Below, in pieces: positions 1 to 64,000 of a DNA stretch of 64,000 bases. The translations under genes and the position numbers were made by a program. The stretch is taken from IMG/VR virus record IMGVR_UViG_3300047650_000023; one strand, 5' to 3'. This DNA comes from a virus. Numbering within the stretch: the first letter of the stretch is position 1; each line of letters opens with the position of its first letter. The notes below the pieces were generated by a model that was not told the DNA's origin, searched no databases, and saw only the letters and a list, made by a program, of their open reading frames with translations.

Positions 1-677
1 GTAGTGAAAATAATGTTTCTAAAGATATTATGGTATATTATTATTTAGCAAGAAAACGATGTTTAGATGATACTGTTAACATTTCAATAAAGAATCTAAT
101 TGAAACTATTGGTTATCAATACAATCCAAGAAAGAACAAATTAAATCTAGGTGTTAAAGATGTTTTATTTAGTTTTCAAAATAAAGATTGGATTGATATA
201 TTAAATCCTGAAAATCTAATAGGTAATCAATGTTGTACCATTAAGATAAACAATCAATATTGGGATACGCTAAAAGAATTTACTATGGCTTACATAAGTG
301 ATATTGAGAAAATTACCAAAAGTAAAATAGATACAGATATAACAATAACATTAATTGTTTATATATATTTACGTTATCATCTTAGAAAGAGATATGAAAA
401 TCAGAGTATTGAATTTAGCCCATCGGTTTGTATTAGGACATTTAATGCAATTGCAGATGATATTGGAATTCACTATCATACAGTTTCTAAAATTATTGAT
501 AATCTTGTAAAATTAGATTTAATTATGGTTCAAAAGACAGGAAAATATAAATGTGTTGATGGATCATATAAAACAGGAGCTACTATATTTACAAATACAG
601 ATGAATATGGATATAATCCCAAAGAAGAATTAAAATACGGAATGGAAATACTAAGAAATTTTAAAGGTAATTTATAA
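1..677 (+). CDS. 5'-truncated replication-initiator-like / winged-HTH DNA-binding protein
   Basis: The frame is open from position 3 through the ATG at 30, so the gene probably starts before the window. The C-terminus has a wHTH-like motif (IADDIGIHYHTVSKIIDNLVKLDLI). Confidence 0.45.
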   Translation, partial: SENNVSKDIMVYYYLARKRCLDDTVNISIKNLIETIGYQYNPRKNKLNLGVKDVLFSFQNKDWIDILNPENLIGNQCCTIKINNQYWDTLKEFTMAYISDIEKITKSKIDTDITITLIVYIYLRYHLRKRYENQSIEFSPSVCIRTFNAIADDIGIHYHTVSKIIDNLVKLDLIMVQKTGKYKCVDGSYKTGATIFTNTDEYGYNPKEELKYGMEILRNFKGNL

Positions 678-701
678 TCACAATAAATTAATAAAGGAGA
701 T

Positions 702-1604
702 TTGATATTATTGAATTGTATAGCAGGAATTTATAAAATAATAAATAAACAGAATAATAAGATGTATATTGGTGAAACTGAAGATGTTTCAAGAAGATGG
801 GTAGAACATTTAACTGATTTAGTATCTAATGAGCATTGTAATAAAAAGCTACAAGATGATTTTAATAAATATGGTATTAAGAATTTTTTGTTTGAAGTTA
901 TTGAATCTATCATAATAGATAATAATGATAATTCCAATGTATCAGTATTTAAATTGAAAATGACATTACTTTGTAGAGAAACATTTTACATAAGAAAATA
1001 TAATACTATTGAAGACGGATATAATATAGTTGATTCAATAAAAGAAACTTTAACAAATAAATGTGATATATTTTATAGAAATAGAACACAAAGTATAGAA
1101 ACGTCTTTTATGATTAGAAATTTCTTAAAAAATAATTTTAAATTATTAAATAGTGAAAGTGCTATTATAACAAATGAAGATATTTTAATAAAAGAAAAAG
1201 TCAAAAATATAAATGCAAATAAACCAAAAATAAAAGAAACTAAAAAAATCACAGATATAATTATTAAAAAATCTAAAAATAAAAAAGACAAAAATGAATA
1301 TTTTAGAGATATTGGATGCTTAGGAATGAATGAAATTTATACATTAGCAAAAGAAAATAAATTAATTAGTGATATAATGAAAATATCTGAATTTAGAATG
1401 ATACTTCAAGATAATAATATTATTCATTTTGAAAATGGATCATGGCATACTACTCAATCATCCTTAGATAATAAATTAATTTTATTAGGGGATTTAAAAA
1501 ATAATAAAGATAAATTTACATATAATCAATTATGGTTTACGCCTAATGGAATAAAAGTAATTAATAGTATCTTTAATATCAATAAAGGAAGTGATGTAAT
1601 TTGA
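702..1604 (+). CDS. GIY-YIG endonuclease fused to a C-terminal KilA-C/antirepressor-like domain
   Basis: N-terminal GIYKIINKQNNKMYIGETEDVSRRWVEH is a GIY-YIG motif. The C-terminus (...YNQLWFTPNGIKVI) resembles the KilA-C (ANT) domain. SD AAGGAG precedes the TTG start. Confidence 0.75.
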   Translation: MILLNCIAGIYKIINKQNNKMYIGETEDVSRRWVEHLTDLVSNEHCNKKLQDDFNKYGIKNFLFEVIESIIIDNNDNSNVSVFKLKMTLLCRETFYIRKYNTIEDGYNIVDSIKETLTNKCDIFYRNRTQSIETSFMIRNFLKNNFKLLNSESAIITNEDILIKEKVKNINANKPKIKETKKITDIIIKKSKNKKDKNEYFRDIGCLGMNEIYTLAKENKLISDIMKISEFRMILQDNNIIHFENGSWHTTQSSLDNKLILLGDLKNNKDKFTYNQLWFTPNGIKVINSIFNINKGSDVI

Positions 1605-1724
1605 ATGTTTTGATACATATCTCCCATATCACAAAGTGCATGGACAAGACTTTAATATAAGAGAACGTAATTACACCATAAAAATAAAAATGCCTATACA
1701 ACGGCAGAAAGAGGTTTAATAACA

Positions 1725-2114
1725 ATGCTAAATAGAGAACAACAATTGGAAGTAGCAAGAGCAACAAGTCAACGTGAATCGGAGAGTGATACATTTAAGA
1801 AATTGACTATGGAAGAGAAGGAGACACATTATTTCACTACAGATGTAGATAAAGAGTGGTTTGCAGAATCTTCAATTCCAAAAGATATACATAGATTTGA
1901 GAAATGTAATTGGACTCTTGTAGATACTACAAATTATCCAGATGGTACGGTTATGAAGAAAAGATTTAAAGCACCAAGAAATTGTCTTACACCAAGAACT
2001 TATGTTGTCGATAAACCAAAGAGAGAACGTCCACCAATGACAGAAGAACATAAAGCTAAATTGTTTGCAGCAAGAAATAATAAGAAAAGTGAAAAAGTAA
2101 ATAGTGAGGATTAA
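1725..2114 (+). CDS. hypothetical phage protein
   Basis: 129-aa ORF with SD GAGG; overlaps the next gene at TAATG. Confidence 0.7.
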   Translation: MLNREQQLEVARATSQRESESDTFKKLTMEEKETHYFTTDVDKEWFAESSIPKDIHRFEKCNWTLVDTTNYPDGTVMKKRFKAPRNCLTPRTYVVDKPKRERPPMTEEHKAKLFAARNNKKSEKVNSED

Positions 2115-2527
2115 TGACAAATAAGAATATTCGATATTTTGAACTTGCTAAAGAAGTTTCTAAACTTTCGGATTTTCATAGTCATCATATTGGATGCATT
2201 ATTACATACGGGCATCATATTATAAGTACCGCTTATAATACAAACAAGTCTTCACCTCTTCAAGCAAAATATAATAAATATTGTGGACTAGATGAGAATA
2301 ATATTAATCATAAGATGCATGGTGAAATATATGCTCTTTCAAAAATTAAGGATTTAGATAATATTGATTGTAATAAGATAGATATTTATATTTGGCGTGA
2401 ACATAAAGATGGTATTAGAGCATTATCAAGACCATGCAATGCTTGCATGTCAATGATTAAAGATAATGGCATAAAGAATATTTATTACACTGGCGAAGAT
2501 TCTTATATCTATGAAAAATTAGCGTAA
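2114..2527 (+). CDS. zinc-dependent cytidine/dCMP deaminase-superfamily protein
   Basis: HGE...RPCNAC zinc-binding motif (HxE...PCxxC) and N-terminal HHIGCII. Confidence 0.85.
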   Translation: MTNKNIRYFELAKEVSKLSDFHSHHIGCIITYGHHIISTAYNTNKSSPLQAKYNKYCGLDENNINHKMHGEIYALSKIKDLDNIDCNKIDIYIWREHKDGIRALSRPCNACMSMIKDNGIKNIYYTGEDSYIYEKLA

Positions 2528-2625
2528 TTACAATAAACTAAATAATAAACAACAAACTTATTTCTAAAAGTAGAAAGGTGTGTTGAAAATTAAAATAATA
2601 ATTAAAATAAGAAAGAGGATTATTA

Positions 2626-2958
2626 ATGATAAACAGAAATATAGGAGATTCAAGAGTTAATGGAGTTAGTAGAAATACATATGGTGAGAATAAAGAATTA
2701 AATTGTAAGGATTGTTTATGGATAGATAGTTGCGAAAAACAACTACGACATGAAGTTAATATAGCTGAAACAGCTAGTGGCGTAGATAGTGAACTAGAAG
2801 ATATGTATGGTTGCGAAGAATTTTTAAATGCAAATTATGATAGTAATTTTTTAGAATTAAAGGATATCAATATAGATGAGTATATTGAGAATAATAGGCA
2901 AGATTATATTAATGATCATAGAAATGATTATTATACATACACAAGGGAGTTTAATTAA
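2626..2958 (+). CDS. hypothetical protein
   Basis: 110-aa ORF with SD GAGGA. Confidence 0.65.
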   Translation: MINRNIGDSRVNGVSRNTYGENKELNCKDCLWIDSCEKQLRHEVNIAETASGVDSELEDMYGCEEFLNANYDSNFLELKDINIDEYIENNRQDYINDHRNDYYTYTREFN

Positions 2959-2961
2959 TGT

Positions 2962-3138
2962 ATGGATACTGATAATTTTACAGAAAGTGAATTAATAACT
3001 ATCGTAACATCTTTAGATTTAGGTGAAAGTCAAGTAAAGTTTCAAGAAAGGATGTTTGGAGTAGACTTTAGTAATTATGAAACAGATAGGAAAAATATAA
3101 TAAGAAAGATTAATAATTATAAATGTCAACAAGTGTAA
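2962..3138 (+). CDS. small hypothetical protein (58 aa, not in ORF track)
   Basis: ATG at 2962 reads MDTDNFTESELITIV...KCQQV to TAA; GGGAG lies upstream. Confidence 0.5.
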   Translation: MDTDNFTESELITIVTSLDLGESQVKFQERMFGVDFSNYETDRKNIIRKINNYKCQQV

Positions 3139-3196
3139 ACCAAAGATAGGTTTTATTGGATATTTAGAAATAAAAATAAAAAATTAAGAAAGAGAA

Positions 3197-3520
3197 ATGA
3201 AAGTAATGAGTTATTATTTAACAGTTGATTATGAAGATTTTAAACCTAAGACTTATAACGGCTTAAGTATTTATAAGAGTAATTATAATAGTAAATCAGA
3301 AAAAATAGTTTCAGTAAACACAGGTATTTTAGAAGATGATGAAGATATTGCATTGGATAAACTATACGATTTAGTTGGAGAAGTTCAAGTACAATATTTA
3401 AGTTCTTATGATAATTATCTTGATGATTTATATCCTTGTAAAATTTCTCAAAAAATAAGAAATAAATTAGTATTTACTATTATTAAGATTAAAAATGTAT
3501 TTAAAAGAAAGGTAGTGTAA
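3197..3520 (+). CDS. hypothetical protein
   Basis: 107-aa ORF with purine-rich SD. Confidence 0.6.
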   Translation: MKVMSYYLTVDYEDFKPKTYNGLSIYKSNYNSKSEKIVSVNTGILEDDEDIALDKLYDLVGEVQVQYLSSYDNYLDDLYPCKISQKIRNKLVFTIIKIKNVFKRKVV

Positions 3521-3531
3521 ATGAATAATAT

Positions 3532-4599
3532 ATGGGAAAGCAAATTTATAATTTAAAAATTGATGAGGAGCTAAGAGATTTACTTCCATCTCTAGCCGAA
3601 GATGAGTTTAAACAACTTGAAGAAAATTTAATTAAAGATGGTTGTCAAAGTCCTTTATTTGTGTGGAAAGGTTATATCGCAGATGGTCATAATCGTTATA
3701 AAATTTGTACTAAACATAAAATACCTTTTGAAATTGTAAATTTAGGTTATGAAGATAAATCAGATGTTATGCGCTGGATGATTGATACTCAAATAGGTAG
3801 ACGTAATCTTGAACCTATTCAACGTATTCAGATATCTGAAAAATATAGACCTATATTTGAGATGAAAGCAAAAGAAAATAAAGAAAAGGCGATACAAAAA
3901 GCAAGAGAGTATAATCCTAATAATTGTAATGAACAGTTTTCGCAGAAATCTGCGGAATCAGTTAAACCGATAGATACTCGTGATGAAATGGCAAAGTTAG
4001 CTGGGGTATCCCATGATACATATAATAAAGGGCGTACAATTCTTAAATCTGATAATGAAGATGTTAAGAAAAAAGTTTTAAGTGGCGAAATGAGTATTAA
4101 TGCAGGTTATAATGTTATCAAGCCAAAAGAAACTAAGATTTTTCAGAAAGAAGAAAGAAAGCAAGAATCAATTCAAAAGACTAATAAGGTATGTAAGAAG
4201 TGTAGTGTCGAAAAAAATTTATCGGAATTTGAAAACAATAATGATTTTTGTAAAGAATGTGTTTCGCATTTATATGAAATACCAAAGCAACAAAATAATA
4301 AAGAGAAAGAAAATAGTTATTATCAAGATGATATTACTAAAAATCTCAAAACTGAAAAACTCGCAAAAGATTATTTGAATGTAGATGCGGAAGTTAATTG
4401 TGCTTGTGATGAAATATTAAATCAAATTGATTTAAGTATTAATCGTATTTTTGAATCTGATATGGAAGTATCAAGAAATATGACTTTTAATAATAAAGTT
4501 TTTATGTGTAATAAAATTGATGAGATGATTAATAAGTTAAATGGTTTTAAATATAAAATTAAAAATATAAAAATTGAAGGAAAAAATATTAATGAATAA
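3532..4599 (+). CDS. ParB/Srx N-terminal domain protein with HTH
   Basis: YIADGHNRYKIC ParB-type motif, HTH DEMAKLAGVSHDTYNK and a CxxC...CxxC module. Confidence 0.75.
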   Translation: MGKQIYNLKIDEELRDLLPSLAEDEFKQLEENLIKDGCQSPLFVWKGYIADGHNRYKICTKHKIPFEIVNLGYEDKSDVMRWMIDTQIGRRNLEPIQRIQISEKYRPIFEMKAKENKEKAIQKAREYNPNNCNEQFSQKSAESVKPIDTRDEMAKLAGVSHDTYNKGRTILKSDNEDVKKKVLSGEMSINAGYNVIKPKETKIFQKEERKQESIQKTNKVCKKCSVEKNLSEFENNNDFCKECVSHLYEIPKQQNNKEKENSYYQDDITKNLKTEKLAKDYLNVDAEVNCACDEILNQIDLSINRIFESDMEVSRNMTFNNKVFMCNKIDEMINKLNGFKYKIKNIKIEGKNINE

Positions 4600-5392
4600 A
4601 AATGTTACTTATACTGATGGAAAATTAAATGTATATACTTTACATTCAGCCCTAAATTGTCAGAGATCAATTGATGAAAAACATGTTAAAGAAATTTATG
4701 ATATTTGGAATGATGGTAGTGTAGAACCAATTAGAATTAGTCAAAGAAATGGAGAAAATAGAATTGTAGATGGACAACATACAGTTAAGGCGTGGATAAA
4801 AAGAATTGAAAATGGGTTATGTGATGATGTTATGATAAAATGCATTATTGCTCATAATATGAATAATGACGATGAAAATGAATGGTTTGCTATTGAGGCA
4901 AAGAAAAGTAAAGGTCAGTCATGTAAAAGTGTATATGAAGCGAGAGTTTTATCTAAAAATGATAATTCTATTAATTCTTTAATTACAGATTTACAGGAAT
5001 CAAATCTTTTCATTAAGGTTTTTGTACCAAGTGGGAATAATGTAATTGAAGCAATTGATACTGTTGAAAAAATTCATAACAATATGAATAAAGATGAATT
5101 TATTAAATGCTTTATCATATTACAGAAAACTTGGTGTGGAGATATAGAGTCATTAAGGGCATCATTTATAAAAGGAATGGTTAAATTTTATAATACATAT
5201 AATTATGCTTTTGATGATAAAAGATTTATTATGGCATTATCAAAAATCTCTGCAAAAACGATTAAAGATGAAGCTGATTCTGATAAAATTACTAAAGATA
5301 TCGGAATTAAGTATGCAAGAATTTTGAATATGTATTATAACAAAAGACTTGGAAAAGGAAGACAATTAAAAATTAGTAAATTGGAAGATTAA
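4592..5392 (+). CDS. ParB-like nuclease-domain protein (DUF6551-like)
   Basis: CQRSID...EPIRIS...IVDGQHT motif set; likely start is the ATG at 4592. Confidence 0.7.
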   Translation: MNKNVTYTDGKLNVYTLHSALNCQRSIDEKHVKEIYDIWNDGSVEPIRISQRNGENRIVDGQHTVKAWIKRIENGLCDDVMIKCIIAHNMNNDDENEWFAIEAKKSKGQSCKSVYEARVLSKNDNSINSLITDLQESNLFIKVFVPSGNNVIEAIDTVEKIHNNMNKDEFIKCFIILQKTWCGDIESLRASFIKGMVKFYNTYNYAFDDKRFIMALSKISAKTIKDEADSDKITKDIGIKYARILNMYYNKRLGKGRQLKISKLED

Positions 5393-5400
5393 TTTTTTTG

Positions 5401-5447
5401 TTAATTTATAATCCACTCATCGTAGTGGTGAATGGATTATAAATTAA
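5401..5447. repeat. perfect 15-bp inverted repeat upstream of the RNA polymerase gene
   Basis: TTAATTTATAATCCA (5401-5415) and TGGATTATAAATTAA (5433-5447), with a 17-nt spacer. Confidence 0.9.
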
Positions 5448-5484
5448 ATAGAATAGGAGGTATAAAGTTATAGCTAAACAATTA

Positions 5485-8220
5485 ATGTGTCAAAAGTTTA
5501 TTTATAAAATACATAGTGCTAGATTAAGAGATAATAAATGGAAATTAACATTACCTATTTATGAAGCAAGAAAAAATGATGAGATAATTGCTTTAGCAGA
5601 TAGTTCTACATTGAGATTTATTGATAAACTGAATAACATTACAGATTCAGAATTTAAATGCAAACAAATAAAAAAGGAATTAAGTGTTATTAAGAATCAA
5701 CCTAAATCAAAATCAAACAGAGATAAGATTCGTAAATTATATTCTGATCTTGATGCAATCCAATTTAAACCAGATTATATGTGTTTAATTATTGATAAAA
5801 ATTCAGATTATAATAGAGCAAAAAAAGGTTTTTATATTAACGGAATTAGATATCATAGATATGTTGGTACTCCTAATGGGGTAAAAAATGAAACTATTGT
5901 ATTTGTAAGTGATAGACATTATTCTGAATTAAGTAAACATATTGAGAACGGTAGAAATCCTAATGTTGAATTAGTACCTGCTAAATTTGAAGCATATAAA
6001 GCATTAGATTGTAGTGCGTCAATTCTAGTATCTAATCCTAAAGGCGTATTAGTTGTTGATGATTGTATTACTCATTTTAAATCCGATACTATACATATTG
6101 ACGATACAAATGATGGAGAACCACAATTATTTACTGTAAAAGATGATGATGTGGAATTATCGGATAGCGATGGATATGGGCTTATACTTCCCTCTTTAAG
6201 TTTACAATGGAATAAAGATATTGGAGAAAAAGAACCATATATAAGTAGTGGTTACTGTGTGAGAAATTCTTTTTGCAAGGGAATGGTTTTTTGCTTTGAC
6301 TTCATAAGGTTTGCGTATGAAGTTGCCGGAACCGATATAGTATGTGATGCTTGGGAAAATTGGCATAACATAAATGATATTGAAATAATTTTAACCACAT
6401 CTATGCTTAAACTTTGGGATAGTTATGATAGTATTGAAGATTATTTGTCTAAGTGTGAAAAGAATGGACATGGTTTTAGTATAACTAAATGCTGTCCCAA
6501 AGAGTTAGAGAATGAACGTAATTTAAACTATCAATTTATTCAAAGTTATAATTTTACCGATCAACAAATTCAAGGATTAATTCAACCGACAATTGATGAA
6601 ATAAAAGATGTTTTAGGTGGAGATTATTATAAAAGTCTTTTATTTTTAAAAGGTATTTATTTAAATGACGATAATGTAAATGCATTAGATTGTGATTTCG
6701 CTAAAGCTCTAATGATTGATAAAAGAATGATTAATGACCCATTCGTAAGAACCAGAATTTATCAAATGATTAAAAAGCGAATTACAGAAGCAAAAGTCGG
6801 CGTTATTAAAGTACATTCAAATTTTTCAATTGTTAGTGGTGATCCTTATTCTTTATGTCAACATATATTTGAATTAGAAGTAACAGGTTTATTAAAATCT
6901 GGTCAGGCATATTCAAAATATTGGTTAGATAAAGAGGTAGATAAAGTTGCTTGTTTTCGTGCGCCGATGACTTGTCATAACAATATCAGAATTTTAAATA
7001 TTACTGCGACAGATGAAATGATAGACTGGTATCAATATATGACTACTTGTACTATATTTAATTCATGGGATACTGTCGCTCATGCCCTTAACGGATTAGA
7101 TAAAGATTCTGATCAAATCTTAACCACAGACAACAAATACATTATAGAAAATGTACGAAATTTGCCAGCAATTATGTGTATTCAACGTAGAGCAAAAAAG
7201 AAAATTGTCACAGAAGATGATTTAGTTAAAGCAAATATTAATAGCTTTGGAGATGAAATTGGCTCAACCACTAATAGGATTACAAGTATGATTGAAGTTC
7301 AATCTCAGTTTTCTGCTGATAGCGAAGAATATAAAGTTTTAGATTATCGTATTAGATGCGGACAATTATTTCAGCAAAACGCTATTGATAAAACGAAGGG
7401 TATAATAGCAAAACCTATGCCTAAAGAATGGTTTAATAGAGATTCTAACAAAATACGTCCAGAAGATAATGAAGAAACTATTAAATTAAAAAAGTTTAAT
7501 CAATCAATTGTTGCAGATAAGAAGCCATATTTTATGTGTTATATATATCCTCAAGATATGACTAAATATAAAAAATACATAGCTAATACTAATCGTAAGG
7601 CTCTTCGTGAATTTAGAATTACAATGCAAGAATTATTTGATAAACCTAACAAAACAAAACGTGAGAAAGAATTTATTAATTATTATTATCAGAGGATGCC
7701 AGTAGGTATTAGTAAATGCGTTGTAAACAGAATTTGTTGGATTTTTGAAAAAGAATTTGATGGATATTTATCTAAAGAATTAGCTAATGTTGATTTTGAT
7801 TATAATATTTTAAAACATAATGTTGGATATAATCAAAAGACTTTTAATGATATAAAAAATATTTATGATTTATATATTAATAAACTTCAAGATTATAGAC
7901 AGTTAGTAAAACGTGAGCATATTGATTCTGACGAAGCTACAGTTGCTCGTGATGTATTAAAACAAGATTTTAAAAAAGAATGCGAAAAGATTTGTTCTAA
8001 ACAATATGAATTATGTGATATTGTTTTAGATATATGTTATCAAGATAATAGATCTAAACAATTTGCTTGGGATGTATGTGGAGATGTGATTATTGAAAAG
8101 TTATTAAAAGAAAATAATAATACAATTATGTATCCTGAGTTAGATGAAAATGGTACAATTGAATATGGTGGTAATTGGTTTACTATGCGTTCAAAACAAA
8201 TAGGAGGTGATTTAGATTGA
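5485..8220 (+). CDS. yonO: YonO-like single-subunit DNA-dependent RNA polymerase (RdRP/QDE-1 fold)
   Basis: 911 aa with motifs DSDGYG, KGMV, GDPY, FRAPMT, ALNGLDKDSD (three catalytic Asp), IGSTTN and QNAIDKTKG. Position relative to yonK/hup/terminase matches SPbeta. Confidence 0.9.
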   Translation: MCQKFIYKIHSARLRDNKWKLTLPIYEARKNDEIIALADSSTLRFIDKLNNITDSEFKCKQIKKELSVIKNQPKSKSNRDKIRKLYSDLDAIQFKPDYMCLIIDKNSDYNRAKKGFYINGIRYHRYVGTPNGVKNETIVFVSDRHYSELSKHIENGRNPNVELVPAKFEAYKALDCSASILVSNPKGVLVVDDCITHFKSDTIHIDDTNDGEPQLFTVKDDDVELSDSDGYGLILPSLSLQWNKDIGEKEPYISSGYCVRNSFCKGMVFCFDFIRFAYEVAGTDIVCDAWENWHNINDIEIILTTSMLKLWDSYDSIEDYLSKCEKNGHGFSITKCCPKELENERNLNYQFIQSYNFTDQQIQGLIQPTIDEIKDVLGGDYYKSLLFLKGIYLNDDNVNALDCDFAKALMIDKRMINDPFVRTRIYQMIKKRITEAKVGVIKVHSNFSIVSGDPYSLCQHIFELEVTGLLKSGQAYSKYWLDKEVDKVACFRAPMTCHNNIRILNITATDEMIDWYQYMTTCTIFNSWDTVAHALNGLDKDSDQILTTDNKYIIENVRNLPAIMCIQRRAKKKIVTEDDLVKANINSFGDEIGSTTNRITSMIEVQSQFSADSEEYKVLDYRIRCGQLFQQNAIDKTKGIIAKPMPKEWFNRDSNKIRPEDNEETIKLKKFNQSIVADKKPYFMCYIYPQDMTKYKKYIANTNRKALREFRITMQELFDKPNKTKREKEFINYYYQRMPVGISKCVVNRICWIFEKEFDGYLSKELANVDFDYNILKHNVGYNQKTFNDIKNIYDLYINKLQDYRQLVKREHIDSDEATVARDVLKQDFKKECEKICSKQYELCDIVLDICYQDNRSKQFAWDVCGDVIIEKLLKENNNTIMYPELDENGTIEYGGNWFTMRSKQIGGDLD

Positions 8221-8963
8221 GTATAATTTTAAATGAGCGTGAGTATGCTGAGAATTCAATTAGTACAGGATATATAAATAATAATAAACCTTCAGAAACA
8301 CTTAGTATTTTAGCAAAATATTATTACTCTGAAGGTAGAAATCAAAAGGAAATATATAAGTTACTTGAAGATTTTATGATTAAAAATTATAAAAACTTTA
8401 ATCCTGTCAAATGGAGTATTACAATTAATAAGCAAATTAAACAAGTGGAAAAATATCATTTAATTGAAGTGAATGGTGTTTGGATAACGCAAAATGAATT
8501 AGATACTATATTACAAATTAAGAATAAAATTTTAGAAAAATTGGCGTTTACAATATTATGTTTAGCTAAATTAAGTAATCGAATTAATCCCAATAATAAA
8601 GATTGGGTTAATCGTGAGGATAAAGTAATATTTAAACTTGCTAGAATTGCTTGTACGATTAAAAAGCAGAGTTTATACATAAATGATTTAAAAACTTTAG
8701 GATTGATTGAATATAGTAAAAAAATTGATAATGTAAACACTAATGTTTTATTTGTAGATGAAGATAGTGAAAGAGTTTTATTTATAAATGACTTTAGAGA
8801 ATTGGGTTATGAATATCTATTTTGGAAAGGAGAAAAGTTTTTTAGATGTGGCGAGTGTGGTGTTCTAAGAAGAAAAAATACTAATAATCAAAAGTATTGT
8901 AAGGATTGTGGTGAAGGAATAAATAAATTAAAAAGCCTTGATAAGTATTATCAAAATAAATGA
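8217..8963 (+). CDS. conserved hypothetical protein coupled to the RNAP gene, C-terminal zinc ribbon
   Basis: Overlaps the yonO stop (TTGA); C-terminal CGECG...YCKDC. Confidence 0.7.
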   Translation: MSIILNEREYAENSISTGYINNNKPSETLSILAKYYYSEGRNQKEIYKLLEDFMIKNYKNFNPVKWSITINKQIKQVEKYHLIEVNGVWITQNELDTILQIKNKILEKLAFTILCLAKLSNRINPNNKDWVNREDKVIFKLARIACTIKKQSLYINDLKTLGLIEYSKKIDNVNTNVLFVDEDSERVLFINDFRELGYEYLFWKGEKFFRCGECGVLRRKNTNNQKYCKDCGEGINKLKSLDKYYQNK

Positions 8964-8979
8964 TTTTTGATTCAGAAAA

Positions 8980-10165
8980 GTCTCACAAACCTAGACTGTA
9001 TGCGGTCTGAGAGGATGTGTGAAATTCTATCTAATATGTATAGTATAGAGAAATGATTTTTAATTTATTTCAACAAAGAAAGTTTATCATGATGATAGAC
9101 TAATAAATAATTTCAAATGTGGGCAGTTCTACAAAACGTAAGTCCCACAATATTAACAAGTCCTTAAATGGATAAATATTATTTTCACTTTGGCTTTACG
9201 CCACGATTAGTTTAATTTCACTTGTGTATGCTGAACCGACAGCGACTCATTAAATGAATTCGGAATTAATCCATTTTGTGTTCACAGCACGTTAGTGACT
9301 GCTAAATAGCGTGATTTATTTTTAATATAATAACACAACAGTAAATCCAATAGATACGGAGCTGTCTTTCTAAGTATGCTTTAAGTGCATATCGTCTATT
9401 GGTAATTGTGTTTTTATATATAAGTGATTTTTTGATTTAGGCATTACGCCAGTGATTTAGTTTATGCTCGAAGCGTAAGGCATGGAGCAGGGATATAGGA
9501 TATACGCTATATCCTCTTATTAATATCATAAAACTGCAATTCTATATCATATGTACTCATCTTTAATTAGAATATAATTAATGCTCATGAGTCAATTATT
9601 ACTTTTCTTATGGAAATGTGTTCGTTTCCACAGATTCTCTTATATTCAAGAGTCTATGTCAGTAGTGGGCAGATAATGCATTACATTTGATACCCTAACA
9701 TAAATAGACTAATTGTGTGACTAATGGGCAATGCACAAATAACTACTATGCTCTTAATTGAGCCAGAGATTTTATATCTCTAAATAAAAATAATGTATCC
9801 AATATTTTCATATGGATAGAGGTATATTTTGCGGAGTATATCGGTGCAACGGAATACGTTCCTATAATGCACAGTCGGAATAGAGACACTAAACCTATTC
9901 CATTGGATGATCCGACATCCTAAAAATCTGAAATACTTATCAGACGAATGTGCTGATGGTTGACAAGCAACAGAAAAACTTGTATTCATGGAGATGGCAG
10001 ACATCTATAAAATCGGATTTACTTTAATTAAGTCCCACAATTTACAGTGGGTACATGCCCATGAGGGCAAATTTTTAACTGACTGGCAGGGTTGTTCAAT
10101 AGGACTTCCCTGCTATTATTCTGATTATTAGGCCGTCTAAATTAAGACGGTCATAATGATATATA
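8980..10165 (+). ncRNA. candidate large structured non-coding RNA or leader (ORF-free hairpin tract)
   Basis: No credible ORF in about 1.2 kb. About 20 stem-loops; the non-Watson-Crick pairs checked read as G-U on the plus strand. Confidence 0.55.
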
Positions 10166-10200
10166 AAAATTTAAAAGAAAAAGGAATGAGTTATTAACTA

Positions 10201-10380
10201 ATGATTGAAGTCAGTCAAGCAGCCGCATTTTACATAAGAAAGCACTCCCCAAGTTCTCACATAAGTATGGCATCAAAAAACAAAAATTCAAATGGAAAAA
10301 CATATTTTGCTATTGAGGAGGCTATTACATTTAAACTCTTGAAAGAATTTCACGAGAAAGAATTAAATGGTCAGTTGTAA
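10201..10380 (+). CDS. small hypothetical protein (59 aa, not in ORF track)
   Basis: MIEVSQAAAFYIRKHSPSSHISMASKN...ELNGQL*; AAGGAATGAG lies upstream. Confidence 0.65.
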   Translation: MIEVSQAAAFYIRKHSPSSHISMASKNKNSNGKTYFAIEEAITFKLLKEFHEKELNGQL

Positions 10381-10446
10381 GTACAGTATAATACAGTAAA
10401 TTGATAAACTAAAAATAAATTTGAAATAAGAAAGAAGAATATATTA

Positions 10447-10674
10447 ATGGCAAAGATCAGTAAAAGTATGTCGTTTAAGGATGCAGAAATTAATTTAGAA
10501 GATTTATCACTTACAGAATTTAAGAAAGATAATACTACTGAATATAATATTATGGATATCCTTAAAGAGTGGAACGGTATTAAGGGTATATCACTTGTAA
10601 TTAAACTTGATAATGATGTAAATACAATTGGCGAAGATGACGAAAGTTCTGACGGAGAGGATGACGAACTCTGA
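10447..10674 (+). CDS. yonK: YonK-like protein
   Basis: MAKISKSMSFKDAEINLEDLSLTEFKKD...ILKEWNG resembles SPbeta YonK, in a syntenic position. Confidence 0.7.
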   Translation: MAKISKSMSFKDAEINLEDLSLTEFKKDNTTEYNIMDILKEWNGIKGISLVIKLDNDVNTIGEDDESSDGEDDEL

Positions 10675-11897
10675 TAGATGTTAAATCTGAATTAGAGAAA
10701 TATGGACTTACTGAAGAACAGTACGAAAAATGTTTAGATGATGTTGCTAATAAAATAAATGGTATTAGTGATGATGATTGGTCTGAAATTGTTACAAGAA
10801 ATAATTTACATATTCATTATGATACTTTAAGAAAAGCGCAACAAACTATTTTCGGTGGTTATTTTGTAAAAGAATATTATAATCAAAAAAAGATAACATC
10901 TAAAACTCAGTTGTCTCAAGCTAAAGAATTAATTGGAGAACAGTTAGTTCTTAAAAAACAAATTCAATCGGATAAATCGCAAATTACAAAAATTCAAAAT
11001 AGTTTTATTAAATCAATTTCAATTGCAGAAGAATTATCTCAAATTTTTGAAGATAATAATTTTCAAGTAAATGTTCCTGAATATTGTCATGTTGAAATAG
11101 ATGATAGTAGTGAATACAAAATGATTATACACATAACAGATTGGCACATTGGCTATGTGATTGACAACTGTAAAGGGAATTATTATAATTGGGAAATTGC
11201 AAATGAACGTATTAATAAACTTATAAATGAATGTCGTAAATATATAAAAATGTATGACATAAAAAAAGTTTATGTTATAAATACTGGAGACAATATTGAA
11301 CATGTCGCAATGCGTAAAAATCAATCTCAGTTTTGTGAGTTTAATCAGTCAGAACAAATTAATCATGCAATTGATTTAATATTTAGATTTTTAACTGCTT
11401 TATGTAGAGATTGTTATGTTGAATACGATAGTATTTATGGCAACCATGATCGCATGAATGGTGATTTGTCTGCTAATTTAGACGGTGATAATGCAGATAC
11501 AATTATAAAAGAACAAATATCTAAATATAAAGAATTATCCAAAACTGTAAGATTAAATGTAATTCAAAGAAGACATACAGATAAAGAAATTATTGTTGAT
11601 ATTGAAGGATTAAAGTGTAAGTTTTCTCATGGGAATATTGGAATAAAAAATGACAAACTACAATTGAGAAATGAAATGTCTATGAATAATGAATTTTATA
11701 ATTTGTCGTTTCAAGGGCATGAACATAATTTTGGTGTCACATCAGAAAATAATGGTAGATATATTATACATACGGGTTGTCTTTCTGGATTTGATGATTA
11801 TTCGGTTGGATTCGGATGTTCCACAGTTGCTTCTCAAACAATTGTTGTTGTAAGTAATAATAATGTCGAATTAATAAAAGATGTAGTTTTAATTTAA
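10671..11897 (+). CDS. calcineurin-like metallophosphoesterase (YonJ-like), probable CTG start
   Basis: Motifs DWH, GD, GNHDR, SHG and GHEH. The frame is open back to a CTG at 10671 that overlaps the yonK stop and follows SD GGAGAGG, giving 408 aa. Confidence 0.8.
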   Translation: MIDVKSELEKYGLTEEQYEKCLDDVANKINGISDDDWSEIVTRNNLHIHYDTLRKAQQTIFGGYFVKEYYNQKKITSKTQLSQAKELIGEQLVLKKQIQSDKSQITKIQNSFIKSISIAEELSQIFEDNNFQVNVPEYCHVEIDDSSEYKMIIHITDWHIGYVIDNCKGNYYNWEIANERINKLINECRKYIKMYDIKKVYVINTGDNIEHVAMRKNQSQFCEFNQSEQINHAIDLIFRFLTALCRDCYVEYDSIYGNHDRMNGDLSANLDGDNADTIIKEQISKYKELSKTVRLNVIQRRHTDKEIIVDIEGLKCKFSHGNIGIKNDKLQLRNEMSMNNEFYNLSFQGHEHNFGVTSENNGRYIIHTGCLSGFDDYSVGFGCSTVASQTIVVVSNNNVELIKDVVLI

Positions 11898-12004
11898 ATA
11901 TTTGGGTGAGTCATTGTGGGGTATGCTCCCACAACCCTCTTATATACGAATTAAGGTGTAACGAAATGTTACACCTTTTATTTATGTAAAGGAGAGGATG
12001 TAAT

Positions 12005-12769
12005 ATGGCAAAAGAAAAATTGTGTGGAATCTATTGTATTGAAAATTTGGTGAATGGCAAAAAGTATATTGGCTTATCTATTAATATTAAACAGCGTTGG
12101 ACACAACATAAAACTGATTTAAGACATCAATATCATAAAAATTCTTATTTACAAAATGCTTGGAATAAATATGGTGAAGATAATTTTGGATTTAATATTA
12201 TACAGGAGTGTAAAAAAACTGAATTATCTGAATTAGAAAAATTTTATATTGATAAATTTGATACTACAAATGAAAAATATGGATATAACTTAACATTTGG
12301 TGGTGAAGAATGTATTCATACTAAACAATCAAAAGAAAAATTGTCAAAAGCTAGAATAGAACATTCTAATAATAGTCCTAATACTCAAAAGGTTGTACAA
12401 TTAAATATGTTTGGACAAATCGTTAAAGTATTTAACACTGTAAACGAAATTAATAGATTACTAGGATATGACACTAAAGGAATTCGAGGTTGTTTAAATA
12501 AGGAGCCTAAAAGAAAAACAGGTTATAATTGTATATGGATGTATTATCAAGATTTTTTAGATAATGGTTGTAACTTAGATAATTATAAAACTAAATATTG
12601 TAACAAATCAAAAAACATTTTACAATTAAATTTAGATGGTAATGTAATCAATGAATTTAAGAGTATTAATTATGCTGGAAAAATATTAGATATACCAACA
12701 CAAAACATTTCAAGATGTCTATTAAATAGAACTAAAACAGCAGGTGGTTTTATGTGGAAGTATGCTTAA
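12005..12769 (+). CDS. free-standing GIY-YIG homing endonuclease with NUMOD1-type repeats
   Basis: GIYCIENLVNGKKYIGLS...RWTQH; two C-terminal NUMOD1-like repeats ending ...KTGYNCIW and ...KTAGGFMWKY. Confidence 0.88.
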   Translation: MAKEKLCGIYCIENLVNGKKYIGLSINIKQRWTQHKTDLRHQYHKNSYLQNAWNKYGEDNFGFNIIQECKKTELSELEKFYIDKFDTTNEKYGYNLTFGGEECIHTKQSKEKLSKARIEHSNNSPNTQKVVQLNMFGQIVKVFNTVNEINRLLGYDTKGIRGCLNKEPKRKTGYNCIWMYYQDFLDNGCNLDNYKTKYCNKSKNILQLNLDGNVINEFKSINYAGKILDIPTQNISRCLLNRTKTAGGFMWKYA

Positions 12770-12893
12770 AAAAGAATATATGGAGAGCCACAGCAGTTGA
12801 TTTGTATTTGTACTAAAAATGGAATTAGATGTTCTTACGATATAAACTTTTAAAATAAAAATAATAAATTAAAGTTGAGGTTATACATAATAA

Positions 12894-13649
12894 ATGAATA
12901 AATATTCACATAAAAATAAAGAACCAAACGTTACTAATTTCTGTTGTATTAATCATTTTGTAGAAGAAATTATAGACGAGTTGTTTAATTCAGATGAAGA
13001 ATTTGCAAGCACATCTATAGTTGCAAATAAAGAATTTTCGCAAGATTTAATTAGAGTTTTGCTTTCGTTAAAAGACGAAGATGATGATTTCGTTTTTGAC
13101 ATGGCAATGGTTAGTTTTGATTCGGTTGAATATGATTCAGAATATATAATTTCCATAGGAACAGATTTTGAAGTATGGTGTGAACCTATGTGGAGAGAGA
13201 ATGAATATAGTACAGGATATTTGAATACGGAGTCAGAACACGCATACGTACTTGATGATTCTAATTTTAAAGTTCTTGATAATATTGATTGTGACGATAT
13301 AACGATATTTGGATTTGAAGATAATGAAGATGAAATAGATGATGATTCAGATGAAGATGATTGTGACGGAGACTGTGAGAGTTGTGAATGTGAGTCTCAT
13401 TGTGAAACTGAAACAGATGATGAAGAATTTGAAATAGAAAGTGATGATGAATTGTCAGACGATGTAAGCGAGAGAATTAGAATAATTGTTGAGTGTGCAG
13501 ATAAAATTGTTGATATGTCTTGTCCTCATTGTGTTTGCGAGGAGTTGATTCAATTGGCTAAGACTTTTGAAAAGATAGGGCATGATCAAGCAAAAGATGA
13601 AATGCAGTGTATGCTTGATTGTATGGATGATGAAGACTGTGAAGATTAA
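12894..13649 (+). CDS. highly acidic Asp/Glu/Cys-rich hypothetical protein
   Basis: 251 aa with the tract DDDSDEDDCDGDCESCECESHCETETDDEEF. Confidence 0.7.
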   Translation: MNKYSHKNKEPNVTNFCCINHFVEEIIDELFNSDEEFASTSIVANKEFSQDLIRVLLSLKDEDDDFVFDMAMVSFDSVEYDSEYIISIGTDFEVWCEPMWRENEYSTGYLNTESEHAYVLDDSNFKVLDNIDCDDITIFGFEDNEDEIDDDSDEDDCDGDCESCECESHCETETDDEEFEIESDDELSDDVSERIRIIVECADKIVDMSCPHCVCEELIQLAKTFEKIGHDQAKDEMQCMLDCMDDEDCED

Positions 13650-13704
13650 GTAATAGTTTTTATTAAGCAAATAAATTATAAAAATAAGTGAGGAATTTTA
13701 ATAA

Positions 13705-13980
13705 ATGAATAAAGTCGGTTTTATAGAACGATACGCAGAAAAAACAGGGAATACAAAAAAAGATTCTGATATTGCTATTACAGCAGTATTTGATGTAATT
13801 ATGGAAACATTGGCTTCAGGTGAGGAAATAAATCTTATTGGTACTGGAAAGTTTAGTGTAACTGAACGTCCAGAGCATAGTGGAATTAATCCAAAAACCA
13901 AAGAACCAATTTTGATTTCTAAGAGTAAGCGAGTGTCTTTTAAAGCAGGAAAAACGTTTAAAGATTTTATTAATAAGTAA
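13705..13980 (+). CDS. hup: HU family histone-like DNA-binding protein (YonN/HupN-like)
   Basis: MNKVGFIE...GFGKF-like GTGKFSV, GINPKTKEPILI, FKAGKTFKD. Confidence 0.93.
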   Translation: MNKVGFIERYAEKTGNTKKDSDIAITAVFDVIMETLASGEEINLIGTGKFSVTERPEHSGINPKTKEPILISKSKRVSFKAGKTFKDFINK

Positions 13981-14028
13981 ATATAACACAAGTTGGGGAA
14001 TTGCCTATAGGCGACTCCCCTTTTATAT

Positions 14029-14118
14029 GGAGAGTTGGCAGAGTTCGGTTTAATGCGTCTGTCTACTAAACAGATAATGGTAAAACATTCGTGAGTTCAA
14101 ATCTCACACTCTCTTCCA
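14029..14118 (+). tRNA. tRNA-Ser, anticodon ACT (type II, long variable arm)
   Basis: Acceptor GGAGAGT/ACTCTCT, anticodon arm TCTGT-CTACTAA-ACAGA, variable arm AATG-GTAAAA-CATT, T arm GTGAG-TTCAAAT-CTCAC, encoded CCA. Confidence 0.88.
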
Positions 14119-14182
14119 TAGCAGATTGAATCTGTTAAATTTGATAAGGGTTGTGACCGCACCACAGAAGGAGAAATAAATT

Positions 14183-14632
14183 ATGGAAAATTATTATGAA
14201 GGTATTGTTAAGAATTTAAAAAGAGATGCAGAAAGTTTGTCAAAAGGTTTAAAAAATATTTTAGAAAATAATAGTGGAGATATTAATAAGTATATAGGGA
14301 TGACAAAAGCTTTAAAAGAAACTTTAAGCTTAATTAAAGAATTTGATTGGCAATTGAAATATTCACAATATGAAACAAGTGAATCTGATGGTACAAACAA
14401 ACATTTTGAAGTTGCAATATGGGAACAAAATAGTCAAAATGAAATTCGCAATCATCAACATTTTGAAGTTGTTAAAGATTTAAGTAAGGGGCGTTTAAGT
14501 ATTAATGCATTTATAGATGGTATTACTTCAAGATGGAATAACATGTCTGACGGAGAAAAACATGAGCTGGCTATTAATTTAGTTGGAATAAAAGATGAAA
14601 CTACTTTTATTTCAATGATGAACAAAGATTAA
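14183..14632 (+). CDS. hypothetical protein between the tRNAs
   Basis: 149-aa ORF with SD AAGGAG. Confidence 0.7.
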   Translation: MENYYEGIVKNLKRDAESLSKGLKNILENNSGDINKYIGMTKALKETLSLIKEFDWQLKYSQYETSESDGTNKHFEVAIWEQNSQNEIRNHQHFEVVKDLSKGRLSINAFIDGITSRWNNMSDGEKHELAINLVGIKDETTFISMMNKD

Positions 14633-14707
14633 AGGTTAATTAAAGTATAAAAACAATTTGGGAAATTGCTTTTGTGGGAGTTGCCTTATAGGTGACTCCT
14701 TTTATAT

Positions 14708-14782
14708 GCAGATATAGTGTTAATGGTAGCACACGAGTTTTCCAAACTTGGAGTGACGATTCAAATTCGTTTATCTGCTCCA
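14708..14782 (+). tRNA. tRNA-Gly, anticodon TCC
   Basis: Acceptor GCAGATA/TATCTGC, U73, CCA; anticodon arm CGAGT-TTTCCAA-ACTTG; T loop TTCAAAT. Confidence 0.92.
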
Positions 14783-14833
14783 TAGTAGATTAAATCTACT
14801 AAATATTTTATTAAATTTTTGGAGGTATTTTTT

Positions 14834-15223
14834 ATGGAATTTTTAAATGAAGCTTTTGATGAATTTTTTAGTGGGATGTCTTTGTTTGGGTATAAGCCTA
14901 TGAGACTTGTATTCAATAGCGCAGGTATTAAAGATATGTCTCCGTATAAGTTTATAAAAACTGATAAGGGATATAAATGTCTTGTAAAAACACTGGGGAT
15001 TAATGAAAAGGATATTGAAGTAACAGTTGAGGATTATGGTATTAAAGTTAATGGTAAAAGTGAAGTTGAAGGTGACGAATATAATACTGAAATTCAAATT
15101 GCTATTAATGAAACTGTAATGGATAATCTTAAAGAAATAAACTATCATTCTATTAATGGATTAACAGTAGTAGAAATGATTATTGAGAATCAAAGAAAAA
15201 CGATTTCTATAAATAGAAAATAA
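14834..15223 (+). CDS. small heat-shock (Hsp20/alpha-crystallin-like) protein
   Basis: FDEFF N-terminus, LGINEKDIEVTVED...IKVNG and NGL pattern; SD GGAGG precedes the ATG at 14834. Confidence 0.65.
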   Translation: MEFLNEAFDEFFSGMSLFGYKPMRLVFNSAGIKDMSPYKFIKTDKGYKCLVKTLGINEKDIEVTVEDYGIKVNGKSEVEGDEYNTEIQIAINETVMDNLKEINYHSINGLTVVEMIIENQRKTISINRK

Positions 15224-15269
15224 CATAAAACAGCTATTTTATAGGGTTTAATTAAATAGAAGATAGATC

Positions 15270-15302
15270 GAGAGCATCAAGAATTAATCTTGGTGCTTTT
15301 TA
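15270..15302 (+). terminator. intrinsic terminator
   Basis: AGCATCAAGA-ATTAA-TCTTGGTGCT followed by TTTT. Confidence 0.7.
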
Positions 15303-15386
15303 TTGTGTCTTTTTATAAGATACAATTGGATATTTTATGAGGCTTAGTTAGATTTTATATCATAGATTAAGAAAGAAGGATTTACA

Positions 15387-15983
15387 ATTTTATATAGATT
15401 TGAATTAACGGAATATGTATTTAAACATCCTGACGGTCATTATATACCTATGGCGTTTCCAATGTATATTTCGTTAAGTGATATTGATCATATGAATAAA
15501 GAATTTATAAGACAGCAAAAGATTATAGAAGATTTTGTAGATAAATATTCAAAAGAAAAGAATTTTGAAGTTGTTAATTGTACAGGTGGAACTTTTAATA
15601 TTCCAAGAATGTTTTCATACGAAGTTAATTTTAAGAACTTATACAATGAAAACTGGTATGAACATAGATATTCAGATTCTAAAATTAAACAGTATTTAAA
15701 ATATAAATCTTGCAATAAAAAACATAAAGAAGATTTTGTATTTACTAAAGAACATGTTGGCGAATTTGTATGTAGTAATGATATAGATATTAAAAACGAT
15801 GGTTATGATATTGATGTGGTAATTTGTAATAATTGTAATATTGCTTTTAATTTAACTGATATAAATAAAGGGTTTTGGAATGCAATCAAGAATGATTTGA
15901 ATCATATTTTAAGAAATATTAATAGCATGTGGTTTAATATTACAATGCCTATTTATATATTAATGCATAAGAAAATAAATTAA
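15387..15983 (+). CDS. hypothetical protein (possible ATT start at 15387; first ATG at 15450)
   Basis: The frame is open from 15366; SD AAGAAGGA sits 6 nt before the ATT at 15387. Confidence 0.55.
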   Translation: MLYRFELTEYVFKHPDGHYIPMAFPMYISLSDIDHMNKEFIRQQKIIEDFVDKYSKEKNFEVVNCTGGTFNIPRMFSYEVNFKNLYNENWYEHRYSDSKIKQYLKYKSCNKKHKEDFVFTKEHVGEFVCSNDIDIKNDGYDIDVVICNNCNIAFNLTDINKGFWNAIKNDLNHILRNINSMWFNITMPIYILMHKKIN

Positions 15984-16013
15984 ACACATAACGAAAGGAA
16001 GTCATTAATTACA

Positions 16014-17105
16014 GTGAAATCAAATAATCCGAATGCATTAAACTCTAAACGTCCTATAAATAGTGACTCTCCTCCTGTATATCGGTGTACTCGTTGTGGT
16101 AAAACTAAAAGTGACCCAAAAGGATATTTTTTTATATCTAAAGCATCCCCTTTATTTGTAGGAAACGAATTATATTCTTGTATATGTTCTGATTGTGCAA
16201 ATGAATTATTTACGGATATTTCCAATAAACTAAAAGATACTAGAATTGGATTATTGGTAATATGTCATTATTTAGATGTATATTTTAGTGAAAAATTATA
16301 TGAGGATATAAAAGGAAATGCTAATTTTTCACTTGGCGTATATTTATCCAAATTAAATAATGTTCAATATAAAGCTAGAAATTTTACAACCTATTTGTTT
16401 GAAGCACTTGCTACTAATAAATTAATTAAAGGTTCACAAGAAATTCAAACAGATAAAGAAGAAAAATGGAGCAAAGAAGATTTAAAAAATAAAACTAGGG
16501 TTTCACATATACTTCATTATGATCCTTTTGAAGATGAAAATTATACAAACGAAGATAGAAAATTTATGTTTAATTTATGTTCGGATTATTTAGTTGATGA
16601 AACAACAATAGAAGACCCACATAAATTACAAGGTGTTGTCGAATTAGTTAAAACATATGGGCAATTAAATAAAATAAATACTCAATTAAATAGAGAAGTT
16701 GCCACAAATATGGCAAATGAAAGTAAAATAAAAACTTTATCGAGTACTAAAAAAGATTTGATGGATTTAATCAATAAATTTGCAAAAGAAAATGGTATTT
16801 CAGCGTCTTTAAGTAATAAAGGACAAAAAGGCTCTGCTAGTTTTGCTTATCATATTAAAAATTTAGATGAAATAGATTTTACTGAAGCAAAAGTAAATTT
16901 ATTTGACATTGAAACATGTGAATCTATGAGGCAATTTGATGAAATAAGTGATGCAAATATATTAAAACAACTTCATTTAAACGCTGATGAATTAGGAACT
17001 ATGTTGGAAGATCAAACTAAAATGATTTTTAATTATAAGGAACAAATGGACAAATTAAAAGAAGAAAATAGACTTTTAAAAATTAAAAATATTGAGGTGA
17101 ATTAA
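16014..17105 (+). CDS. terminase small subunit-like protein (YonG position)
   Basis: Directly upstream of terL; N-terminal Cys cluster (CTRCG, CICSDC) and a C-terminal coiled coil. Confidence 0.55.
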   Translation: MKSNNPNALNSKRPINSDSPPVYRCTRCGKTKSDPKGYFFISKASPLFVGNELYSCICSDCANELFTDISNKLKDTRIGLLVICHYLDVYFSEKLYEDIKGNANFSLGVYLSKLNNVQYKARNFTTYLFEALATNKLIKGSQEIQTDKEEKWSKEDLKNKTRVSHILHYDPFEDENYTNEDRKFMFNLCSDYLVDETTIEDPHKLQGVVELVKTYGQLNKINTQLNREVATNMANESKIKTLSSTKKDLMDLINKFAKENGISASLSNKGQKGSASFAYHIKNLDEIDFTEAKVNLFDIETCESMRQFDEISDANILKQLHLNADELGTMLEDQTKMIFNYKEQMDKLKEENRLLKIKNIEVN

Positions 17106-19043
17106 TTGGATTATTTAATTAAATCATCTCAAAAGGATTTATCAGATAGAAAACTTGAAGCATATGCAAAATACGCTAAAATACTTCAGTGGGGTAGGCA
17201 ATGTCCAGTTAGATATTGTGAACGGTTTTATGGGATTGAGTTGTTAGATCATCAAAGATTTGTATTTATGAAATCATGGATTACTCCAAGAAATGTTTGG
17301 TGTCAAAGTCGTGGTTCTGGGAAAACAACACTTTTAGCTCCATTTGTTATGGCAAAATCAAATTTATTTGCAAAACACCAAAGTTATATAATGTCAGGTG
17401 TTGGGAGTCAATCACAAGAATGTTTTTTGAAAATCGAGCGTATAGCAAAAAATGAAATTGCTTCTTTTACAGGGTTGACAGATTTTTTCTTGGGAGAAAT
17501 TGAAGTCAATAATGCTGCAAGTGATGGTTTTATTCATAATCCATCTTCGTTTACATATAAACTATTTAACGATAGTAGAGTTAATTCATTAAATGGTGCT
17601 TTTGACAACAATAGGTCAAAACGCTCAAATTTAAATATATATGATGAGAGTGGATTTGCTCCAGAAGATTTATTTGTTACTTCAATGCCCTTTATTACAC
17701 AAGATAGTAACTTTGCGTTAGGTGGAAATATTGATTTAGAAATAAAACCAAGAAATGTTCCAAATCAGGCTATTTTTGCAAGTTCAGCATCGGATATGAG
17801 TACATATTTTTATAGAAATGCTTATAAAGAATATGCAAAACGAATGTTCTTAGGTGATAAAGATTATTATGTTGCTGATGTAAATGCTGAAATTGTTTTT
17901 AATGCAACTTATAATGGTAAAATTTATCCTGTTTCTCTTTTGTCTAAAAAAGAAGTAGATGATGAAATGAGAAAAAATAAGGAAAAAGCTTTACGAGAGT
18001 ATTACAATAAATTCAGCGTTGATGGTGGTGATCAACAGCCATTTAAACGTTCTGTAATTAGAAAAAATAGTATCGTTCGCTTGCCAGAATTAAGAAATGT
18101 TGATAATAAACGTTATGTTTTTGCTTATGACCCTGCTCGTCAATTTGATAATGCTATGTGTTTAGTTGCTGAAATATATAATGACCCCAAAGTTGGATAT
18201 AAAATGAATATATGTAATGGTGTAGGGTTTATAGACATTCAAAAAAAGACAAAAACTCAAATGCGTTATCCAAAACAACTACAAATAATTAAACAAATGG
18301 TTTTAGATTATAATGGCACTGGAAAGTTGGATTATGAAAATATCGAAAAAATTTTAATAGACTCAGGCAGTGGTGGTGGCGGACGTTTTATTGCCGATGA
18401 TTTAATGGAAGATTGGACAGATAAAAATAATCATCCCCATAAAGGTCTTATTGATAACATTGAACATATTGAATATTTATCTCAATTTCCAAATGCTATA
18501 GATAAATTAAAATTATTAAGTCCTAAAAAATATAAAGTTGAAATGTTTGATTCTTTAGTTGAAATGTTAAACCTTGATTTAATATCTTTTACAGCAGATT
18601 ATGATAATAAAGGTGTTATAATGCTTTACAAAGATAATGAATTTGAATATGAAGACGAAATAGATGGAACTAAGAAAAAAGATATTAATCGAGAAATGTA
18701 TGAGCATATTTTATCTTTTGAGGAAGAAGTAGCTTTAATTCAAATTGATTTAGCAAAAGAAGAATTAGCTAATATATATCGGTATGATACATCTAATGGT
18801 GGTTGCAGATATGATTTATCAACAGAACAATCTAATAAAATGCATGATGATAGAGCATATTGTTTAGCTATGTTGGGATGGTATTTAGCGCAATTAAGAC
18901 ATGGACAAATTACCGATAAAGATAAACCATCTATCAACATGTCCGATTATTTCATATCAACAGGCATATCTCACGCATCGACTTCATCGTCATTCCCCTA
19001 TCAAACCAACACAAATGCTTTCAGCAATATATTCAAAAAATAA
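17106..19043 (+). CDS. terL: terminase large subunit (YonF-like)
   Basis: Walker A QSRGSGKTT, Walker B NIYDESG, nuclease acidic motifs YDPAR and KMHDDRAYC. Confidence 0.93.
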   Translation: MDYLIKSSQKDLSDRKLEAYAKYAKILQWGRQCPVRYCERFYGIELLDHQRFVFMKSWITPRNVWCQSRGSGKTTLLAPFVMAKSNLFAKHQSYIMSGVGSQSQECFLKIERIAKNEIASFTGLTDFFLGEIEVNNAASDGFIHNPSSFTYKLFNDSRVNSLNGAFDNNRSKRSNLNIYDESGFAPEDLFVTSMPFITQDSNFALGGNIDLEIKPRNVPNQAIFASSASDMSTYFYRNAYKEYAKRMFLGDKDYYVADVNAEIVFNATYNGKIYPVSLLSKKEVDDEMRKNKEKALREYYNKFSVDGGDQQPFKRSVIRKNSIVRLPELRNVDNKRYVFAYDPARQFDNAMCLVAEIYNDPKVGYKMNICNGVGFIDIQKKTKTQMRYPKQLQIIKQMVLDYNGTGKLDYENIEKILIDSGSGGGGRFIADDLMEDWTDKNNHPHKGLIDNIEHIEYLSQFPNAIDKLKLLSPKKYKVEMFDSLVEMLNLDLISFTADYDNKGVIMLYKDNEFEYEDEIDGTKKKDINREMYEHILSFEEEVALIQIDLAKEELANIYRYDTSNGGCRYDLSTEQSNKMHDDRAYCLAMLGWYLAQLRHGQITDKDKPSINMSDYFISTGISHASTSSSFPYQTNTNAFSNIFKK

Positions 19044-19089
19044 ACTAAAAATAAAATTTCAATACAGAAAGGAGGCGAGTTCATAATTA

Positions 19090-20850
19090 ATGGGAAGACC
19101 AAAAGGTTCAACAACTAAACCAAAATCAAATAATCAATCCTATAACACACCTATTCAATCTCCACAACAAACTCAAACACCATCACAGTTTGCAGAAGAT
19201 TTTGCGACACGATATTTAAATCAATATGTAAAATTTATAGAAAATTTTGCATCTGTCAATTCAGCTACATCTGGAACAGGATATTACAATCCTATTTATG
19301 CTAATAGTGCAATGAAAAGATTTAATACTTATTCTAATAAGCCTAGTATGCGAGATTTAATATCTTGGTTAGATAATCCTAGATATTTTGAGCAACAATT
19401 AAGAGGACTATCAGATTGGTTAACATTTTCTTGTGAATTTTATACAAGAACTATTTATTATGCGGCAAATATTTTAAATTTTGATTATGAATTAATCCCT
19501 ATAAATCCTCCTGCATCAAATGCAACAGCGAGTGAAATTGATTTATATAAACGACAAAAATATTTAAATAATGATTGGCTTAGAAAATTCAGAGTAAAAG
19601 AACAATGTTCAAATATAATGTTGGATGTAATTAAATCAGGTGGAAAATTCTATTATTTGAGACATAGTGATACGAGTGATTATCTGCAAAATATGCCAGA
19701 TGATTATTTATACATTAATGGTCGAGTTGATACAGTTGGATATACATATAGCATGAACATGTCTTTCTTTTATCAATTTCCAGAAAGTGTTTTTGGATTT
19801 GCTCCAGAATTTGCAGATTGGTATAAAAACTTTCTCACACCAGAAGGTAAATTTGATAACACTTCTAATCCATATAAACGTATGCCTATTGATAGGTCTG
19901 TTGTATTTAAATTTGATGATACAAGACCTGAAAATATACCCCCATTTGCAGGAATATTTAAAAATGCTTTAGAAATTGAAGATTATCAAGATTTGCTTAA
20001 ATTAAAAGCACAACTACAAACATTTCAAATGTTATATCTTGAAATTCCAAAAGACAAAGATGGTAAACCAACTATAACAGCAAATGAAAGTATTAATTAT
20101 GTAGCAGTTGCTCAAACACAAGTTCCCACTGGAACAGGAATAGTATCATCTCCTATGCATTTGGAACAAATTGATTTTGATAATTCACAGAATTTTAATA
20201 ATATAATTGGACTTGGTGCGAGTAATTTTTATCAAAGTTCTGGTTTATGTCCTGCTATATTTGGAGATAGTACAAAATCGGCAGTAGGAATTATAAATAG
20301 TATACAAACAGATTATCTTATGTTTGAACATATGTACAATCAATTTGAGCGTTTTATAAATTATCAACTCACTAAAATTTCTGGTAAATATGATTTTGCA
20401 ATTAAATTTTTAAGACGTTCTAATTATACATTAAGTGATGATATTACTAATGCTTTTAAATTATTAGATCATGGTGGAGCAATAGGAAGAACTTTATCTG
20501 CATTAGGTGCTGAACCGTGGCAACACGAAAATACATTACTTGATAATGTTCTTTGTGGATATACAGATTTATTAAGAGTTCCACAAACTGCTTATACACA
20601 ATCTAGTAGTAGTAGTGATAGTGGAGGAAGACCTACATCAGAGCAAGCAGGAACAGCAATTACTGATTCTAATGATATTACTCGTTCAGCAGGAAGTAAT
20701 CAAGATAAGTTTTCTGCACATAAATGTTTAAATTGCGGTAAAGAACTTGATTCAAATAATTCAAATGGAATGTTTTGTTCAGATGATTGTAAATTAGAAT
20801 GGGCAACGAGTATTGTAGATGAAAACAAAGATGATTTAGGTGGTGAATAA
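19090..20850 (+). CDS. portal protein (YonE-like)
   Basis: Position after terL, 586 aa, C-terminal GGRP motif and a CxxC...FCSxxC extension. Confidence 0.8.
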   Translation: MGRPKGSTTKPKSNNQSYNTPIQSPQQTQTPSQFAEDFATRYLNQYVKFIENFASVNSATSGTGYYNPIYANSAMKRFNTYSNKPSMRDLISWLDNPRYFEQQLRGLSDWLTFSCEFYTRTIYYAANILNFDYELIPINPPASNATASEIDLYKRQKYLNNDWLRKFRVKEQCSNIMLDVIKSGGKFYYLRHSDTSDYLQNMPDDYLYINGRVDTVGYTYSMNMSFFYQFPESVFGFAPEFADWYKNFLTPEGKFDNTSNPYKRMPIDRSVVFKFDDTRPENIPPFAGIFKNALEIEDYQDLLKLKAQLQTFQMLYLEIPKDKDGKPTITANESINYVAVAQTQVPTGTGIVSSPMHLEQIDFDNSQNFNNIIGLGASNFYQSSGLCPAIFGDSTKSAVGIINSIQTDYLMFEHMYNQFERFINYQLTKISGKYDFAIKFLRRSNYTLSDDITNAFKLLDHGGAIGRTLSALGAEPWQHENTLLDNVLCGYTDLLRVPQTAYTQSSSSSDSGGRPTSEQAGTAITDSNDITRSAGSNQDKFSAHKCLNCGKELDSNNSNGMFCSDDCKLEWATSIVDENKDDLGGE

Positions 20851-21363
20851 ATGAAAAATGGACTTATATCAGACGGTTTAAATAATTATCTAAATAGTTT
20901 AGTTGGCGAATGTTTTCTTTTGAATAGAGTTATGGATAGGAATGTTAGTATTTTATCAGTTAAGTTTGTTATGAACAATTCAGTAAAATATTTGCATCAG
21001 AAATTTTCTCACAGATTCCCGATCCTCGGAGATATAATTTCTGATTATCAAGGCTCAAGAAACTGTTTAACTGTATATCCTGCTACTCCTGAAGATGCAA
21101 GTGATTATGCTACACCACTAGATTTATTTAATAAATTGTATGATTATCAAATTACTTTTGAAAATTCAGTTAAAGAAGTTATAGAACAAGCAAAAGATGA
21201 AGGCGATTTAATGACTAAAAAGTTTTTAGAAGATTTTTTATTTGAATTGAGTAAATACACAAATCAAATTATGCTTCTTTGTGATAAAGCCGAATCTTAC
21301 GGAACTGATTATATGAGTTTTGATAGAGACATTAAAAAATTCTTTTTGTTTGGAGACAATTGA
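20851..21363 (+). CDS. ferritin-like four-helix protein
   Basis: ISDGLNNYLN...TPLDLFNKLYDYQITFENSVKEVIEQAKDEGDLMTKKFLEDFL aligns by eye with the ferritin helix pattern. Confidence 0.65.
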   Translation: MKNGLISDGLNNYLNSLVGECFLLNRVMDRNVSILSVKFVMNNSVKYLHQKFSHRFPILGDIISDYQGSRNCLTVYPATPEDASDYATPLDLFNKLYDYQITFENSVKEVIEQAKDEGDLMTKKFLEDFLFELSKYTNQIMLLCDKAESYGTDYMSFDRDIKKFFLFGDN

Positions 21364-21386
21364 GGAAATAGAATGGTGAATAATAA

Positions 21387-21587
21387 ATGAAAAAGTATAT
21401 TAAATGTTTTTCACAGGAAAAAGCTGATTCTCTACAAGATATTGGACTTTCATTCCTTTATGATCAACATGGAGTTTGGTATTTTGAAGATAACGCAAAG
21501 GTAACTCAAAATATGAGATTCAGTAAATCTGAAGATGGAAAATTCAGTGAAGATGATATTGAATTTTGTAAAAGTTTAAATTTTTAA
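21387..21587 (+). CDS. small hypothetical protein
   Basis: 66-aa ORF within the head operon. Confidence 0.6.
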   Translation: MKKYIKCFSQEKADSLQDIGLSFLYDQHGVWYFEDNAKVTQNMRFSKSEDGKFSEDDIEFCKSLNF

Positions 21588-21622
21588 AATTAAGAATAAT
21601 TAAATTGAAGGGAGGTGATAAT

Positions 21623-23830
21623 TTGAAAGAAAGTTTTGCTATTGACAATCAAATTTTTGATTTAACTGAAATTAATCCATTGATTGTAAAATATAAAGTT
21701 GCTATAGCAAGTGCTGATTTCCAAGCCAATGGATTTTATTTTAGTAAAAGTCTTTTATCAACTCTTTTTAATACTATTAAGGGTAGTCCAGTTCTTACTT
21801 ATTATGATGAGAATTCAAATATATTCGCAGGTCATGAAGGGGATGTTTACAGAAGTAAAACTGGATTAAAAAGAACACCAACTACAATTCCTGTTGGCTT
21901 CGCTGCTTATGATGAAGATAGTGTATTTTGGCAAACTTTAAATTTAGATGGTACAGACCGTGAATGGTTATGTGCTTGTGTTTACTTATGGAAAGATAGA
22001 TATCCGTATGTTGATGATTTAACAGGCGAGTCTGTAATTGCTAACCAAAGCATGGAATTAGAAATGGTTTATGAAATGAAAAATGGAGTTAAAGTTGTCA
22101 CAGAAGCAGAATTTAACGCCATCACTATTATTGGTATCACTCCAGCTTTCGCAGGAAGTTGTGTTCTTAATTTTTCCAAACAAGATTTCTCAAAAGATAT
22201 TCTACAAATGAAACAACAATTAACAAACATAACAAAATATTCTTCTATAGATTTTTCTATTCCATCTGAAATAAAAGAATTTTGTAAAACAAACTTATCA
22301 CAAAATAATAATCAAATAGAAAAAATAACAAGTGTTTGTAAAACCAATATTAATTATCTACTTAATAACGATTATATCACATCAAATATGATGTCTTATA
22401 TACAAAAATATTTCTCTAGCATTAAAGACAAAAAAACATTTTCGCTTAATGGTGAAAATGTAGTCGTGGAATGGTGCAATAATCTTATTTCCCAGATGCG
22501 AGAAGTAGACAAGGGTGGTGAGAAGTTAAATATGTCTCAAACAGAGGAATTTTCTAAAGATGAATGGGGTTCAGGAGATTATAAAATAAAAGTTAACAAA
22601 AATAAAAATGCTGTTAGTAATAAAGCATGGGGAGATGTTGATAAAACAGCTTTAATGCACCAAGTAATAAAGGCTACTAATGGAAAATCTGTTGTTAATG
22701 ATATTTACGCTGATGTTGAAGATGGATATGAAGATGCACCATCAAAACATTTAAAATTTCCCATCATGGAAGTTAATTCTGATAACGAAGCAGTTTATAA
22801 TTCAAACGCTCTTTCCAGTGCATTAGCTTATGCAAATAATTCTGATACTGGAAATCCAAAAGTAGCAAAAAAAATAGAAGGGATTCAAAAGGATTTAGAT
22901 CTTTTGAAAGAAGGTGAAAAAAATAATATGACAAAAACAAAAATGACAAAAGCACAGAAAAGTGAATTTTCAGCAAAGTTTAGTCTTAGTGCAAATCAGA
23001 TTATTAGCTTAATGAATGACGCTTGTGATTCTCAAACTTATGATACTGATTATGGTACAAATGATCAATATAATATTTATGATTTTGATGATACTTATAT
23101 GTATGGTTATGATTGTCAGAATAGTTGTACTGTAGCTATTCCTTTTACAATTGCCGATGATGGAACTATTACTCCTGATTTTGATAATGTTCAAGCAGCT
23201 AAAAACGCTTCAATATGGGTTGTTTCAGGCAATGATGATTATGCTAACACTGATGATGATGATACATATTCAATGTTTGCTAACGCAAAATGTGCTAAAG
23301 TTGAATCAAAAATGACAGCGAAGATAACAGAATCAGAAACAAAAATGTCTGAAGTAAATAATAAATTAAGTGAAACAGAAGCAAAACTTACTGACACTGA
23401 AGCAAAATTAGGCAAACAGTTTGCTGCAACTACTTCTCTTGAAACTGCACTTGCTGATGCACAAACAACTTGTGCTGAAAGACAAACTGAAATTGATAAT
23501 TTGTCAGCACAACTAAAAGGTAAAGAAGATAATGAAGTACTTACTGCTGCAAAAGCATTAATGAGTAAGAAAGAATTTAAAGTGTTTACAGAAGATGTTA
23601 AAGCTGAGATTCTAAAATTCGCTGTTGATAAAACACCAGAAGAATTTGAAACTATTGCATTAGCCAAACTGGGTAAATTTGCCGCTGAAAATTTTGAATA
23701 TGATTTAAATACTGGTAAATTTTCTACTATGTTTGTTCCTAATATAAATACTCAAAAGCCAAATAATAACGATTTGGCTGATGATCCTTATGCAGAAGCA
23801 CGTAAAAAATTCGGTATTGAAAACAAATAA
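21623..23830 (+). CDS. prohead protease/scaffold-like protein (YonD-like)
   Basis: N-terminal region with GHEG and QSMELE; C-terminal coiled coil; lies between portal and capsid. SD GGAGGTG precedes the TTG at 21623. Confidence 0.7.
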   Translation: MKESFAIDNQIFDLTEINPLIVKYKVAIASADFQANGFYFSKSLLSTLFNTIKGSPVLTYYDENSNIFAGHEGDVYRSKTGLKRTPTTIPVGFAAYDEDSVFWQTLNLDGTDREWLCACVYLWKDRYPYVDDLTGESVIANQSMELEMVYEMKNGVKVVTEAEFNAITIIGITPAFAGSCVLNFSKQDFSKDILQMKQQLTNITKYSSIDFSIPSEIKEFCKTNLSQNNNQIEKITSVCKTNINYLLNNDYITSNMMSYIQKYFSSIKDKKTFSLNGENVVVEWCNNLISQMREVDKGGEKLNMSQTEEFSKDEWGSGDYKIKVNKNKNAVSNKAWGDVDKTALMHQVIKATNGKSVVNDIYADVEDGYEDAPSKHLKFPIMEVNSDNEAVYNSNALSSALAYANNSDTGNPKVAKKIEGIQKDLDLLKEGEKNNMTKTKMTKAQKSEFSAKFSLSANQIISLMNDACDSQTYDTDYGTNDQYNIYDFDDTYMYGYDCQNSCTVAIPFTIADDGTITPDFDNVQAAKNASIWVVSGNDDYANTDDDDTYSMFANAKCAKVESKMTAKITESETKMSEVNNKLSETEAKLTDTEAKLGKQFAATTSLETALADAQTTCAERQTEIDNLSAQLKGKEDNEVLTAAKALMSKKEFKVFTEDVKAEILKFAVDKTPEEFETIALAKLGKFAAENFEYDLNTGKFSTMFVPNINTQKPNNNDLADDPYAEARKKFGIENK

Positions 23831-23859
23831 ATTAAAAAAGAAAGAATGGTGATTTTATA

Positions 23860-24402
23860 ATGGCTGGTATTTTTAGACTTTATGATCTTCCTATGTATGA
23901 TAACGAAAATATTGACTTTATTAAAGTTGCTACAGATAACCTTTCAAACGGAATGGCTGTTGTAGCAAAGGATGTTGTAGGTACATTTTTGGATGGACAG
24001 GGCGCACTTTATAATCCTGTACAGCCAGTTACTGTTGGAGATGCTTATGTAGCAATCGTTGCTTCTGAAAGTTATTATCATGACCTACAGGGCAATCGTA
24101 TTTCTATTGATGATCCTACTGTTAAGGTATTTACTACTGGTGACAGAATTAGAGTTATTCGTCCTGCTTTGAATAAAAAATATTTTATGTCTAATGATCT
24201 TATTACAGGTACTCCTGCTGTTGGTGGATATCTTATTCCTACTGCTGGTGCTTATGGTTGGACATATTCAGCAACTGATATTACAACTGGATCACCTAAA
24301 GTCGTTCTTTACATTGAACAAATTAATGTGAATGATACTTTTGTTGGTTTGGCTTCTGTTACTGGTGTAAAAGTTCGTGTTGTCAGAGCTTCTGGCGTAT
24401 AA
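23860..24402 (+). CDS. capsid decoration/cement-like protein (YonC position)
   Basis: 180-aa beta-rich ORF directly before the major capsid gene, with highly biased codon use. Confidence 0.6.
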   Translation: MAGIFRLYDLPMYDNENIDFIKVATDNLSNGMAVVAKDVVGTFLDGQGALYNPVQPVTVGDAYVAIVASESYYHDLQGNRISIDDPTVKVFTTGDRIRVIRPALNKKYFMSNDLITGTPAVGGYLIPTAGAYGWTYSATDITTGSPKVVLYIEQINVNDTFVGLASVTGVKVRVVRASGV

Positions 24403-24432
24403 ATTAATTAAGAAAGGAACGGTGAAATAATA

Positions 24433-25563
24433 ATGAGTAATTTTAAAACAATACATGCAAATTCACATAAATTTTCTTTTAGTAAAAATGATGTAAACGC
24501 TATTGAACTAGGAGTTAGTTTAACAAATCGTAATCTTTATAAAGACAATTCTAAGGCATATGGTCGTTTTTCTAATTTTGGTGGAGAAACATATGAAGGT
24601 CTAAATTATAAACAGCATAATGATAGTTTCTTTGAAGCTGTAAAAACTGCTGCTTATGAGAAAGCTAATCTTATACCGGAAAATACTTCGTTTGCTCTTG
24701 CTTTCAGTTTTGATACTTTTCAGAAATCATTTTTCTCTGTAATTCAGGAAACTATTGATAATGTAAATAGCAAAAATGAAATTGAGGAAATTCTTGGTTT
24801 TGCTGATGTTCGCAGTCTTGCCGAAGGCGACTCAATGAACGTAACTGTAAAGCCTACTAATTCTTATTTCTTCGAGAGATCTGGTCTTGGTAAAACTCAT
24901 GGTACAGCACAGAAATATTACGGTAAGAGTGTTGTTCTTGCACCACAGACAAATGATACAGAAATATCTTTTAATAGAGCAGATATCGTTGCAGGTCGTG
25001 TAGATTGGGGTCGTGAGATTTCTCGTGCAGTTGGAGGACTTCGTTCTGGTTATCTTCAGGATATTGCTAATCTTATTTTCAGTTCAACTGTTACAAGTCC
25101 TATAGGTAATAAAACTATTTCTACTGGTGCATATTCTGAACTAGATTTCCGTACAAAGCTTCAATTGATTCAAGCACAGAATGGTTCTAGTAATACATAT
25201 ATTTATGGTACGGATATTAGTCTTTCTCCTTTGCTTCCTACTAATTCACAGCTTCAGCTAGGTCTTGGTATTGAGTATACTCAGAACGGATTTATCTCTA
25301 CTCCTTTTGGAACTAGAGCTATAGCACTTCCACAGGCGCTTCTTGCCGATAATGCTACACTTATTCTTCCAAACAATTATGTTGTTGGTATGAGTGTTGA
25401 TATTGGTAGTAAGCCTGTTGCAATTGGTGTTTCTGGTGAGACTAGAATTCAGTCACAGGTTGATAGTGAAAACGCTGGTGAAGATTTTGTTTACACTGTC
25501 AAATCTGATTGGGATGTTAAATTTGCAGGTCAAGGTAGGATTCTTCTTTACAAGACAATGTAA
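24433..25563 (+). CDS. major capsid protein (YonB-like)
   Basis: 376 aa; position after scaffold and decoration genes; biased codon use; followed by a strong hairpin. Confidence 0.8.
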   Translation: MSNFKTIHANSHKFSFSKNDVNAIELGVSLTNRNLYKDNSKAYGRFSNFGGETYEGLNYKQHNDSFFEAVKTAAYEKANLIPENTSFALAFSFDTFQKSFFSVIQETIDNVNSKNEIEEILGFADVRSLAEGDSMNVTVKPTNSYFFERSGLGKTHGTAQKYYGKSVVLAPQTNDTEISFNRADIVAGRVDWGREISRAVGGLRSGYLQDIANLIFSSTVTSPIGNKTISTGAYSELDFRTKLQLIQAQNGSSNTYIYGTDISLSPLLPTNSQLQLGLGIEYTQNGFISTPFGTRAIALPQALLADNATLILPNNYVVGMSVDIGSKPVAIGVSGETRIQSQVDSENAGEDFVYTVKSDWDVKFAGQGRILLYKTM

Positions 25564-25588
25564 TTTAAACAAACTAAACAAACTAAAA

Positions 25589-25683
25589 ATATAGAGGTTG
25601 GATTTCCAGCCTCTATATAATTTTGTAATCAAAATATTATTAAAATGAGTATTAGGTATTATAAAACTATATAGAGGCTGGAA
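25589..25683 (+). promoter_or_regulatory. three-segment alternative hairpin after the capsid gene
   Basis: Segment B TTCCAGCCTCTATATA (25604-25619) can pair with upstream ATATAGAGGTTGGA or with downstream TATATAGAGGCTGGAA (25668-25683, perfect 16 bp). Confidence 0.7.
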
Positions 25684-25718
25684 TAAAATTTTAAATTTGA
25701 AAGGTGAATAATTAATTC

Positions 25719-26426
25719 ATGGCAAACACAAAAAAAATTATAGACACAACTACAGAAAACACAGAACAAAATGTTGAGACTCAAGAAACTAAAATTGAAA
25801 CTAAAGATACTACTTCTATTGATATAGAATCTATTATAAAAAAGGCTGTTTCGGAAACTGCTAAAAATTACGATGATAAAATAACTGACTATGAAAATAA
25901 AATCAAAGAATTAGAAGCAAGATGTAACAACAACAGTAACAATGGTTCTAAATTTGATCCAAATAAACGTATCAAAATTATGTATATGGGTGCAGGGTCT
26001 GCTAACTTTTCAAGAGGTAGGATAAATGTTGATTTTAAACAATTGTTTGATACTCATGATGTAAGATATGATATTTTTGAAGAAATGTATGATATATTTG
26101 GAGATTGGTTTAGAAGTTTTGAACTTATAATTCTTAATAAAGATGTTAGAGAAGAAACTGGGTTAGAATATGGATTTAATACTAGCGGAGCAGATAAAAC
26201 TATATTCTTTGAAATGCTCAAGTTAGATAACGCTGAATGTTTGAATAAACTTAGTGAATTTTCACCACAAGTTGCTATGGGATTTTTGAAATTTTATGTT
26301 GATGAGTATTTAAAATACAATTCAGATGCAATAGCAAAATTTTCTGATATAACTACATATTTTCAAAATCATTTTGGTATAGGACAAATTCAAAATACTA
26401 TTCAAGAAATGATGTCGGGAAGATAA
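25719..26426 (+). CDS. hypothetical virion-morphogenesis protein (YonA position)
   Basis: 235-aa ORF with SD; synteny only. Confidence 0.6.
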   Translation: MANTKKIIDTTTENTEQNVETQETKIETKDTTSIDIESIIKKAVSETAKNYDDKITDYENKIKELEARCNNNSNNGSKFDPNKRIKIMYMGAGSANFSRGRINVDFKQLFDTHDVRYDIFEEMYDIFGDWFRSFELIILNKDVREETGLEYGFNTSGADKTIFFEMLKLDNAECLNKLSEFSPQVAMGFLKFYVDEYLKYNSDAIAKFSDITTYFQNHFGIGQIQNTIQEMMSGR

Positions 26427-26467
26427 AGTAATAATAAAAACAAATTATGTAAGGAGGTGTTAAATAT

Positions 26468-27139
26468 TTGAGTACGCCATTTTTAAATATTTATAAACAA
26501 AATGAAGTTTTTAAAAACGATTCACGTTTAAAATATAAACCAACTAATCAATTATATGAATTATATTCTACATATCTTGATTTTGCAATTGGTGAATTTG
26601 ATATAGATTGTTATAAAGATTTAGATAATATTTTACCATTTACACAAAATGAATATTACTATAATGCTGATGGTGTGAATAATGTGTTCTCAGTTTCAAC
26701 ACTTCCAGATAATTGTTTATTTTATGTTGGTACAGCACCAGATTCTAACACTTGTTATACTGAAACAACTAATTATACCTTTGATAATATTGCTATGACT
26801 ATTACTATTAATAATGCTATTTTACCACAAGGAACATTCGTATATATTAGTGGATATCAAATCGGTGAATTTTCTGATGATTTAAATAAAATGGAAATTA
26901 ACATCTTAAACGCTGGTATGCTTGTGCCTTGGGATATGGAACATATACATAGGGATTCATTATTAACACAAATGATGGTTAATGGAAACTCGAAAATATA
27001 CTCTCAGGCGCAACATATTTCGTCAGTAGCTGATGTTGCAAATAATCAATATTTTAAAGTATTTCAGAGTATGATTACTTCTTATTCCTATAAATATTCG
27101 CCAAACTCTCTTAGAAATCTAGGAGGTAGAGGATATTGA
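26468..27139 (+). CDS. putative head-tail adaptor
   Basis: MSTPFLNIY start typical of adaptor proteins; position in the operon. Confidence 0.5.
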   Translation: MSTPFLNIYKQNEVFKNDSRLKYKPTNQLYELYSTYLDFAIGEFDIDCYKDLDNILPFTQNEYYYNADGVNNVFSVSTLPDNCLFYVGTAPDSNTCYTETTNYTFDNIAMTITINNAILPQGTFVYISGYQIGEFSDDLNKMEINILNAGMLVPWDMEHIHRDSLLTQMMVNGNSKIYSQAQHISSVADVANNQYFKVFQSMITSYSYKYSPNSLRNLGGRGY

Positions 27140-28212
27140 ATATGCCTATCGCTACTCCCTCGCTTTCGAGTAACCAAAATCGTAATAGAATTTTAGGTTA
27201 TACAAATCAACTTTCAGATGAGAAAAATCAATTGATTTATAAAATCAAAGAAAATTTTAAAAACAATCTTGATTATTTTCCTGTAACTAAAGATTTTGAT
27301 ACTTCAACTACATATGATGCTTTAATTTTCGATGGAAACCGTGACCAAAAAGTTTTAGGTTTTAAACAATTTGTAAGTTTTCCCTACGACACGTTACAGT
27401 TCGATATTGGAAATTATGTAAGTTTTCAATACGGTGATGAATACGAAAACTGGCTGATAACTTCATTAGATAAAGCACAACTGTGGAACGTCAATGGTGA
27501 TATTGAAAGATGCGTTAGTATTTTAAAATGGATTGATGATAATGGTGATTTACAATCTTATCCATGTGTGATTAAAGATACATCTGGGCGCATTATGATG
27601 CCTGATTTTAATGGCTTACTTGTTACACAAAATGGATATATTAAAATCGCTATTCAAGAAAATGCAGATACAGATTTAATAAAAAATAATGATAGATTTT
27701 TGTTTGGTATACCAAATAATTATACTGCTTTTAAAGTTGATTTGGCAAATAATTATACTAAAACAAAATCATTAACATTTGATTTATATATTACACAATT
27801 ATCACCAAATGATGATATTATAAACGGTATTGCGTGGAATGATGTGACTGGAAACAAACCACAGCCTGTTCCCTCTCCTACTGGTAAGAGTTATATATTA
27901 ACTTCTGATGGAAATATAACACAAGATAAAGATAATCCAAATTTGTATACTACAACCATTCTTCAAGGTTCAAATCATACACATACATTTCATATTGATA
28001 CTTATAACAACAATGTTCAACAAACTGATATATTTACAGTTACTTCAAGTGGTGTACCAACAAGTAATTATAGTTTAAATATTATTGATGGAAACACATT
28101 TACAATAACTAACAATCAGAAGTACACTGATAATAAATTAAAAGTTATTTGTACTGATACTTCTGATAATACAACAGTTGAATTAGATGTATTATTAGGA
28201 GGTGCTTGGTAA
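27136..28212 (+). CDS. putative head-closure/neck protein
   Basis: IGNYVSF...WLITSLD...LKWIDDNGDLQSYPC pattern; position in the operon. Confidence 0.5.
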   Translation: MNMPIATPSLSSNQNRNRILGYTNQLSDEKNQLIYKIKENFKNNLDYFPVTKDFDTSTTYDALIFDGNRDQKVLGFKQFVSFPYDTLQFDIGNYVSFQYGDEYENWLITSLDKAQLWNVNGDIERCVSILKWIDDNGDLQSYPCVIKDTSGRIMMPDFNGLLVTQNGYIKIAIQENADTDLIKNNDRFLFGIPNNYTAFKVDLANNYTKTKSLTFDLYITQLSPNDDIINGIAWNDVTGNKPQPVPSPTGKSYILTSDGNITQDKDNPNLYTTTILQGSNHTHTFHIDTYNNNVQQTDIFTVTSSGVPTSNYSLNIIDGNTFTITNNQKYTDNKLKVICTDTSDNTTVELDVLLGGAW

Positions 28213-28769
28213 TGCCTGATTTTTTAGGAAATGATTATTCTAAATTTACTGGATTAGCTGATATGCCCTACAATATTATTTCTTATTTACTTAATAATAA
28301 TGATAATTTGTGGAAAATGATTTATTATAATGATTCAGATTGTTTATTTAAAGATAATCTTACTATCGACCAAAAAACATCTTTAATTTACAATGGTCAA
28401 ACAGATTCTTCAACATATAGAATGTTTATGATAGACATGGTTGATGATATTGTAAATACAGAATATGCTTTTGTAAAAGTCTTTGAAGCAGTTATTACAC
28501 CAAATAATAGAATTGTTTCTACAATTAATTTTCAAATAGATGTTTTTTGTCATAATAAAATAAATCAAATGAGTAATTATCAACCGAGAACATTAAGGAT
28601 GAAACAAGAGGTTTTGAGTACGTTAAATGGTGCAAATATCGGTGGGTTAGGTTATTTAAGTTTTGACCAAGTTAGTTCAAGGCGTGATATTAGTTTGTTA
28701 AATTTGAGTAATAGTAAAGAATATAGTGGATATAGTATTTTAATGCATACTAATATGGGGAAGGGATAA
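28212..28769 (+). CDS. putative tail terminator/completion protein
   Basis: Coupled to the previous gene at TAATG; lies two genes before the tail tube. Confidence 0.5.
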   Translation: MPDFLGNDYSKFTGLADMPYNIISYLLNNNDNLWKMIYYNDSDCLFKDNLTIDQKTSLIYNGQTDSSTYRMFMIDMVDDIVNTEYAFVKVFEAVITPNNRIVSTINFQIDVFCHNKINQMSNYQPRTLRMKQEVLSTLNGANIGGLGYLSFDQVSSRRDISLLNLSNSKEYSGYSILMHTNMGKG

Positions 28770-29639
28770 ATGAATAAAAAAGAATTTGAATTACAATATG
28801 CTTCATATTTATTATTTGATGATCCGATTCCATATAAAGATTTATTGATATATCCGATTCCAATGGAAGATTATATTAAATTTAATACTTGCGTACAGAG
28901 TGTTTCTGTGGATAAAAATAGTATTGACACTAATAATCCTATGATTACTGCAAAAATTATTGGAATGTCTTATTTAGATTTTTTATTTTATATGGTTAAT
29001 CAATCTGAAAATGGAATAATTAACATTTCATATATGCTTAATTTACTTTGTATGTGTTTACATATTAATTCTGATGATATTGGTTTTCCTAATGAAATTC
29101 GACAGAATTATACATTGGATATTAAAACTAATAAAAAAGATAAAGACGGAATAGAAATTATCACAACTACAATTATTGATAGATTTGATTTTGATAATAT
29201 AAGAAAAATAATTTGTTATCAAAATTTAATTGATTTACCAGAAGATGATTTAACACCACCTGCTTTAAAAGAAAAGTTAAAAGAAGCTCAGGATTTCCAA
29301 AACAAAAGTAAAAAGAAAATGGGCAGTCTTGAAGACCAAATTATATGTCTAATGATTTCTACAGAATTAAATTTAGATATGATTAAACATATGAGCATAA
29401 GAAAGTTTGAAAAGGCTCTTTCTCGTATTGATTTCAAAATACATTATGAAATATATAAGGAAGCCGAATGTAGTGGAATGGTTACTTTTAAAAAAGGTGT
29501 AGACCATTGGATGAGTGATTTAACAAATGATGATAAATATTCAGATGTTAAAGTTGGTTTGGAAGATTTTAAAAGTAAAACTGGTTTTCAAAATATTCAA
29601 ACTGTAAACGAATCAGTTTCGTTAGAAAAAATCAGATAA
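28770..29639 (+). CDS. conserved tail-region protein (YomV position)
   Basis: 289-aa ORF abutting the previous stop. Confidence 0.55.
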   Translation: MNKKEFELQYASYLLFDDPIPYKDLLIYPIPMEDYIKFNTCVQSVSVDKNSIDTNNPMITAKIIGMSYLDFLFYMVNQSENGIINISYMLNLLCMCLHINSDDIGFPNEIRQNYTLDIKTNKKDKDGIEIITTTIIDRFDFDNIRKIICYQNLIDLPEDDLTPPALKEKLKEAQDFQNKSKKKMGSLEDQIICLMISTELNLDMIKHMSIRKFEKALSRIDFKIHYEIYKEAECSGMVTFKKGVDHWMSDLTNDDKYSDVKVGLEDFKSKTGFQNIQTVNESVSLEKIR

Positions 29640-29719
29640 GTTTGATTAATTAATCGTCTTTTATTAGGCGATTTTTTATTTATAACAAAATAAATTAAAA
29701 CAAGGAGGAAATTATAAAT

Positions 29720-30760
29720 ATGGCTTATGTAGATGAATATCTTGTTGGTGTAGGACACGCCTATTACTATGACACATTAGGTAATCTTATTCTCGAAGCA
29801 AAAACACAGATAGAAAATTCATTCACTTCAAGTACAGCTAATACAGAAATACATGGTGGACAAAATGACGAAACTCTTTTTGTATATTATCATACGGCAA
29901 AGCTTGCAGTTGCATTAAAAGATGCACAATTTAACCTTGCATTTTTAGCTGCAAATTTTGGGTCTTCAATTACTACTGGTGTTAATGTTTGGCAGACATC
30001 TAGTGTAACTTTAGCTTCTGGTGGGGTTGGAACTGCTCCTTCAGCGCCATTGCAATCTCCTGATAGTTCTGCAATATACGGATGGGTTACAGATCCAAGC
30101 GGTAATACAACCAAAGTTACTTTTACTGGAAGTACTTTTACTCTTGCTGGTGGTACAACTGGTGAAGTTGTGACGCTTCGTTATTTTACTGCCAATTCTG
30201 CCGCACAGCAGATAGTTATTCCTGCTGGTATTATCCCTGCTATTGGTAGACTTGTTGTTGATGCAACTTTAGCATCATCTACAACTGGAACTGGCATACT
30301 TGGAACTGTTCAAGTAGAAGTCCCTAGATTTCAAATGGATGGCTCAAATACTATTGACCTTAAATCGTCAGGTGTTTATGAGAATGATATTAAAGGTATG
30401 GCTCTTAAATTCACAGATGCAAGTGTTGGTAATATTGATGTTTATGCAAAAGTAACACAGATTATAAACAATGCTAATTGGTATGATAATGTTTCAATGA
30501 TACAGAATTCAGGTGGTGACGCAGTTGTGTTGACTTCTGGAAATTCTACAAGTCAATTGAATATTTATGCAATACCTACTGTCGGTCAAGCATTTATAGC
30601 AAATTCTGCAAATCTTTCATACATAAGTAGCACACCAGCTACATGTACAGTTTCTGCAACAGGACTTATTACGAGAGTAACTACTGGTAGTTCAGTTATA
30701 AGCGTTTCAATAGTTGGAGATACAAATGTAGCTTGTTCTATCAATGTAACCTGTTCATAA
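29720..30760 (+). CDS. major tail tube protein with C-terminal Ig-like domain
   Basis: 346 aa, S/T/G-rich; C-terminal YISSTPATCTVSATGLIT Big_2-like motif; strong SD GGAGG. Confidence 0.8.
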   Translation: MAYVDEYLVGVGHAYYYDTLGNLILEAKTQIENSFTSSTANTEIHGGQNDETLFVYYHTAKLAVALKDAQFNLAFLAANFGSSITTGVNVWQTSSVTLASGGVGTAPSAPLQSPDSSAIYGWVTDPSGNTTKVTFTGSTFTLAGGTTGEVVTLRYFTANSAAQQIVIPAGIIPAIGRLVVDATLASSTTGTGILGTVQVEVPRFQMDGSNTIDLKSSGVYENDIKGMALKFTDASVGNIDVYAKVTQIINNANWYDNVSMIQNSGGDAVVLTSGNSTSQLNIYAIPTVGQAFIANSANLSYISSTPATCTVSATGLITRVTTGSSVISVSIVGDTNVACSINVTCS

Positions 30761-30904
30761 TAAATTCAACTTAATTCAACTTAATTAAACTAAATAATAT
30801 GGTTTTTTTAATCTGATTCGAAGCGGATTAAGAGTAATAGTAGAGGAGTGTAATTCCTAAATACACTCCTCTTTCCCTATTTTATTCTATAGGAGGAATA
30901 TAAA

Positions 30905-32179
30905 ATGATTAAAAATTGCATCCAATGTGGAAAAGAAATAAATATTAGTAATAGAAATCAAAAATTATGTTTAGAATGTAGGAAAGAACATGAAAGATTA
31001 AATTATCAAAAACAGAATAATAAAAGAACAAACAAAAAGAAAATTGAATACGATAATAATTTTATTAATTGTACAGAAAACAATGGTATATCTTTAACTA
31101 TTAAAGGTTTTGATGAAATTAGTAGATTAAAATATGCTGCTTATAGATTTTTTTATAAAGAATCTTGGTTACAATTAATTATTAAATATAACAAATATGA
31201 CGAATTAATGAAATATTTAAAACAAGAATATTTAGATTATATCAATATAAATGGATATTTAGGAGTTGCAGATTTTGCAAAGAAACATCATAAATATATT
31301 ACATATGAATTAATTAGTGATATTGGTACGGAAATATTTTTGGATTTTTGCGGAGTAAAATACTATAGAAATGATATCGAAGATTATAAAAATAATTTTA
31401 ATGACCTAGTTATGGAATTAGGATACATACCTTTATACTCAGAATTTTTAAAAAACTCCAAAATAATGGTTGGAAATTATAAAAAGAGATTTAATCTAAT
31501 ACCACCTATATATGATAATATAGTTAAAATGTATGTTTCTGATTCTGAATTTGAAGAATATTTGCAAAATAATAAAGATCATAAATATATGGTAACTAAA
31601 GATCAACTTGAGTTAGGAAGAAATACATTATCTTTAGAAGAATTGGAAATCGAATTTAAGCGAGTATTTGATTTGTGTTTTGAACAAACAACTAAATATC
31701 CATCCATGAATTTATTTAACAAATTATCTTCACATGATGAATCTGTATACAGAAATAAATTAAGTTTATCTTGGAATAATGTTTGTAAATATTATGGATA
31801 TGAGTTTGACCATAATCCAAATATATTTGAAAATTATGTATTAAAACAAATTGAATTTATTTTAAAGACTACATGTGAGCCTCAAATGGTTTTTCCTTGG
31901 CTAATTGGAATAAAAAACTTTCCTTTATTTTGTGATGGATTTTATTCAGAGTATGGATTAGTCGTAGAAACTGATGGGATACAACATAAAGTTCCAGTTA
32001 GAAAATTTGGAGGCTATAAGAGGTTTGAAATACAACAGGCTAATGATAGATTAAAAGACAAATTAGTTAAAGAACATGGATATAAAATATTACATATTGA
32101 TATTGATTCTAATTGGACTAATACTGAATATTTAACACAACGAGTTAACGATATCCTAAAAGATATCGAAATAGCATAA
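30905..32179 (+). CDS. free-standing endonuclease, C-terminal Vsr/DUF559-like (EDxHD-type) domain
   Basis: N-terminal CxxC...CxxC; C-terminal FCDGFY...LVVETDGIQH...QQANDRLKD. Confidence 0.75.
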   Translation: MIKNCIQCGKEINISNRNQKLCLECRKEHERLNYQKQNNKRTNKKKIEYDNNFINCTENNGISLTIKGFDEISRLKYAAYRFFYKESWLQLIIKYNKYDELMKYLKQEYLDYININGYLGVADFAKKHHKYITYELISDIGTEIFLDFCGVKYYRNDIEDYKNNFNDLVMELGYIPLYSEFLKNSKIMVGNYKKRFNLIPPIYDNIVKMYVSDSEFEEYLQNNKDHKYMVTKDQLELGRNTLSLEELEIEFKRVFDLCFEQTTKYPSMNLFNKLSSHDESVYRNKLSLSWNNVCKYYGYEFDHNPNIFENYVLKQIEFILKTTCEPQMVFPWLIGIKNFPLFCDGFYSEYGLVVETDGIQHKVPVRKFGGYKRFEIQQANDRLKDKLVKEHGYKILHIDIDSNWTNTEYLTQRVNDILKDIEIA

Positions 32180-32303
32180 ACAATAAAATTAAATTAAATA
32201 ACTGAACTTAGATTTATAAGGAACAGTGATAAGTGGTCAAATATCACTGTCATTGTTCCTATTTTTTACAGTTTTTATAACACAAGAAAGGAGAATAAAA
32301 TTT

Positions 32304-32678
32304 ATGCTAAATATATTTCTCAAGTATTGGGAGATTATTTTGCCTGTCCTAACAGGTGTGAGTGCTTTAATTATGTTTTTTGTAAACATTGATAAATGTG
32401 TGAATTATGTAAAAAATAAAATTAAAAGAATATTCAATCACAATAATTTTAATAAACTACATAAAAAGATTGATGAAAATAATTCAGAAACAAATAATAA
32501 TTTAACTGATATTAAAACTCAAATATCAGAAATGCAGAAACTAATAGCAAACATGCAGATAGAAATGAACGATAGATTAACCAAACAAGATAATGTTTTA
32601 GATGGGCAAAATGTTGTTATTGCAAAAATAGATGGTAAAACTGATGTTCTTGAAGATTTTTGTAAATCAAAAAACTGA
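32304..32678 (+). CDS. N-terminal TM plus coiled-coil protein
   Basis: SD AAGGAG before the ATG at 32304; hydrophobic WEIILPVLTGVSALIMFF. Confidence 0.6.
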   Translation: MLNIFLKYWEIILPVLTGVSALIMFFVNIDKCVNYVKNKIKRIFNHNNFNKLHKKIDENNSETNNNLTDIKTQISEMQKLIANMQIEMNDRLTKQDNVLDGQNVVIAKIDGKTDVLEDFCKSKN

Positions 32679-32751
32679 TTATTTTAATATATCCCAATAG
32701 AAAGTAAGTTTGCTTGGGTTTGAATTTAACAAGAAAAAGAGGTGATTTAAT

Positions 32752-33309
32752 ATTCAAAAATTAAAATTAGTATCCCCTATTCCCTGTTCGGTCAATCATT
32801 ACATCAAGCCAAGAGCATTTTTAGTTCATGGAAAACCACAAGTTAGTCTATATGAAACAACAGAAGCTAAAAAGTATAAAAAGGATTTTTGTACATATGT
32901 AAAAGAACAAGTGAAATTACAACAATTTAATATCATACCAAATAAAACACAGCATTTTTATATTGACTGTGTTTTTTATTTTGACCGTATAGATAAAGAT
33001 TGTAATAATTATTTTAAACTTCTGCTTGATGCGATTACAGACACACAAGCAATATGGGTTGATGATAATGTGACACTTGAAAGAGTCAATGCAATCTATT
33101 ATGATTCGCAAAACCCTAGAATAGAATTAACTATATATCCTGTTGATTATATCGGAATTTTTAATAATCAAGAACAATTAGAAACTTTTGAATCTAATTG
33201 CATCCAATGCAAAAAGTATAAGGAAAGGAAATGTAGTGTTCTAAATAAAGCTATTGAGGGCAGAATTCAAGAAGAGATAGTTGATGGAAAATGTTCAAAA
33301 TTTAAATAA
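32752..33309 (+). CDS. rusA: RusA-family Holliday junction resolvase, probable ATT start
   Basis: The in-frame extension upstream of 32911 encodes PIPCSVNHY; core has DKDCNNYFKLLLDAI...VDD. SD GAGGTG precedes the ATT at 32752, with an in-frame TGA just upstream. Confidence 0.8.
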   Translation: MQKLKLVSPIPCSVNHYIKPRAFLVHGKPQVSLYETTEAKKYKKDFCTYVKEQVKLQQFNIIPNKTQHFYIDCVFYFDRIDKDCNNYFKLLLDAITDTQAIWVDDNVTLERVNAIYYDSQNPRIELTIYPVDYIGIFNNQEQLETFESNCIQCKKYKERKCSVLNKAIEGRIQEEIVDGKCSKFK

Positions 33310-33338
33310 TAAATAAATTAAAGGTGGTAAATTAATTA

Positions 33339-34067
33339 ATGTTAAAAATAACGAAAGCACAACTAGATAGAATTTGCAAGTCAATCAATGAATTTGAAAA
33401 TGGAAATGTTATAATTCCTTTTGAAATTAGTAAAGATGAAACAATAAATATAGAGTTTAAGACTTCCCTATCATTAGTAAATACAAGTCTATTTATTGAT
33501 AGGGTTGTATCTAGTTCATTTACAAAAGATAATGAATACTTGCCAGAATATCATAGACTTATGTTTTTCGCAACGTTAATTCAAATGCTTTCTAATATTC
33601 CTATACCAGAAATAAAACAAATTGTAAATGATAAGGAAATTAAAGTTCTTGATTTAGCAAAAATACAAGATATTATGAATGAAACTAATTTGATGGAAAA
33701 AATTTATGGATTTAATTCTTGCCATGGTTTAGAGAACGAAAATAGGCTTTATGAATTTATTAGAAATCTTGAGATTATGGTAAATGAGAAAATTAAGATT
33801 AGACAAGATGAGATTTTGAGTGAGAAGAATAATGTTTCAGATAAAGTTATTAACGATTACAGTCAGATAACTGGATTAATTTTAGGATTACTAGGTAAGG
33901 CAAATTCTATGATGGATGGATTAGATGTTCAGAAAATTATGTCAGTTGTATCTGAATTAAATAAAGGTGGAGAAAAGATTACTTCTGATAGTATTGCAAA
34001 AACTTTCATCAAGCAAATGTATCCAAATGGTGTTGTTGCAACAGAAAGTGTAAATAAGGCAGAATAA
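33339..34067 (+). CDS. hypothetical protein (possible tail assembly chaperone)
   Basis: 242-aa ORF with SD; function by position only. Confidence 0.55.
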   Translation: MLKITKAQLDRICKSINEFENGNVIIPFEISKDETINIEFKTSLSLVNTSLFIDRVVSSSFTKDNEYLPEYHRLMFFATLIQMLSNIPIPEIKQIVNDKEIKVLDLAKIQDIMNETNLMEKIYGFNSCHGLENENRLYEFIRNLEIMVNEKIKIRQDEILSEKNNVSDKVINDYSQITGLILGLLGKANSMMDGLDVQKIMSVVSELNKGGEKITSDSIAKTFIKQMYPNGVVATESVNKAE

Positions 34068-34099
34068 TAAATTAAATAAATGATTTAAGGATTGATTAA

Positions 34100-34261
34100 A
34101 TGAAGAAAATATTTAATATCTATCAGGCAAATGTGTTTATACAAAATGGTTGTACTGTTGATGGGTGTGGACTCGGAAATAAATATAAAACCTACGTTTC
34201 GTTTGTTGAAGATAAAAAATTTAAAGAAATGATGCAGAGATGGATGGCTAAAGAATTTTAG
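34100..34261 (+). CDS. small hypothetical protein (53 aa, not in ORF track)
   Basis: MKKIFNIYQANVFIQNGCTV...QRWMAKEF*; SD AAGGA. Confidence 0.6.
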   Translation: MKKIFNIYQANVFIQNGCTVDGCGLGNKYKTYVSFVEDKKFKEMMQRWMAKEF

Positions 34262-34294
34262 TCATCCTCTTTTGATTTTAAGGAGGATTTTAAA

Positions 34295-35353
34295 ATGTTA
34301 ATATTACCACAAGAGGTTGAAATTAAATGGGCAGGTGCAATAACAAAATATTATACGGATAAAGGATATAAACCAGTACCATATAGAAGTATTATTAAAA
34401 TAAATGTATTAGATTTATCAAAAGGTTCATTAGCTAAAGTGAATATACAATGTGATGAATGTGGAGAAATAGTTCCTGTAATTTGGAGAAATTATTTACA
34501 ACGAGAAACAGAAGAATATTATTGCCCAAAATGTTTTAGAAGTAAAATAAGACATAGAGATGAAAATGGTAAATTAATATTGGAAGAACCAATTTATCAT
34601 AATAAAGAATGGTTATATAATGAATACATAATTAAAGACCGTAGTGGTGAAGAAATTTCTGATGAATTAAAAATTGATTTGCGTACAATAAGATATTGGA
34701 CTGCAAAATACGGTTTTGCGAAAGAAGGATTATTAACAGGAATTATTAGTGAAGATGAATTATATGACTTATATATTAATCAGAGTTTATCTACCACTGA
34801 AATTGGAGAAATATATGGTCTGTGCGATAATTCTATTTCAAAATTATTAAGAGAATACGAAATAGATGTAGCAGATCAATCAGAAGCAATGAGAAAGTAT
34901 TATTATGAAAAAGGTGGATTAGAAAAATCAATTGAATATGCTAATAGATTAGAAAATCGTATTATTCGTTCATGTAGAGTTAGAGGTATTAATGTTGAAG
35001 ATTTTGACGGATTTTTATCAGATGAAACAACATTAATTAGAGGTACTCAAGATTATAAAAAGTGGCGACAGGCGGTATTTGAACGAGATAATTATACTTG
35101 TCAATGTTGTGGTCAACGAGGTTATAAATTACAAGCACATCATATAGAAAATTTTTCATCTGAAATAGATAAAAGATTTGATATTAAAAATGGTGTAACC
35201 ATGTGTGAACATTGTCACGGAATAAAATATAAAGATAGTTTTCACAACGTGTATGGAAAAAGAAATAATACAAAAGAACAATTAGACGAATATATAAAAA
35301 ATAAAAGACAACTAATTAAAGTTGATATTGAAAGTGAGGAATCAAATGGCTAG
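34295..35353 (+). CDS. free-standing HNH homing endonuclease
   Basis: C-terminal RDNYTCQCCG...QAHH...NGVTMCEHCH; N-terminal zinc ribbon and HTH repeats. Confidence 0.88.
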   Translation: MLILPQEVEIKWAGAITKYYTDKGYKPVPYRSIIKINVLDLSKGSLAKVNIQCDECGEIVPVIWRNYLQRETEEYYCPKCFRSKIRHRDENGKLILEEPIYHNKEWLYNEYIIKDRSGEEISDELKIDLRTIRYWTAKYGFAKEGLLTGIISEDELYDLYINQSLSTTEIGEIYGLCDNSISKLLREYEIDVADQSEAMRKYYYEKGGLEKSIEYANRLENRIIRSCRVRGINVEDFDGFLSDETTLIRGTQDYKKWRQAVFERDNYTCQCCGQRGYKLQAHHIENFSSEIDKRFDIKNGVTMCEHCHGIKYKDSFHNVYGKRNNTKEQLDEYIKNKRQLIKVDIESEESNG

Positions 35354-36380
35354 AAAAACACAACAAAACTCAATTACAAGTCCTGAATTAATATCAAAAG
35401 TTAATCCTGAAAACATAAGATTACTAGATGATTTTATTATATTTATGAGGTCTGTAAAACGAAGTGAGAAGACGATTGGTGGTTATCAAAACGATATACA
35501 TATATTCTTTGTTTGGAATTTAAAATTTAATAAGAATAAATTTTTTGTAGAAATTACAAAAAGAGATATAATAGCTTATCAAAATTGGATAACAAACACT
35601 AATGGAAATTCGCCTGCTCGTATTCGTAGACTTAAATCTGCATTAGCTTCAATGAGCAATTATATCGAAAATATACTCGATGAAGATCCAGATTTCAAAG
35701 GTTTTAAGAAGATAGTAAATAAGATTGAAAATCCTGCAAATCAAGCAGTTAGAGAAAAGACTGTATTTACAGATGAACAATTACAAATATTACTTGATTA
35801 TTATGTTGGTAAAAAACAATATATTAAAGCATGTGCTACTGCAATTTGTATGTGTTCTGGAGCAAGAAAATCAGAAATAGTACGTTATAAGGTAAGTTAT
35901 TTTACAGATGAAAATATTATTTATGGTTCTTTGTACAAAACACCTGAAAAGATGATTACAAAAGGTCGTAACGGTGGAAAATTAATCAATAGATATATTT
36001 TGGCTAATCAGTTTAAACCCTATCTTGATTTATGGTTAAAACAACGTGAAGAATTAGGTGTAGAAGGTGATTGGTTATTTTCAACGCAAGATGAAAACGG
36101 TAATTGGGTACAAATGAATGCAGATACTTTAAATAGTTGGGCAGAAACAGCAACAAGAGTATTGAGTGTTGATTTTTATTGGCACAGTTTAAGACATTAT
36201 TTTTGTACTCATCTTGCGAAATTAGGACTACCAGATAGCGTTATTATTGAGATTATCGGTTGGGAATCAGCAGATATGGTAAAAATTTACAATGATATTT
36301 CGGCAGATGAACAAATAGGTAAATATTTTGATGAAAATGGGATTAAAGAAATTAAGAAAGCTGAACTGTCGGATTTGTAA
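35346..36380 (+). CDS. tyrosine recombinase (YomM-like)
   Basis: R in SGARKSE, K in TKGR, HSLRH, IGW and Y in VKIYND; N-terminal SAM-like domain. Confidence 0.9.
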   Translation: MARKTQQNSITSPELISKVNPENIRLLDDFIIFMRSVKRSEKTIGGYQNDIHIFFVWNLKFNKNKFFVEITKRDIIAYQNWITNTNGNSPARIRRLKSALASMSNYIENILDEDPDFKGFKKIVNKIENPANQAVREKTVFTDEQLQILLDYYVGKKQYIKACATAICMCSGARKSEIVRYKVSYFTDENIIYGSLYKTPEKMITKGRNGGKLINRYILANQFKPYLDLWLKQREELGVEGDWLFSTQDENGNWVQMNADTLNSWAETATRVLSVDFYWHSLRHYFCTHLAKLGLPDSVIIEIIGWESADMVKIYNDISADEQIGKYFDENGIKEIKKAELSDL

Positions 36381-36481
36381 ATCCCAATCAATCCGTAATT
36401 TGATAGTATTATTCCCTATTCAAACATTAAATTAATTAAACAATATTAAAAACAATTAATTAAAAAAGGAGGCGATTTATT

Positions 36482-38344
36482 ATAGCGGATGTAAACTATA
36501 TGCAGGGATTAAGGCAAAATGTCCCTGCAATTTCAACAGATGATTTAACATGGTATTTTGCAAATGATACAGGCGAAATATTTAAAGGGACTGGACAAGG
36601 TTTACCAGTTATCAAAATCGGAGATATTTATCCTCTTGCTACAGATGCAGACAGACAAAATTTATCTGGGGCATTTTTAATAAATGGGAAATGCTATTAT
36701 GTTCAAAGTACAAAAACGCTTTGGTACTATTCAACTTCTACTTTATGGCAAATTATTACCAGTTCACCAGTTCAATCTTCATGGAGTGAATCAGACAACA
36801 CACAATTGGATTATATAAAAAATAAACCAGTTTTTGATACTACATCAGCTGATATACAACCAAATGGTACACAAGCGGCAGGTTCAACAGGTATGATTGC
36901 AGATGCAGGACATGTACATCCTATTGATACAACTAGAGCAAGTTTAAGTTCAAATACATATAGTGGCAATCAAACTGCACCTGAGTTTATAGGTTCATTA
37001 AATGGTAATGCAACAACATCTACAACAGCAAGCACGTTAGCTACACCAAGAATAATATCAACAAGTGGAGATGTAACTGCTACACCTACAGATTTTGATG
37101 GCAGTTCAAATATAACAATTCCATTAACTTTATCGCCATCAGGAGTTGCTGTAGGTACATATCCAAAAGTTACTGTAAATATAAAAGGATTAGTTACAAA
37201 TGGTACAACCTTATCCCCTACTGATATACCTACACTTACTCATACATCTATATCTGATTTTGATACAGAAGTACATACTAGTAGATTAGATCAAATGAGC
37301 AATCCCACATCTAGTGTATCTATGAATAATCAAACAATAATAAATTTAGGTACACCTGTTAACTCAAATGATGCAGCCAATAAATCATATGTAGATGCTG
37401 TAACACAAGGGATGCAGCCAAAATTAGCAGTTAGAGTTGCTACTACTGGTTCAAATATAACTTTATCTGGGATTCAAACTATTGATGGAATTTTATTAGC
37501 AGTGGGAGATAGAATATTAGTCAAAGACCAAACCAATTCTACGCAAAATGGGATTTATGTTGTATCTTCAAGTACATGGAGTTTATCCTCCGATGCTAAT
37601 TCTTCAACTAATATAAAAGCAGGAATGTATACATTTGTTGAAATGGGTACTATCAATATAAATACAGGATGGTCTTTAGTATTAGATCCTGATATTACCA
37701 TTGTTATAGGTACTACTAATTTTATATTTACACAATTTACTGGTGTTGGAGATATAATCACAGGAACTGGTTTAAGTAAGAGTGGTAATACCCTTTCTTT
37801 AGCAGCATCTGGAGTTACAGCAGGAACTTATACAAAAACGACCGTAGATGCTACAGGTAGAGTTATAAGTGCAACAAATTTAACTTCATCTGATTTACCA
37901 ATTGCCACAACATCTTCCACTGGTATAGTCAAAGTTGGTAATGGATTGTCAGTAGATATATATGGTAATTTAAGTTCTATAAATATTAATACAATACAAG
38001 CAACTGTCTCAGAAACATTGACAGCAGGAGCATTTGTTAATATTTATAATAATAGTGGTACGTTATCTGTTAGGAATGCAAATGCAACTGATAATACTAA
38101 ACCTGTAAATGGATTTATATTAAATTCATATAATGTTGGGAATACCGCTACAATTTATTTGTCTGGTATGAACAATCAATTATCTGGATTGACTATAGAA
38201 AATCAATATTATTTATCAACAACTAATGGTGTTGTTAGTACAACGATTCCAGTAAGCACTGGAAATTTAATTCAGTTTGTCGGAAGTGCGATAAATACAA
38301 CAACTATTGTATATCAGCAAAATATATTATTCACAAATTTATAA
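36482..38344 (+). CDS. tail fibre / virion appendage protein (possible ATA start at 36482; first ATG at 36500)
   Basis: T/S/G-rich; fibre motifs GTYPKVTVNIKGLVT, GTYTKTTVDATGRV and VRVATT...GDRILVKDQT...QNGIY. Confidence 0.75.
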   Translation: MADVNYMQGLRQNVPAISTDDLTWYFANDTGEIFKGTGQGLPVIKIGDIYPLATDADRQNLSGAFLINGKCYYVQSTKTLWYYSTSTLWQIITSSPVQSSWSESDNTQLDYIKNKPVFDTTSADIQPNGTQAAGSTGMIADAGHVHPIDTTRASLSSNTYSGNQTAPEFIGSLNGNATTSTTASTLATPRIISTSGDVTATPTDFDGSSNITIPLTLSPSGVAVGTYPKVTVNIKGLVTNGTTLSPTDIPTLTHTSISDFDTEVHTSRLDQMSNPTSSVSMNNQTIINLGTPVNSNDAANKSYVDAVTQGMQPKLAVRVATTGSNITLSGIQTIDGILLAVGDRILVKDQTNSTQNGIYVVSSSTWSLSSDANSSTNIKAGMYTFVEMGTININTGWSLVLDPDITIVIGTTNFIFTQFTGVGDIITGTGLSKSGNTLSLAASGVTAGTYTKTTVDATGRVISATNLTSSDLPIATTSSTGIVKVGNGLSVDIYGNLSSININTIQATVSETLTAGAFVNIYNNSGTLSVRNANATDNTKPVNGFILNSYNVGNTATIYLSGMNNQLSGLTIENQYYLSTTNGVVSTTIPVSTGNLIQFVGSAINTTTIVYQQNILFTNL

Positions 38345-38364
38345 GAGAAAGAAGGAAATCAACT

Positions 38365-39015
38365 ATGTTATTTCAAGGAATTTTAAATAATGAATTTATT
38401 GTTAAAGATCCTGTTTCTACAGATATGTCAGAAACCACTTTAAAATCAGCCACACAGTCTGGAACAACAAATGTCTATAATGTTACTGGTATAGGTACAC
38501 TTTATGATGGTATGCCAATAACGGCACGTTTTGACACGGCAAGCACAGGAGCAATATCAATTATACTTAACGGTGGTACAACTACATATCCAGTTGTAGA
38601 TTTTACAAGCACAGGCTATTCAAACATTGCGGCTAATTCAATTTTATCTATGCGATACAATGCGGTAACTTCAAATTTTATGTCGTGGGTTAAAGGAGGT
38701 GATAAATCAAATCCGAATCTGACAGGGCTTGTGGTGACTTATGCAAATGCTCACGGTCAAAGTACGCTTGCGTTAAATCCAGGCTTTACGTCAGCGGGTC
38801 ATGCATACACTGCTACTTTAACAAGTAGTATTGGAACTGTAAATGTTACCGCAACAGCACAATATCCAAATTCCAAGCTGTCGATTGCCGGAACGCCGAT
38901 TACAAGCGGAGTAACTTATCCTTACATTATTGGAACAGGTACATCTATTGAAATTGACATAACGCAAGCCGATGGAACAGTGGTAACACCCTATATTATT
39001 ACACTGACACGTTGA
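38365..39015 (+). CDS. virion-associated protein with C-terminal cadherin-like beta-sandwich
   Basis: NLTGLVV...LNPGFTSAGHAYTATL...VNVTATA pattern. Confidence 0.6.
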   Translation: MLFQGILNNEFIVKDPVSTDMSETTLKSATQSGTTNVYNVTGIGTLYDGMPITARFDTASTGAISIILNGGTTTYPVVDFTSTGYSNIAANSILSMRYNAVTSNFMSWVKGGDKSNPNLTGLVVTYANAHGQSTLALNPGFTSAGHAYTATLTSSIGTVNVTATAQYPNSKLSIAGTPITSGVTYPYIIGTGTSIEIDITQADGTVVTPYIITLTR

Positions 39016-39068
39016 TAATTAAATAACAAGAAATTATAATATATAAATAAAGTTTTGAATTAATAATA

Positions 39069-40181
39069 TTATTCTTGTAAAATAATATTATCAACATTAG
39101 GTGTTCCTAAACCAGTGATTAAATCCCAACCTATTTGTGCTTTATAACCATTATTATCTTGACCGATTGTAATATCATTAAAACACTTATTTGAATTTGT
39201 ATAGCTTGTTTTACCTGCTAAATCATATAACGATCCTGCATTTTTTATAAAATGTCCATTCTGATTAATATCAGCTATAATTCCCGCCCAAGCAGGTACT
39301 CCCAAACTTGTTCCACCAGCAACATACCATTTGTTAGAATTATATACATTAACACCTGTAGAAGTATTAGCATCAAATGACACATCAGGACTTTTTCTAT
39401 AATTTCCACTAATTTTAAAATTAAAAGTAGTTTGCCATGATGGTTCTATTTCATAAGCACTTTGACCACCAAATGAATATTGCCATGTGCTTTCTTCATA
39501 TTTATTATTAGAATTTATTGATAATGTAGTACCTCCTACTGATATCACATTATTTGCTGTGGCAGGATATTGAGGTATACCATTACCATCACCTGAAGTT
39601 GATAAAAATATTACATTTGGATTTGAAAAATGATAGTCATACTGTATATCTTGAGCAAATTCATCAGTTCCCCAACTCATAGATACTATATTAGCACCAT
39701 TTTTAACAGCATAATCCACTGCATTTAACAAAGAATCTAAAGTATTATCTGCTTCAACAATCATTATATGAGCATCAGGAGCCATTGCATGTGACCATTC
39801 TGTATCGACTGATGTTTCAATTGACCAATTGCTCATATTAATATTAGTTGTATTTTTATTTAAATTAATAATAGATATATTAGCATTAGGTAAATTATAT
39901 TTAGCATCAAAAATTTTAACATCATTTTGAATATTAGAATCTCCGTAAGAAATAATCAATGCAATTGTTTGACCTTTACCTGTTGGTGTAATATTTGACA
40001 TATCATATGCTTGTTTTATTTGTGTTGGCGTATAACCTATATTAGCAGAAGAATTATTAGAATCGTTTGTTTGTATTAATGGTATAACAATTTGATTTTG
40101 ACTATTATTAACATTATTATTAAAACTGATACTAAATAAAATACATATTAATAGTATAGCAACTAATTTTATCTTTTTCAT
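39069..40181 (-). CDS. secreted S53 (sedolisin/kumamolisin) family peptidase, moron
   Basis: Signal peptide; E..D in IETSVDTEW, SMSWG, SGDG, PDVSFDA, GGTS nucleophile, GWDLITGLGTP. Confidence 0.9.
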   Translation of the reverse strand: MKKIKLVAILLICILFSISFNNNVNNSQNQIVIPLIQTNDSNNSSANIGYTPTQIKQAYDMSNITPTGKGQTIALIISYGDSNIQNDVKIFDAKYNLPNANISIINLNKNTTNINMSNWSIETSVDTEWSHAMAPDAHIMIVEADNTLDSLLNAVDYAVKNGANIVSMSWGTDEFAQDIQYDYHFSNPNVIFLSTSGDGNGIPQYPATANNVISVGGTTLSINSNNKYEESTWQYSFGGQSAYEIEPSWQTTFNFKISGNYRKSPDVSFDANTSTGVNVYNSNKWYVAGGTSLGVPAWAGIIADINQNGHFIKNAGSLYDLAGKTSYTNSNKCFNDITIGQDNNGYKAQIGWDLITGLGTPNVDNIILQE

Positions 40182-40212
40182 ATAAATCACTCTTTCTATA
40201 TTAGATTAACTA

Positions 40213-40241
40213 TATTATACAATTAATATAATGAAAAGTCA
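40213..40241 (-). promoter_or_regulatory. sigma-A type promoter of the S53 gene
   Basis: Minus strand TTGACT-N17-TATAAT. Confidence 0.8.
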
Positions 40242-40330
40242 AGCGGTTTAATACTATTATTTTAATTTGTTTTAGTTGAATATAATCAAATGTATACTTA
40301 TAAAATAATTTCACGAAAGGAGGACAAAAA

Positions 40331-40666
40331 ATGACAGATTGTATGAAAACTATTGGAATAATTAAAAGAGGCGATACTTTTTCATTTACTGTGTCTTTAA
40401 CTGATTCTTCAACAAATGAAGCATTAACAGGTATATCTGCTAATTTAAAATGTCAAGGAAAATATAAAGTTGATGATATAATACCTCTTGTTATTATGAC
40501 AGTTTCTGAAACTTCAATAGGTGGAACGTATCTTTTTACAGCTCCTTCAACTAATGCATGGAAATCTAGTAATGTTTATTTTGATATTCAATATACAAAT
40601 GATAGTGGAATAGTATCTTCAACTGAAACATTTTATGTTCAAGTAATAGGTGATATTACACGATGA
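40331..40666 (+). CDS. BppU N-terminal-like virion protein
   Basis: IKRGDTFSFTVSLTD...YFDIQY pattern. Confidence 0.5.
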   Translation: MTDCMKTIGIIKRGDTFSFTVSLTDSSTNEALTGISANLKCQGKYKVDDIIPLVIMTVSETSIGGTYLFTAPSTNAWKSSNVYFDIQYTNDSGIVSSTETFYVQVIGDITR

Positions 40667-41490
40667 GTGATATTAATTTTACTATTAATTCTACTTCTGC
40701 ACCAATTAAACTAGGTACTATCGGTATACGTTTAGCTGGTTTAAATGGAACTGCTACTGATGTTACATACACAAATGATACAGAGACTTATATTAGTGTA
40801 GGTGGTATATCAACTGGAGAAACATTTGATTCTCAGACTGTTGTGCAAATGTTTGATAGATTATTATACCCTTACGTTCAAGCATCAATAAGTTTAAATA
40901 GTTCACCAAATCCTTCTGTACAAGAATTTGGTACAAGTATAGATAGTGTTACTTTAAATGTTAATGTTACTAAAATGTCAAATAATATAACTAAAATTTG
41001 GTATTATAAAAATGGTGTGTTAATAAATGAAAATGATTCACCTAATCCTAATGGTGGCATGAATTCTTTTGTTGATAATAATAGTATAAACATGACAACA
41101 ACTTATTATGTTTCTGTAACTGATGACAAACCTTATACAATTAATAGTTCATCTACAACATTTCAATATGTGTATCCGTTTTATGTGGGAGATGTGTCTT
41201 CTCAAAACCCGACAGAATCAGATATAAAAGCCATGAATAAACAAGTTAAAGTTAAATCTAACACTACTTATAATTATACTTTAACAAATTCAAGATTTGC
41301 GATAGCATTTGATTCTTCGTTAGGATTACTAACACATATTTATGATGCTAATATGTTTGACATTACAAGTGATTTTACATTAAGTACTCTAATTTTTACA
41401 ATGTTGGATGGACAAAATATACAGTATAATGTTTATGTTAATAATAATATGACTACTCAAACAGGATTTAATGTTTATTATAATTTTTAA
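40663..41490 (+). CDS. virion structural protein, Ig-like
   Basis: GGISTGETF...MFDRLLYPY...YVYPFYVG pattern; T/S/N-rich. Confidence 0.55.
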   Translation: MSDINFTINSTSAPIKLGTIGIRLAGLNGTATDVTYTNDTETYISVGGISTGETFDSQTVVQMFDRLLYPYVQASISLNSSPNPSVQEFGTSIDSVTLNVNVTKMSNNITKIWYYKNGVLINENDSPNPNGGMNSFVDNNSINMTTTYYVSVTDDKPYTINSSSTTFQYVYPFYVGDVSSQNPTESDIKAMNKQVKVKSNTTYNYTLTNSRFAIAFDSSLGLLTHIYDANMFDITSDFTLSTLIFTMLDGQNIQYNVYVNNNMTTQTGFNVYYNF

Positions 41491-41512
41491 AATAAACTAA
41501 ACTTGAAAGGAG

Positions 41513-44500
41513 ATGATATATATTCCTATAAATCTTTCGTCAAATATATCAATGAATACTAATTTACCTATTGATTCTCGTTTCGTATTTCCTGATTTAG
41601 TTTCAAGAGATAATCTTAATATGTCTTTTCGATATATAGGTTTAAAATCATATGTAGTGTCTGAAAGTAGATTTTATTCTTTGAATTCCGATTTAGAAAC
41701 TTGGACGGCTGATGTTAATACTACAGATTTAAATACTAAGGTAGATAAAATAACAGGATATAGTTTGTCCGAGAACGACTTCAGCAATCAGTATAAATCA
41801 GATATAGATAATCTATCCACTGTGGCAACTTCTGGTCTGTACAGTGATTTAATCGAAACACCTCAAATTCCGAACAAAATAAGCCAATTAACAAATGATA
41901 CTAATTTTGCTATAGATAGTAATTATATACATACTGATAATAATTTTACAAGTCTTGAAAAGAATAAATTAGATAATCTTGCAACTGTTGCAAGTTCTGG
42001 TAATTATAATGATCTTCAGAATTTACCCACAATTAGTAATGGTGATGTAAATAGTGTTAATAATCAAACGGCTGATACAAGTGGAAATGTAGTTTTAACT
42101 ACTGCTAATATTAATGATTCCGTAGACAAACGATATATAACTGATACTGAAAAATCAATTATAAATGCAATATCAGGTATAAATACAGGAGATGAAACAC
42201 AATCTAGCATTGAATCAAAACTTGGCACAGCTTCATCTACTACAAATGGTTATCTAACTGAATCTGATTGGAATACATTTAATAATAAACAAACGGATTT
42301 AGGTTTTATACCTGAAAATATAATTAATAAAGATATTGCAAATGGGTATGCAGGATTAGATGTTAATAAAAAACTTATTGAGATGCCAACAGCAAGTGAT
42401 GTTGGTGCAGATGCGAGTGGAACTGCTACAAATGCCGTTTATATACATAATAACGATGTAAATGCTCATTCTGCTCTTTTTGAAAATAAAGTTGACAAGG
42501 TTAATGGTAAGGGGTTGTCAACCGTTGATTTTACAGATACAAACTATGTGCATACAGATAATAATTATACAACAACCGAAAAAGATAAATTAGCAGGAAT
42601 TGCAAATGGTGCAGAAGTTAATGTAAATGCAGATTGGAATGCTACAAGCGGAGAATCGCAAATACTTAATAAACCAACAAGTACAGCAACAGAAATTGAT
42701 ACTGCCGTAAGCGAAGCACATACTCATACTAATAAAAATGTTCTTGATGAATTATCTGATAATAGTGGTTTCTTAAATTATGATGGAAATCCAATTGGTG
42801 TTCAACCAGATTGGAATGAAAACGATAATAGTAAATTAGATTATATTAAAAATAAACCAAATTTAGCTACCGTTGCAACAAGTGGAAGTTATAATGATCT
42901 AATTAATAAACCTACAATTGTAGCAATTAATGATAGTGGTACTACAGGTGATATAACAGATACATATAGTGTAAATCAAATAATTACTCTTTTAGCAACA
43001 AAACAAGCATCTATTGTTATATCTTCAATAACACCATCATCTCCAACAACTAATTTAATTTGGATTGATACAACTCCACCATATACTTTACAAATTTATA
43101 ATGGAAGTTGGATTACTGTTGGTGGTACACAAATTAATTTTTGGACATCTGGAACAAACTATATTGTTGGAACACTTATTATTTATTCTAATGCTTTATA
43201 TATCTGTTCTAGCACTAATTCCAACACAACATGGAATCCAAATAATTGGACATTAATTGGTGCAAGTAGTTCAGCTCCTATATTTCCTGATTGGATTAGT
43301 GGTGGAAATTATATTCAATTTCAAATTATTGCTTATAATTCATTTTTATATCGTTTAAATAGAGATGCACCTAATTCAACTATTAGTCCTACGGCAGATA
43401 CATCATCTTATTGGTTTACTTTACTTGATAACTATTCTTATAAAGCAAATACATCGGACGTTAATTCTGCTTTAGCATTAAAGGCAGATAAAGTTATTGG
43501 AAGCACAGTTGGTGATATTGCAACACTTGATGTAAATGGAAATCTTGTTGATAGTGGAAGTAGTGTATCAACAATAAATTCAAATATAAGTACATTACAA
43601 ACTAATAGTGGTAGAATACAAATAAATAGTTCTGATACTTTTGATTACATAGGAAATAAAATTGATGGAACAACAATTCAAATTTTAACTAATAAAATTG
43701 TCGCTACAACTCTGAATGGATTAACAGCAACTATTACAGAATTAAATTATGTTCATGGCGCAGCATCAAGTCTACAGTCACAAATAAATGCGTTAGGTGC
43801 TGCTTTTCAGTTAAAAGGTAGTATTGCTACACATGCATTATTGATAGCCATTTCTTCACCTTCTGTTGGCGCTGCATATATTGTAAATTCAGATGAGTCT
43901 CAAAGTGGTTCACCTCAGGATTGGTATGTTTATACAAGTTCAGGTTGGGTGTTGATGGGTGTTACATCTATTACGGTTAGAAATTTTACAAGTAACCCTA
44001 TAAATTTAACAAGCGAAGTAACTGGAATTTTACCACAAGCTAATATGAATCTTGTTGGAATAGCTACTACCGCAAATTTAGCAACAAAGACTCAAATCAA
44101 TGATTCAGAAACATCTTCAAGTGTCGACACTTTTTCGATAACAAAATTAATGTCTTTGTTTAATGCAAAACAAAATAAAATAACGTTTGCTACAACTGAT
44201 CCAACTTCACCATCTATATATGATTTATGGGGAAACACTACAACTGATCCTGCTATTTTAAATTTTTATAATGGTTCTATATGGAAACAAATCGGAGGAA
44301 ATAGTGGAACAATCAGTAATTGGATTGCTTCAACTTCTTATAGTATAGGTCAACTTGTTATTTACAATGCTCAAATATACCAAACAAAAATTGCTAATTC
44401 GGATTCAGTTTTTAATTCTCTAAATTGGATAAATTTATCTTCTAACGCATCCATAACTTTCGCTGGTGATATAGCCGGAACTAATACTTCTCAAACAGTA

Positions 44501-46045
44501 GCAAAAATTCAAGGTATACCAATATCTACAGCAAGTATGACGAATGGACAGGTATTAGCTTATAATTCTACATCTGGTCAAATTCAAGCAACTAATGTTA
44601 ATATTTCTGGGATTGTGGGTTCAACACAAATTACACAGTCTGGTTCAGACATCACAATTGCACCCGCGACAGAACAAATATTTAATTATACTTCTTCAAG
44701 TAAGATACTTGCCAATATATACGAAGTTATACCTAGTTCCACTGTAAATGATACAACTGTTGCTTTTGATAGTGCGAGCAAATATAATCAGCAAAACAGC
44801 ACTTATACAAGTATAGGCACAGGAATTGCACAATTAGTAAACGGCGGCATTGACACCTATGCAAAGTTAATGTTTCACTTTGATGGTACAAATGGAAGTG
44901 CCATAATCACAGATAGTGAATTAACACCTAAAACAATAACCAATAATAATGTAACGATAAATACCTCATATTCTGAATTTGGGGGAGCAAGTGGATATTT
45001 TAATGGTACTTCAAGTGCCTTATCTATTCCGCATTCTTCTGATTTCGATTTTGGTTCAAATAATTTTACGGTAGATTTGTGGATTAATCCAGTATCTGTA
45101 TCTGGCAAATATTATGTGCTTTTTACCAATAGAGCGAGTAGCAGTCCAACTTATGGATTGGTTTTATGGCTTTATAACGGTAATGTTCAGATTAGTTTTT
45201 CATCAAATAATTCTACGTGGGTGTGGCAAGCCGCTACAATTATTAGCGGTGTTCCATATGGTACTTGGAGTCATGTTGAAATAGATCGAAACGGTTCTAA
45301 CTGGTATGGATTTTTAAATGGGGTTTTATCGAATACTCTTACTTCAGCATCTTCTATAGCTACTAGCACGTACCCATTAAGAATTGGGGGAGAAACTGAT
45401 TCAGACTGGTTTAATGGGTATATTGATGAATACAGAATAAGCAATGGAATATCAAGGCATACAGCTAATTTCACACCTGCGAATATAGCATATTATGCTT
45501 ATTTAAACAATGTCCCATCTTATATTTCAACAATTGGTGCATCTGACTATTCGTTAAGTACTATTTCTCAAATAAATTCATTAACAATACCTGTTACGAC
45601 ACCAACTAATACATCTATATTTATATTATGTTCATTTGATAATCGTAATAATTGGCTATATCACAATGGGACTGGTTGGCATATTTATAGCGGAAACTTA
45701 ACTTCCGTTTGGACAAGTAGCAATTTAAATACTGATTTGCAAACTTATTTCACCAATCTAACAATCACTCAATTAACTTCAGATTTATCTTCTTTAGGAG
45801 TTGTTCCTGTATCTCTTGATTTTATGTGGCAATTATATACAACAACTAACTCAGCTACTCCATCCATTTCCGCATTAACTTGTAATTATACAACTAATTC
45901 ACATCTTGAGGGTGCAAGTGTTGGTAGTTATTCTGATAGTTTAAGCAGATATGGGTTAAAGATTATTGGAAATACAAGTTTGTCTGTTAAAAACAAAGAT
46001 ACAATAAGTCATACTGTTAGAGTTTATACTGTTGTAAGTAGTTAA
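41513..46045 (+). CDS. giant tail fibre/adhesin with internal repeats, carbohydrate-binding-like modules and LamG domain
   Basis: 1510 aa; three LATVATSG-YNDL-type repeats; W..GTNY.VG.L..Y..ALY modules; LamG motifs FTVDLWIN, WSHV, FNGYIDEYRIS. Confidence 0.8.
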   Translation: MIYIPINLSSNISMNTNLPIDSRFVFPDLVSRDNLNMSFRYIGLKSYVVSESRFYSLNSDLETWTADVNTTDLNTKVDKITGYSLSENDFSNQYKSDIDNLSTVATSGLYSDLIETPQIPNKISQLTNDTNFAIDSNYIHTDNNFTSLEKNKLDNLATVASSGNYNDLQNLPTISNGDVNSVNNQTADTSGNVVLTTANINDSVDKRYITDTEKSIINAISGINTGDETQSSIESKLGTASSTTNGYLTESDWNTFNNKQTDLGFIPENIINKDIANGYAGLDVNKKLIEMPTASDVGADASGTATNAVYIHNNDVNAHSALFENKVDKVNGKGLSTVDFTDTNYVHTDNNYTTTEKDKLAGIANGAEVNVNADWNATSGESQILNKPTSTATEIDTAVSEAHTHTNKNVLDELSDNSGFLNYDGNPIGVQPDWNENDNSKLDYIKNKPNLATVATSGSYNDLINKPTIVAINDSGTTGDITDTYSVNQIITLLATKQASIVISSITPSSPTTNLIWIDTTPPYTLQIYNGSWITVGGTQINFWTSGTNYIVGTLIIYSNALYICSSTNSNTTWNPNNWTLIGASSSAPIFPDWISGGNYIQFQIIAYNSFLYRLNRDAPNSTISPTADTSSYWFTLLDNYSYKANTSDVNSALALKADKVIGSTVGDIATLDVNGNLVDSGSSVSTINSNISTLQTNSGRIQINSSDTFDYIGNKIDGTTIQILTNKIVATTLNGLTATITELNYVHGAASSLQSQINALGAAFQLKGSIATHALLIAISSPSVGAAYIVNSDESQSGSPQDWYVYTSSGWVLMGVTSITVRNFTSNPINLTSEVTGILPQANMNLVGIATTANLATKTQINDSETSSSVDTFSITKLMSLFNAKQNKITFATTDPTSPSIYDLWGNTTTDPAILNFYNGSIWKQIGGNSGTISNWIASTSYSIGQLVIYNAQIYQTKIANSDSVFNSLNWINLSSNASITFAGDIAGTNTSQTVAKIQGIPISTASMTNGQVLAYNSTSGQIQATNVNISGIVGSTQITQSGSDITIAPATEQIFNYTSSSKILANIYEVIPSSTVNDTTVAFDSASKYNQQNSTYTSIGTGIAQLVNGGIDTYAKLMFHFDGTNGSAIITDSELTPKTITNNNVTINTSYSEFGGASGYFNGTSSALSIPHSSDFDFGSNNFTVDLWINPVSVSGKYYVLFTNRASSSPTYGLVLWLYNGNVQISFSSNNSTWVWQAATIISGVPYGTWSHVEIDRNGSNWYGFLNGVLSNTLTSASSIATSTYPLRIGGETDSDWFNGYIDEYRISNGISRHTANFTPANIAYYAYLNNVPSYISTIGASDYSLSTISQINSLTIPVTTPTNTSIFILCSFDNRNNWLYHNGTGWHIYSGNLTSVWTSSNLNTDLQTYFTNLTITQLTSDLSSLGVVPVSLDFMWQLYTTTNSATPSISALTCNYTTNSHLEGASVGSYSDSLSRYGLKIIGNTSLSVKNKDTISHTVRVYTVVSS

Positions 46046-46073
46046 TAAATTAAGAAAGAAGTGATAATTATAT

Positions 46074-46427
46074 ATGATTGCTTATATTTATAGATCAAAT
46101 GACAATATTATTACCAATAAAATTAATAATATTATTAGTGTTGATACCAATTTTGATGGATGTATAACAATTGTAGGTGATACAACTGAAATACTTGGTA
46201 GTATATATAATTATATTGTATTATCAAATGATTTACCTAATCAAAATATCGGTGATGTTTTTAATGAAGATCACCTTACAGACGTAAGTTCTATGTTAGA
46301 TTTGACAGAAAATCAAATCTTATTAAACGATATATCTAGTCTACAGACTCAAATTAATGATCTGACAACTAATTTTAATGATTTTGTAGATTATATTTTA
46401 ACTAATGTTCCTAATCTACCACAGTAA
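46074..46427 (+). CDS. hypothetical protein (fibre chaperone position)
   Basis: 117 aa following the fibre gene, with a C-terminal short coiled coil. Confidence 0.55.
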   Translation: MIAYIYRSNDNIITNKINNIISVDTNFDGCITIVGDTTEILGSIYNYIVLSNDLPNQNIGDVFNEDHLTDVSSMLDLTENQILLNDISSLQTQINDLTTNFNDFVDYILTNVPNLPQ

Positions 46428-46441
46428 AGGAGGTGATATAA

Positions 46442-46663
46442 ATGGCAGCACAAATTTTAAGTTTTATGGTTTCTACTTATGCAATGGAAATTTACATTCA
46501 AGGAACTAACACTCTTACGGCAATTCCAAGTAGTTATTATATTCCTGTAGAAGAATACGCCGCAACAAATTATACAGGTATACAGATTGAACAAGCTTGG
46601 TCAAATGGTTGGATAACAGCACAGCAATATCAAGAAACAATGTCTTATGTACCAGTAAAATAA
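46442..46663 (+). CDS. XkdX-like small protein
   Basis: C-terminal GWITAQQYQE motif; SD GGAGGTG. Confidence 0.55.
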   Translation: MAAQILSFMVSTYAMEIYIQGTNTLTAIPSSYYIPVEEYAATNYTGIQIEQAWSNGWITAQQYQETMSYVPVK

Positions 46664-46756
46664 AATGTGTAATTGATGGGGGTTTCAAAAAGAGGGTAAA
46701 TTAATATACCCTCTTTAAATTTAAGAAATTAATAAAGAAAAGAAAGAGGAATTTTA

Positions 46757-47215
46757 ATGAATTATACTATTATTCTAGCCGTTCTTATTTTAGTAGTTGG
46801 TATGGTAGTTGCGTATTTTACAGGTAGTTTTATTACGAAAAAAGGTATCTCAATAAAAACTGTTGAAACTGATGTAGAAAAAGTTATTAATTATGCTGAA
46901 AGCGCGGCAGATGCACTTGCGCCATTTTTACCGTCACCTTACAATTCAATTATAAGTGTTATTGAAAAGTATGTTGCTAAAGCAGTAAATACAGTTGAGA
47001 GTTTGTATAATGCTTCACAACTTACTGGTGATCAGCGTAAAGTTGCAGCAACAACTATTATCACAAAAGATTTGCAAGATTTACATATTAATGTTGATGC
47101 GAATGTTCAGAAACTTATTTCTGTTGCTATTGATTCAGCTTGTATAGTACTTCCTAATCATATTACTACTACTGTGGCTACAAGTGCTACAAGTACAGAA
47201 GTAACAAAAAAGTAA
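46757..47215 (+). CDS. phage holin (LL-H-like)
   Basis: Single N-terminal TM, then KAVNTVESLY...GDQRK pattern. Confidence 0.65.
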   Translation: MNYTIILAVLILVVGMVVAYFTGSFITKKGISIKTVETDVEKVINYAESAADALAPFLPSPYNSIISVIEKYVAKAVNTVESLYNASQLTGDQRKVAATTIITKDLQDLHINVDANVQKLISVAIDSACIVLPNHITTTVATSATSTEVTKK

Positions 47216-47427
47216 TTTAGTTTTGAGAACAGAGGATTAGTCGATAGATTAGTCTTCTGATTTGAAAACTAAATAAGCAATTTCAAGTTTCAAGTTATTA
47301 TATGGCAAAAATTTAGTCATAAAATTGATATGTTGAAAGGTGGTATTGATAATATTAATCGGATTATATTTGATAGATACTTAAAATAGACACAATAAAT
47401 AAATTAAAAAGTTGAGGTATTGAAACT

Positions 47428-48033
47428 ATGAATACAAAAACCAAACTTGAAACAATTAATCTTGATGAACTTTTAGGCAATCAAGCACAGTTATCTCCTG
47501 CTACATATCAGTATTATAAATGTCTAAATGAGAGGAAAATAATAATTAATGATGAAATAACGTCTGATATAGTTGAAAATTATATTCTTCCTTTATTAGA
47601 ATGGGATAATGATGGAACAGGAAATCCAATAGATATAATTTTAAATTCTTGTGGAGGTTCTGTTTTTGACGGATTAGTGCTTTGTAATATTATTGAAAAG
47701 TTAAAAACACCTACAACCATTACTGTTTTAGGATATGCTTATTCAATGGCAGGTTTGATTTTGTTAAGCGGAGCAAATAACAAAAATGTATTCCGTAAAT
47801 GTTATGAATTTTCTACAGGTTTGATACATTCGGGGCAATCGTGTCTCGAAGGAAGTACGTCTATTGTAAAAGATACCTTTAAATTTCAAGAAAAAATTGA
47901 TATTAAAATTAAAGAATTTATCTTAACTCATTCAAAAATTACAGAAGAAGAATATGAAAAAATGGAACGGTACGAATGGTACATGACTAGCGATGAAATG
48001 ATTCGTACTGGACTTATTGATGAAATAATATAA
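47428..48033 (+). CDS. clpP: ClpP-family protease
   Basis: RKIIINDEI, INSPGG-like LNSCGGSVFDG, catalytic Ser in AYSMA and His in LIH, WYMTSDE. Confidence 0.88.
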   Translation: MNTKTKLETINLDELLGNQAQLSPATYQYYKCLNERKIIINDEITSDIVENYILPLLEWDNDGTGNPIDIILNSCGGSVFDGLVLCNIIEKLKTPTTITVLGYAYSMAGLILLSGANNKNVFRKCYEFSTGLIHSGQSCLEGSTSIVKDTFKFQEKIDIKIKEFILTHSKITEEEYEKMERYEWYMTSDEMIRTGLIDEII

Positions 48034-48078
48034 ACAAAAATAATTGACAATTAAAATCTACTAAAATAAAAATGAAAG

Positions 48079-49530
48079 TTGGATTTGAAATGTATGGGAA
48101 AAGTTAAAAGCAAAATAAGAGTATCATTTATAGGACAGAATGCCGAAGATGTAACTGGGTCTTGTATTCATATTAAAACAGAAACAAAACAATTACTTTT
48201 AGAATGTGGTTTGCATCAAAGTTGTGGAACTTTATTAAACGATTACAAAATAAATAGTGAAAAGTTTAAATTTAAAGTCAAGGACATTGATTACATTTTT
48301 GCAAATCACATTCATATTGATCATATTGGGAAAATTCCTAAACTATATGCAGAAGGATGTACGGCAAGAATTATTGCTCCTATGGGAACTTATGAACTAG
48401 CAAAAATATTATTAGAAGATTGTGCTTTTATTATGAACAAAGATGTTGAAAGCATTAAAAGAAAAACAGGAAAAGAATACCAACCTATTTATACAAAAGA
48501 TGATGTGAACACTTGTTTACAATATTGGGATGAATATAATATTGGAGATCTAACTAATTTAGGAGACAATGGAGAATCTATTGCTTTTTGCTGGCAACCA
48601 TCTGGTCATATTTTAAACTCAGCACAATTGGAATTGTACTTGGGACAGAATGGAAATACCAAAAAAATCGTTTACTCAAGTGATATTGGTTCAAATACGA
48701 TTCCTAAATATTATGTAAATGAATTTAAGCCTGTTGTTAAATCAAACTTACACATTGTAGAATGCACGTACTCAAATCAAGTTAGAAACATTACATTAAA
48801 AGATAGAGAAAAAGACTTAGAGAAGATAAAAAGTATTGTTGAAACAACTTGTATTGATAATAATGCAAAAGTGTTGTTTCCTGTTTTTGCAAATGATAGG
48901 CTTCAAAATATGTTAACTTATTTATATGATATTTTTGGAGAAGATGAAAGTTTTACTATACCAATATTAATAGATTCTCCGTTAGGAATAAAGATTTCTA
49001 AATTATATTTGCAATTACTTGAAGGTGAGCAACTAGAAAAATATAAAAAAGTGTTTACGTGGAAGAATATTAAGTTTATTCAAGATTATGAAATAAGTAA
49101 ATATAATCAAAATCTAAAAGAGCCACAAATCATATTGGCGGCATCAGGAATGCTTGCTGCTGGGAGAGCTGTAACATGGGTTTCAAAATTGTTACCTAAT
49201 GATAGAAATCATATAATTTTTTGTGGATATTCTCCCGCAAATTCTCTAGCAGGGAAGATTAAAGAAGGTAAGAAAAAGACTTTAACTATTGATGGTAAGT
49301 TAATTGCAAACAGATGTGGAATTACTTCACTACAGTCATTTAGCAGTCATATGCAAAGAATTGAATTATTAAAATATTATAGTGAATTGCAAACGGAAAA
49401 AGTAGCTTTAGTCCACAGCGACATGCAATCAAAAATTCAATTTAGTAGAGAATTACAAGAGGAAGTAAGTAAAAAGAATCGCAATTATAAGATTGTGGCT
49501 GTTAATAAATCTACTGAATTGCTTCTTTAA
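48079..49530 (+). CDS. MBL-fold beta-CASP RNA nuclease
   Basis: HIHIDHIG, SGHILNSA, SDIG, ECTY, ASGML, FSSH and LVH motifs. Confidence 0.9.
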   Translation: MDLKCMGKVKSKIRVSFIGQNAEDVTGSCIHIKTETKQLLLECGLHQSCGTLLNDYKINSEKFKFKVKDIDYIFANHIHIDHIGKIPKLYAEGCTARIIAPMGTYELAKILLEDCAFIMNKDVESIKRKTGKEYQPIYTKDDVNTCLQYWDEYNIGDLTNLGDNGESIAFCWQPSGHILNSAQLELYLGQNGNTKKIVYSSDIGSNTIPKYYVNEFKPVVKSNLHIVECTYSNQVRNITLKDREKDLEKIKSIVETTCIDNNAKVLFPVFANDRLQNMLTYLYDIFGEDESFTIPILIDSPLGIKISKLYLQLLEGEQLEKYKKVFTWKNIKFIQDYEISKYNQNLKEPQIILAASGMLAAGRAVTWVSKLLPNDRNHIIFCGYSPANSLAGKIKEGKKKTLTIDGKLIANRCGITSLQSFSSHMQRIELLKYYSELQTEKVALVHSDMQSKIQFSRELQEEVSKKNRNYKIVAVNKSTELLL

Positions 49531-49639
49531 AATGTAATCCCAATCAATTATCTCTTTTATTGTATATTTGTTTGTTATATTAACTAATATATATTCAATA
49601 TAAATAAGATATTTTAGTGATAATACACAATAGTAAAAC

Positions 49640-49717
49640 AAAAAAATAGGAACTTGTGCTGACAGTAAAAACACAAGTTTCCTATCCCCATAACGCATCT
49701 TAGAGAAAATAATTGTC
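49640..49717 (-). ncRNA. candidate ~78-nt small RNA with own promoter and terminator
   Basis: Minus-strand TTGACA(49752-49747)-N17-TATAAT(49729-49724); hairpin 49646-49685 followed by a U-run. Confidence 0.65.
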
Positions 49718-49794
49718 GTATTAATTATAGTATATATTTTAGTATTTGTCAATAAAAATGTAAAATAAAACAAAAACAAAGAAGGTGATAAATA

Positions 49795-49890
49795 ATGTTT
49801 GCAATAATTATTTCTGGTGTAGTAGGTATTGTAATTGGTATACTGGGTACACTTGGTTATCTAAAAATATTAAGTAGTGTTATAGAATAA
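49795..49890 (+). CDS. 31-aa hydrophobic peptide, type I toxin-like (not in ORF track)
   Basis: MFAIIISGVVGIVIGILGTLGYLKILSSVIE*; SD AAGGTG. Confidence 0.6.
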   Translation: MFAIIISGVVGIVIGILGTLGYLKILSSVIE

Positions 49891-49904
49891 TAAATAATAT
49901 TTAT

Positions 49905-49975
49905 AAAAATAAAAACTCGTGTAACACAAAATCACACGAGTTCTTATCTAATGTAGAAAGTTGCTTGACCTCTAC
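49905..49975 (-). ncRNA. candidate ~70-nt antisense RNA convergent with the peptide gene
   Basis: Minus-strand TTGACA(50010-50005)-N17-TATGAT(49987-49982); terminator AACTCGTGT/ACACGAGTT at 49914-49942. Confidence 0.6.
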
Positions 49976-50112
49976 TAATTAATCATAATATAAAATATAC
50001 CAATTGTCAATATATAAAACAAATAAATTATAAAAAATAAATTATGACAGCTTATATAATAAATAATAAAAAAGAGGTGTCAAAATTAAAACAAAATCTG
50101 AAAGGACAAGTG

Positions 50113-50571
50113 ATGTTAATGGCAGAATTTAATGAAGAACTTATTAATGAAAAGTTTAAAAATATAAATGAAAAAGATAGTGAACAAGATGAGAGATTAT
50201 CTAAAATAGAAAATAAAGTTATAGAGATGGATAAAACATTTAATGTAATATTTGAGGGTATTAATCAATCTTTAAAACAACTTTCTATACTCCCACAAGT
50301 TATGTCTGAGGCAACAAAGGCTACAAATGAAATGCGTATTAGTATGGGACAAATGCAAATTGAACTTCAAAATAACACACAAGAAATTAAAGAAGTCAAA
50401 GCAGATGTGAAAGAACAAATTGGAAATATAAAACAAGATGTAAAACAAATTGATAATGATAGTTCTTTTAAAATAACTTTATGGGCAAGACAAAATATAG
50501 GTAAAATACTTGCAGGTGGAACAATTGTTATTGCAGTTGGAGGATATATTCTTTATAAACTGTTTGCTTAA
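50113..50571 (+). CDS. coiled-coil protein with C-terminal TM (XhlA-like architecture)
   Basis: Heptad region followed by KILAGGTIVIAVGGYILYKLFA. Confidence 0.6.
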   Translation: MLMAEFNEELINEKFKNINEKDSEQDERLSKIENKVIEMDKTFNVIFEGINQSLKQLSILPQVMSEATKATNEMRISMGQMQIELQNNTQEIKEVKADVKEQIGNIKQDVKQIDNDSSFKITLWARQNIGKILAGGTIVIAVGGYILYKLFA

Positions 50572-50708
50572 ATTATGGTTTAGAGAAATATGTTATCGTA
50601 TGTTATAGAGAAGGTCTAATCCCCTTCTCTATTTACATTTATGCTTATTTTAAATATGTAATGAGTGTAAATATAAGTAGAGAAATAAATAATTTTAAGG
50701 AGGAAATT

Positions 50709-51086
50709 ATGAAATCTAAAAATATTAGAAAGATAAATGATAGTATCGCAGATAAACTTTCAAATGTACTGTCAAATATGGCAATGTTTTATGGTGTAAC
50801 TTTTCTCGTTGTTGCTCCCCTATTCTTTCAGCGTCCTACAAGTTTAGTTGCGTGGATGCAATATATTGTGAGCGTGTTCTTTCAGGGCGTAGCACTACCG
50901 TTATTAGGTTATACAAGTAATAAGAATGGTAAAAAATTAGATGAAGCCATACAACAAATTTCAGATAATACAAGTAAAACGGAAAAAATATCTGAAGATA
51001 TAGATAGACTTGTTAAAGCCATTTTGAAAGATGAAGATAAAGAAATTGAAATATTAGAAGATATTGAAAATTTGGAAACAAAATAA
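50709..51086 (+). CDS. two-TM membrane protein (DUF1003-like)
   Basis: SD GGAGG before the ATG at 50709; NDSIADK...two hydrophobic helices. Confidence 0.55.
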   Translation: MKSKNIRKINDSIADKLSNVLSNMAMFYGVTFLVVAPLFFQRPTSLVAWMQYIVSVFFQGVALPLLGYTSNKNGKKLDEAIQQISDNTSKTEKISEDIDRLVKAILKDEDKEIEILEDIENLETK

Positions 51087-51115
51087 ATTAGAAAGTTATT
51101 GAGGAATTGATACAT

Positions 51116-51580
51116 ATGGCAGATACAGAAACAAAATCACATGAGGTCAAAAGAACACTTAAAGAAGATATAATATATCCTGACCATGAATCAAGAACAA
51201 CTTCTGAATTGTTTCTTAAATCAAAAGAAAGATTGAAAGAAGACGGTCATGACGAATGTTTTATTTGTGGTTCAAAAGAAAATATTGAAACACATCATTT
51301 TGGATGCGAGTACTCACTTGCAAATAATTGTGATTTTGAAAAGTTAAAAAAACTGTTACTTATTTTTGATATTTATGGGTACAGTGGGTTATTAAAAGAT
51401 ATACCAATAGAAAATGTCGATGATATCAGAAATATGATGAACCTATGTAGGCATCATCATATTGAAACTGAAACAGGAATTCATGAATGTAGTTTTCCAA
51501 TTTTCATTTCACAATTCATCGAAAAAGATGGGATTAATATGATACCTAATGATGCAAATCAAACTATTAATAAAATCTAA
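51116..51580 (+). CDS. small HNH-like protein
   Basis: CFICG...ETHH...NLCRHHH. Confidence 0.6.
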   Translation: MADTETKSHEVKRTLKEDIIYPDHESRTTSELFLKSKERLKEDGHDECFICGSKENIETHHFGCEYSLANNCDFEKLKKLLLIFDIYGYSGLLKDIPIENVDDIRNMMNLCRHHHIETETGIHECSFPIFISQFIEKDGINMIPNDANQTINKI

Positions 51581-51629
51581 ATCCTATGGGAGTTTTTATA
51601 AAATATTATTGTGATATTATACATTTTTA

Positions 51630-52115
51630 ATGATAAAGGAAGTGATTATTTTGGCTGATATGACGTTTAGTAGTATTGAAGAATTAATGGCTGCAGCACA
51701 AATTGCTGTAAATAAAGGACTTAAAGTTGAAGTTGCTGAAGTCGTAAAGAATGTTGAGTCTCAACAAATTATAGATAAAGTTTTAAATGTATATGATCCG
51801 ATATCATATGATAGACGTACTTCTGGCGGTATAGATGATATACAAAACATTAATGGAAATTTAATTGGAGATTGTTTATTAGAAGTCACTAATAATACAC
51901 CTTTAAATGATGCTTATGGCATTAACAGAAGTGGAAACACTTTAAATGAGATTGTACTTAGCGGTGATGGGTATATGTTTGATTATGATTATGCATATAA
52001 TCAACCAAGAGACTATGTTACCGCAACTGAAGAAGAATTGGAAAGTACACAGGCTCATGTAATTGCTATGGCAGAGAGTTTGAAACGTCAAGGATTTAAT
52101 GTAGTAGTTGGATAA
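51630..52115 (+). CDS. HK97 gp10-like neck/tail-completion protein
   Basis: VYDPISYDRR..GG..D..NI and PRDYV..TEEEL pattern. Confidence 0.6.
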   Translation: MIKEVIILADMTFSSIEELMAAAQIAVNKGLKVEVAEVVKNVESQQIIDKVLNVYDPISYDRRTSGGIDDIQNINGNLIGDCLLEVTNNTPLNDAYGINRSGNTLNEIVLSGDGYMFDYDYAYNQPRDYVTATEEELESTQAHVIAMAESLKRQGFNVVVG

Positions 52116-52163
52116 CAGGATTAAACAATAAGAAAATATTTCTATTATTTTTGGTAAATAGTA

Positions 52164-52192
52164 TTGACAATGAACTTCTTTTGTCATATAAT
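52164..52192 (+). promoter_or_regulatory. consensus sigma-A promoter with overlapping inverted repeat
   Basis: TTGACA-N17-TATAAT; TGACAA (52165-52170) and TTGTCA (52181-52186) form an inverted repeat. Confidence 0.85.
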
Positions 52193-52216
52193 TGATTACA
52201 TAAAGGAGGTTATCAA

Positions 52217-52414
52217 ATGTCAGATGTCCGTAAGGTTTTTATTACTAAAGAAGTTTCTGATATACTTGATATGTCACCTGCTTATCTTATTCGAGTAGCA
52301 AGAGAATTAAATTTTTCTGATAGTGAATTTAGAGATGCTGGAAAACGAAATTATCTTTTTAGTGAAGAAGCTATTGAGAAACTTCGTCAGAAATTTAATA
52401 GTAATAAAAAATGA
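52217..52414 (+). CDS. small HTH (excisionase/MerR-like) DNA-binding protein
   Basis: FITKEVSDILDMSPAYLIRVARE...RNYLFSEEAIEKL. Confidence 0.7.
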   Translation: MSDVRKVFITKEVSDILDMSPAYLIRVARELNFSDSEFRDAGKRNYLFSEEAIEKLRQKFNSNKK

Positions 52415-52485
52415 GAACAACCTCTCCCTACCAAAGTCAAGGTTGTTCCCATACATACAAACCAATACTATTTTCATAGTAGGTT
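52405..52485 (-). ncRNA. candidate ~80-nt cis-antisense RNA
   Basis: Minus-strand TTGACA(52520-52515)-N17-TATAAT(52497-52492); hairpin GAACAACCT/AGGTTGTTC at 52415-52448. Confidence 0.65.
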
Positions 52486-52544
52486 AAATTTATTATAACC
52501 TTTATGAAGTAGTATGTCAAATACTATTTTATGGAGGTAGTTTT

Positions 52545-52766
52545 ATGTCAAAAATCGAAGATGTACGCATTCAAGTTGCAAATTCCCTACATAACGTTTT
52601 AGATGAATCTTTCTTTTTGTTCAATGAAAATTTAAACCAAAATCAATATCGAACTACTTGGATGAATCGTGATGGGACTAGATGTGTAGTTTGTCAAGTT
52701 GGTGATGTAGATATTGTCGAATGCCCTATTATCACAGTGATATTTTCTAATGTTTGTGTTGGTTGA
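52545..52766 (+). CDS. hypothetical protein
   Basis: 73 aa; SD GGAGG. Confidence 0.6.
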   Translation: MSKIEDVRIQVANSLHNVLDESFFLFNENLNQNQYRTTWMNRDGTRCVVCQVGDVDIVECPIITVIFSNVCVG

Positions 52767-52837
52767 TTGTTAGATTTGAGATGTTTGGGATGTTGCTTTT
52801 ATTTTAAATTTTTAATTTGAAGGAAGTATTATTATCT

Positions 52838-53296
52838 ATGAAAATTTATAACAATGAAAATCAAGTGGTATTCAACGGTAAATTTACTCCAGAGATGTTG
52901 GACTTAGAAAACATGATTGATCAAGGCGATTCATTACTGATACCAATTACCGACCCTAAAATTCAGTTACATACAAATGATTTGGCGTGGAGTTTTGCGG
53001 AAAGTCATGATTGGATAGCAACTGATGATAGTAAAGTTAAAGTTTATTTGTACATAGATTTAATTAAGGGTGACAAGACAATTATGATTGAAAGTTTTCC
53101 TTATTTACCCTGTGATCAAGACTTGAAAATTGAGTTAAATAGTTTTGATGATAAGAATGAACGCAACGGCATTAAAGCATATTATGAGGAAATTAAAGAC
53201 TATTTAAATGAACATACTTGTGGTGAATTTGATTGTGTAAAGGTTGAATTTAGCGAAAATGAATTGATTTGTTTAAATAGTATTTTAGATAGATAG
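52838..53296 (+). CDS. hypothetical acidic protein
   Basis: ATG at 52838 after AAGGAAG. Confidence 0.6.
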   Translation: MKIYNNENQVVFNGKFTPEMLDLENMIDQGDSLLIPITDPKIQLHTNDLAWSFAESHDWIATDDSKVKVYLYIDLIKGDKTIMIESFPYLPCDQDLKIELNSFDDKNERNGIKAYYEEIKDYLNEHTCGEFDCVKVEFSENELICLNSILDR

Positions 53297-53440
53297 AATT
53301 TAGGTAAAGTCTTTGAATGTCAAATATCACTCCTGCATATAATAAGAAGTATTAAATGATTGAAAATTGTATGTTGGAGTGATATAATTATGGATAAGGA
53401 TAAATATGATAATATTATAAAATTTGATAGGAGAATAAAA

Positions 53441-53584
53441 ATGAATACAATTGTGGAAAGAGAACCTAAAACTTTAGATTGTTTATTACATGCTCGTAGT
53501 ATTATTCAAAAAACAATAAAAGATAAAGGATTAACCGAAAATGAAGTACGTAAATCTTTTGGTATAAAAAGGTATGAAAAATAA
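53441..53584 (+). CDS. putative antitoxin of the PIN toxin
   Basis: 47 aa; SD AGGAG; overlaps the PIN gene start. Confidence 0.55.
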   Translation: MNTIVEREPKTLDCLLHARSIIQKTIKDKGLTENEVRKSFGIKRYEK

Positions 53585-54062
53585 ACCGACAGTTGTATTA
53601 GATACTAACGTATTTATTAATGGCTTATTTTATCCTAATGAATATATTTATTGTGATAAAATTATGAGCTATGTTATTAGTCAAAAAATAAGTTTATTCT
53701 TTGGTCAAGATACATTTGGAGAATTGATTTATTTAGTTAAACATTTTGCAAGATATAATATTGATAATGTTGACGAAAGAATAAACTTATTAAAAAACAT
53801 AGTGGAATTGTTTTATTATTCAATGTCTTATGATACTCGAAATATTAAAATACCTAAAATTAATGATTGTTATGATGAAATGTTCTTGAGATGTGCTATT
53901 AGAGGTAAAGTTAATTATTTGGTATCTGATGATTTAAAAAGTGGTTTACACAAAGTTAAAATAAATAAACTAAAAATTGTTACATCGGAAGAATTTTGTC
54001 AATTAGAGAATTTAGAAGCTGACGATATTAAACAAGAAATTGCTGTAATAGACGCTAGCTGA
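53574..54062 (+). CDS. PIN-domain toxin (VapC-like)
   Basis: VVLDTNVFI...E...D.YD..FL..A......YLVSDD acidic PIN motif. Confidence 0.85.
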   Translation: MKNKPTVVLDTNVFINGLFYPNEYIYCDKIMSYVISQKISLFFGQDTFGELIYLVKHFARYNIDNVDERINLLKNIVELFYYSMSYDTRNIKIPKINDCYDEMFLRCAIRGKVNYLVSDDLKSGLHKVKINKLKIVTSEEFCQLENLEADDIKQEIAVIDAS

Positions 54063-54228
54063 AATTAGATTGGTTTTATTTTATATGATAAATTACAGTG
54101 CTAATAATGAGCAAGGGATATCTGTATCTGATCAATACAAAGATAAGAGGTCTAATCTCTTCCTCTTCCCTGCTCTTTATTATAGATTTTTTGTTTGGTT
54201 AGAGATTAAAATAAATTAAGAAAGAGGT

Positions 54229-56295
54229 TTGAAATTAAAAATGCGTGGAGAAAAAATAAGTTTTAAATGTGAAAATTGTGGAACAGATTGTGAAAGATTA
54301 TTAAGCCATTACAAAAGAACCAAAGATCACTTTTGTTCTAAAAAATGTGCATATGAGTTTAAAGAAAAGAATTGTTATACATATAATACGTGTAAATATT
54401 GTGGAAAACAATTTAAATTAAAACCTAGTAGAAATAAACAACAATACTGTTCTATGGATTGTAAAAACAAATGGCAATCTGAAAATGTAAGAGGAGAAAA
54501 TCATCCTTCTTATAGTAAAATAAAATATAATTGCGACTGTTGTGGAAAAGAAATCTTAATAAGTCCTTTTGATATAAAACATGCAATTAAACATTTTTGC
54601 GATGATAAATGTAAAAGAGAATATTTTAGTAAAAAACCGTCAAATATCAAAATCTGTAAAATATGTGGTCAAGAAAAACCAATCGAAGAATTTGCATCTC
54701 AATCAAATAAATGTTATGTTTGTCAATATTTAAATAAACATAGTGATTTAATTATATTACCAAATTGGACTTTGGATGAATATAAAATTATATTAGATAA
54801 TTTATATAATAAAAGAGTAAATTGTGTCAATGAAATTTTACCTATATTAAATAATAAATCATTAGATAATTTAGTTGATGTACTATACATATTGAAAATA
54901 ACACTTCAAAATTATTCAATTAGAATAAAAAGAAATTGTTTAAATTGTGGAAAAGAATTTTATTGCAATGTAAGTGAATATAAAAATGGAGTTGGTTTAT
55001 TTTGTTCTAAAGACTGTTCCTATAATAATCTACATCTTAATAATTGTGGCGAAAAGAATTCAAGGTGGAATAGAGTAAAATGTAATTGTGATTGGTGTGG
55101 AAAAGAATTTACTACAAAAAACTATCAGTATCAGAATAACGAACATAATTTTTGTTCTATGGATTGTAAACAAGAGTATTTTAAAAATGTGACAATCAAA
55201 ACAGATGAATGGAAGAATCAATTAAGAAATGTTGCGTTAAATAATTTACAGAATGGTGCTTGGAATACTGATACAGATATTCAGAAAATAATTAATGATT
55301 CATTAAGAAAAAATAATATTAATTTTGATAATGAAATAACATTTGGATATTATTCAGTTGATAATTATTTAAAAGATTATAATTTAATAATTGAATTACA
55401 AGGTGATTATTTTCATTGCAATGTTAATAAATATTCAATTATTAATTATGAAATGCAAGTGGATAGGATATATAGAGATAAAGCAAAACATTCTTATATT
55501 TTAAATAATTGTAATATCAATGTCTTATATTTATGGGAATATGATATAAAGAATAATTTAGATATTTGTGAAGCATTAATTAGTAGATATATTGAAAATA
55601 AAGGCGTTTTGAAAAATTATAATTCTTTTAATTATAGTTTTATAAATAATAAATTAAAATTAAATAAAACTATAATTAAATCTTATCAAGAGTGTAAAAA
55701 TACAGAAATATCAGATCATATTGATTTATCAATTAAAGAAAAACCAGAATTCTATATTCATTATTTATGTGAAAATTGTGGAGAAGAATGTAGTCAATTG
55801 ATTTCTAAGTATCAAAAACAAAATCATCATTTTTGTTCCAGAAAATGTTCAGGCGATTATAAGAAAATGATTGGTAGCAAAATTGTAAAATGTGATTATT
55901 GTGGCAAAGAAGTTAATAAGAAAAATTCAGAATTAATTAATCATGAAAATAATTTTTGTGGTAAAGAATGTTATGATAATTGGCAAAGAGATAATGGAAT
56001 TTGGATAGATGTCGTTTGTAATAATTGTGATGAACATTTTAAAATAAAAAAATGTAGTTACGAAAAAAATATTACTAAGACTTTTTATTGTTCGCAAAAA
56101 TGTTATAGAGAAAAAATAAAGCAAAAAAATATTATATGTAATTGTGAATACTGTGGAAAGGAAATAATAAAACCTGAAGTAAATTATAATAAAAATAAGC
56201 ATCACTTTTGTAATTTAAGTTGCGCTACAGCTTATAACAATAAACATAGAAAAGTTAAGGAATTAAATATAGATATAAATTTAGAGAGTGCTTAG
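54229..56295 (+). CDS. free-standing Vsr-like (EDxHD) endonuclease with many Cys4 zinc-finger repeats
   Basis: Central YSVDNY...IIELQGDYFH...DRIYRD.AK; more than 10 CxxCG...FCSxxC modules on both sides. Confidence 0.8.
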   Translation: MKLKMRGEKISFKCENCGTDCERLLSHYKRTKDHFCSKKCAYEFKEKNCYTYNTCKYCGKQFKLKPSRNKQQYCSMDCKNKWQSENVRGENHPSYSKIKYNCDCCGKEILISPFDIKHAIKHFCDDKCKREYFSKKPSNIKICKICGQEKPIEEFASQSNKCYVCQYLNKHSDLIILPNWTLDEYKIILDNLYNKRVNCVNEILPILNNKSLDNLVDVLYILKITLQNYSIRIKRNCLNCGKEFYCNVSEYKNGVGLFCSKDCSYNNLHLNNCGEKNSRWNRVKCNCDWCGKEFTTKNYQYQNNEHNFCSMDCKQEYFKNVTIKTDEWKNQLRNVALNNLQNGAWNTDTDIQKIINDSLRKNNINFDNEITFGYYSVDNYLKDYNLIIELQGDYFHCNVNKYSIINYEMQVDRIYRDKAKHSYILNNCNINVLYLWEYDIKNNLDICEALISRYIENKGVLKNYNSFNYSFINNKLKLNKTIIKSYQECKNTEISDHIDLSIKEKPEFYIHYLCENCGEECSQLISKYQKQNHHFCSRKCSGDYKKMIGSKIVKCDYCGKEVNKKNSELINHENNFCGKECYDNWQRDNGIWIDVVCNNCDEHFKIKKCSYEKNITKTFYCSQKCYREKIKQKNIICNCEYCGKEIIKPEVNYNKNKHHFCNLSCATAYNNKHRKVKELNIDINLESA

Positions 56296-56312
56296 TCGGC
56301 ACTCTCTTTTCT
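56283..56312. terminator. bidirectional terminator between convergent genes
   Basis: AGAGAGTGC-TTAGTCG-GCACTCTCT followed by TTT. Confidence 0.75.
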
Positions 56313-56318
56313 TATATA

Positions 56319-56684
56319 TCAAAACTTATTTTTACAGTTCAGACACACTCTATCAATCTTATTAGTTAAGAATCCAGTTAATAAAGACCATTTACGTGGA
56401 ACTGCTTGTATTTGGGTACTGCCACATTTCGGACAGTGTACTTGAGGTGGAGTTTGTTGTGTTTGAAATTGTGGATGATTTCTTTCCCACTGATTTCTTA
56501 AATAATCATTTTTATTTAATATTTTAGTTGAATCATTATTACATGAAGGACATTTAATAGATTCTTTAAGAATAAATGTTGTTGCATTTTCAGAAGATAA
56601 TAAACATTTATCCATATTAAAATGTTTATTACATTTTTCACATGTTACAAATAAATCAGTATCACGCTCTACATAACACATCAT
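56319..56684 (-). CDS. zinc-ribbon moron protein
   Basis: CEKC, CPSC, CPKCGSTQI and CLNC; own minus-strand promoter TTGACA-N17-TATAAT near 56732-56704. Confidence 0.7.
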   Translation of the reverse strand: MMCYVERDTDLFVTCEKCNKHFNMDKCLLSSENATTFILKESIKCPSCNNDSTKILNKNDYLRNQWERNHPQFQTQQTPPQVHCPKCGSTQIQAVPRKWSLLTGFLTNKIDRVCLNCKNKF

Positions 56685-56786
56685 ATTATATCACCTCAAA
56701 TTAATTATATCTATTATTTTACATATTGTCAATACCAAATTTAAATAAATTAAATATTCCATAATCGAAAGGAGGAGTTTAAACAA

Positions 56787-59700
56787 ATGGGACAAATGTC
56801 AATTTTAATACAAGCTCTTATTGATCCTGCGTCAAGTTCAAAGTTTCAATCACAAATCCAAGAAATGGCTAAAAATGTTAATGCCGAAGTAAATATTCAA
56901 GTTAATACTTCTACAACGGATGCTACTATAGATCAATTCATCACAAGAACACAAAACAAAATTCAAAATCTCCAATCCAGAAATAACAAAATATTTGATG
57001 ATCCTGCTGTGCAAGCAGAAGTAACAAAAGTACAGGGAATGTTGGATTCTTTAAAGATGAATCCAGAGACATTTACTACAGCTAGTAAAGTTATTAATAC
57101 TGAGATGGATTCAACGAGAACTGCATTTAATTCAGTTTCTAGTGCATCCGAAAATTTTGGAAGTAGTTTAGTAGCTGACAGTCTGAAGTTCGGAATCTGG
57201 ATGATGGCAGCTTCAGCCCTCATGATCCCTCTCAACAGTATAAAAACCGGAATTTCCTCGATTATTTCCATGAATGATTCACTTACAATGACTGCTGAAG
57301 CCATGAATACTTCAGTGTCGAATTTAGGACAATTGGCTTCAGGTTCTCAGCAAATTGCGGAGAATATGGGATCAAATTTAAACGATGTTCTCGCAATCGC
57401 ACATGTATATGCAAACGTAAATGAAACTCAAGCGTCAATACTTGCTCAAACTAAAGCAACGGTTGAATTATCTAATATCAGCGGACTTGATGGAAATTCA
57501 GCCACAAACGCCATGCAAGCAATCGAGCAAGCTTGGAACATGGGTGCAGATCAATTACAACATGTAGATGATGTTATGGCAACAATCGCTAGTAATCTAA
57601 AGGAAAATTATCAAACTGCCATAGATTTTTGTGGCATAGCGGCATAATACATAAACCGTTATTTAAATTCTTTCTAATTAATGGCGAAAGTCTAAACTCG
57701 TAAAAGAGCAAGGCAACGCTCAACAAGCAAGAAAGTGATTCTTTTTAGAATATCATTTTGTGCAGTTGCAACGACTGAATGAAAGAACTGTTCTTAGGAA
57801 TAGAAGCAACAGTCTGAACATCTATGGAAATCATAGAGAAGAATGGTCGGTATGAAATAATTACCTAAAGAAGAACCATTCTCGCCTATTAAATAAATAG
57901 GTCATAAAAGTAACAGAATTGACAAAATATCTCAAGTGCTACATCTGTAGCAGGTACAATGGCGCAACAAGCAGGATTAACAAAATAGTCCCCTTATGTA
58001 GTAATACATATTGAATAAGTTGGTGAACTTATAAATATAAGGTGTACAATTAACGTTTTAGTCACTATAGGAAATGATAGTTAATAATTGTGCTAACAGG
58101 GAAAATCTAAATTAGAAATCATCTAAAATGATAATCCTGTGCCAAGCTTGAAAGGAAACTTTCTTGAAGGTGCAACGACTAGGATATACGACCTAAAGAG
58201 AAATCTATGGTTATGAAATCTATACTGTAAGAATGAAATGTCTTATGGAAAGTGCCAACCATTTGTTCTATGACAAATGATGATTTAGTCTACTCCCTAA
58301 TAAATATCAGGAAACTGAGGGTATAAAGGTATCATTTGAACAATTCGCTTCAATTATCGGTGTCGTTTCAGAAAAAACAAGACTTTCGGGCGATACTTTG
58401 GCTAATTCCCTAAAAATGATCATGGCTCGTGTCGATCAAATAAAATCAGCACAAGATGCTACCGGAAGCACTGCGACAGATTCCAGTAACGCTGCAAAGG
58501 CTTTACAGTCAATCGGCGTGAGTGTGCTTGATGCGAATGGTCAACTTCGCAATATGCAGGATATTTTAGGTGATGTTGCCACAAAATGGGACACATTATC
58601 ATCAACAGAAAAATCATATATTTCATATATGGCAGCCGGAACTCGCCAATATTCAACCTTTGAAAGTCTCATTATGTCGTTTTCCAAGAGTCAGGATTTA
58701 GCAACACAGGCAACATATTCTAATGGCGAAGCACTCAAGGCACAATCTGTTTATTTAGAATCTACATCTGCAAAAATCAAAGAATTTCAAACTTCCGTAG
58801 CAATCATGTGGGATAATGCTATTTCATCTAATACTTTAGGTGATGTAGTACAATTTGCCAATCTTCTCGTTGACCACATTGTACCCACACTCGGTACAAT
58901 CCTCGGTTTAGTAATTGCTTTGAATAGTGCATCAATGGTCAATGGATTAGTCAAAATGGCAACTAATATTTCAACTGCATTTCAAAATGTGGGTAAAACT
59001 ATTAGTGGAACATTTACTAATGCTAATATAGACTCATACACAAATGCATTACAAAAATTAAAAGATGCACAAACAGCCTCAACAGTGGCACAAGAAACAG
59101 CTAATATTGCTCAACAAGACGCTACAGCAAAAGCCTATGCTTTACAAATGGCACAGAATGCCTTATCAACAAGTGAAGAAGATACTAATTTTGTTTCAGA
59201 ACAACAAATTGCTGTAACAGTAGCACAAGCCGCCGCGGATAACGCAGCAACAGAAGCAACAAATGCTGAGACTGCGGCAATTGAAGCACAAAAGGTCGCA
59301 TCTGCGGCATTAACCACTGTATTTACAGGATTTCTAGGAGTTATAGGGTTAATAGTTACAGCTGTAAGCATTGGTGGAAGTATAATAAGCGGTGTTAATC
59401 AAGTAACACAAGCAGCGGCGCGAGCAGCAACGGACGCAGCAACATCATATCAACAAGAATCAGACTCTCTTTCATCTTTAATTAGCCAATATGACCAAAT
59501 TGGCTCTAAAGTAAATCAGTCAGCCAACGATAAACAAACGCTTACTGGTATTCAACAAAGTCTTATAAGTAGCTATGGTGACGAAGCTAAATCCATAAAT
59601 CTTTTAAATGATTCATATGACACGTCAATACAAAAATTACAAGCATTGTCTAAAGCAGAAGCAGATAATTATTTAATACAAAATAAAAAATCTGTTGATA

Positions 59701-62700
59701 CAAGCGAAGATGAAGCAAATAATCCCACAACAAATTATTTTAGTCCTAGTATGTCTAAATCATCATATGCAGGAGCAGATTATAAAGAAAATTTAGGTGG
59801 TATTTTTGATAACGTAAGTAATGTTGATGTTGTAACTCGTGGTGATAGTAATAATTTAGTTGATCAAGTGGCTATTACAGGCGCACTTAATGAACGTGTA
59901 GCTGCTATGAAACAAATTCTTGAAAACGGAGATGAACTAGAACAAAAAACAGGTACTCAAACTAAAGAAGAAAAAGATTTTCTTGAAAGTATAAGTACCG
60001 AATACACTAAACTTCTAGCAGTACAGAAAACGGCACAAGAAAATGCTTCTATTAAACTTGCTTCAACTAATTCTACTGACATAGCTAATCTCAATGAACT
60101 TGCAACTGCGTATCAAAATGCTGTGAAATCTGGTAATACTTCTGACATAGATAAAGCACAAAAAAGTTTTGATGATCTTGCTACAAGTGTAAATAACGCA
60201 TTAAAAAAATCACCTGAATTAAAGGCAGTATGGGATGCTTTAGTTAATAGTTTGGGAGTAGGTGAAACATCCACTAAAAAAGCCACAACCTCTGCATCAG
60301 ATTCAATTCCAGTATATGATGCAATGGGTAATGCCTTAAATGATGCAGCGCAAGCGGCAGATTCCGCAGCAGGTAGTAGCAATACTATGGCTGATCAAAT
60401 TAAAAACGCTACATCTGCCGTATCTGATTTAAATGGTGCTTTACAAACAGTTCAAAGTGGACAATCACTAGATGCAACTACAGTAATGGGTTTAATTCAA
60501 ACATATCCTCAATTAATATCTGCTGTTAAACAAACTAAAGATGGATATACAATTGAAGCATCAGCTTTACAAACATTAATAAATGCTAAAAAAACTGAAG
60601 CAGAAACAGGTATCCAATCTGAAATAAGTAATGCTACTGCTACTATTAATGCAATAAATACACGTATTAAAGGATATAATGACGAAGAAAAAGCTATTCA
60701 ATCATTATCAAATGCACAACAATTACTTGCATTAAATAATTTAAAAAAAATGAATGGTGAGCAAATACTTTCTAATTTTGGTTCAATGGCTGCTTATGAG
60801 CAAGAAATAAAAAATCTTCAAACAGTTATAAATGATAGTGCCTCTGCTACAGCTAGTAAAGCAAATTTAGCAAATTTAAATGCACAATTAGCGAATATGA
60901 AGAAGTTGTTAAATGATATTGGTACATCGTCTGATACAAAAAGTACAGCTTCTGGTTCATCCTCTTCAACAACAGCTAAAGACGCATTTTCAACCAACCT
61001 TCAAAATATAGAAGATTCTGCCACCAACGGAAATATAACTTCACAACAGGAACTTCAGCAATTACAAACGCTTAAGCAACAGACAACTACTTCCGCAGAA
61101 AAGCTTGAAATTGATAAGCAAATAAAAACAGTAGCAACAGCAATAGCAGAAGGTGCATATCAAGACCAAGAAACACAAATTTCACATCTTAATGCAATGG
61201 GACAACTTTCTGATCAACAGTTGTTAAGTGAATATCAAACAGCTTTAAAACTCGCTACAACTACAGCGGAGTATGAAAAAGAGCAAGAAAATGTACTTGC
61301 TACTCAGAATAAAATAAATGAAGATGCTGTTACAGCCATACAGACCAAAGAAGCATATCAGAAATCTATGGGAACTCTCACAGATGCCCAACAAATTGCT
61401 GATGACAAAGAAGTAGTTACTTTATATCAGCAAGACTTAGCAGTAGCGCAAAAAAATAAAGATTTAACTGATGCATTAAAATACACAGACGAACTTAATA
61501 CTGCTAATGAAACTCTTCATTCAGACCAAAATTCACAAAATAGTGATGCTATAACTGCTCAACAGAATCAAGAATCTTATTTAAAGAGTATGGGGCAACT
61601 CACTTCAGACCAAGAAATTATCACAGATAAACTTATAGATAACGAACTTCAAAAAGCATATGCTTTAGCAGTACAGAATAAAGATTTAACAACACAAGGA
61701 ATTTTGTTAGGTCAAATTCAGCAAGAAAATGAAGCAATATATACAGCACAAAATGCTACTGCTTCTAATATTTCCTCAATCGTTTCTGATACATCTGATT
61801 ATGGCACACTCACGGATAGTCAGATGCAAACACTTATTCAGGATGAAACAGCTGTAGCTAACAATGGTGCTAATGCTACAGAAAATTTAAATAATTATAC
61901 AACACAACTTCAACAAGCTAATGAGGCGGCAGAACAACAAAAGCTACTAACAGCGGTGCAAGTTGGTGCTTTACAAGATCAAGAAACAGCATTAGAAAAT
62001 GCTAATACAGCTCGACAAGCGGCTAATACACTTCTTCAAGACCAAAATAACTTGCTTTTAGCACAACAGCAATTAGCAGAAGATATCGCTAATAAAAACG
62101 TACAAGTTATAGAGAATGGCAAATGGGTAAATGTTTCTGATGCAACCACGGTAGCTTCGGATACAACTGCTGTTAATAATGCTCAAAATTCATTAAATAA
62201 TGATACTACTTCACAAGCATTTGATGATCAAAAAACAGCACTTGAAAATCAAATTGCTGTACTTAATGGCACAACTTCAGCAGAAGCAACAGCTATACAG
62301 AATGTAGTTAATTTCAATCAACAAGAGGCAAACACAACAGCAGTTGATGCTTATACTAAACTTATGCAAAGTCAAGGTGAGTATGTTTCAACTAATGCTG
62401 GAAATATTTCAGATGCCAATACAAATACACAAACGTTAGCAACTACACAATCTAGTACAGTAACCACACAAGCTGTTGGTGGTTTTACTACATTAGTAGA
62501 TACTCAAGGAACAGCATTTCAAAATTTAGCTACTCAAATAGAAACTGCCACAACTAAATTGCAAGCATTACAAGTACAAGAAGCAAAAGGGACATCTGGT
62601 ACAACTGCATCTACAGCAACCACATCTGCAACTACTACCAGTAAATCTTCTGTTACTACAGTACCTGCACATTCTCAAGGTGGTGTTACTTCATCAGGAG

Positions 62701-63092
62701 TAAATTTATTTGGTGAAGGAAATTCTCCAGAAGCTATAATTTCTTCTAATGGCACTTCAGCACAAATTGTTACTGCACCCACATTACTAAATGTACAAGG
62801 TGGAGAACAAGTCATACCATTGAATCAATCAAGTTCTAATTGGGTAAGTGCGAGTTCTCTAATAAGTAGTTTAGCTAGTGGTAGTGGAAGTGGTTCTAGT
62901 TTGTATAGTAATAACGTTACTCCTAATATAACACCTTACAGTATGAATCCAAATAATATTGTGAGCAATACTAGTAATTCCACAACAGGTGGAGATACGA
63001 TTTATCAATTTAGTGGTGACATCAATGTAACAAGTACAAATCCCAAGAATTGGGTTCAAGATTTTAACAGAAATATAAGTACAAAAATTTAA
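56787..63092 (+). CDS. tape measure protein, spliced: exons 56787-57622, 57922-57977, 58330-63092 (1884 aa)
   Basis: Joining the exons gives ...ENYQTAIQNISSATSVAGTMAQQAGLSFEQFASIIGVVSEKTRLSGDTLANSLKM..., a continuous TMP-type motif; exon lengths sum to 5655 nt. Confidence 0.88.
57623..57921 (+). mobile_element. group I intron 1 (ORF-less, 299 nt, IA-like)
   Basis: P1 exon TGCCAT / IGS GTGGCA with U-G at the splice site; P3 TTCTTTC/GAAAGAA; P7 GCAACGACT...ACAGTCT; terminal G at 57921. Confidence 0.9.
57978..58329 (+). mobile_element. group I intron 2 (ORF-less, 352 nt, IA-like)
   Basis: P1 exon GGAT / IGS GTCC; P3 GTTGGT/GCCAAC; P7 GCAACGACT...TAGTCT; terminal G at 58329. Confidence 0.9.
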
Positions 63093-63108
63093 TAAAATTA
63101 TAATTTTA

Positions 63109-63146
63109 GTAAAGAGACATGGGAGATATCCTTTGTCTCTTTTTAT
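63109..63146 (+). terminator. intrinsic terminator after the tape measure gene
   Basis: AAAGAGACA...TGTCTCTTT followed by TTT. Confidence 0.7.
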
Positions 63147-63194
63147 ATTGATTCAATTATTTTTAAAATTTAAAAGTAAACGAGGTGACTTTTA

Positions 63195-64000
63195 TTGATA
63201 TATTTTCCTAAAAATATGATGCCTTTAAACTCAACGATTGATGCTAGTCAAAGTAATATTTTTACTAGTACTATCCGAGTGAGTGGTGGTTCAAGTTGTA
63301 CAGGATACATTATTCAAATTTATTTAAATACAACAGCAAACACTCTTGTATATACTAATACAGTGACTTTATCAACAGTATTGTATGATCAGCAAACTTT
63401 ATCTATTCCATTAATTGCTAATGTACTTATAAATGGAAATAGCTACAAGTGGGTGCTAAAATTAACACAAGATAATTCAACATATGTTTCTTCATATGAA
63501 AATGTTTTCTACACGCATCTTACACCAGTAATGACAATTCCAACAATAGTGTCTCCAGTTACTCAAAATAGTTATTTATTCACAGCTAATTATGTTCAAC
63601 CAGATGGCGATCCGATGAGTTGGTTTGAATTCATTCTTTATGATAATTTAGGTAATGAATTATCTAATTCAGGTGAACTTCAAGGTGTTATTCAATGGGA
63701 ATGTTCAGGATTATTAAATAATACTACATATGGAATAGCGTGTGTAGGAGCATCAAATTCAGGAGTTGGTTTTTCAAGTCCTATTTATCCTTTTACAGTT
63801 CAATTTTCTGAACCATTTATACCTAATAATTTTCTAAATCCACAATTAACAATTAATTATGAAAGAGATTCTGTAAGTATATCAAATGTGTTTACTCAGA
63901 TTAATGGTAGTGCAGAAGGAACTTATTCATATGGTACTTATTCTAATGGTCAAAGTGATGTGATTATTAATACTAATAGTGAAATTTATTGGGACACAAA
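63195..64000 (+). CDS. 3'-truncated distal-tail/baseplate-region protein (not in ORF track)
   Basis: SD GAGGTG, TTG at 63195; open frame MIYFPKNMMPLNSTIDAS...NGNSYKWVLK... to the window end; position after TMP. Confidence 0.7.
   Translation, partial: MIYFPKNMMPLNSTIDASQSNIFTSTIRVSGGSSCTGYIIQIYLNTTANTLVYTNTVTLSTVLYDQQTLSIPLIANVLINGNSYKWVLKLTQDNSTYVSSYENVFYTHLTPVMTIPTIVSPVTQNSYLFTANYVQPDGDPMSWFEFILYDNLGNELSNSGELQGVIQWECSGLLNNTTYGIACVGASNSGVGFSSPIYPFTVQFSEPFIPNNFLNPQLTINYERDSVSISNVFTQINGSAEGTYSYGTYSNGQSDVIINTNSEIYWDT

Follow-up and report, generated by a model that had tools for sequence, protein, structure and literature searches.

The longest gene-free tract in a 64,000-nt stretch of viral DNA (IMG/VR record IMGVR_UViG_3300047650_000023, hereafter the window) is probably an untranslated leader of the late operon with RNA cargo, including an orphan antitoxin-like RNA that may serve as an anti-defence decoy. 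The tract is non-coding, is more structured than expected and occupies the same gene-order slot as the non-coding interval of phage SPbeta. Within it, a 113-nt module belongs, by its sequence and its match to covariance models, to a family of pseudoknotted RNAs associated with PBECR4 nuclease genes. A previous sequence-only reading had proposed a large non-coding RNA, a processed array of small RNAs or a structured leader of the YonO-transcribed late operon; it was partly supported, the leader being the best-supported of the three with a gene order like that of SPbeta.

The tract covers positions 8964-10200, and no gap in the window is longer. Its left edge is the stop codon, at 8963, of a conserved 248-aa gene. 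A protein-database search with this gene returned two close relatives, L138 (73% identity) and L147 (61%). On the right, a 59-aa ORF aligns with a 91-aa ORF of L147 (32% over 47 aa, pairwise E 4e-8) that is preceded by a strong RBS; this homologue occupies the same position, so the tract ends near 10200, and the 59-aa ORF is probably a real gene. The claim that the tract is free of ORFs was borne out: the longest table-11 ORFs between 8963 and 10201 have 30-74 aa, and reading with code 4, TAG=Q or TAA=Q does not open a long frame either, four codes being tried in all. Neither a tRNA nor a tmRNA was detected in the tract. A decayed gene was also rejected, since neither a tblastx comparison with 20 related loci nor a tblastn search with PBECR4 proteins returned anything, as was a repeated or mobile element, the window holding no second copy and the phage and plasmid collections no match. 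As had been remarked, the tract is richer in G+C than the other gaps of at least 200 nt in the window (32.4% versus 27.8%, about 4.5 points), and also than its coding DNA (29.1%). The GC skew falls to about 0 over the tract.

The YonO-type polymerase of the window is 44% identical to its homologue in Clostridium phage c-st and 25% identical to those of SPbeta-like phages (tblastn). The gene order is yonO, 248-aa gene, gap, 59-aa ORF, yonK and yonJ, compared with yonO, yonN, a 1.6-1.7-kb gap, yonK and yonJ in SPbeta and BUCT082. Forrest et al. (2017, PMC5467207) mapped the YonO start site of SPbeta to a point upstream of yonK and of an "unannotated non-coding RNA", and we placed the published primer-extension primers 1.2-1.4 kb upstream of yonK. 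The tract has the position of an SPbeta-type leader, on the coding strand with the yonO module before it and yonK-yonJ after it, and a similar length (1.2 kb). The SPbeta interval is likewise enriched in G+C relative to its own genome (39-42% versus 33-34%), with plus-strand structure mildly above shuffles (z -3.4). In contrast to SPbeta, the window has no HU-like yonN gene at this slot, and transcription has been mapped only in SPbeta. No sequence homology between the tract and the SPbeta leader was found by blastn or nhmmer, nor any similarity by covariance model. The SPbeta interval itself looks mosaic, with pieces of 50-110 nt recurring in unrelated Bacillus and Brevibacillus phages. SPbeta also gave a weak DUF3800-VIII match.

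By analogy with SPbeta, the tract would be transcribed from the plus strand by the phage YonO-type polymerase as the untranslated 5' leader of the late operon. Transcription would start just past the 248-aa gene, near the TCTAATATG motif, and read into the 59-aa ORF, yonK and yonJ.

The sequence-only reading described the tract as tiled with about 20 stems. A span-limited partition-function fold gave 27 unbroken helices of at least 5 bp at P>=0.7. Twelve dinucleotide shuffles averaged 17.9 +/- 2.5 (never more than 23), and four equally long pieces of coding DNA had 13-20. The tiling is real in number, but roughly 18 of the 27 stems are at chance level and the excess is about nine helices. All eight stems listed in that reading are present, seven of them in the high-probability set, and the eighth, GTCGGA/TCCGAC, competes with the better-supported GGATG/CATCC at 9905-9920. 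The local minimum free energy, -284 kcal/mol, is better than that of dinucleotide shuffles (-219.6 +/- 9.4 kcal/mol), and the excess amounts to some 55-65 kcal/mol (summing the segments gives 55, the span-limited fold 64). The three 412-nt thirds of the plus strand had z scores of -2.5, -3.0 and -5.1, where 27 control segments of the window averaged -0.89 +/- 1.41, and positions 10000-10199 reached -5.5. Selection on a plus-strand RNA had been argued from G-U pairs. The summed z is indeed -7.6 on the plus strand and -4.6 on the minus strand, with 223 (19 G-U) and 161 (10 G-U) confident pairs, respectively; the preference is real but modest, and partly compositional.

Features in and around the gene-free tract of the window (helix probabilities, P, are from the partition-function fold)
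Feature	Coordinates	Strand	Evidence or remark
YonO-type single-subunit RNA polymerase gene	5485-8220	+	PHROG 25339/8308
248-aa gene	8217-8963	+	homologues directly after yonO in all related loci
Hairpin right after the 248-aa stop, core AGACTG/CGGTCT (8993-9008)	8981-9022	+	helix P=0.99
Motif TATCTAATATG, core TCTAATATG	9028-9040	+	core invariant in window, L138 and L147
9-bp hairpin, UGA loop	9081-9101	+	kept in L138 via compensatory changes
Hairpin TGTGGG/CCCACA with 17-mer TAAGTCCCACAATATTA	9118-9155	+	sequence conserved in L138
Direct repeat of ~35 nt (TTTRGCWTTACGCCA..GATTWAGTTTA), copy 1	9185-9226	+	repeat and motif searches
Long nested hairpin, 13 + 9 + 6 bp	9325-9419	+	P 0.92-0.98
Twin hairpins, the second (9490-9515) terminator-like	9465-9515	+	fold and terminator scan
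Orphan member of the PBECR4-associated pseudoknotted RNA family, 113 nt	9905-10017	+	BLAST, HMM, covariance model
Hairpin CCCAC/GTGGG, then terminator-like TGCCC-ATGA-GGGCA + AAUUUUU	10034-10076	+	terminator scan, fold
Pair of strong hairpins at the end of the tract: 8 bp (10084-10115) and 15 bp (10124-10160, no U-tract)	10084-10160	+	P 0.94-0.97
59-aa ORF, first gene past the leader	10201-10380	+	L147 homologue in same place; annotated as a gene in a public contig
YonK-family gene	10447-10674	+	Pfam PF09642, E 1.8e-11; PHROG 284
yonJ-like metallophosphoesterase gene	10911-11897	+	start probably near 10665

Several features at the 5' end of the tract could be followed in the relatives. In a three-way alignment, the position of the first hairpin holds a true intrinsic terminator (stem and U-tract) in L147, and a hairpin lacking the U-tract in the window and L138. 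The invariance of TCTAATATG makes it a candidate late-promoter or leader-start element; it is not enriched elsewhere in the window and is not specific within it. A second possible promoter motif, AAGTCCCACAAT, was discarded because it is present only in L138. The hairpin at 9081-9101 has nine of nine pairs in both the window and L138, the only two sequences compared, with four pairs changed on both sides and one G-U/A-U change; slid controls gave 0. The stem at 9118-9155 is lost in L138, so there the sequence and not the structure seems to be what is conserved, and a 13-mer of this region (9139) is repeated at 10029-10041. The second copy of the ~35-nt direct repeat lies at 9433-9470, and the search for a homologue of the long nested hairpin found none. 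The two hairpins closing the tract may, from their predicted folds, be processing or stabilising structures.

Beyond its first part, the tract is not shared with these relatives. L147 has only about 205 nt in its place, with the terminator, TCTAATATG, ~150 nt and an RBS leading to the small ORF, and L138 has the first ~190 nt in common with the window before running into an IS1595-like gene. On these alignments, therefore, ~1 kb of the tract is accessory, lineage-specific cargo and not phage core. Scans with YonO as query (viral and genome contigs) and with the 248-aa protein (metagenome contigs) added only relatives of at most 57% identity, all without the tract. Every other contig with the tract carries an identical copy (one contig differs by one base), and no homologue of the ~900 nt outside the 113-nt module was found anywhere searched. 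Of two DNA pattern scans for the tract, one was empty and the other too unspecific.

The 113-nt module is the exception. It matched the G217 copy of the family by BLAST (E 5e-10), and models drawn only from copies upstream of PBECR4 genes, and built without the window, recovered it: an HMM by nhmmer over the whole 64 kb (E 1.7e-8), and the covariance model R1 over its full length (48.5 bits, E 1.7e-9). With filters off, R1 gave E 9.7e-12, and this was its sole match in the tract below E 0.05. The outer helix P0, GGATG/CATCC (9905-9920), differs from GGTGT/ACACC by two pairs changed on both sides and contains one mismatch; it is followed by the family linker AAAUCYGAAAU, present here as TAAAAATCTGAAAT. 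Unit 1 consists of P1, TCAG/CTGA (9940-9956), and a pseudoknot of S1, GTTG/CAAC (9959-9971), and S2, CAAG/CTTG (9964-9982), around the conserved loop CAACAGAAAAA. All pairs of this pseudoknot and the loop are intact. Unit 2 is degenerate, with S1 AGATG/CATCT (9992-10006) and loop GCAGA retained, P1 missing and the tail ATAAAATCGG diverged, so that the module holds about 1.5 units and not two complete ones. These imperfections, together with the P0 mismatch, count against our preferred reading. Single-unit copies in bacteria (L194, L197) indicate that unit number varies in the family. By eye, the only -10-like sequence upstream of 9905 is TATAAT at 9863-9868, and a good promoter of its own is lacking; downstream, the terminator-like hairpin at 10056-10076, ~40 nt past the RNA, has a weak 5-bp stem and sits where family members carry their terminator. 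No PBECR4 gene was matched by tblastn at E < 0.1 in the window, which spans 64 kb of a contig of up to 188 kb, and the RNA is followed instead by the 59-aa ORF. Within that stretch the copy is thus an orphan, like those of G311, L204 and L206.

In Clostridia and some viral contigs, the family RNA is flanked by a promoter and a terminator and precedes a PBECR4 nuclease gene. Each unit is a variable hairpin, P1, followed by an H-type pseudoknot (S1 GUYG/CRAC, and S2, which pairs the S1-loop strand with a downstream strand) around the loop CRACAGAAAAA. In the alignment, every row pairs S1 and S2 in full (100%); over the whole structure 93-94% of cells are paired and 11-12 of 20 pairs are changed on both sides. 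None of 500 shuffles did as well, and slid controls were 26-52% paired. The four S2 pairs all covary, and each is retained in the window. The unit-2 motif occurs in 8 of 401 Clostridia genomes (reversed control, 1): five copies are directly upstream of PBECR4, one is beside a convergent PBECR4 gene and two are elsewhere. PBECR4 itself is present in only 21 of 400 Clostridia genomes. Among IMG/VR viral contigs, eight matches were confirmed by covariance model, three with PBECR4 downstream, one (L206) with only an 11-codon stump of a gene whose start resembles, by eye, that of PBECR4 genes, and at least two without. G311 and L204 carry the RNA with no adjacent PBECR4. On gene neighbourhood, then, the family is linked to PBECR4 genes. 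Sampling of the G217 neighbourhood (family and order, 21 genomes) yielded nothing further, and BLAST of the G217 RNA against cultured phages gave no match. The family is uncatalogued: it is not in Rfam 15, and the suggested cmscan search returned no described family for the tract. At the gathering score, Rfam yielded two tRNAs only in the window, and with the cut-off relaxed to E<=10 the tract gave noise at E 1.6-6.8. Motifs of the abiF or DUF3800 type were sought in the tract and none was found.

The PBECR4 protein (PF18813, E 3.4e-34) is a BECR-fold predicted RNase. The arrangement of a promoter, tandem pseudoknotted repeats and a terminator before a predicted RNase gene corresponds to that of type III toxin-antitoxin systems (ToxI, CptI and TenpI), which suggests that the family RNA would act as an antitoxin and that the stand-alone phage copy may be an antidote decoy. 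The family differs from these systems in that PBECR4 has no sequence match to ToxN, CptN or TenpN or to any solved structure, its units are ~55-58 nt and it is known here from layout and sequence; PADLOC has no PBECR4 model. Phage TE escapes ToxIN through a pseudo-ToxI RNA, as seen in laboratory escape mutants of this one phage (review, PMC5086642). Pseudo-ToxI and captured-ToxI mutants resemble the present case in that a phage holds the RNA without the toxin; the orphan described here is instead a natural resident of a late leader and not a selected escape mutant. In Clostridioides difficile phages, RCd22 RNA neutralises AbiF in cis and in trans (bioRxiv 10.1101/2025.04.15.648962). That system also has two structured RNA motifs and a terminator before a toxic RNase gene in Clostridia, but both the RNA (the tract has no RF03085 abiF match) and the protein (HEPN Abi_2 versus PBECR4) are different.

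We hypothesized that locally folded RNA pieces were inserted into a leader only ~205 nt long in a relative, among them the orphan unit, which may extend to the terminator-like hairpin at 10076. Late transcription would then flood the cell with antitoxin-like RNA, and a host PBECR4 toxin would be kept bound and silent during phage growth. Were this so, RNA mimicry as counter-defence would be a standing part of wild gut phages and not just of laboratory escape mutants, with the decoy sitting at the site most heavily transcribed by the phage polymerase, and the phage would provide an independent argument that the putative PBECR4-RNA pair is a real defence system. The other ~900 nt may also have a role. 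The proposed array of small RNAs is partly supported, by the module, an independent transcription unit elsewhere, and by the 9081-9101 hairpin. In a broader version, which we regard as doubtful, the head of the YonO late operon would be an RNA anti-defence island, a highly transcribed and permissive landing pad where SPbeta-like phages of different hosts gather decoy RNAs (orphan antitoxins of RNA-guarded toxins such as PBECR4), and the ~900 over-structured nucleotides would encode more decoys against host systems with as yet undescribed RNAs. The decoy reading itself would give the long non-coding leaders of SPbeta-like late operons a testable purpose, and the other leader modules would be a route to new RNA-guarded toxins.

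A different possibility is that the tract is a recombination scar, that is, functionless insertion debris at a permissive spot (a decayed PBECR4 cassette, IS traffic and fragments) that is passively transcribed. IS elements at the same spot in L138 and phage c-st, the lack of the tract in L147 and the degenerate unit 2 all fit, and the stump beside the family RNA in L206 indicates that toxin loss does leave orphan RNAs. However, decay in a genome of 29% G+C should drift towards A+T and lose structure, and the tract has a higher G+C content and excess structure along its whole length, above all at the 3' end. The intact pseudoknot and loop of unit 1, the hairpin kept by compensatory change in L138 and the absence of any PBECR4 coding trace in the window (tblastn) also argue against debris, and we consider this explanation unlikely.

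The hairpins could instead serve the late transcript in cis, through YonO antitermination or pausing, RNase III processing, stabilisation or the timing of translation, the PBECR4-type piece being incidental. A location at the start of a long operon, as in SPbeta, and the very stable 15-bp hairpin directly before the first RBS are in keeping with this, and the internal terminator-like hairpins would require read-through. Yet YonO phages of Enterocloster and Thomasclavelia, like L147, have a short leader or none at all, so this type of polymerase does not depend on a long one, and the tract bears no likeness to the SPbeta leader in sequence or structure. A purely cis-acting leader is thus quite improbable.

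A single ornate RNA of the GOLLD or ROOL class, with a global architecture and a function of its own, had been a further suggestion. GOLLD and ROOL are likewise long, structured, non-coding and phage-borne, and the length, folding-energy excess and plus-strand bias of the tract would suit such an RNA, as would the 13-mers at 9139 and 10029, which could aid long-range contacts. The suggestion is not supported: the tract matches neither model, nor any Rfam family even at E up to 10; it is modular and not conserved as a unit, since L147 lacks it and an IS interrupts it in L138; its confident pairs are almost all local; and the sole part with homologues is elsewhere a separate small RNA gene. We consider it very unlikely. 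A DNA-level element (a replication origin, a packaging site or hairpin promoters on single-stranded DNA) is the most improbable of all, for although inverted repeats score on both strands (minus z -4.6) and no YonO promoter consensus has been described, in SPbeta the pac site is located upstream of yonO, in the interval from yonR to yonP, a repeat search of the tract found neither iterons nor tandem repeats, folding is better on the plus strand and includes G-U pairs, and the pseudoknot covariation in the family module is a property of RNA.

The tract, which heads the late genes, is non-coding, over-structured and accessory. The source phage is large (88-188 kb contigs), low in G+C and SPbeta-like, with metagenomes as its only source, and almost all genes of the window lie on the + strand. 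As a sequence-only reading had held, no credible ORF was found in 8964-10200 under four genetic codes (table 11, table 4, TAG=Q and TAA=Q), and this gap, the longest in the window, is richer in G+C (32.4%) than the other gaps (27.8%) and the coding DNA (29.1%); GC skew goes to zero within it. Each of the eight stems listed by that reading was present. Set against chance, the excess is real, if less dramatic than a tiling with about 20 stems: 27 confident helices of at least 5 bp were predicted, compared with 17.9 ± 2.5 in dinucleotide-matched shuffles and 13-20 in equal-length coding stretches. Local folding energy was -284 kcal/mol versus -219.6 ± 9.4 kcal/mol for shuffles, and the thirds of the tract had + strand folding z-scores of -2.5, -3.0 and -5.1, where control segments of the window averaged -0.89 ± 1.41. 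Folding favoured the + strand (summed z -7.6 versus -4.6; 223 versus 161 confident pairs), and composition accounts for part of this difference. Three other gaps also showed strong + strand excess folding, one of them being 750 nt long with 33% G+C. An exact 13-mer, TAAGTCCCACAAT, and a ~35-nt imperfect direct repeat each occur twice in the tract and nowhere else in the 64-kb window.

Positions of the tract, its neighbours and related features
Feature	Sequence	Position (strand)	Remark
ParB-like DUF6551 gene	window		upstream of tract
YonO-type RNA polymerase gene	window	5485-8220	911 aa; upstream of tract
248-aa gene	window		upstream of tract, after yonO; same place in every relative
13-mer TAAGTCCCACAAT	window	9139-9151, 10029-10041	first copy within the 17-mer conserved in L138
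~35-nt direct repeat	window	9185-9226, 9433-9470
Module (family RNA)	window	9905-10017 (+)
Strong hairpins	window	10084-10160	directly before first RBS
59-aa ORF	window		downstream of tract
YonK-family gene	window		downstream of tract; Pfam E 1.8e-11
yonJ-like metallophosphoesterase gene, start region	window	10653-10970	downstream of tract; called start TTG at 10911
Two phage tRNA genes	window	14029-14118, 14708-14782	tRNA-Ser, unusual anticodon ACT; tRNA-Gly(TCC)
Structured gap	window	47216-47427	z -5.8
Structured gap	window	52116-52544	z -6.1
Structured gap	window	57648-58397	z -3.7
IS1595-like transposase gene	L138	1080-1625
PBECR4 cassette	L157 (G217)	1412-1625 (-), 801-1403 (-)
Family RNA and stump	L206	~12440-12693 (-)
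Motif match at the single-unit RNA locus	L197 (G001:C26)	29219-29239 (-)
yonK region of phi6255	L146	7983-10500

Close relatives proved few: among viral, genome and metagenome contigs, the scans recovered only phages of at most 57% identity, with no tract-like sequence. The remaining public copies of the tract match it exactly, save for one base in one contig. Two useful relatives came from the protein database. In L147, whose flanking gene is 61% identical, a canonical terminator comes after that gene; the motif TTTCTAATATG, ~150 nt rich in A+T and a strong RBS then lead to a homologue of the window's 59-aa ORF, so that the leader is only ~205 nt long. L138 (73% identity), the closest relative with a different tract, has the first ~190 nt in common with the tract, including the position of the post-gene hairpin, TATCTAATATG and the 17-mer TAAGTYCCACAATATTA, and a 9-bp hairpin is found in both with four compensatory changes between them. 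Beyond this point, the late leader of L138 carries an inserted IS1595-like transposase gene, which brings a consensus promoter along. IS elements also occupy the matching spot in phage c-st, an insert splits the yonO homologue of that phage (L015), and no long gap exists at this place in Enterocloster and Thomasclavelia YonO phages. Given the short leader of L147, the IS elements in L138 and c-st and the lack of a gap elsewhere, ~9045-10165 is lineage-specific cargo in a permissive place.

Within the tract lies an orphan copy of a structured RNA whose family is otherwise found ahead of a predicted RNase gene. When the tract was compared by BLAST with 400 Clostridia genomes, a single clear match was obtained, between window 9925-9988 and G217 (81% identity, E 5e-10). 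The G217 sequence is unit 1 of a tandem pair (~55 nt each). Ahead of the pair lies a promoter of consensus type, TTGACA-17-TATAAT, and behind it an intrinsic terminator, with a 200-aa gene of the Pfam family PBECR4 (E 3.4e-34) directly downstream. PBECR4 stands for 'phage-Barnase-EndoU-ColicinE5/D-RelE-like nuclease 4'. An HMM trained on four PBECR4 leaders, with the window left out, matched window 9908-10014 (E 1.7e-8), and a window-free covariance model matched the module over the full model length (48.5 bits, E 1.7e-9), with no second significant match in the tract. The family, absent from Rfam 15, folds into two hairpins, one 5' and one variable, plus an H-type pseudoknot built around the invariant loop CRACAGAAAAA. 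This fold is well supported: in the family alignments, whose fitting to the model somewhat favours it, 93-94% of cells are paired and 11-12 of 20 pairs have changed on both sides; none of 500 shuffles equalled the fold, and slid controls collapsed. All four pairs of the second pseudoknot stem covary across the family and are retained in the window, where unit 1 is complete and unit 2 lacks the variable hairpin and ends in a diverged tail. The worn unit and its accessory surroundings would suit a recombination scar without function; with unit 1 and the pseudoknot intact, we consider this unlikely.

The family RNA lies upstream of PBECR4 in five of 24 loci (four distinct) from the same Clostridia genomes, and the proteins behind it are mutually closest relatives. 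When 401 genomes were searched for its motif, eight carried it (reversed control, one): five copies directly precede PBECR4, one adjoins a convergent PBECR4 gene, one stands alone ahead of an unrelated BlaI/BlaR1 operon, and one consists of a lone unit, after which come a tandem repeat of another kind and an unassigned 238-aa ORF. In this last locus (L197), two ~45-nt repeats and a terminator precede the ORF, which has no Pfam family; they may form another RNA-protein module, distinct from the first. Genes for PBECR4 were present in just 21 of 400 genomes. Among IMG/VR viral contigs, the covariance model confirmed eight matches: PBECR4 follows in three, a Phd/Doc-like pair in one and an unassigned ORF in another. 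In the contig L206, the RNA, a terminator and an RBS lead to an 11-codon stump whose start is PBECR4-like by eye; this RNA would be an orphan through toxin loss. The 64-kb window contains no PBECR4 homologue. The layout of RNA and predicted RNase gene resembles type III toxin-antitoxin systems, and the complete cassette, which runs from the promoter through the two-unit pseudoknotted RNA and its terminator to PBECR4 and occurs in G217 and in the Clostridia loci L169, L174, L177 and L178, looks like an undescribed type III-like toxin-antitoxin family. PBECR4 had no sequence match among solved structures and no PADLOC model, and the one paper found to name it, on Enterococcus colonisation transcriptomics, treats an unrelated topic.

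SPbeta and BUCT082 have the same order as the window (yonO module, long gap, yonK, yonJ), with yonN-yonK gaps of 1.6-1.7 kb that hold no convincing genes. Forrest et al. (PMC5467207) placed the start site used by YonO in SPbeta ahead of yonK and of a non-coding RNA that lacks annotation; their primer-extension primers map 260-500 nt past yonN, or 1.2-1.4 kb upstream of yonK. This shared order and the mapped primers point to the tract as the positional counterpart of the known, barely described SPbeta late-operon leader. The SPbeta gap is likewise G+C-enriched and mildly over-structured; no sequence similarity between it and the tract was found, and short stretches of the SPbeta gap turn up again in unrelated Bacillus and Brevibacillus phages. 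The late-operon leader suggested from sequence thus agrees in position and is partly right, and we infer its transcription by YonO. A purely cis-acting leader would fit this position and seems improbable, since L147 and the Enterocloster and Thomasclavelia YonO phages manage with a short leader or none. A single large RNA of the GOLLD/ROOL kind, which the folding excess might suggest, is not supported and very improbable, the bulk of the tract being missing in L147 and IS-interrupted in L138. A DNA-level site is scarcely credible; the SPbeta packaging site is elsewhere, upstream of yonO.

The favoured, antitoxin-like reading of the module would run as follows. Transcribed by YonO within the late leader, the module would be released or simply exposed inside the transcript, and would bind host PBECR4 in the manner of the native RNA, such that the toxin stays inactive during the phage's shutdown of host transcription. 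The hairpins before the first RBS are possible processing or stabilising elements. Precedents are the pseudo-ToxI of phage TE (PMC5086642) and RCd22, the cis- and trans-acting antitoxin of AbiF (bioRxiv 10.1101/2025.04.15.648962). The array of small RNAs also proposed earlier survives in part, in the module; the other ~900 nt, which had no homologues in the collections searched, include a 95-nt nested hairpin, the ~35-nt repeat pair and the repeated 13-mer. Two known kinds, the SPbeta-type late leader and the antitoxin-mimic RNA, would meet here in a new form: an uncatalogued, toxin-linked RNA that a phage late leader carries as an orphan.

Relatives of the yonJ-like protein align ~80 codons 5' of the called start, to ~10665, through an open frame (~10665-10911) devoid of ATG, GTG and TTG; the gene probably has an unusual start codon directly after yonK, or its start was mis-called. 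In the SPbeta-like Mammaliicoccus phage phi6255, yonK directly follows an HU-like gene, and the ~2.5 kb after yonJ, with just tiny annotated CDS and a tRNA-Pro, may be an RNA island that has shifted position.
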